A stretch of DNA of 23,185 nucleotides, from contig JAUQYZ020000015.1 of assembly GCA_030587475.2 (NCBI GenBank), forward strand, positions 1-23,185, read 5' to 3'. A program made the translations under genes and the position numbers. This DNA comes from Candidatus Sigynarchaeum calidifontis (lineage in GTDB: Archaea; Asgardarchaeota; Lokiarchaeia; Sigyniarchaeales; Sigyniarchaeaceae). This document shows positions 1-23,185 of the stretch, one piece after another. Under the pieces are notes generated by a model, which was given only the letters and a program-made list of their open reading frames with translations, was not told where the DNA came from and made no database searches. Within the stretch, counting starts at the first letter, position 1, and each line of letters starts with the position of its first letter.

Positions 1-2
1 TC

Positions 3-599
3 CGGGATTTCTACACGATCGAAGGCGAGACCGGGATGTTCATGCTGATCTTCCACGCCCTGGTACTGCTCACTTACGCGGCTTGCGGCTTCTCCTTAGG
101 CTGCGGCTTTTTGCAAGTCACGCAGCGAACGATGGACGATGTCAAGGACTCGGACATGAGCATTGGCCAGAAGCGGGCTACCGGACGGTTGCTGCGCGTG
201 CTCGAGTACTACTTCATGGTGGTGGTTTCCGTACTCGTGGCACGAGTGCTGCTGGATGCTTTCGGCGCGATCTACGTCGAGCCAGAGGTGGACTTGGTGA
301 TCAACTTGATGATGATCTGGCCGTTCCTTTGGCTATTCCTGGGCCTGGTATTCGCAACGATCAAGTTTTGGCGGGACCGGAAATTCAACACGGATTTCAG
401 CCTCAAGCCTTTGCAAAAATTCATGGCCGCGGACAAGGTATACTTTCACCGGGTGTTGCTCGTGCTTTGGTTCGTCTTGAGCACGTGGATATTCTTCTTG
501 ATGGAATTTTTCACGCCAGCTTACCCCGGCTTCACGATCTTCTCGATATGCGCCCTCATTGGCCATTTCGTGAACAAGGAGCCCCTTGGCTTCGCGTGA
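3..599 (+). CDS. Multi-pass membrane protein of unknown function, probably 5'-truncated by the window edge
   Basis: The frame of the 36..599 ORF stays open back to position 3 (RDFYTIEGETG-M...). It has about five hydrophobic segments and host-like codon usage. Confidence 0.7.
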   Translation, partial: RDFYTIEGETGMFMLIFHALVLLTYAACGFSLGCGFLQVTQRTMDDVKDSDMSIGQKRATGRLLRVLEYYFMVVVSVLVARVLLDAFGAIYVEPEVDLVINLMMIWPFLWLFLGLVFATIKFWRDRKFNTDFSLKPLQKFMAADKVYFHRVLLVLWFVLSTWIFFLMEFFTPAYPGFTIFSICALIGHFVNKEPLGFA

Positions 600-720
600 G
601 CGAATCGTATTGGCGAGAATTTCGTCTCCATGCTGCATCAATAGGTCGCATTTCATGCAAATATTATATAGCACGACACGAGAGAAATAACGAATCCCCG
701 ATCGCTGCGTGAAATTCAAC

Positions 721-2184
721 ATGTCGAAGAACACGACGGAGAAGGGTATTGAAATCGATAGGAGCAAGGTTCCCATTGTAATACACAAGGTTGGTGGGTC
801 ATGTTTAACATCAGCCGATGCACTCAAGCAACTCCTCAATTTATTGGATGCATATAAGTCCAACAGGAACATTTTTGTCGTGTCTGCGTTCAAGAACGTC
901 ACTGATCGATTGATCGAGGTCGCGAAACTCGCGGCCGACAAGAAGGATGCCGAGTACAAGCAAAAACTCAAGGAAATCCGGAAGTTGCACGACGACATCA
1001 ACCAGCAGCTTTTCCACGAGAAGATCGATAATTACGAGAACACTGCCGACTTCATCAACACGTGTATCCACCAGCTCGACGATATCCTCGAGCAAATCGC
1101 CGACTATGGTATGGAGACGTTCCGGCTCGACTTCGTCGTTTCTTTCGGTGAAAAACTATCGACGTTCGTGCTCAGCGAGTTCCTGACATCGAAGGGGTTC
1201 GATGGCCACTACATGCCCGCCGACCAGCTCATCGTGACCGATGACCGGTTCGGCAACGCGTTGCCACTCATGGACTTCACCGTGCGGAAGGTCAAGCGTC
1301 AAGTCGCCCAGGTTATGAACCGCGGGTCGATCCCGTGCATCACGGGCTTCATCGGGTTGAACAAGTCAGGATACACGACGACCCTCGGGCGGGGTGGCTC
1401 GGATTACTCGGCGAGCATCATTGCTTATTGCATGGCGGAAACCTACCCGGGCGCACCGGTCAAGGTCATCTTGTGGAAAAACGTCGACGGCATCTTGTCC
1501 GCGGCGCCAGAAGCGGTTGACAAGCCCATTTTGCTCGAGCATATCTCGTTCGCCGAGGCCAAGGAAATATCATACTTCGGGGCGAAGGTCTTACACCCTA
1601 AATGCATCGTGCCGCTCGAAAAGGACAAGATCCCTCTCGAGATACGCAATTATGATAAGCCAATTGGTTCCAAGTACACGCTCATAGATGAAAAGGGCGA
1701 TGAGTCGATCCTCATCAAGGGTATTTCGGTGCTCAAGGACGTGGCCATGATCACTGCCAAGTCATCTGCACTCGTTGCAATCCCGGGTGTTTTGGCCAAG
1801 ATATTCACGGTACTCGGCGAGAACGGGATCAACGTGAGCCTGGTGTCCCAGTCCTCGTCCGAGGTCAACACGACGTTCTGCGTCAGCAAGGATGACGGGC
1901 TGAAGGCGCTGCACTTGCTCAGGAACTCGAGCATGTTCAAGGATTTCTTCGAGTTCAACCTGAATGACAAGATCGTCGTGCTCGGCGTGATCGGCCAGGT
2001 CGACGAGGTCGGCGTGAAAGACAAGGTCTTCGAACAGCTGGACGAGAAAGGGATAAAATCACTAGCACTCGCCCAGAGTGCCGATGGGCTTAATATATCC
2101 ATCGTGATCGAGGAAAAACACGAGAAGGAAGCCATTAAGGCCGTCCACAAGTGCTGCCAGGAACAAGGTGGCTGTAAAACCTGA
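721..2184 (+). CDS. lysC: Aspartate kinase (amino-acid kinase domain plus two ACT domains)
   Basis: Motifs HKVGGSC, VVSA, VSFGEKLS, TTTLGRGGSDYSA, NVDGI and FGAKVLHP, with C-terminal ACT repeats (SQSSSEVNTTF). ATG 721 is preferred over GTG 709. An AT-rich TATA-like box lies at about 661-670. Confidence 0.93.
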   Translation: MSKNTTEKGIEIDRSKVPIVIHKVGGSCLTSADALKQLLNLLDAYKSNRNIFVVSAFKNVTDRLIEVAKLAADKKDAEYKQKLKEIRKLHDDINQQLFHEKIDNYENTADFINTCIHQLDDILEQIADYGMETFRLDFVVSFGEKLSTFVLSEFLTSKGFDGHYMPADQLIVTDDRFGNALPLMDFTVRKVKRQVAQVMNRGSIPCITGFIGLNKSGYTTTLGRGGSDYSASIIAYCMAETYPGAPVKVILWKNVDGILSAAPEAVDKPILLEHISFAEAKEISYFGAKVLHPKCIVPLEKDKIPLEIRNYDKPIGSKYTLIDEKGDESILIKGISVLKDVAMITAKSSALVAIPGVLAKIFTVLGENGINVSLVSQSSSEVNTTFCVSKDDGLKALHLLRNSSMFKDFFEFNLNDKIVVLGVIGQVDEVGVKDKVFEQLDEKGIKSLALAQSADGLNISIVIEEKHEKEAIKAVHKCCQEQGGCKT

Positions 2185-2205
2185 AGTCTTCTTTTATTAC
2201 CACTT

Positions 2206-2224
2206 GCTTTTCGAGCGGAAAAGC
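2206..2224. terminator. Hairpin between convergent genes, possible bidirectional terminator
   Basis: GCTTTTC-GAGCG-GAAAAGC forms a 7-bp stem with T-rich and A-rich flanks, between the lysC stop (2184) and the small-ORF stop (2244). Confidence 0.4.
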
Positions 2225-2243
2225 GCAAAAAGGAGAATATATT

Positions 2244-2402
2244 TTAGTATCCAAGCTCCGACTTGCACTGGCGGTAGGCTGCTGCGATCTGGGCGAGCTG
2301 CGGCGTGTTGTTCTGGATATGGTATTGCAAGTGCGCGGCCAGGCCGCTGGCTTGATCCTGAACCCAGGCGAGTAAATATTGAGCATCTTGCACTTCGGCC
2401 AT
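2244..2402 (-). CDS. Small 52-aa Gln/Ala-rich protein missing from the ORF track
   Basis: Manual translation gives MAEVQDAQYLLAWVQDQASGLAAHLQYHIQNNTPQLAQIAAAYRQCKSELGY*. It has an ATG start, an upstream GTGAT RBS-like motif and mostly G/C-ending codons, and it fills the gap without overlapping neighbours. Confidence 0.65.
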   Translation of the reverse strand: MAEVQDAQYLLAWVQDQASGLAAHLQYHIQNNTPQLAQIAAAYRQCKSELGY

Positions 2403-2515
2403 ACAAATCACGAAATCATGCGGTGCTTGTTGCTAGATCGTCCGGCGGCCTATTAATATGTATCCTTTGAAAAGCATATTAGAACTCGCTGGATAAAATA
2501 GAATCAAGATGCATC

Positions 2516-2950
2516 ATGCCGGGCAAGGATGATAAGAACAAGGTCATCTACGTCACGATCACCATTCAAACCTATAAAAAAGGCGACATCATCGAACAGA
2601 AGGAAAAGACAGATAATGAAGGCATCATCGAGGTTCGCACCCACAGCAAGAAGGAGAGTACCTCGATGGACGGCAAGGTAACCAAGAAGGAGACGTGGAA
2701 AACGACCGAATATCGCATCCCTCTCTTCAAGCTCGGGCTCACGGCCGAGGCGTCGAAAAGTGACATCCTCAAGGTGCTGAACGATCCCGACCACATCACC
2801 AACAAGACCGTCTCCGAGATACTCAAGAAGCTCCGAGACGATTACGACGGTATCAAGCCCATGAACTTCTCGCAGAAATACGTTTTCAAGACGGAGAGGT
2901 TCAAGAAAAGAAAGGATTTCACCCCGAAAAAGAAAGTGATGATGGGTTAA
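2516..2950 (+). CDS. Hypothetical Lys-rich soluble protein (144 aa)
   Basis: Clean ATG-TAA ORF with host-like codon bias. No motif recognised. Confidence 0.75.
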   Translation: MPGKDDKNKVIYVTITIQTYKKGDIIEQKEKTDNEGIIEVRTHSKKESTSMDGKVTKKETWKTTEYRIPLFKLGLTAEASKSDILKVLNDPDHITNKTVSEILKKLRDDYDGIKPMNFSQKYVFKTERFKKRKDFTPKKKVMMG

Positions 2951-3000
2951 AATCCAAGATCATTTCTTGTACATATGCATTGCCGGACAAATTTAGCTAC

Positions 3001-3080
3001 TATCCGGCTAAAACCGTCAATATATAAGTTCATCCAGCTAAAACCGCCAATGTACGAGTTCATCCGGCTAAAATTGCTAA
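3001..3080. repeat. Degenerate direct tandem repeat, 30-bp unit, about 2.6 copies
   Basis: Units: 3001 TATCCGGCTAAAACCGTCAATATATAAGTT; 3031 CATCCAGCTAAAACCGCCAATGTACGAGTT; 3061 CATCCGGCTAAAATTGCTAA. Units 1 and 2 match at 24/30. Confidence 0.8.
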
Positions 3081-3260
3081 ATCCGCCATCTTGAAGATGA
3101 ATATGCAGCCATTAATCCCACATCGCCATTACTTTTTAATGCCTCCCCGCGAAGAATTATCCAGGTTCGAGTAAAAATTGCTGTACGGCTGCCTATTGCA
3201 CATCGTGGATTCGTTTGATCGTCTGATCCCCTGGAAAAATACAGATAGAGGCCTTTTTGC

Positions 3261-5429
3261 TTGTCCCCCTCCTTAGAATTTTATTTCAAGCCCAAAGTGA
3301 TCGCCGTCATCGGCGGCAGTTCCACCAAGGGAAAAGTTGGCAATGCAGTGATGCGGAATCTCGTCACACGCCACGCGGATACGAAGGTCTACGCGGTAAA
3401 CCCCAAGGGCGAGTCGATCGTTGAGGGTTTTCCTTGCGTACCGCGCGTCGTGGATATACCAGAGAAAGTCGTGGATATCGCGATCATTTGCATCCCTGCA
3501 CGGATGGTACTCGAAGCGGTCGAGGACTGCATCGCGAAAAGGGTCAAGGGTCTCGTGATCATCACGGCTGGCTTCAAGGAGATCGGCCCCGAGGGCGCGA
3601 GGCTCGAACAACAGTTCTTGGCGAGGTGCAAGGAAACCGGCACGCGCGTGCTTGGCCCGAACTGCCTCGGCTTGATTAGCCTCTACCACAACTCGTCTTT
3701 CGCGCCCTTGACGCCAAAAGAAGGTACGGTTGCGATGATCAGCCAATCGGGAGCCGTCATGACAGGGGTGAGCGATTGGAGCGCGGTTAACGATCTCGGC
3801 TTCTCGGCGTTTATCTCCCTCGGCAACAAGGCGGATGTCGACGAGGCGGACATCATCGAGTACCTCGCCCAGGATCCAGCGACCCGCATCATCGTCTGTT
3901 ATCTTGAGGCGATCAACGACGGCACGAAGTTCGTCAACATCGTATCGAAGGCGACCAAGATCAAGCCTGTAATCATCCTCAAGTCAGGCGTGTCCGACGC
4001 GGGTGCTCGCGCGGCGTCCAGCCATACTGGCAGTCTCGCTGGTTCCGACATTGCATACGACCTCGCGTTCGCGAAGGCCGGCGTGATACGTGCCAAGACG
4101 CTCTCGGAGCTCTTCTCGTATTGCAAGACGTTCACCGTGTCGAAATCCCCGCTGTCCGAGAACTTCGCGATCGTCACGAACGCGGGAGGGCCGGGCATCA
4201 TCTCGACTGACGCCTTCGTGGCGGAGGGCGTCGGGATCGCGAGGTTTTCCCCGGCCATCATCCAGGAGCTGCGTGATAAGCTTCCGGCCGAGGCCGCTGT
4301 TTATAACCCCGTCGATATCGTCGGGGATGCCCCGCCGGAGCGTTATGATGCAGCCCTCCGGACCGTTTTCAAGGATTCCATCGAGAACTGTGCTGGATCT
4401 CTCGTTATTCTCACGCCGCAAGCAAACACGTTTCCATCTCGCGTGGCGGATATGATGATCAAGATCCACGAGGAATTTCCTAACCACGTCATGCTCGCGA
4501 GCTTCATCGGCGGTAAAAACGTGATGGAAGGCGCTGCGAAGCTGCGCGCGGCCGGGATCCCATGCTATGACTTTCCCGAAGAGGCCATCAAGAACATCGC
4601 CGGTCTTATCAAGTTCACAAGGTTCCGCAAGCGGCCCCCGGAGACCGACATACCCGACGCGAAGATCGACAAGGCGCGGATACAAGCAATCCTCGATGGT
4701 GCGAAGAATGAAAACCGGCCCATGCTCTTGAACTACGAGTGTAGTGACGTGTTTTCAGCGTACGGCATCCCACATCCAAAAACTCGACTCGCCAAGACAC
4801 AGAACGAGGCACGCAAGCTTGCAAAGGAAATAGGGTTCCCGGTCGTTCTGAAGATCGTTTCCCCCCAGATCGTTCATAAAACCGACGTCGGCGGCGTCAT
4901 ACTCAACGTCAAGACCGAAGACGAGGCCGAGCAAGCGTTCGTGAAGATTCTCTCGTCAGTCCAGCAGATGCGCCCGGATGCGACGATTCATGGCATCGAG
5001 GTCCAGGAGATGATCAACCGGGCTGCGAAGAAGAAAACCACCGAGCTCATCATCGGCATGTCGCGCGACCCGCAGTTCGGCCCGCTCATTATGTTCGGCA
5101 TGGGTGGCATTTACGTCAACTTCCTCAAGGATGTTTCCTTCCGGCTCGGCAATTTTATGAGCGTGGAGGATTCGAGGAAGATCATCCAGGAGACAAAGAC
5201 ATATGCGCTCTTGCGTGGCGTCCGTGGCGAAATGCCGTCCGACATCGAGCAAGTGGAAATGGTTCTCCAGAAAGTTTCAAGAATCGTTCGCGATTTTCCC
5301 GACATCGTCGAGCTGGACATCAATCCGCTGCTTGCCTTCGCGAAAGGCGAGGGCGTTTCGGCTGTCGACATCAAGATCACGGTGAAGTTGTCGCAAGCAA
5401 CACCTGCCCAGCATTCAGGGCACCACTAG
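3261..5429 (+). CDS. acdAB: Acetate/acyl-CoA ligase (ADP-forming), fused alpha-beta ACD family
   Basis: CoA-binding start (IAVIGGS...GKVG), ITAGFKE, GPNCLG, SQSGA, the phospho-His motif SHTGSLAG, NPVDIVGDA, and a C-terminal ATP-grasp (KIVSPQIVHKTDVGGV, DPQFGP, ELDINPL). TTG start. Confidence 0.92.
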   Translation: MSPSLEFYFKPKVIAVIGGSSTKGKVGNAVMRNLVTRHADTKVYAVNPKGESIVEGFPCVPRVVDIPEKVVDIAIICIPARMVLEAVEDCIAKRVKGLVIITAGFKEIGPEGARLEQQFLARCKETGTRVLGPNCLGLISLYHNSSFAPLTPKEGTVAMISQSGAVMTGVSDWSAVNDLGFSAFISLGNKADVDEADIIEYLAQDPATRIIVCYLEAINDGTKFVNIVSKATKIKPVIILKSGVSDAGARAASSHTGSLAGSDIAYDLAFAKAGVIRAKTLSELFSYCKTFTVSKSPLSENFAIVTNAGGPGIISTDAFVAEGVGIARFSPAIIQELRDKLPAEAAVYNPVDIVGDAPPERYDAALRTVFKDSIENCAGSLVILTPQANTFPSRVADMMIKIHEEFPNHVMLASFIGGKNVMEGAAKLRAAGIPCYDFPEEAIKNIAGLIKFTRFRKRPPETDIPDAKIDKARIQAILDGAKNENRPMLLNYECSDVFSAYGIPHPKTRLAKTQNEARKLAKEIGFPVVLKIVSPQIVHKTDVGGVILNVKTEDEAEQAFVKILSSVQQMRPDATIHGIEVQEMINRAAKKKTTELIIGMSRDPQFGPLIMFGMGGIYVNFLKDVSFRLGNFMSVEDSRKIIQETKTYALLRGVRGEMPSDIEQVEMVLQKVSRIVRDFPDIVELDINPLLAFAKGEGVSAVDIKITVKLSQATPAQHSGHH

Positions 5430-5524
5430 AAAGAGCCTATCATGATTCAACATCATCTCTATAACAAGAAACAAATAGAAAACATCCACCCAAAAAGCGA
5501 ATTACAGAAAGAGGTCACGAAAAA

Positions 5525-6592
5525 ATGACGAAATTACGAAGCCTTTATCTGAGTTCCGTGCACACGAGCTCTGGCAAAACTGAAACAGCTCTCGGAATCG
5601 GCCTGCTCTTGAAGGATAAAGGTTACAAGGTCGCGTATTTCAAGCCTTTCAGCAGGCGAAAGGGGAATGCCACGATCGACACGGAGCTCGAGATCACCGC
5701 GAAGACCTTCGGTATGGAGACGGCAAAGCAGAGCCCAATCTTTATCGAGCCAGTTTATTTCGAGACACTCCAGAAGCAGAAGGACGAATACCGCAAGAAA
5801 ATCATCGCGGCTTACAAAGGCCTCAAGGAGGAATTTGACGTGGTGCTCATCGAGGGCGCGAACAAATTCAACAGTTTCATGTCGTTCGATCTTGACGACG
5901 CGACGCTTGCCAACCAGATGGACAATTGCGCCATCATGTCCGTGAACCTGTTCGAGAGCGATACAGATATCTGTGACTTGTTGATGCAAAGGGAATTTCT
6001 CAAGATGCGTAAGGGGACTTATATCGGCTGTATTTTGAACCGGGTTCCCAAGATAATGGTTGCGCGTGCGAAACAAGAGTTCCTCCCGTATCTCAAGACT
6101 GCCGGCATCCCGTGCTTTGGCATCGTCGAGAAGGATCAGCGGCTCACGGCACCCACGTTCCGGGAAATTATGGAAGCCGTGGGCGGAAAATTACTCGACG
6201 AGGACGAGTCCCGTTACGACCTCGACGTGCTCGTCAAGAACGCCATCGTTGGTGCCATGTCCGCGCACTCGGCCCTTTCGTATCTCCGGACGAGCGGCCA
6301 GCATGCGGTCGTTATCACGGGCGGTGATCGTTCGGACATCGTGCTCACGGCACTCGAGACAAGCGTCGCTGGTATTGTCTTGACCGGGAATCTCTATCCG
6401 GATCAGCACGTTATCTCTGCGTGCCAGGAGAAGCACGTGCCCCTCGTTCTCGTGCCACATGACACGTACACGACGGTGACGAAGGTCGAGCAGACCGTGG
6501 CAGGTTTACAAGTCAACGAGGCTAGCGTTTGCAAGGAGCTTTTCGGAAAAGCCATCGATCTTGATGCGATCATCAAGACCTTGAAAATGTGA
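5525..6592 (+). CDS. Phosphotransacetylase N-terminal-like protein (BioD-like P-loop plus DRTGG domain), lacking the catalytic PTA domain
   Basis: SSGKT P-loop, YFKP, VLIEG, ILNRV and VITGGDRSDI (DRTGG), followed by VLTG and DTYT. GAGGTC RBS upstream. Confidence 0.88.
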   Translation: MTKLRSLYLSSVHTSSGKTETALGIGLLLKDKGYKVAYFKPFSRRKGNATIDTELEITAKTFGMETAKQSPIFIEPVYFETLQKQKDEYRKKIIAAYKGLKEEFDVVLIEGANKFNSFMSFDLDDATLANQMDNCAIMSVNLFESDTDICDLLMQREFLKMRKGTYIGCILNRVPKIMVARAKQEFLPYLKTAGIPCFGIVEKDQRLTAPTFREIMEAVGGKLLDEDESRYDLDVLVKNAIVGAMSAHSALSYLRTSGQHAVVITGGDRSDIVLTALETSVAGIVLTGNLYPDQHVISACQEKHVPLVLVPHDTYTTVTKVEQTVAGLQVNEASVCKELFGKAIDLDAIIKTLKM

Positions 6593-6595
6593 GAC

Positions 6596-7018
6596 GTGAT
6601 GGATGTCATCACGCGTTCCCTTTCTTTTCATTCCCACGAAGGCGAGATCAAGGATATCACGAGGCTCGTCGCGGACGCGTTGAGGGAGACCGGTCTGTCG
6701 GACGGCACTGTAACCATATTCGTCCCCGGGGCGACAGGTGCGGTGTCCACGATCGAATACGAGCCTGGCTTGGTGGAAGAGGACCTTCCAAAGGCATTGG
6801 AGCGGATCGCGCCGAAGAGAGATGCGTACGGCCACGACGCCGCGTGGCACGATGGTAACGGCTACTCGCACGTCCGAGCAACGATACTCGGTCCATCGCT
6901 AACGATTCCCTTCACGGGCAAGCACCTCACGCTCGGGACGTGGCAGCAAGTCATCTTCCTCAACATGGACAACCGGTCACGTGATAGAGAGATAATCTTG
7001 CAATTCATGGGAAAATGA
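6596..7018 (+). CDS. yjbQ: YjbQ/UPF0047 family protein (secondary thiamine-phosphate synthase family)
   Basis: Motifs DIT, GATGAV...EYEPGL..D, H...DGNGYSHVRA and LGTWQQVIF. Confidence 0.9.
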   Translation: MMDVITRSLSFHSHEGEIKDITRLVADALRETGLSDGTVTIFVPGATGAVSTIEYEPGLVEEDLPKALERIAPKRDAYGHDAAWHDGNGYSHVRATILGPSLTIPFTGKHLTLGTWQQVIFLNMDNRSRDREIILQFMGK

Positions 7019-7050
7019 AATCTGGAAAAAGGGGCTGTAGATTCCCCGGA

Positions 7051-8274
7051 TTACTTCTTTTCGTGGGGCGTGACCTCGGGAGCTTGCTCGTCGACGACGA
7101 AAAAGGGAAATATCTTCTTTAAAAGGGTTTTCGCCGCGTCATAGTCGGTCACGCACGTGCTCTTGTCGCCGAGTCTCACGGCAAACATGCGCTCGAAATG
7201 ATCGACGTATCGCTTGAGAGCCTTGTCGAGGATAGCGGATGGTTTTTCCGTGATGATGGTCGCGGTCACGAAACGTCCCGATTCCGAGAGCAGCGTCGCG
7301 CTCTTGCTCGATATCTCCTTGATATCCGACGACGTGGTCATGATCGATTGAAACACGGAATTGATCGTTGACAGCAGTCCCGAAAGGAGATCTTGGTTGA
7401 GGTCGACCTTGGAGCGGGTCTTGAACCGCACGAAATGGATGGTCTCGCCGGTCTTGAGAGAGACCATGAGAGCGAAATTATCGTTGGGAAGCCGGTAGAG
7501 GTAGTTGACGTTGGAGACGTAGACGATTGTCAAGATGATGATGCCCGCGAGAGCGAGAGCATCGTTAAAAGAAGCAATATCCGAAATTAATGATTTAAAA
7601 TCCCCGGACTCGGCAAAATAATCCGTGAAATCCTTGAGGGATCCCAATATGAAGCTCATCCCGATGAGAATGACTGCCACGACCAGCATCATCGATCTCG
7701 GTTCTCTCGTGAGGCGGAAGGTGCGGATGTACACGGGCGCCGCGCAAGCCAGGAACGTGAAAATACCAAGAGTATTGTATCCAATGTCCGCAAGCAGCCA
7801 GAGGTGTGAAGGGGCTTCACCTTGCCCCTGGAACCATACGATGCACCAGAGTGACACGCTTTGCAGCAGCGCGAGGCAGCAAGCGAAGACAAGCCGGACG
7901 GAATTTGCACGGTACTCCCGCAGCCCCTCGATGAACAGGAAGAAAAACAAGAATTCGAACCCAGAGCAGTTCAAAGATAATGATAAAAGGAACACGTGCA
8001 TGCCAGGAAGCAAGTCCATCCCGTCGATGACAGAGAAAATCCCGGCCGTGGTACCGAACGCGAGGGCCACGATCAAGTAGGGCACGCTCCGCTCGCGCGT
8101 GGTCGTCTGGTAGATGAACAGCCCGAGCAATAGCCCTAGTAGCCCTGGCAACAGCACGTACAGCCCCGTTTCAAGCTCGATCCCGGCGCTCAAGGCGAAA
8201 GCTATTAGCGGGATGAAAATAGCGGCGTAGGCGGCACCGATGACGGCACCGAGGTGCCAGTTCTTATATTTCAT
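7051..8274 (-). CDS. Multi-pass membrane protein with a C-terminal longin/roadblock-like cytoplasmic domain (Asgard-type)
   Basis: About eight hydrophobic helices, then ALMVSLKTGETIHF...DLLSGLLSTINSVFQSIM...IKEISS...LLSESGRFVTATII...LKRYVDHFERMF. This beta-beta-alpha-beta-beta-beta-alpha pattern is typical of longin-like folds. Confidence 0.7.
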   Translation of the reverse strand: MKYKNWHLGAVIGAAYAAIFIPLIAFALSAGIELETGLYVLLPGLLGLLLGLFIYQTTTRERSVPYLIVALAFGTTAGIFSVIDGMDLLPGMHVFLLSLSLNCSGFEFLFFFLFIEGLREYRANSVRLVFACCLALLQSVSLWCIVWFQGQGEAPSHLWLLADIGYNTLGIFTFLACAAPVYIRTFRLTREPRSMMLVVAVILIGMSFILGSLKDFTDYFAESGDFKSLISDIASFNDALALAGIIILTIVYVSNVNYLYRLPNDNFALMVSLKTGETIHFVRFKTRSKVDLNQDLLSGLLSTINSVFQSIMTTSSDIKEISSKSATLLSESGRFVTATIITEKPSAILDKALKRYVDHFERMFAVRLGDKSTCVTDYDAAKTLLKKIFPFFVVDEQAPEVTPHEKK

Positions 8275-8377
8275 GGATAGTGAATGGTGATTATAGGCAT
8301 TTAAGGGTTATCCGTGGGGCATTAGGACAAGGAGTTGATCGACTTCTGTATAAAGAAATGAGAATAAATAGGATGAT

Positions 8378-9613
8378 TTACGAGAGCTTCTCGCTCACGT
8401 CGTCGTCGTCCGAGTGGACACGCTTGAGATCGACGTCAGCATCGCCGGGCATCGCGTTGATGAAATTACGAATCGAGCGCTCGACATCTTGACTTTGGGT
8501 GATGTATCGGCCGACGATGATGATGTCCACCTTGTTCTTGGCAGCCTCGTCCATGTTCTCCGGCGTGATGCCGCCCGCGACGGCGCAGAGCACGGGTGGC
8601 TTGACACCCTTGTACATGGCCTTGATCTCGGCGATAACTTGCCATTTATTCATTTTTTCGGTCTTCATGCCCTCCATGTCTATGCCACGATGGATGATGA
8701 TGACCTTCGGAGGGCGTTTTAACGCCTTCAAGACCGCGAGCGGGTCGGCCACGTTCATCATGTCTACGACGCCATAGATTCCCATGCGGTCAGCTTCCAA
8801 CAAGAACTTGTCGAGCGAATCGATTGCAGCGAGCCCGGATGCGACCACTGCATCCGCATCCGCATCAAATGCCATGTCCACCTCGACTTTTCCAACATCC
8901 AGCGTCTTTAAATCAGCGACGATGAATGCATCCTTGGCTTCTTTCCTGAGCTCCTTGACCGCCTCGACGCCGTACTTTTTGATTAGCGGGGTACCCGCCT
9001 CCCAGATGATTCGGTCGGAGCGCGGGGCTGCCTTGATGACGCTGAGCGCGCTGCTCAAGCTGGGGTTGTCGAGGGCGATTTGCAAGTATGGGGGTCTCCA
9101 CAATCTTGGCATCTTGACCGAGGAAACGGGGTGCTTTGCCCTGTCCTTCTCCTCCATGAGCTTCTTGAGCGATGGGTACTTATCGAGAGCTCGCTTGATC
9201 GCGAGACGCGTGGCGGAATAATTGTATTTATAGATTTTCCGCTCGTCCTTGGACTCCGGGTGGATGAACACGCACGCGACAATAACCCACTCATCGAGCT
9301 TGTCCTCCGGGATAAGCCCTTCTTCGACGCTATCTGCGACTGCCTTGGCACACGCGGCTTGCGCGGGACCAAAGATCTTGCTTGCATCGTCAAGACTTTG
9401 GATGGTGACCTTGGGCACGATCACCATGGCGGGTTTTGGCATCAAGTTGGGACGCACGACTGCCAACAGCGGCGTGTGGCCCTTGGACATGTTGACCAGC
9501 GCGGTGGCGAATGCCTGACCAACCGGCCCGCTCTTGTCCCCTATCATGAGATCGATGTGGGCGAGCTCGTTGTCCTTACCCAATAACGCCTCTCCAATGA
9601 GGAATTCCGGCAT
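8378..9613 (-). CDS. fae-hps: Bifunctional formaldehyde-activating enzyme / 3-hexulose-6-phosphate synthase
   Basis: N-terminal Fae (IGEAL...ELAHIDLMIG.K.GPVGQAF, GHTPLLAVVRPNL, FGPAQAA, VFIHP, YNY.AT..AI.RA) fused to HPS (LQIALD, EAGTPLIKKYG, ADLKTLDVG, HRGID, AVAGGI, IVGRYIT). ATG 9613 is preferred over GTG 9634. Confidence 0.95.
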   Translation of the reverse strand: MPEFLIGEALLGKDNELAHIDLMIGDKSGPVGQAFATALVNMSKGHTPLLAVVRPNLMPKPAMVIVPKVTIQSLDDASKIFGPAQAACAKAVADSVEEGLIPEDKLDEWVIVACVFIHPESKDERKIYKYNYSATRLAIKRALDKYPSLKKLMEEKDRAKHPVSSVKMPRLWRPPYLQIALDNPSLSSALSVIKAAPRSDRIIWEAGTPLIKKYGVEAVKELRKEAKDAFIVADLKTLDVGKVEVDMAFDADADAVVASGLAAIDSLDKFLLEADRMGIYGVVDMMNVADPLAVLKALKRPPKVIIIHRGIDMEGMKTEKMNKWQVIAEIKAMYKGVKPPVLCAVAGGITPENMDEAAKNKVDIIIVGRYITQSQDVERSIRNFINAMPGDADVDLKRVHSDDDDVSEKLS

Positions 9614-9838
9614 GAGGGATGCACCGTTCAACACAATGCCGTTGACAAGCGAGAAAAACCAATTCTCGATTCATTCCCCGGCATCATCATGTGAGATAAG
9701 GGACTGCTCTTAAAAAAACATAATCGGCTAAGCTCATCCAGCGCCCCAAATGAAATTTATACCCGGTCTAGATTAGATTTGTATAGATCGACACGGCACG
9801 CGATACCCGCCGTGCCTTGACCAGACACGTGGTCATCG

Positions 9839-10315
9839 ATGCCAAAGGCCAATCCCAAGAAGAGTTCCCGGTATTCGCAATATTATCGTCGTGCCAAGGA
9901 GCGTGCCATTACCGAGGAAGTCAAGGATCGCGCGCCCTTGTATTACGGCCTGGCATTCACGGGGATCATAGTCGGAATCGTCATCGTGGCGTTGGTCTTC
10001 ACGTTACCAGAGGCATTGAAGTTGAAGGCCCAGCGGGGTGACACGGTTGACATTCTCTACATCGGTACATACGTGACGAATAATACTGTCTTCGATAGCG
10101 GCACGATGACAAACCAGGTCATTGGATCGAACTCGCTACTTGCATATTTCGACCAGCAACTCGTCGGCATGGAACCTGGGGTGAAAAAAACATTCGTGAT
10201 CCCGGCTGCCTACGGTTACACGACTCCCGGTCATAAACTCTACGGTTATGACTTACGATTCGAGGTCACGATCACGAAGCTCACGCGAGACGGCACGGTC
10301 CTGTATCCCAAGTAA
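9839..10315 (+). CDS. Membrane-anchored FKBP-type peptidyl-prolyl isomerase
   Basis: Basic N-terminus, one TM helix (LAFTGIIVGIVIVALVF), then GDTVDILYIG...VFDS...LVGMEPG.KKTFVIPAAYGY...HKLYGYDLRFEVTI. Confidence 0.85.
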   Translation: MPKANPKKSSRYSQYYRRAKERAITEEVKDRAPLYYGLAFTGIIVGIVIVALVFTLPEALKLKAQRGDTVDILYIGTYVTNNTVFDSGTMTNQVIGSNSLLAYFDQQLVGMEPGVKKTFVIPAAYGYTTPGHKLYGYDLRFEVTITKLTRDGTVLYPK

Positions 10316-10356
10316 TGATCTTGCTTCTACATTTTGTATAGAAATGAAAAAGGGAT

Positions 10357-11172
10357 CTAGAGCTCGCCCAGCTTCCCGCCATTGAGCTGTAGCACGTTTC
10401 CCGTCATGAAATAGGACTCCTCGGAGCATAACCATAGGATCGCGTCGGCGACGTTCTTCGGCTTGCCGATACCGAGCGGGATGCGTCCTTCGTAATATTT
10501 TTTCCACTTGCCGTCCTCTTTCGTGAGCAAGTCGCCGATGATGGGCGTGTCGATGAGCGTGGGCTGTATCGCGTGCACCTTGATGTTGTACTGGATCAGT
10601 TCCTTGGCGGAGGTCTTCGTGATGCCGAGCACGCCTGCCTTGGACGCGGAATAAGCAATCTGGCCCATGTTCCCGTCCGCGGCCATGGACGAGATGTTCA
10701 CTATACGCTTGTCGGGAAACTCGTTCGGGCTCGGGACGGGCTTGTTCGCCGCCTTGGCTGCCTTGATCTTCTCGAGAGGTACCTTCGTCCACGCTTTCAC
10801 GCAAGCTTGCGTGCACAAGAACACGCCCTTGAGGTTCGTGGCGATGACCGCGTCGAAATCGGCTTCCGTCATCTTGTGGATGAGGGCATCCCTCAAGATG
10901 CCCGCGCAGTTGATCAAGTAATCGATGGTTCCGAACTGGGCGATAACCTTGTCGACACACGCGTCGACGCTATCCTTCTTGCTCACGTCACCGAGGATGG
11001 CGATGCAATCCCCGGTGATTTTCTTCAGCTCCTCGTGCGTGGCATCGAGCATTTTCTGGTTGATGTCAAGGATGGCGACTTTTGCCCCGTGCTGGGCGAA
11101 CTGGATCGCGGTCTCCTTCCCGATACCACTCGCCCCGCCCGTCACGAGTGCTACCTTTCCTTTGAAGTGCAT
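10357..11172 (-). CDS. Short-chain dehydrogenase/reductase, FabG-like 3-oxoacyl reductase
   Basis: TGGASGIG, NCAGILRD, NISS and the catalytic YSASK. It has an insertion of about 25 aa (KVPLEKIKAAKAANKPVPSPNEFPD). Confidence 0.9.
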   Translation of the reverse strand: MHFKGKVALVTGGASGIGKETAIQFAQHGAKVAILDINQKMLDATHEELKKITGDCIAILGDVSKKDSVDACVDKVIAQFGTIDYLINCAGILRDALIHKMTEADFDAVIATNLKGVFLCTQACVKAWTKVPLEKIKAAKAANKPVPSPNEFPDKRIVNISSMAADGNMGQIAYSASKAGVLGITKTSAKELIQYNIKVHAIQPTLIDTPIIGDLLTKEDGKWKKYYEGRIPLGIGKPKNVADAILWLCSEESYFMTGNVLQLNGGKLGEL

Positions 11173-11281
11173 GGTTTCTCACGTGGCGTTGTTGATTGCG
11201 AACAACCATTGCGTGCTTGTATAAATCGTTTGCCCGGCCCTGATGAGTGGGAAGAACGATGTCGGGATGGATGAATGGTGA

Positions 11282-12136
11282 TCATCCCAGCACGGCGAGG
11301 TACTGTCGTTTCAACTCGCCTTCGGCGAACATCGTGTCCGCGGCGCATTGTTTCGCCGGCGAGCCGTTAAAAAAACTGCTGTTCATTTCAGGTTGTTTCA
11401 CGAGTGGCCAGTTCTGGTAGGCCATGTTGTTGTCGCCCAACTGGGAGTCGCGATCGATCACGACGCCCGGCCCAACGATCGAGTTGATCCCGACGACCGC
11501 CCTTTCCTTGATCCAGATCTTCTCGATGACGAGCCGCCCGTAGAGGGATTCCACGACGTGGGTGCTCAGCGAGCTGCCAGCTTCGAGGACGACGTCGTCA
11601 CGAATGTGTGCGAATTCGAGCGCGGGGAAGCAATTCTCGTAGATCACGCGCTTGCCAATCTCATTATGGCCATAATATCTCAGCAGCCGGATCATGAGGC
11701 CAGGAAAAGGCGATTTCTGGGAGATCCAGAGCGAATACTTGATGATAGCCCCGCGCATGTGGTAATAATGGAGCATCTTGTAGTCCGGGTGGTTCTTGTC
11801 CTTGAACTGCCGCTTCAAGACCTTCGTTATCGCCGGCGATTTCTTATCGTAGTAACGCAGGTAGCCGTGGGTAACAAGCACGGTGCAGCCCAGGTAAACG
11901 AAGTAGAGCGCCCAGAAAATGACCGGCGCGGCGACGATCCATGCGAGCAAGAATAATGGCGACGGGGGAGTCATTTGGATAAGAACGATGATCCCCCATA
12001 CGAGAATCGTGTCGACAACGAGCCCCGTGAGTATGATGACGAGCATGGCCGACACCAGGTCGATGAACGGTAACTTGACCCCTACTTGCTCGTCCGTGGG
12101 GCTTTTCAGCGCGGTTTTCTCCTTCTCCTTGCTCAT
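11282..12136 (-). CDS. Membrane-anchored left-handed beta-helix (hexapeptide-repeat) acyltransferase-like protein
   Basis: Two N-terminal TM segments, then IGKRVIY..IRDDVVLEAGSSLSTH...IWIKERAVVGINSIVGPGVVIDRDSQLGDNN...FNGSPAK. Confidence 0.75.
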   Translation of the reverse strand: MSKEKEKTALKSPTDEQVGVKLPFIDLVSAMLVIILTGLVVDTILVWGIIVLIQMTPPSPLFLLAWIVAAPVIFWALYFVYLGCTVLVTHGYLRYYDKKSPAITKVLKRQFKDKNHPDYKMLHYYHMRGAIIKYSLWISQKSPFPGLMIRLLRYYGHNEIGKRVIYENCFPALEFAHIRDDVVLEAGSSLSTHVVESLYGRLVIEKIWIKERAVVGINSIVGPGVVIDRDSQLGDNNMAYQNWPLVKQPEMNSSFFNGSPAKQCAADTMFAEGELKRQYLAVLG

Positions 12137-12205
12137 GGTCTTGGGCCTGCCTGGTTGAATACTCGAGGAACCGCTTGTTATTATGTTGAGCTAGTCGATA
12201 CTGTT

Positions 12206-12955
12206 TCATGTTTGGGGGCCCGGCATCGCGTGCCCGTGCGACTCGCGCCACGACTTGACGCGTTCCCTCATCGCGGGCGACAAGCGTTCGTAGTATCCGG
12301 GTTTCAAGCGATAATCGTAATACCTGCCTTCGGGGGGCTCTTGCTTGAACTCCTTCGGCACGGGCAAGAGGTCCATGATGGCAACAACCACCAGGACAGC
12401 AATGCCGGCCACGTACAAGAAGACATCGGATATATACATGGACGCGAACCACGCGAGCAGACCCGCGGCGATGGCCGCCGCCACCATCTGGATCTTGAAG
12501 AAAATCGTGGTGCGGAATCTCGCCGCCCAGTATAAGCCGTGGTAGCCATCGGTCTTCGACGAGAATAAGTTAATAAATCTGCGACCCCACGGCGCGCCCC
12601 AGTTCATGCCATCACCGCAAGAGATCGAGTCGAACACGAGGTGCGAATAGACACCCAGCGTGATAGCGAGGAAATGCATGGGATAAAAGCCGGCGAGCCA
12701 CGCAATGATCGAGATGGCCACGAGCGGCAAGTAAAACACGGGCCAATGGGTGGGGTACATGAGGTGGTGCTGGAACTCCATGCCGGATTTCTTCCCGAGA
12801 TGGCTTAACTTCCAGAATAAACCGTCGATATCTGGTAACATGCCCGCCAATATGGCGAGAACACTGGCGCCACCCCCGGGCACCGTGCCGAGCAAGAAGA
12901 ACGAGACCGCGGAGAATATCAAGAATGAATACGATGCATGCGAGGTGCCGTTCAT
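12206..12955 (-). CDS. YdjM-like (DUF457) membrane-associated metal-dependent hydrolase
   Basis: M.G.SH at the N-terminus, GMLPDID, HH..YPTHW and SHLVFD...GM.W..P, with interspersed TM helices. ATG 12955 is preferred; 12979 is the alternative. Confidence 0.8.
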   Translation of the reverse strand: MNGTSHASYSFLIFSAVSFFLLGTVPGGGASVLAILAGMLPDIDGLFWKLSHLGKKSGMEFQHHLMYPTHWPVFYLPLVAISIIAWLAGFYPMHFLAITLGVYSHLVFDSISCGDGMNWGAPWGRRFINLFSSKTDGYHGLYWAARFRTTIFFKIQMVAAAIAAGLLAWFASMYISDVFLYVAGIAVLVVVAIMDLLPVPKEFKQEPPEGRYYDYRLKPGYYERLSPAMRERVKSWRESHGHAMPGPQT

Positions 12956-13008
12956 GAATACAAACCATAAGGAGGGCATTTAATGTTTCACCCTTTTTTT
13001 AACATGTT

Positions 13009-14223
13009 ATGGAACATCCCCGGAATAATCAGGCCGGCACGTGGCCCCCGCCGGGGTTCCACGTCATGATCAAGCCCGCGGGCGCGTCGTGCAACCTGGC
13101 GTGCCAGTATTGCTTCTACCTTCCCAAGAAGGCGCTCTACCCCGGCAAGCAGACGCGCATGGACGATGCGGTCCTCGAGGCATTCACGCGGCAATACATC
13201 GAGGCGCAAGCCGTGCCAGAAGTCACGTTCGGGTGGCAAGGCGGTGAGCCCCTGCTCATGGGGCTCGATTTCTTCAAGAAAGCTATATTCTTTCAGCAAA
13301 AGTACAAGAGGCCGGGGATCAAGGTCTCGAACACGATGCAAACGAACGGCACCTTGCTCGACGACGCGTGGGGCAGGTTCCTTCACGATAACGGGTTCCT
13401 CGTCGGCATCAGCATCGACGGGCCACCGGCGATCCACGACATGTACCGCAAGGACAGGGCCGGCAATCCCTCGTTCAAGCGGGTGCGGCAAGGGGTGAAC
13501 GTGCTCAAGCGTCACCACGTCGACTTCAACGTGCTATGCTGCGTCCACGCGGGCAATGAACACCATCCAGTAGAGGTATACACGTATCTCCGCGACGCGA
13601 TCAAGGCGCAATTCGTCCAATTCATCCCAGTGGTCGAGCGGGAAGGCCAAGGCGTCTCGAAGCGCTCGGTATCGGGCCAGGGTTGGGGGTCGTTCTTGAT
13701 CGGCGTGTTTAACGAGTGGGTGCGGCACGACGTGGGGCGCGTGTTCGTGCAGACGTTCGACGCGGCGCTCGCGTCGTGGATGCACGTGCCCCCGGCCGTG
13801 TGCGTGTACGCGGAAACCTGCGGAGCGGCACTCGCGCTAGAGCATAACGGGGACATGTATGCCTGCGACCATTATGTCGATCCGGCTCACTTTCTCGGGA
13901 ATATAATGGTGGATGGCTTGAAAAAAAGCATTGCTTCGGCAGTGCAAGAGCGCTTCGGCCTCGACAAGCGTGACAAGCTTCCACGCCAATGCATCGAATG
14001 CGATTACCTGTTCGCGTGCAACGGGGAGTGCCCCCGGAATCGCATCAAAAAGGAGGCTGGCTCGGGCAATCCCGTGAATCACTTGTGCGAGGGATACAAG
14101 GCATTCTTCGCCCACGTGGATCCCTACATGCGGTTCATGGCCTGGGAAGTAGCGAACGCGCGTCCAGCGGCAAATGTCATGGCACGCGTCGCCAAGGGCG
14201 GGTCGATGGCCGTGGAAAAGTGA
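13009..14223 (+). CDS. Anaerobic sulfatase-maturating radical SAM/SPASM enzyme (anSME/AslB/ChuR family)
   Basis: KP.G..CNLACQYCFY, WQGGEP, QTNGTLL, GISIDGP and QFIPVVE. SPASM cysteines appear in CVYAETC, YACDHY, CIEC..LFACNGECP and HLC. Confidence 0.92.
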   Translation: MEHPRNNQAGTWPPPGFHVMIKPAGASCNLACQYCFYLPKKALYPGKQTRMDDAVLEAFTRQYIEAQAVPEVTFGWQGGEPLLMGLDFFKKAIFFQQKYKRPGIKVSNTMQTNGTLLDDAWGRFLHDNGFLVGISIDGPPAIHDMYRKDRAGNPSFKRVRQGVNVLKRHHVDFNVLCCVHAGNEHHPVEVYTYLRDAIKAQFVQFIPVVEREGQGVSKRSVSGQGWGSFLIGVFNEWVRHDVGRVFVQTFDAALASWMHVPPAVCVYAETCGAALALEHNGDMYACDHYVDPAHFLGNIMVDGLKKSIASAVQERFGLDKRDKLPRQCIECDYLFACNGECPRNRIKKEAGSGNPVNHLCEGYKAFFAHVDPYMRFMAWEVANARPAANVMARVAKGGSMAVEK

Positions 14224-14282
14224 TAAAGTACCTCGATGAAATGATAGCATTGACGAGTATTCGCCCATCAACGATGACGATC

Positions 14283-15344
14283 ATGGAGGAAAAAGAGAAA
14301 AAGGGCGGCGAGTTACTCCGATACGCCCGTTTATTCGGTTGATCATGCAAGCTGCCGGAGGACGACCTCAAGGACGTTCTAGGCAAGACCAACATCTACG
14401 CATCCACGGAAAACGGCCATTCCGGATATGGTGATGATGCATCCGTGATCCCTATAAATGACCAACAATATCTCGTGCAGAATATCGACGTGTTCACGCC
14501 CATCGTCGACGATCCAGAGACGCAAGGCCGCATCACCGCTTGCAACGTGACTAACGATTTGTTCGCGTGCGGCGTGCTCGATGTCACGAGCTTCTTGTCG
14601 TTCATCGCCACGCCGGCCGAGGTACCCCGCTGGGCGCTGGCCGGGATCTTGAACGGCATGCAAGCATTCATCAAGGATTTCGGCGTGAAAATCACCAAGG
14701 GACAGACCGTCCAAAATCCATGGCTCCTCGTCGGTGGCTCTGCATCGGGTATCGTGGAGAAGGATCAGCTAGTCTCTCATTCTGGAGTGAAGCCAGGCGA
14801 CGTGCTCGTTCTCACCAAGCCCCTTGGCGTGCAATCCGTTATGGCCATGTCAAGGATCATCAAGAACCCGGACATGATCGGCGATGTCACCGCGATAATG
14901 CCCGAGAGCGAGGTACAGCAAGCGATCGACAAAGCCATCGCTCTCATGACCACGAGCAATCGGCCCGTCGTGGAGGCGACCAGGGCCCTCGCAACGAGCA
15001 GCACGAACGGGTTCAAGGTCCACGCTATGACCGACGTGACGGGCTTCGGCATCGTCGGACACGCTAGCCACCTTGCAAAAGCCAGCGGGGTCGATATTGA
15101 TATCACTCGCGTCCCCGTCGTGAAACATGCGGTTTCCTTGTCGAAGCTCTTCGGTTTTCCTCTGCAGGAGGGCAGGGCAGCCGAAACTGCCGGGGGCATG
15201 CTCGTTGCCGTGGCGAAATCGGACGAGCGACGGTTCCTGGACGCGCTGCACGATAGGGGAATTGCCGGTCATGTCGTCGGCCGGGCCAAGGCCGGCTCCG
15301 GGGTGGCATCACTTTCCGGTGCAGCCGAATACGTGGATGTGTAA
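14283..15344 (+). CDS. selD: Selenide, water dikinase (selenophosphate synthetase), a selenoprotein with UGA-Sec at codon 20
   Basis: ORFs 13989..14342 and 14445..15344 share a frame and are separated only by TGA 14340-14342. Read-through gives MEEKEKKGGELLRYARLFG-U-SCKLPEDDL...GDDASV..VQNIDVFTPIVDDP..G.I.ACN..ND...LTKPLG...AMTDVTGFGIVGH...ETAGGML (353 aa). Alternative ATG at 14274. Confidence 0.95.
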
Positions 15345-15346
15345 TC

Positions 15347-15419
15347 TCACGGGTTGATGAAAGGTCGAGCAAACCGCCGGTCGACCTGGAGATGCCTGCC
15401 GAGCAACGGCAGCCCGTGA
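15347..15419 (+). promoter_or_regulatory. SECIS element in the selD 3' UTR (eukaryote/Lokiarchaeota-like AUGA-GA kink-turn type)
   Basis: Helix I is TCACGGG(15347-53)/CCCGTGA(15413-19). The core AUGAA(15357-61)/GGAG(15388-91) gives tandem G.A/A.G pairs. Helix II is AGGTCGA(15362-68)/TCGACCT(15381-87), with apical unpaired AAA (15371-73). It starts 3 nt after the selD stop. Confidence 0.8.
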
Positions 15420-15477
15420 ATGTACCCTTTCCTACAACTTTTTGTGGAACCGAAGCTATCCCTCGCGCGTGATATAG

Positions 15478-16293
15478 TTGGATCTCGTCGATTTGCACGT
15501 GCACACGTATCGCTGCCACCACGCGAGGGGCACTGCCGAGGACATGGTCAAGTCAGCAATCCAAAAGGGCTTGAAAGCCATCGGCATCAACGACCACTTC
15601 CCGATGCGATACTTGCCAGCCCCCATTCCCGTACAAGATTATGCGATGGAGTTATCCGAGGTTCCCGATCATCTCAAGGAACTGAAACAGTTAAAAGAGA
15701 CTTACAACGGCAAGATCGATGTCCTCATCGGGTTCGAGATCGATTTCTACCAGCCGGCCATCGATGCCATCAAGCGAAGCATCGAACCGTTCGTGGACGA
15801 TTTCGATTATGTTTACGGGTCCGTGCACGTGGTTCGCGGTTTTCCCGTCGATGACGAGAAGTTCTTGCGCAAGTGGGACGGGCAAGACGTCGATGCCGTC
15901 TTCGCCGAGTATTACCAGGCGCTGGCCAGCATGGCGAGCACCCGGTTGTTCGACGTCGTCGGGCATTTCGACCTGCCCAAGAAATACAAGAAGATCCCGG
16001 TGGGGAATCTGGACGCGCAAATCACCACCGCGCTGGATGCCATCCGTTCCGCTGGCATGGCCATGGAAATCAACACGGCTGGCCTCAGGAAGCCCATCGG
16101 CGAGATTTATCCATCCCGGCACATCCTGGAAATGGCCATCAAGGAGTCGATCCCGGTCACGTTGGGGTCTGACGCGCACGATCCCGCCGAGGTCGGACAT
16201 GAATTTAGCAAGGCAGTCGCTCTTGCAAGACAAGTTGGCTTTTCATCCATCGTTTCCTTCAAGAAACGGCACCCGATCACGATTCCTTTGTGA
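15478..16293 (+). CDS. hisJ: Histidinol-phosphatase, HisJ/HisK PHP family
   Basis: DLHVHT..CHHA.G, NDHFP, GFEIDF, GSVH, GHFDLPKKY, EINTAGLRKP..EIYPS and GSDAH.P..VG. TTG start. Confidence 0.85.
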   Translation: MDLVDLHVHTYRCHHARGTAEDMVKSAIQKGLKAIGINDHFPMRYLPAPIPVQDYAMELSEVPDHLKELKQLKETYNGKIDVLIGFEIDFYQPAIDAIKRSIEPFVDDFDYVYGSVHVVRGFPVDDEKFLRKWDGQDVDAVFAEYYQALASMASTRLFDVVGHFDLPKKYKKIPVGNLDAQITTALDAIRSAGMAMEINTAGLRKPIGEIYPSRHILEMAIKESIPVTLGSDAHDPAEVGHEFSKAVALARQVGFSSIVSFKKRHPITIPL

Positions 16294-16386
16294 GCTGGTT
16301 ATTTATCTTGAATGGGCAACTATAAGACTATAAATATACTATTTTGGTTTGGCGGACAAACCAAAATCGAAAACAACTGATCGGAC

Positions 16387-18288
16387 ATGTCTGACCAATT
16401 AACCGACGAGCAAAAAGAACTTTATCTTGATGTTTTGAAGGAAGGCGTAACTGCATTCGATCGCTTCGTGTCTCGCGGCGATGTGGAGGACCCCGTGGAC
16501 ATTCCAAACCCGCGGCGAGATATCGACCGCGCCGTCATGAATTCCATCAAGAAATGCGTCGCTGACAAGACAGCGAGGTTCATTCCGCTTCTCGGCGCAG
16601 CCGGCTCGGGGAAAACCCACGCGTTCTGGGCGTTCAAGGACGCCGAGAAAAAGCTCTTGCAAGGAGAAGGTGCGGAGGGCGCGGAGAAGGTCGAGCCGAA
16701 CTGGACAGTCGTCTACATTCCCAGCCCGCCCACGGCGGTGCGCATCCTCTTCCACATTTACACGTGCTTGATCAACGAGATACCGGACATCATCGATAAA
16801 GTTGCCAAGGCGCTCGTCCACAACTACGGCGGCGACAAGAAGAAATTCGGCATCTTCGGTAAAGCCGATCTCGACGAGGTCATCGCCCAAGCGACGAACG
16901 ACTATCCTGGCGTGTTCGCGGACTGCGTCAAGACGCTCATCACGTACGGTATGGTCTCAGATAACACGAAGCGCGCGTTTGCCAAGCGCTGGCTGCTCGG
17001 CGAGGCCGTGGACGAGAAAGAGCTCGAGGAGCTCAAGATCCAGTCGGTCATCGAGAGCGACGACGTGTGCCTCGCCATGATCAAGCTCATCTCGAAATAC
17101 TTAAACAAGGTGCTCGTGCTCTACTTCGACGAGTTCGAGTCGCCCTATCGCACGCACGGGCCCGAGGCAGAAGTCAAGTTCCTCGAAACGCTCAAGCGCC
17201 TCTACAACGAGGTGCAGAACATCGTCATCATCGCGGCGATCCTCAAGGACATCTGGCCACGCGTGCTCGAAGTCGCTGACGCCCCGTTCAAGTCCCGCAT
17301 GGAGCCGGAGGTCGAGCTCAAGCCGTTCACTTTTGGTGATGTCAAGCTCTGGTTCGCGAAGGTGCAAGAGCATTTCTGGACGCTCAACAACCTCGACATG
17401 CCCCCGGATCCCCTGTTCCCGCTCAACGAGACCGTGCTCAAGATCATCTTCGACCGCACGCACGGGAACCCGCGCGAGACCATCAAGCTCACGCGCGTCT
17501 TCATCGACAAGCTCGTCTACGGCGACCTCACGCTCGCCGAGATCACCGAGCAAACCAAGCCGGAGGCCGTTCCCGCGAAAGCGGAACCAGCGGTCGTCAC
17601 GACAACCCCGCTCGCTAGTCTCACCGCGGCAAAAACCGCGCCGGCAGTTCCCGTTGCGACCCCACCGCCTTCCTCGGCTGCTGCACAACGTGTCGAGGAG
17701 ATCATCGATGCCGAAGGGCTCATCGTCGACGTGAACCCTGCATCCGTGCTCGGTGCCGTCACGAAGGGCATCCAGAAGGTCGCGGCCAAGGTCGGCCAGT
17801 CCCCCGATGCGATCAAGTCCACGCTCGGCTACAAGTTCTTCGTGGGCGGGAAAGAGAAGGAGATCGGCGCGCTCATCGAGTTCTCCGGCCAGAAAATCGG
17901 CATCGACATCCCCGCCGTGAAGACCTTCGATCGAAGCGGTGGCGTTGCCGCGTTCTACTCGGCAAAGCGCCTGGTCGATGGCCTCGCGAACAATACCTAC
18001 GTTCGGGCGATCATCATCATGCCCGAATCCACGAGCGGCGAGAAAACGCAGTATCTTTTCGAGCAGAACCCCGGCTTGCTCGATTTCAAGCTCAACCAGA
18101 AGCAAGCCGAGGACCTGATCCGCTGCGCGATGCTCCCCGACGCGGAGCCGACCAAGGAAACGTACATCTTCTTCAACAAGGTTACCGGGTTGAACATCCC
18201 CGTCCCGGAACCCGCGCCTGCTGCACCAGCTACACCAGCTGCACCAGCGGCGCCGGGAGTGCCACCAAGCGGGGAATTGCCCAAGTAA
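16387..18288 (+). CDS. P-loop AAA+-type ATPase (BrxD/DUF2791-like) with a Pro/Ala-rich linker and an unknown C-terminal alpha/beta domain
   Basis: Walker A GAAGSGKT, AKRWLLGE, Walker B LVLYFDEFE, a possible Arg finger in FKSRM and the lid motif THGNPRE. A PAKAEPA...PPPSS linker precedes a domain of about 170 aa and a PAAPATPAAP tail. TATA-like TATAAATA at about 16329. Confidence 0.8.
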   Translation: MSDQLTDEQKELYLDVLKEGVTAFDRFVSRGDVEDPVDIPNPRRDIDRAVMNSIKKCVADKTARFIPLLGAAGSGKTHAFWAFKDAEKKLLQGEGAEGAEKVEPNWTVVYIPSPPTAVRILFHIYTCLINEIPDIIDKVAKALVHNYGGDKKKFGIFGKADLDEVIAQATNDYPGVFADCVKTLITYGMVSDNTKRAFAKRWLLGEAVDEKELEELKIQSVIESDDVCLAMIKLISKYLNKVLVLYFDEFESPYRTHGPEAEVKFLETLKRLYNEVQNIVIIAAILKDIWPRVLEVADAPFKSRMEPEVELKPFTFGDVKLWFAKVQEHFWTLNNLDMPPDPLFPLNETVLKIIFDRTHGNPRETIKLTRVFIDKLVYGDLTLAEITEQTKPEAVPAKAEPAVVTTTPLASLTAAKTAPAVPVATPPPSSAAAQRVEEIIDAEGLIVDVNPASVLGAVTKGIQKVAAKVGQSPDAIKSTLGYKFFVGGKEKEIGALIEFSGQKIGIDIPAVKTFDRSGGVAAFYSAKRLVDGLANNTYVRAIIIMPESTSGEKTQYLFEQNPGLLDFKLNQKQAEDLIRCAMLPDAEPTKETYIFFNKVTGLNIPVPEPAPAAPATPAAPAAPGVPPSGELPK

Positions 18289-18469
18289 CACGAAAAAGTC
18301 AGCACCCCCGTCTGAGTATGGCTCTTTACTCCTTCATTTTTTCCATATAAAACAATTGAATTCCTCATTACCGTTTGACCGTTTTGTTTACCGCGGCGAC
18401 GTGGGTGTCAACAGATATCCCGAATTACGGGCGCGGGATCGATATGGCTTTTTAAAAAAACTTAACATG

Positions 18470-18653
18470 GATTATTGATTGCGACAAAAATCAGCGCAAG
18501 CTCATAGATGCTCGAATTACACGCCCTCGTCGCCCGCTATGGCACCCGGCGCCGCCCGTTTCCACGCATGACCGGCGTTTCTCTTGTAATGCTTCGTTGA
18601 TGCGTGGAAGTTGGTCATGTCATGATCGCCCATTTTTGTCGCCGTCGATAATC
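18470..18653. repeat. 184-bp intergenic element bounded by 22-bp imperfect inverted repeats, with an internal 10-bp hairpin stem
   Basis: GATTATTGATTGCGACAAAAAT (18470-91) against ATTTTTGTCGCCGTCGATAATC (18632-53) gives 19/22 Watson-Crick pairs. Internal stem TTCCACGCAT(18560-69)/ATGCGTGGAA(18600-09). Confidence 0.65.
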
Positions 18654-18773
18654 TTTATCAAATAAAAAAAGTCAAGAAGGCATTAACCGGCATAATTGCC
18701 CAGAATTTTTGAATGAATGGTGCAGCGACGGGGCAATCCCCTAATTTACCGTTAAAAAAGCCTGCAATCGTGT

Positions 18774-19079
18774 TTAAACGTCTTTCTTTTCTCCTTTCAT
18801 CTTCTCGTACAAGACCTTGCCTTTCCCATCGACCACTTTTACCACGCGGTGCAGCGGTATCGGCACCTCGTCGTCGTAATCCAGGCCTTTTTCGTCCTCT
18901 TGCTTCTTGACGTAGATGTAGCCCTTGTCGAAGCGCGAAATCTCGGGCATTGAAATGGATTTCACGTCGTTCCGGGCGCCACGGTGGGTGATGATGACAG
19001 CCACGTTCTCTTTACGTTCGGCAGGCATGTTCCAGCGGATATCCTCCAGCACCTCGATGAGCGGGTTCTTTTTCGTCAT
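18774..19079 (-). CDS. DUF504 / MJ1316 RNA cyclic-end recognition domain protein
   Basis: EVLEDIRWN, ITHRGA, IPLHRVVKV and VLYEK are family hallmarks. ATG 19079 is preferred; 19100 is the alternative. Confidence 0.82.
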   Translation of the reverse strand: MTKKNPLIEVLEDIRWNMPAERKENVAVIITHRGARNDVKSISMPEISRFDKGYIYVKKQEDEKGLDYDDEVPIPLHRVVKVVDGKGKVLYEKMKGEKKDV

Positions 19080-19100
19080 GGCGATGCACGGCATTTGCAT

Positions 19101-20288
19101 TCATTCGATCCCGAGCGACTTCGCGACGATCTCGACAAGGTCGAGCACCTTCACGTCCAAGCCCATTGCCCGGAGCCAGTTGCAAGCCTTCTCGATGCCT
19201 TGAAAACACGCGGGGCAATGCGTGACCACGATGCTCGCCCCGGCTTCCGCGATGTCCGCCGATTTTGCCCGCGCCTGGAAATCGGACACGTTCACGTCGT
19301 GCAGTGCCACGCCACCGCCCATCCCGCAGCAGTTGCAGTCCTCCTTGCCGTGCTTGAATTCAACGAGGTCGACGCCGGGAATCGATTTCAACACGTCGCG
19401 CGGCTCGTTGTAGATGCCCATGTGCCTGCCGAGCTCGCACGGGTCGTGGTAGACCACCTTGCCTTGTAGCACGACCGGCTTCAAGCGGATCGCGTCCATC
19501 TGGATCTTCTCGACCAGGTACTCGCTCGCCATCAAGCAAGTGAAGGGTAATGGTTTTCCGAGCAGTTTTGGGTACACCTCCTTGAAGACGCGATAGCAAC
19601 CCGGGCACGTGAAGATGACTCGCTTGACTCCCAGGTCCTCCATTTTCTTGATGTTGGCCTCGGCCAGCCCCTTCATCTTCTCTTCCGGCGCCCCCGTGAG
19701 TGCCATGGGGTTGCCGCAGCACGCCTCGTCCTCGCCAAGCAGCGTGAAGTCCTCGCCGAGCTTGTCGAGAATCTGCACCATGCGGGCAGGGATGTTGGCC
19801 AGGCCTCCCTTGAACGACGCCTGGCAGCCGATAAAGTACAAGACCGGGGCATGTTTGCCCACGTGGTTCCCGACAAGCTCGCTAACGTCCGCGCTCCACA
19901 AGTCAACCCGATCCTCTTGATCGAGACCGAACATGTTTTTTTGCTCCACGATCGTCTCGTGAACCTGGAGCACCTGGGGCGCGGCCATTCCTTGCTCGAC
20001 CAAGAATTTGCGCGCCTCGAGGATGACATCCGTGACATTCGCCAGGGAGGGGCACGTTGCGACGCATTGATTGCAATAAAAACAAGTAAAGATCCCATCT
20101 TCGACAACTTTCGACGGCTTGATTTTGCCGTCAACAAGCCCCTGGACGAGCATCATGCGGCCGCGCGGGCCGTACACGTCCCAGCCTGGCCTACCCTCGA
20201 TATTCGCTTCTAGCGACGGGCACCTTGCTCGGCATTGTCCGCACCGGACGCATTTTTCCAGCTCCGACCGCATGTTTTCTATTGTCAC
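19101..20288 (-). CDS. Fe-S oxidoreductase, GlcF/HdrD-like (2x[4Fe-4S] plus two CCG domains)
   Basis: CVRCGQCRARCP, GPRGR, CFYCNQCVATCP, YFIGC, EACCG, FTCPGC, YHDPCELGR, NCCGMGGG and THCPAC. Confidence 0.9.
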   Translation of the reverse strand: MTIENMRSELEKCVRCGQCRARCPSLEANIEGRPGWDVYGPRGRMMLVQGLVDGKIKPSKVVEDGIFTCFYCNQCVATCPSLANVTDVILEARKFLVEQGMAAPQVLQVHETIVEQKNMFGLDQEDRVDLWSADVSELVGNHVGKHAPVLYFIGCQASFKGGLANIPARMVQILDKLGEDFTLLGEDEACCGNPMALTGAPEEKMKGLAEANIKKMEDLGVKRVIFTCPGCYRVFKEVYPKLLGKPLPFTCLMASEYLVEKIQMDAIRLKPVVLQGKVVYHDPCELGRHMGIYNEPRDVLKSIPGVDLVEFKHGKEDCNCCGMGGGVALHDVNVSDFQARAKSADIAEAGASIVVTHCPACFQGIEKACNWLRAMGLDVKVLDLVEIVAKSLGIE

Positions 20289-20299
20289 GATTCATTCCC

Positions 20300-21709
20300 T
20301 CAAAATATTTTCCCCGGATTCATGATGTTGTCCGGATCCAGCGCGTGCTTGATTTTCTTCATGATACCATATGCTTGTGGGTACATCACGTCCATGTATT
20401 CTTTGCGGGCCACGCCGATGCCGTGCTCGCCCGTCACGGTGCCTCCGACCGAGAGCGCCCACGCGTGGATCTCCGCCGCCAGCTCCTTCATGGCCTTCCA
20501 ATCCTTATCTTCCGATTTCCGGATCGTGATGGCAGGATGGACGGAACCGATGCTGATGTGGCCGAAGATCAACGTGCCGAGACGATATTTTTCCCGGAGC
20601 TCGCGCAATTTCCGCAGCGTCTTGGGCATTTCCGTGAGCGGAACGCAGATGTCCTCCCCCTCGTAGATCCGGCTATAGCCATCCTTGAACACGCTGGTCG
20701 CGGCACCGACGGAACTGCGTGCCGACCAGAGCTTTTCTGCCTCCTTGGGATCCGCCGAGAACTCGTGGTCCTTCGCGCCAAGGGCATCGAGCACGTCACA
20801 AAGCTGTTTGATCTGGGATCTCACGAAGTCCTGGTTTCCCTCGAGTTCGAACAAGAGCATTGCCTCGGCAATCTTGACCCCGGTTTGTGGCTTGTACTTC
20901 CGGACGACTTCCAGGGCAGATTTGTCCATGATCTCGATGGCGCTCGGGACGATGCCCGCTTGGTAGGTGTTGATGACCGCTTTCCCCGCCGTCTCGAGAT
21001 CTTCGAAGTATGCGACCAGGATACCTCTCGAAGGCGGGAGGGGTAAGATCTTCAGGCGGAACTCGGCCATGATGCCCAGCGTTCCCTCCGACCCGGCGAA
21101 GAGCCGAAGCAAGTCCAGGCCGGCGACGTTCTTGAGCGCCTTGCACCCGAAGGGCACGATGGAACCATCGGCCATGACGAAGGTCGCGCCGAGCAAGTAA
21201 TCCTTGGCCGTGCCGTACTTGAACGCCCGCATGCCGGACGCGTCGTTCGCGACCACGCCGCCTAGGGTAGCCATCTTGTCGCTGCCGGGAATGACCGGGT
21301 AGAAGAACTTGTACGGCTTGAGAAACTGGTTTAGCTGGTCAACAACCACGCCCGGCTGCACCGTGACTTGAAGATTGGCAAGGTCGAGGTCGAGGATCTT
21401 GTTCATGCGGGTCATGTCGATCATGACGCCACCCGTCGGGGCGACTGCGCCCCCGGTAGCCCCGCTACCAGCACCGCGCGGGATGACGGGAAGCTTGTGC
21501 TTTGCACAGATCTTCACGCAGCTGGCGATCTCATCGACCGTCCCCGGCCTGACCACGATATCTGGTTTGCCGGTGACGTCGCTCACGTCGAAACCGTATG
21601 TGTATAACACGGCTTCGTCGGTCGAGCAGTTGACCGCGCCGACGGCACTCTCGAATTGCTTGATGATGTCCTTTGACAACATGGCTGGCGAGCCTTCCAC
21701 TTTGCACAT
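20300..21709 (-). CDS. FAD-linked oxidase, GlcD/D-lactate dehydrogenase family
   Basis: PRGAGSGATGG, TLGG.VA.DASG.RAFKYG, GSEGTLGI, ED.CVP, FGH...G..H, GEHGIG and DP.NIMNPGK. Alternative ATG at 21682. It lies 11 bp from the GlcF-like gene. Confidence 0.92.
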   Translation of the reverse strand: MCKVEGSPAMLSKDIIKQFESAVGAVNCSTDEAVLYTYGFDVSDVTGKPDIVVRPGTVDEIASCVKICAKHKLPVIPRGAGSGATGGAVAPTGGVMIDMTRMNKILDLDLANLQVTVQPGVVVDQLNQFLKPYKFFYPVIPGSDKMATLGGVVANDASGMRAFKYGTAKDYLLGATFVMADGSIVPFGCKALKNVAGLDLLRLFAGSEGTLGIMAEFRLKILPLPPSRGILVAYFEDLETAGKAVINTYQAGIVPSAIEIMDKSALEVVRKYKPQTGVKIAEAMLLFELEGNQDFVRSQIKQLCDVLDALGAKDHEFSADPKEAEKLWSARSSVGAATSVFKDGYSRIYEGEDICVPLTEMPKTLRKLRELREKYRLGTLIFGHISIGSVHPAITIRKSEDKDWKAMKELAAEIHAWALSVGGTVTGEHGIGVARKEYMDVMYPQAYGIMKKIKHALDPDNIMNPGKIF

Positions 21710-21803
21710 GGTTATTTACAAGATAGCATCTAGCTGGCGCCATTTAATCTGTACTTTTTTGAAGCATGACCTTCCTAGATCGAACTAGAAGGATGATTCA
21801 ATT

Positions 21804-23185
21804 ATGGTCGCCATAAAGCACACCATCGCGCACCAGAGCGGCATCCCGCTGGGCGGCATCGGGACGGGTTCCGTTGAAATCTGGCCGGACGGGTACTTCC
21901 ACGAGTGGCAAATCTTCAACATCGGCAAGTGGGCACCCCGGCAGCCTGGCCATGGCGAAAAGAAGGAACCTTCCATGGATCCGGCGGGCTTGACCTTTTT
22001 TTTGCGGGTCAAAGATGATGAAAAGGGCGTGGTCATGCGGCGGCTCGGCATCCGCACCGACCAGCACGATCTTTACAGCTTGGCATGGCTCAAGAGCGTC
22101 AAGGGCATCGATTTCGAAGGCCGGTTCCCTGTCGCCAAGCTGGCGTATATCGACGACACGCTGCCGGTCGACGTGTCGTGCAAGATGCTGGCACCATTCA
22201 TGCCACACGACTCGCGGGTGTCTGGCACGCCTGGTTTTTACGCTATCTTCAAGGTCACGAATAAATCTAGCAAACCTGTCGACGTGGCGTTGATGGGTAT
22301 CCTCGCTAATCCCATCGCCGTGGATTTAAAGGACAGGAAGCTCGTCAACACGATGTCAAAGTGCGGGGATGCGACGATCCTCACGATGCGGACTGCCGCG
22401 ACCAAAGGCTTCGCCGCGACGCACGGCAGCATGTCGTTTTCCGTTTCCGGCGGGGAAGCATCATGGATCGCCGCGGAATTCGAGCAATATTTCAAGGATT
22501 TCCGGCTCGGGAGCGAGAACACGCACATCTCCGTGTTCCACCAGTGGCGCGTTGCAGGGCGGCTGTGGAACCTTGGGGACGGGGTAAAAAATCCCGCGAG
22601 GTTGGCAAAATACTTCCCGAAGGGGAAATCCGAGGCCGAGAAGCGGCGGCTCCTCGATGACCTTACCAAATACGCGTTCGCGCGTGACTTGATGGAGCGA
22701 TACTGCGAAACGGGTGTGGACCTGAAAACGGCGAGCGAGGCAGATGTCGACAAGATCTTGATGCAATTTACCGAGTTTTTCTTCAACCAGATCATTTTCA
22801 ACAAGGCACGGCCATCATGGGGGCACGGGGCGCTGGCCGCATCGTGCACGATCAAGCCCGGCGAATCCAAGGACATCGCATTCATCCTGAGTTGGCATTT
22901 CCCCAACCATTATAGCCAAAAGGGCGAGATCATCGGCCACATGTACGAGAACTGGTTCCGTGACGCCGAGGACGTGAACAAGTTCCTCATCGAGAAAAGG
23001 GAAACGCTGGTGAGCAAGACAGAAGCATTTGCAAACGCGCTGTTCGACACGTCCTTGCCGCCGAGCCTGGCAGAAGCGTGGGCCGCCCAGCTCACGACGA
23101 TCCCGAAGTGCACGTGGTGGGTCAAGAACGGCGATTTCGGGGTGTGGGAGGGGCTCGGCTGTTGCGGTTTCCACACGACCGACAT
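21804..23185 (+). CDS. GH116 family glycoside hydrolase (non-lysosomal glucosylceramidase/beta-glucosidase-like), 3'-truncated
   Basis: Absent from the ORF track because it has no stop in the window. Manual translation is open for 460 codons: SGIPLGGIGTGSVEI..DG.F.EWQIFN, GRFPVA.L.Y.D, PF.PHD...S..P, F.LSWHFPN, GH.Y..WF and VWEGLGCCGFHTTD. Confidence 0.9.
   Translation, partial: MVAIKHTIAHQSGIPLGGIGTGSVEIWPDGYFHEWQIFNIGKWAPRQPGHGEKKEPSMDPAGLTFFLRVKDDEKGVVMRRLGIRTDQHDLYSLAWLKSVKGIDFEGRFPVAKLAYIDDTLPVDVSCKMLAPFMPHDSRVSGTPGFYAIFKVTNKSSKPVDVALMGILANPIAVDLKDRKLVNTMSKCGDATILTMRTAATKGFAATHGSMSFSVSGGEASWIAAEFEQYFKDFRLGSENTHISVFHQWRVAGRLWNLGDGVKNPARLAKYFPKGKSEAEKRRLLDDLTKYAFARDLMERYCETGVDLKTASEADVDKILMQFTEFFFNQIIFNKARPSWGHGALAASCTIKPGESKDIAFILSWHFPNHYSQKGEIIGHMYENWFRDAEDVNKFLIEKRETLVSKTEAFANALFDTSLPPSLAEAWAAQLTTIPKCTWWVKNGDFGVWEGLGCCGFHTTD

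What the first reader, a model, noticed from the sequence alone, without database searches (positions are those of the whole stretch)
14274..15419. Hidden selenoprotein: selD recoded at an in-frame UGA by a distant 3'-UTR SECIS
Seen: TGA 14340-14342 sits in the SelD catalytic motif (G-U-S-C-K), and both flanks translate as SelD in one frame, so the ORF track's 299-aa call lacks the active site. Known: E. coli SelD has Cys17 and Lys20 here, and archaeal SelD and eukaryotic SPS2 carry Sec. Seen: no strong hairpin directly follows the UGA, but an AUGA/GA stem-loop starts 3 nt after the stop, about 1 kb from the UGA. Inference: this organism decodes Sec using a eukaryote-style 3'-UTR element, as reported for Lokiarchaeota, and should have a wider selenoproteome that gene callers truncate.
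Basis: partly seen in the sequence, partly recalled or inferred. Interest (0 to 1): 0.8.

Follow-up and report, generated by a model that had tools for sequence, protein, structure and literature searches.

The report
Selenocysteine SelD gene with Asgard SECIS
This is a real selenophosphate synthetase (selD) gene of an Asgard archaeon whose internal UGA "stop" is read as selenocysteine under the direction of a folded RNA signal just behind the gene; this arrangement is already published for these archaea, so it is a sound but ordinary find.

Summary
TGA 14340-14342 is in frame in a G-U-S-C-K motif. The read-through protein (14274 or, more likely, 14283 to 15344) is a full-length SelD above NCBIfam's curated cut-off. 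The UGA aligns with the catalytic Sec/Cys position.

The same TGA is present in the selD of nearly all 59 matching genomes among 61 searched in the order, so it is neither an error nor a pseudogene.

The genome (4.99 Mb MAG; nearest named relative "Promethearchaeota archaeon", an Asgard archaeon) holds tRNA-Sec(UCA), SepSecS, a PSTK-like kinase and archaeal SelB/EFSec. SelA was not found.

No significant hairpin follows the UGA. A 73-nt element at 15347-15419, starting 2 nt after the TAA, has the AUGA...AAA...GA core of the published Asgard "lokiSECIS"/eSECIS-like elements.

Sec-SelD with such a SECIS was described by Mariotti 2016 and Huang 2024 (SelD in >90% of Sec-using Asgard archaea). This is therefore a new member of a known kind.

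One addition: the SelD SECIS is a three-way junction. A covarying third hairpin (GNRA-like loop) is conserved across Loki-, Hel-, Thor- and Hermod-type MAGs. It is not mentioned in the text of the four papers I read.

This scan had already flagged three-armed SECIS elements on other contigs of this genome.

The parts
14274..15344 (+). selD (selenophosphate synthetase) coding sequence read through one UGA; 356 aa from ATG 14274, or 353 aa from the likelier start ATG 14283; stop TAA 15342-15344
   Evidence: AIRS and AIRS_C domains; NF010705 at 318 bits (cut-off 291); best solved relatives are human SEPHS1 and other SelD; the same-genus ortholog starts MEEN..., matching MEEK... at 14283.
14340..14342 (+). 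UGA codon read as selenocysteine (residue 23 from 14274, residue 20 from 14283) in the motif G-U-S-C-K
   Evidence: One in-frame TGA in the selD match of nearly all 59 matching genomes among 61 searched in the order. It sits at the same G-U-[S/N/K]-C-K position in all 37 full-length copies of the 30 loci read and in 16 named Asgard MAG loci.
14445..15344 (+). the 299-aa ORF that a stop-to-stop ORF caller reports; it is the C-terminal part of selD without the active-site motif
15347..15419 (+). whole SECIS element (three-way junction), 73 nt, in the 3' UTR
   Evidence: MFE -32 to -33 kcal/mol, z = -3.14; a covariance model built only from distant AT-rich orthologs finds it end to end as the best hit in the locus (16.7 bits, E 0.018); genome-wide rarity of the pattern.
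15347..15353 (+). helix 1, 5' strand (UCACGGG), pairs with 15413-15419
   Evidence: Helix 1 is present in all parsed orthologs. Pair counts.
15357..15360 (+). AUGA of the SECIS core (bulged strand of the kink-turn-like motif); GUGA in the same-genus ortholog
   Evidence: Invariant ATGA in alignment A2.
15362..15368 (+). helix 2 (upper stem), 5' strand AGGUCGA, pairs with 15381-15387 (7 bp); A15361 faces G15388
   Evidence: A15362-U15387 becomes G-C in the same-genus ortholog.
15369..15380 (+). 12-nt apical loop GCAAACCGCCGG with unpaired AAA at 15371-15373; at most a 2-bp ministem, so closer to the type I form
   Evidence: AAAC is conserved in orthologs, which mostly have a 3-bp ministem (type II).
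15381..15387 (+). helix 2, 3' strand UCGACCU
15389..15390 (+). GA of the SECIS core (non-bulged strand), first part of the conserved GAGA
   Evidence: G1 at least 90% conserved and A2 invariant in the tail alignments.
15396..15412 (+). third arm: hairpin CUGCCG-AGCAA-CGGCAG, inserted between the core GA and the 3' strand of helix 1
   Evidence: Covariation (4 of 5 pairs changed on both sides; 5 of 5 pairs, 95% of cells paired against 65% in shuffles). The same-family ortholog has CUAUCC-CGCAA-GGAUAG.
15413..15419 (+). helix 1, 3' strand (CCCGUGA)

Best explanation
The region encodes the selenophosphate synthetase SelD of an Asgard archaeon.

Codon UGA 14340-14342 is decoded as selenocysteine, the catalytic residue in G-U-S-C-K. 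Decoding uses Sec-tRNA(Sec), made by the archaeal/eukaryotic route: Ser-tRNA(Sec), then PSTK, then SepSecS with selenophosphate from SelD itself. An archaeal SelB/EFSec delivers it.

Recoding is directed in cis, over about 1 kb, by the 73-nt SECIS in the 3' UTR (15347-15419). The element has a kink-turn-like AUGA/GA core, a 7-bp upper stem, an A-rich apical loop, a lower helix, and a third hairpin set into the 3' side between core and lower helix.

Shown here:
- gene identity
- position and conservation of the UGA
- presence of the Sec machinery
- presence, conservation and covariation of the RNA structure

Inferred, not shown:
- that Sec is actually inserted
- that this element is the signal
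- what reads the element. No SBP2-like protein is present, so L7Ae, the ribosome or SelB itself are open candidates.
For: SelD identity:
- NF010705 at 318.2 bits (cut-off 291), TIGR00476 at 213 bits, AIRS and AIRS_C domains.
- U aligned to the Sec/Cys/Thr site of human SEPHS1.

UGA conserved: one in-frame TGA in the selD match of nearly all 59 matching genomes among 61 searched in the order, at the same G-U-x-C-K wherever read, and in Thor-, Hel- and Hermod-labelled MAGs.

Sec machinery in the same genome:
- tRNA-Sec at 67.5 bits (cut-off 47), anticodon TCA.
- SepSecS at 472.8 bits (cut-off 224.85) and Pfam SepSecS at 394 bits.
- A kinase whose only solved relatives are M. jannaschii PSTK, E 5.6e-20.
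- SelB with the aSelB_III domain, matching M. maripaludis SelB end to end at 312 bits.
- No SelA found.

SECIS:
- Fold z = -3.14, with no structure behind the UGA.
- The layout recurs behind selD in the order and in other Asgard classes.
- Covariation supports all helices: 95.9% of cells paired, 0 of 500 shuffles reach the covariation score.
- A model trained on distant orthologs picks this exact site.
- The same pattern follows other UGA-containing frames in this genome, including an HdrA-like one.

Literature: Loki SPS is a selenoprotein with its own eukaryote-like SECIS (PMC4989117). SelD occurs in >90% of Sec-using Asgard archaea (PMC11227280).
Against: There is no direct evidence of Sec insertion (no proteomics or labelling).

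Rfam has no matching family, so cmscan gave nothing at this site.

The model R1 misses the element under default filters and in the whole-genome search. It scores only 16.7 bits with filters off.

The PSTK-like and SelB genes fall below NCBIfam's curated cut-offs (103 against 290.5 bits; 241.7 against 242.25 bits).

The genome is a MAG (89% complete, 5% contaminated), so co-residence of selD and the machinery rests on binning.

The apical part of this element lacks the clear ministem seen in most selD SECIS elements.
Confidence: 0.9

Rival explanations
1. The UGA is a true stop. selD is a pseudogene or is expressed only as the 299-aa C-terminal piece (or as a Sec-less protein from a downstream start).
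For: A standard ORF caller gives only 14445-15344. No experimental proof of read-through is available.
Against: Coding conservation runs unbroken across the UGA: the HMM and PDB alignments start at residues 10-13. The TGA is kept at the catalytic position in nearly all 59 matching genomes among 61 searched. A complete Sec pathway that needs SelD is present, and no second selD exists in the genome.
Confidence: 0.03
2. The TGA is an assembly or sequencing error for TGC/TGT (Cys-SelD).
For: None beyond the general error rate of MAGs.
Against: The same codon is TGA in independent assemblies of nearly all 59 matching genomes searched and in 16 named MAG loci. A SECIS follows the gene.
Confidence: 0.01
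3. Recoding is real but is directed by something other than the 15347-15419 element. Candidates are a bacterial-type hairpin just after the UGA, or a Methanococcus-type GAA_A SECIS elsewhere. The 3' element would then be a terminator or mRNA-stability structure.
For: The function of the element is inferred, not tested. A second small conserved hairpin with a U5 run lies at 15429-15449.
Against: The sequence after the UGA folds like shuffles (z = -0.25). SelA was not found and no bacterial-type SelB passes the model's cut-off. The 3' element carries the AUGA...AAA...GA signature, is conserved with covariation behind selD across Asgard classes, and recurs behind other UGA-containing genes in this genome.
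Confidence: 0.05

Closest known systems
Lokiarchaeota SPS/SelD selenoprotein gene with its own 'SPS lokiSECIS' (Mariotti et al. 2016, PMC4989117)
   Same: Sec at the homologous catalytic UGA. The SECIS lies directly behind the stop codon in the 3' UTR. It has AUGA before the stem, adenines at the start of the apical part and GA after the stem, with a shorter main stem than in eukaryotes. The Sec machinery is archaeal type, and no SBP2 is present.
   Different: The published SPS element is described as always having an extra stem in the apical region (type II-like). Here the apical part is a 12-nt loop with at most 2 bp. The text of that paper does not mention the third hairpin between GA and the lower helix. 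This genome is GC-rich (54%) and belongs to a different family of the order than most of the AT-rich relatives I compared.
Asgard eSECIS-like models, types I and II (Huang, Xiao & Zhang 2024, PMC11227280)
   Same: It fits their key-region model: GA_[G/A]A core, upper stem of 7-15 bp (7 here), apical loop of 8-20 nt (12 here). GUGA_GA occurs in the same-genus ortholog, as they report for Thor selD. They report SelD as the most widespread Asgard selenoprotein, and two or more selD copies in many genomes, which I also saw.
   Different: They report that selD mainly has type II; this one is nearer type I. They treat the stretch between core and lower stem as an internal loop. In selD it holds a covarying hairpin. 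Peptide searches of their supplement did not find this protein or its same-genus ortholog (not conclusive because their sequence lines are wrapped).
Eukaryotic SEPHS2 and its type II SECIS, read by SBP2 and eEFSec
   Same: Sec-SelD; 3'-UTR location far from the UGA; AUGA/AAR/GA signature. The protein is closer to human SEPHS1 (162 bits) than to bacterial SelD (81-87 bits) among solved structures.
   Different: The upper stem is shorter. No SBP2-like protein is present: only two L7Ae-domain ORFs of about 124 aa. The elongation factor is archaeal SelB-like. A third arm is present.
Methanococcales/Methanopyrus SelD with the euryarchaeal SECIS (GAA_A bulge)
   Same: Sec-SelD, a 3'-UTR SECIS, and the PSTK/SepSecS/aSelB pathway. 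NF010705, the best-matching model, is the SelD equivalog that this protein passes.
   Different: The RNA signal is of a different type: an AUGA/GA kink-turn-like core rather than a GAA_A bulge with three G-C pairs.
k-junction (Wang et al. 2014, PMC4005666)
   Same: [quoted passage not shown]
   Different: Here a 5-7-nt linker separates the GA from the third helix, and the 5' loop has 5 nt rather than 3-4. No 3D evidence exists. This is a resemblance only.

Membership tests
SelD / selenophosphate synthetase (NCBIfam NF010705, TIGR00476) | Whole-protein score above the curated equivalog cut-off | tested here: met
   NF010705 at 318.2 bits against 291; TIGR00476 at 213.2 bits against 125.
SelD / selenophosphate synthetase (NCBIfam NF010705, TIGR00476) | AIR-synthase-related N- and C-terminal domains | tested here: met
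   PF00586 at 63 bits and PF02769 at 74 bits.
SelD / selenophosphate synthetase (NCBIfam NF010705, TIGR00476) | N-terminal glycine-rich catalytic motif with Sec/Cys followed by x-C-K (E. coli Cys17/Lys20; from established knowledge) | tested here: met
   G-U-S-C-K at 14337-14351. It aligns to G-T-G-C-K of human SEPHS1. G-U-[S/N/K]-C-K is found in all orthologs read.
Asgard eSECIS-like element / lokiSECIS (PMC4989117, PMC11227280) | Core 5'-[A/G]UGA ... [G/A]A-3' flanking the upper stem | tested here: met
   AUGA 15357-15360 and GA 15389-15390.
Asgard eSECIS-like element / lokiSECIS (PMC4989117, PMC11227280) | Upper stem of 7-15 bp and apical loop of 8-20 nt (type I), or a ministem of 2-8 bp (type II) | tested here: met
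   7-bp stem (15362-68 with 15381-87) and a 12-nt loop, which fits type I. A type II reading needs a 2-bp ministem with a 3-nt loop and is marginal.
Asgard eSECIS-like element / lokiSECIS (PMC4989117, PMC11227280) | Unpaired adenines at the start of the apical loop or bulge | tested here: met
   AAA at 15371-15373. AAAC is conserved in orthologs.
Asgard eSECIS-like element / lokiSECIS (PMC4989117, PMC11227280) | Located in the 3' UTR close behind a gene with an in-frame Sec-UGA | tested here: met
   It starts 2 nt after the TAA of selD.
Asgard eSECIS-like element / lokiSECIS (PMC4989117, PMC11227280) | Actually directs Sec insertion | not testable with these tools
   This needs a reporter assay or proteomics.
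Archaeal/eukaryotic Sec-encoding system | tRNA-Sec with UCA anticodon | tested here: met
   G000:C88:23673-23761(-), RF01852 at 67.5 bits against 47; ARAGORN calls tRNA-SeC(tca).
Archaeal/eukaryotic Sec-encoding system | SepSecS present and bacterial SelA absent | tested here: met
   TIGR03531 at 472.8 bits against 224.85. No SelA match, with the caveat that the genome is 89% complete.
Archaeal/eukaryotic Sec-encoding system | PSTK | tested here: inconclusive
   TIGR03574 at 103.4 bits, below the 290.5 cut-off. Pfam KTI12 at 95 bits. The only solved relatives are M. jannaschii PSTK. The match covers the N-terminal kinase domain only.
Archaeal/eukaryotic Sec-encoding system | Sec-specific elongation factor (aSelB/EFSec) | tested here: met
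   PF21440 aSelB_III at 44 bits. End-to-end match to M. maripaludis SelB 4ac9 at 312 bits. The bacterial selB model scores 241.7 against 242.25 bits.
Eukaryotic SECIS system (SBP2-dependent) | SBP2 (a long L7Ae-domain SECIS-binding protein) | tested here: not met
   Only two L7Ae-domain ORFs, of 123 and 125 aa. This agrees with PMC4989117 and PMC9723677.
k-junction (PMC4005666) | [quoted passage not shown] | tested here: inconclusive
   The insertion site in the secondary structure matches, but a 5-7-nt linker intervenes. Coaxial stacking cannot be tested here.

The most novel reading that the evidence does not exclude
The SECIS of Asgard selD genes (and apparently of other selenoprotein genes in this genome) may be an obligate three-way junction rather than the two-helix eukaryote-like hairpin drawn in the literature.

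It could be a k-junction-like fold or a docking site that replaces the missing SBP2. That would bear on how the eukaryotic SECIS arose from the selD element.
Probability: 0.35. Interest if true: 0.45.

Novelty: new member of a known kind. Interest (0 to 1): 0.25.

Why it matters
For annotation: the gene caller's 299-aa product lacks the catalytic residue. The correct product is a selenoprotein of about 353 aa. The same correction applies to selD across this order.

For biology: it adds a GC-rich, previously unlisted lineage to the Asgard archaea that use the eukaryote-like SECIS. It shows that the selD element of this lineage is a compact, type I-like variant.

The only part that could interest a specialist is the conserved third arm of the selD SECIS. 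[quoted passage not shown] An extra conserved helix with a GNRA-like loop is therefore a concrete handle for experiments on how the signal is read.

Tried and rejected
- **Rfam scan of the window at E up to 10.** Nothing at the SECIS or the UGA. Rfam seems to hold no Asgard SECIS family, so this carries no weight.
- **Bacterial-type SECIS after the UGA.** Rejected: fold z = -0.25, SelA not found.
- **Covariance model R1, built from 20 AT-rich orthologs.** It misses the window's GC-rich element under default filters and in the own-genome search (two weak unrelated hits). It finds the element only with filters off. R1 is too sequence-bound (effective N 2.6) to enumerate the selenoproteome.
- **MAFFT alignments of whole elements across families (A1, A6).** They were out of register, and RNAalifold on A6 gave no useful consensus. 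I therefore counted pairs only on alignments that MAFFT kept in register (A2, A7).
- **Alignment A7.** Its rows were chosen with a parser that demands at least 4 bp in the third arm, so its percentage paired is inflated. The compensatory changes between lineages are not.
- **Peptide look-up in the supplement of PMC11227280.** No hit for this SelD or its same-genus ortholog. This is inconclusive because their sequence lines are wrapped.
- **Pfam on three other candidate selenoprotein ORFs (C129, C249, C14).** No family. I did not pursue them.
- **The hairpin at 15429-15449 as a terminator.** Its energy is not better than shuffles, so I left it as a note.

Full report
**1. Observation**

The window has TGA at 14340-14342. 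Reading it as U, the frame from ATG 14274 runs without another stop to TAA 15342-15344. It gives ...ELLRYARLFG-U-SCKLPEDDLKDVLGK.... The mechanical ORF list reports only the GTG-started 299-aa piece 14445-15344.

The read-through protein has:
- AIRS and AIRS_C domains.
- A pass on two SelD equivalog models: NF010705 at 318.2 bits (cut-off 291, residues 13-355) and TIGR00476 at 213.2 bits (cut-off 125).
- Human SEPHS1 as its best solved relative (161.9 bits). There the U column falls on the T of G-T-G-C-K, the position that is Sec in SEPHS2 and Cys17 in E. coli (the residue identities come from established knowledge).

By comparison with the same-genus ortholog, which starts MEEN..., the true start is more likely ATG 14283 (MEEK...) than 14274.

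**2. Not an error or pseudogene**

I searched 61 genomes of the same order with the protein, and 59 matched. Nearly every selD match carries exactly one in-frame TGA. The few rows without one were truncated matches or one partial second copy.

In the 30 loci I read, all 37 full-length copies have the TGA at the same G-U-[S/N/K]-C-K. The same holds in 16 named MAG loci labelled Promethearchaeota, Helarchaeota, Thorarchaeota, Hermodarchaeota and, in one case, Bathyarchaeota. Many relatives have two tandem selD copies, each with its own TGA.

**3. Organism and machinery**

The window is contig C31 of a 4.99-Mb, 269-contig, 54% GC genome that is 89% complete. The nearest named record (72% identical SelD) is "MAG: Promethearchaeota archaeon isolate Zod_Metabat.1055". 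Promethearchaeota is the NCBI phylum of the Asgard/Loki lineage.

The genome contains:
- **tRNA-Sec:** 67.5 bits (cut-off 47), anticodon TCA.
- **SepSecS:** 472.8 bits (cut-off 224.85), about 9 kb from the tRNA on contig C88.
- **A PSTK-like kinase:** 332 aa; KTI12/PSTK fold; the only solved relatives are M. jannaschii PSTK. It is below the TIGR03574 cut-off, so I rate it inconclusive.
- **An archaeal SelB:** 491 aa, with the aSelB_III domain, matching M. maripaludis SelB end to end.

No SelA was found. Only two short L7Ae-domain ORFs are present, so there is no SBP2. This is the archaeal/eukaryotic Sec pathway.

**4. The recoding signal**

The 81 nt after the UGA fold like shuffled sequence (z = -0.25). 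The 3' UTR folds well (z = -3.14).

The element spans 15347-15419:

| Part | Coordinates | Sequence / note |
|---|---|---|
| Helix 1 | 15347-53 with 15413-19 | lower helix |
| 5' internal loop | 15354-56 | UUG |
| Core, 5' side | 15357-60 | AUGA |
| Non-Watson-Crick pair | A15361 facing G15388 | as at the 3b.3n position of some k-turns (my knowledge) |
| Helix 2 | 15362-68 with 15381-87 | 7 bp |
| Apical loop | 15369-80 | GCAAACCGCCGG, 12 nt, with AAA at 15371-73 |
| Core, 3' side | 15389-92 | GAGA |
| Linker | 15391-95 | GAUGC; its first two nt are the end of GAGA |
| Third hairpin | 15396-15412 | CUGCCG-AGCAA-CGGCAG |

This is the AUGA...AAA...GA signature of the lokiSECIS (PMC4989117). It also meets the type I criteria of the Asgard eSECIS-like model (PMC11227280, section 7).

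**5. Comparative support**

Behind selD in the relatives, the same layout is plain to the eye and to a simple parser.

Alignment A2 holds 20 AT-rich orthologs and was made by MAFFT, not fitted to a structure. On it:
- The four-helix structure has 95.9% of cells paired, against 88.7% in shuffles.
- 8 pairs change on both sides.
- None of 500 shuffles reaches the covariation score. Slid controls give 26-51% pairing.
- The third arm alone has 4 of 5 pairs with double changes.

Alignment A7 is an ungapped MAFFT alignment of 22 "tails" from the AT-rich family plus Thor/Hermod-type MAGs. On it:
- All 5 third-arm pairs change on both sides.
- 95% of cells are paired, against 65% in shuffles.
- Caveat: the rows were picked by a parser that requires a hairpin.

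Other comparative points:
- The third-arm loop is mostly NGCAA, GCAA or GCGA, which is GNRA-like.
- The same-family ortholog (L016) has CUAUCC-CGCAA-GGAUAG where this window has CUGCCG-AGCAA-CGGCAG.
- The same-genus ortholog shows a compensatory A-U to G-C change in helix 2, and GUGA for AUGA.
- Model R1, trained only on the AT-rich set, picks window 15349-15417 end to end as the best hit of the locus with filters off (16.7 bits, E 0.018). It also finds the site behind selD in most Thor/Hermod loci.

**6. Chance and the wider selenoproteome**

A pattern scan of both strands of the whole genome gave 35 hits at score 15 or more and 8 at or above this element's 18.6. Among those 8:
- One follows an HdrA-like 706-codon frame with one UGA (Fer4 and Pyr_redox_2 domains).
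- One follows an ORF with ...YRS-U-SGAVC...
- One follows a 77-aa ORF with C-E-T-U.
- One is this selD.

Earlier notes of this scan had flagged the same loci.

**7. What is known**

- Mariotti et al. 2016 reported Loki SPS as a selenoprotein with a distinct, type II-like SECIS. They found no SBP2.
- Huang et al. 2024 found SelD in >90% of Sec-using Asgard archaea, mostly with type II eSECIS-like elements. They also report GUGA_GA in Thor selD and two or more selD genes in 51 genomes.
- A 2026 review repeats the type I/II model.

The finding therefore belongs to a published kind. This lineage's protein was not found in Huang's supplement (inconclusive).

None of the four texts I could read mentions a helix between the core GA and the lower stem. 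Figures and some supplements were not readable.

In topology, a third helix in the non-bulged strand of a k-turn is what defines a k-junction. Here a linker intervenes, so this is a lead only.

**8. Verdict**

- Observation: confirmed.
- Interpretation: supported.
- Novelty: low (new member of a known kind).
- Residual interest: the conserved third arm of the selD SECIS, which this scan has already noted for other genes of this genome.

Noticed in passing
L016:2524-2591; L049-L061 around 1578-1660: In the same-family genome G002 and in Thor/Hermod-type MAGs, the selD stop codon UGA is itself the UGA of the SECIS core ([A/G]UGA). The 5' strand of helix 1 (GAGACCG in Thor) lies inside the coding sequence. 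In this window the stop (TAA) and the core are separate.
   Followed up: partly
L018, L025, L027, L028, L029, L032, L035, L036, L038 (relatives): Many relatives carry two tandem selD genes (motifs G-U-S-C-K and G-U-N-C-K), each with its own TGA and its own three-armed SECIS. Multiple selD copies are reported in PMC11227280.
   Followed up: partly
window 15429-15449: A small hairpin UUCC-U-ACAA-CUUU-UUGU-GGAA contains a U5 run just after the SECIS. It is conserved in the same-genus ortholog. Its energy is not better than shuffles (z = 0.25). It may be a transcription stop signal, or simply conserved spacer before the PHP phosphatase gene.
   Followed up: partly
G000:C14:2380-2461 (- strand) and the frame at 2444-3274: This is the highest-scoring three-arm pattern in the genome (GUGA core). 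The frame running into it has two adjacent UGA codons in ...TTDPGC-U-U-HKFEE.... Pfam gives no family. It is an unverified candidate selenoprotein.
   Followed up: partly
G000:C249:6177-6410 and element 6459-6540: A 77-aa ORF with the N-terminal motif VYCETUGG (a CxxU redox motif) ends 48 nt before a three-armed element with a long (23-nt) apical part. There is no Pfam hit.
   Followed up: partly
G000:C88:23673-23761 and C88:32795-34138: tRNA-Sec and SepSecS lie about 9 kb apart on the same strand of one contig.
   Followed up: no
window 14274-15344: Among solved structures, this archaeal SelD is much closer to human SEPHS1 (162 bits) and a Leishmania enzyme (144 bits) than to Aquifex or E. 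coli SelD (81-87 bits).
   Followed up: no
window 16387-18288: A 633-aa ORF has a weak BrxC/BrxD (BREX ATPase) P-loop match (24 bits) and Pro/Ala-rich low-complexity stretches. Its neighbours are an anaerobic sulfatase maturase (13009-14223) and a HisJ-family PHP histidinol phosphatase (15478-16293, TTG start).
   Followed up: no
L048 (JAOZIE010000014.1): A contig labelled 'Candidatus Bathyarchaeota archaeon' encodes a Sec-SelD (G-U-S-C-K) 41% identical to this one. I could not see an AUGA/GA element in its first 110 nt of 3' UTR. It may be mis-binned or may use another element.
   Followed up: no

Follow-up and report, generated by a model that had tools for sequence, protein, structure and literature searches.

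The locus described here raises the question of how the in-frame UGA of an archaeal selD gene is read as Sec, and what part is played by an extra hairpin in the structured RNA segment directly behind that gene. The DNA analysed, called the window below, is a stretch of 23,185 nucleotides, contig C31 of a host assembly of 5.0 Mb (54% G+C, 89% complete). The host is a Loki-type (Promethearchaeales) Asgard archaeon represented by a MAG. Its nearest SelD relative, at 72-73% identity, is encoded in a Promethearchaeota MAG of the order to which Promethearchaeum syntrophicum MK-D1 belongs. The following features of the window define the locus.

14283-15344, + strand: selD (selenophosphate synthetase), 353 codons, stop codon TAA at 15342-15344, Pfam AIRS and AIRS_C
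14340-14342, + strand: Sec codon of selD, an in-frame UGA at residue 20 in the motif G-U-S-C-K
15347-15419, + strand: whole putative SECIS element, predicted three-way junction (MFE and centroid fold, match to covariance model R1 at 15349-15417, orthologous selD 3' regions)
15432-15447, + strand: predicted small hairpin CUACAA-CUUU-UUGUGG, 6 bp, with a T5 run at 15439-15443
15478-16293, + strand: PHP-domain gene downstream of selD, HisJ-like (earlier called hisJ), Pfam PHP, E = 2e-24

When TGA is translated as U, selD forms a single open frame. Its only in-frame TGA, codon 20, falls on the conserved Sec/Cys position of SelD, a column that is invariant in 17 aligned orthologues if U is read as C. 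Orthologues were found in 40 of 41 related genomes, nearly all with one in-frame TGA. Since tRNA-Sec and SepSecS are both present in the host genome, on contig C88, a working Sec system is plausible, judging by gene content. The PHP gene starts with TTG and has a GUGAU motif 9 nt upstream of its start. The small hairpin at 15432-15447 lies 13 nt past the SECIS element and is kept in the sister genome, not in genome G002 of the same family; it is possibly the end of the selD transcript. Two further observations were made elsewhere in the window. An ORF of 633 amino acids at 16387-18288 (+), two genes downstream of selD, has a weak Pfam match to BrxC/BrxD (BREX ATPase, E = 2e-5). Segments 8699-8765 (-) and 12028-12080 (+) gave weak C/D-box sRNA-like matches to Rfam sR32 of 17.6 and 15 bits, far under the gathering score of 40; AUGAUGA and CUGA-like boxes are recognisable in them, and the matches are possibly due to chance.

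The segment at 15347-15419 begins 2 nt past the selD stop codon and about 1 kb downstream of UGA codon 20. Its parts, as predicted by folding, are given below in 5' to 3' order.

15347-15353, + strand: helix I, 5' strand UCACGGG, pairing with 15413-15419 in 7 bp at pair probabilities of 0.94-0.98
15354-15361, + strand: 5' junction strand UUG followed by the AUGAA core, with AUGA at 15357-15360; G59 and A60 are the 5' half of the putative tandem G.A
15362-15368, + strand: helix II, 5' strand AGGUCGA, pairing with 15381-15387 in seven Watson-Crick pairs
15369-15380, + strand: apical region GCAAACCGCCGG, 12 nt, with unpaired AAA at 15371-15373 and a possible 2-bp ministem 15374-75/15379-80
15381-15387, + strand: helix II, 3' strand UCGACCU (predicted fold, pair probabilities)
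15388-15395, + strand: 3' core GGAG and linker AUGC to helix III; G89 and A90 are the 3' half of the putative G.A pairs
15396-15412, + strand: helix III (the extra hairpin), CUGCCG/CGGCAG, perfect 6 bp, loop AGCAA at 15402-15406
15413-15419, + strand: helix I, 3' strand CCCGUGA (predicted fold, pair probabilities)

An earlier note on this DNA had described the helices, the core, the apical AAA, the hairpin and a possible pairing of UUG with CAG, and all of these are present in the sequence. No nucleotide separates helix III from the helix I 3' strand, and the letters of the core would allow two tandem sheared pairs, G59.A90 and A60.G89. RNAfold returned the three-way junction as both the minimum free energy and the centroid structure, with -34.4 kcal/mol and z = -2.8, and only 1 of 200 shuffled sequences folded as well. 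The TGA of the core is invariant in 62 aligned elements, AAA(C) in the apical region is nearly invariant across the alignments, and NGAG followed by a linker of 4-5 nt recurs among selD elements. The apical ministem has 3-4 bp and covaries in AT-rich relatives, and is vestigial in the window element. A scan of the whole window with Rfam cmscan at E up to 10 found no SECIS family and only matches at chance level.

Two published accounts of Asgard SECIS elements were used for comparison. In its available text, Mariotti et al. (2016, PMC4989117) describes a eukaryote-like lokiSECIS with a distinct form for SPS (selD), whose main stem is shorter and which bears an additional stem at the apex. The available text of Huang et al. 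(2024, PMC11227280) gives type I and type II eSECIS-like models with an upper stem of 7-15 bp, the selD elements being mostly type II; as far as these texts go, the SPS lokiSECIS and the type II selD element are the same thing. In the window, the core 5'-GA...[G/A]A-3' of Huang et al. is represented by AUGA at 15357-15360 and GA at 15389-15390, and the upper stem, for which 7-15 bp and at most 2 mismatches are allowed, by seven Watson-Crick pairs. The 12-nt apical region GCAAACCGCCGG with its AAA fits type I, for which unpaired A's in an apical loop of 8-20 nt are required. It also just fits type II, limited in the available text to 4-12 nt for the bulge, 2-8 bp for the ministem and 2-6 nt for the loop, when it is divided into GCAAA as bulge, CC/GG as ministem and GCC as loop. 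The gene context agrees with both types, with the in-frame UGA of selD just upstream and tRNA-Sec and SepSecS in the genome.

The window element shares with the SPS lokiSECIS its place right behind a Sec-containing selD, the AUGA...GA core, the unpaired A's and the short main stem (7 bp here), as well as an Asgard host reportedly without SBP2, a protein stated to be absent from Asgard archaea in the available text of PMC11227280 and PMC9723677. It differs in the apical stem, which has shrunk to at most 2 bp in the G+C-rich lineage of the window and has 3-4 bp in AT-rich relatives. With eukaryotic SECIS elements of forms 1 and 2 it has in common the kink-turn-like AUGA/GA quartet, the order of helix I, internal loop and helix II, the apical A's and the 3'-UTR site. 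Unlike them, it has a helix II of 7 bp instead of about 11-12 bp, a third helix on the 3' side of the internal loop, no Rfam SECIS model match (E = 10) and a host group in which SBP2 has not been reported. The euryarchaeal SECIS elements of the GAA_A type in Methanococcales and Methanopyrus resemble it in being archaeal 3'-UTR elements that serve selD and hydrogenase/Hdr genes. The selD 3' regions collected from Methanococcales contain a simple GAA...A bulged hairpin, and none of them, viewed by eye, had an AUGA/GA core plus a third helix; conversely, on inspection of 15345-15477 no GAA...A bulge with a lower stem beneath it and a G/C-rich stem above was seen.

Judged by its sequence, fold, conservation, covariation and gene context and by the presence of the Sec machinery, the segment at 15347-15419 is very probably a eukaryote-like Asgard SECIS of selD, and probably of the selD/SPS subtype with a short helix II. 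The earlier identification of a eukaryote-like SECIS in the selD 3' region of an Asgard archaeon is upheld, and the element would direct Sec insertion at the selD UGA. The 7-bp helix II, which had been called unusual, is to be expected, because the published Asgard models, in their available text, already allow short upper stems (a shorter SPS main stem in PMC4989117, 7-15 bp in PMC11227280). The idea of an undescribed variant thus fails for helix II and, as far as the available text goes, holds for the hairpin: the only parts named there for the SPS lokiSECIS and type II elements are a core, an upper and a lower stem, and a loop or ministem at the apex. Neither PMC4989117 nor PMC11227280 speaks in its text of a helix placed 3' of the GA and ahead of the lower stem, though their figures or supplements may draw one, and a literature search for SECIS elements with a three-way junction or for lokiSECIS returned nothing relevant. 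The SECIS class and the short helix II are therefore already known, and the third arm is what is new relative to the published text.

The third arm was followed through the selD 3' regions of 30 genomes of the same order, 80 public contigs and six further Asgard families. A three-armed layout was found in every parsable orthologous Asgard selD 3' region, in families f1, f2, f4, f9, f10, f15, f18 and f21; these eight families with a Sec-type selD include MAGs labelled Loki, Thor and Hel. Helix I and AUGA come first, then a short helix II with an A-rich apex, then NGAG, a brief linker and a hairpin of 4-6 bp placed at helix I, to which it is joined by a linker of 0 nt in most elements. The loop of this hairpin follows the consensus N-G-Y-R-A, as in UGCGA, CGCAA and AGCAA, with G at its second position in 59 of 59 sequences counted; GCUC, GCAC and GUGA are variants outside the consensus. 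These per-sequence matches come from a pattern parser that seeks hairpins and are biased accordingly, a bias from which only the MAFFT-based counts are free.

In a MAFFT alignment of 41 Loki-type elements, all four helices were supported, with 96.8% of the cells able to pair and 15 of 20 pairs changed on both sides, and the observed covariation score was reached by none of 500 shuffles. The equivalent of helix I covaries as well in these elements (3 of 5 pairs changed on both sides). When 62 Loki and Thor elements were aligned by MAFFT on sequence only, all five pairs of helix III and all six pairs of helix II had changed on both sides, and 95% of the helix III cells could pair, compared with 30-48% when the partner strand was slid. 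Three G+C-rich sequences of family f1 are two columns out of register in helix III under MAFFT and were counted as unpaired, so the 62-element test of helix III is conservative. The seed alignment left out six elements of odd length, and in all covariation counts the sequences are related and not independent of each other. Closer to the window, the helix III stem differs from that of G002, from the window's own family, in three pairs, all of them compensated; helix II has G-C in the sister genome in place of an A-U pair, and G002 adds more compensated pairs. The covariation check proposed earlier for Asgard selD 3' regions has thus turned out in favour of the extra hairpin, which is conserved and covarying in both the 41- and the 62-element alignments.

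A covariance model, R1, was trained on AT-rich Loki-type selD elements only, with the window excluded. Run over 83 kb with filters off, it recovered the window element at 15349-15417 with 17.7 bits (E = 0.024), and Thor-type elements also; with default filters it missed the window element and most Thor-type elements. This recovery and the compensatory changes within the window's own family indicate that the fold is no product of chance. A second R1 match, of 19.8 bits and E = 0.006, was obtained at L092:1750-1830 (-), shortly downstream of a Thor-type selD and on the other strand; it might serve a convergent gene as SECIS, or the match might be false. Many Loki-type genomes carry two tandem selD genes with in-frame TGA (L115:250-321 and 1606-1678; also L101, L112 and L113), and behind each gene stands its own three-armed SECIS, scoring 70-90 bits with R1. 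In Thor-type selD genes (for example L045:1579-1657 and L048:1579-1656), the stop codon of the gene itself supplies the UGA in the core of the SECIS (G/AUGA), and GAGACCG, which makes up the helix I 5' strand, belongs to the coding sequence.

The arm was also looked for outside selD. The host genome was scanned for the pattern AUGA-stem-AAA-stem-GA, which did not require a third helix. Besides selD, elements were found on contigs C153, C47, C63, C129 and C249, and perhaps C14, at the following positions.

C153:14284-14353, + strand: three-armed SECIS-like element
C129:8778-8851, + strand: three-armed SECIS-like element
C249:6459-6540, + strand: three-armed SECIS-like element
C14:2378-2463, - strand: three-armed SECIS-like element, uncertain
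C47:28149-28182, - strand: core of a three-armed SECIS-like element
C63:68780-68815, - strand: core of a three-armed SECIS-like element

All of these non-selD elements of the host genome carry helix I and the side hairpin, with the arm loops AGCAA, CGCGA, CGCAA, UGCAA and CAGCGA. The C153 element overlaps the stop codon of an HdrA gene with in-frame TGA, the C47 element stands behind the Sec-containing pair HdrA and FlpD/VhuD, and the C63 element behind a truncated HdrA; the assignment of the C14 element as a three-armed SECIS is uncertain. The ORFs upstream of the C129 and C249 elements had no Pfam match and look like wrong frames. At HdrA loci of about 14 relatives, the third arm was found behind typical lokiSECIS elements of the 8-bp/11-nt kind. 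A genome-wide scan with a three-way-junction pattern was loose, giving 30 matches compared with 9 in the reversed genome, and from it only elements behind recognisable genes were trusted. The third arm thus recurs on the Asgard SECIS elements examined and is not peculiar to selD.

A precedent for this arrangement is the k-junction of the TPP riboswitch (Wang, Daldrop, Huang and Lilley 2014, PMC4005666), a three-way junction based on a kink-turn, in which the C helix is followed by a loop and by tandem G.A pairs that open the NC helix, and the non-bulged strand carries a third helix beside the C helix. In the window element, helix I would correspond to the C helix, helix II to the NC helix and helix III to the third helix. 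The strands run in the required order, with helix I, loop, G-A and helix II on the 5' side and helix II, G-A, helix III and helix I on the 3' side. Helix I is followed by the loop UUGAU, and G59 A60 stand opposite G89 A90, a correspondence that applies to the G.A pairs at the level of sequence; helix III is inserted 3' of A90, behind a linker of 5 nt, and ahead of the helix I 3' strand. The TPP riboswitch is, however, an unrelated RNA with a different function, and the linker from the GA core to helix III, 4-5 nt in selD elements and 0-3 nt in those of the HdrA type, is longer in selD elements than in the TPP k-junction. As far as strand order and base identities tell, the whole element has the topology of a k-junction; by analogy, its geometry in three dimensions may be that of a k-junction too, with a kink, two cross-strand hydrogen bonds and a third helix coaxial with the C helix.

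The following model is proposed. The AUGA...GA core would form the tandem G.A pairs of a kink-turn. Helix III would stack on helix I, an arrangement favoured by the 0-nt link between the two helices, and would fix the kinked geometry. The N-G-Y-R-A loop would then be displayed as a surface to be read by the Sec-decoding machinery, which in Asgard archaea would do so without SBP2. The arm could accordingly serve to brace the kinked core, to present a conserved loop to the recoding machinery, or to do both. In its full form the proposal is that the Asgard SECIS elements examined are k-junctions, that the arm and its loop are a determinant of SBP2-independent recoding, as a stabiliser of the fold or as a docking site, and that they were lost toward the two-helix eukaryotic SECIS when SBP2 took over. 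We put the probability of this reading at roughly 40%.

The arm could also be a mere neighbour that has nothing to do with the SECIS: a terminator, a site of processing, or a G+C-rich hairpin present by chance. It is indeed stable, G+C-rich and near the gene end. However, helix I encloses 15396-15412 and abuts it with no linker, the hairpin itself lacks a T-run (T5 comes 27 nt further on), and helix III covaries across Loki and Thor types, keeping its position relative to the GA core in several gene families. In Thor-type genes, moreover, the enclosing 5' strand of helix I is coding and the core UGA is the stop codon, and an unrelated neighbour is scarcely credible. A conformational switch, in which helix III competes with a 3-bp extension of helix I and so tunes an autoregulatory read-through of the selD UGA, starts from the ability of UUG at 15354-56 to pair with CAG at 15410-12. 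The outermost alternative pair has a probability of 0.70, and the three alternative pairs can be drawn in 22 of 41 Loki-type selD elements. The partition function nevertheless gives 0.70, 0.29 and 0.09 for the successive alternative pairs, the full 3-bp alternative costing about 1.8 kcal/mol and reaching a probability of 0.09, and the inner four pairs of helix III stay at or above 0.88 in both states. What the earlier note took for two mutually exclusive folds is a branch migration of 1-3 bp at the junction. The alternative is also poorly kept in evolution: a single wobble pair of it is left in the sister genomes G001 and G002 (sister genus and family), and among 18 Thor-type elements not one is able to form it. 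In 8 cases the 3' base of the third pair has changed; its partner in helix III made a compensating change in all 8, and its partner in the alternative pairing is a mismatch in 7. Since helix III is present on non-selD genes, the arm cannot be a SelD-specific regulator, and autoregulation of SelD, as suggested earlier, finds no basis in a hairpin that also stands behind HdrA and HdrA-FlpD genes. A selD autoregulatory switch is not supported, and we regard it as highly improbable.

A different weighting of the same structure would make the third arm mainly a docking site, for an Asgard SECIS-binding factor or for a domain of SelB or L7Ae, and not a structural brace. This is compatible with the proposal made above and differs from it only in the role of helix III. 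Pairs of the stem are freely exchanged by covariation, and yet N-G-Y-R-A is retained in the loop, with its G in 59 of 59 sequences, a pattern that fits a loop that is read out; the arm is common to different selenoprotein genes, and Asgard archaea are reported, in the available text of PMC11227280 and PMC9723677, to be without SBP2. No binding partner is known, however, and the one candidate suggested by gene order is a weak one. It is encoded beside SepSecS.

C88:32813-33955: SepSecS, with the NF045535 gene directly downstream
G000:C88:32016-32594 (L178:11998-12747), - strand: NF045535 'putative selenocysteine system protein', 225 aa, NCBIfam match

The SepSecS-NF045535 pair was present in 12 of 12 Loki and Thor loci examined, and the protein is probably the SepSecS neighbour noted by Huang et al. 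in the available text of PMC11227280. Against it as a binder stands a pI of 5-6.8. Its AlphaFold model (pLDDT 92.5) combines a small alpha/beta domain with a four-helix bundle, and neither an L7Ae-like fold nor any other clear RNA-binding fold was recognised in it. The search of the Sec-positive family f18, whose SECIS has the arm, did not find the protein (0 of 5), and the SepSecS-negative families f5, f14 and f23 do have it. Searches for its relatives gave no PDB sequence relative, no ESM Atlas match and no Foldseek match at E <=0.001; VIA-align gave generic four-helix-bundle and small alpha/beta matches with Z of about 10-12, within the noise range of helical bundles, and a literature search for 'putative selenocysteine system protein' returned nothing relevant. 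A weakly NF045535-like domain (35-50 bits, below the cut-off) was seen at G000:C40:649-1212 and in ORFs of about 790-800 amino acids in family f4; these longer proteins look like a paralogous family. A role of the arm mainly in docking is possible, and on this evidence we consider it rather doubtful.

The third arm bears on several matters beyond this locus. Taken alone, the window is a modest result: its element truly belongs to the Asgard selD SECIS class and is an ordinary example of it, one more of a recurring kind. The third arm should improve the computational detection of Asgard selenoprotein genes, because both Rfam and R1 with default filters miss the G+C-rich window element. It also gives experimental handles, namely deletion of the arm, loop mutants, RNA baits with and without the arm, and k-turn folding assays with L7Ae. 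How archaeal SECIS elements are recognised is a long-standing question, and we know of no archaeal SECIS-binding protein. If the arm is indeed a determinant of recoding within a k-junction, the published models of the Asgard SECIS are incomplete. Asgard SECIS elements are regarded as a bridge to the eukaryotic SECIS, and a conserved, covarying arm with a conserved loop alters the working model of that bridge.
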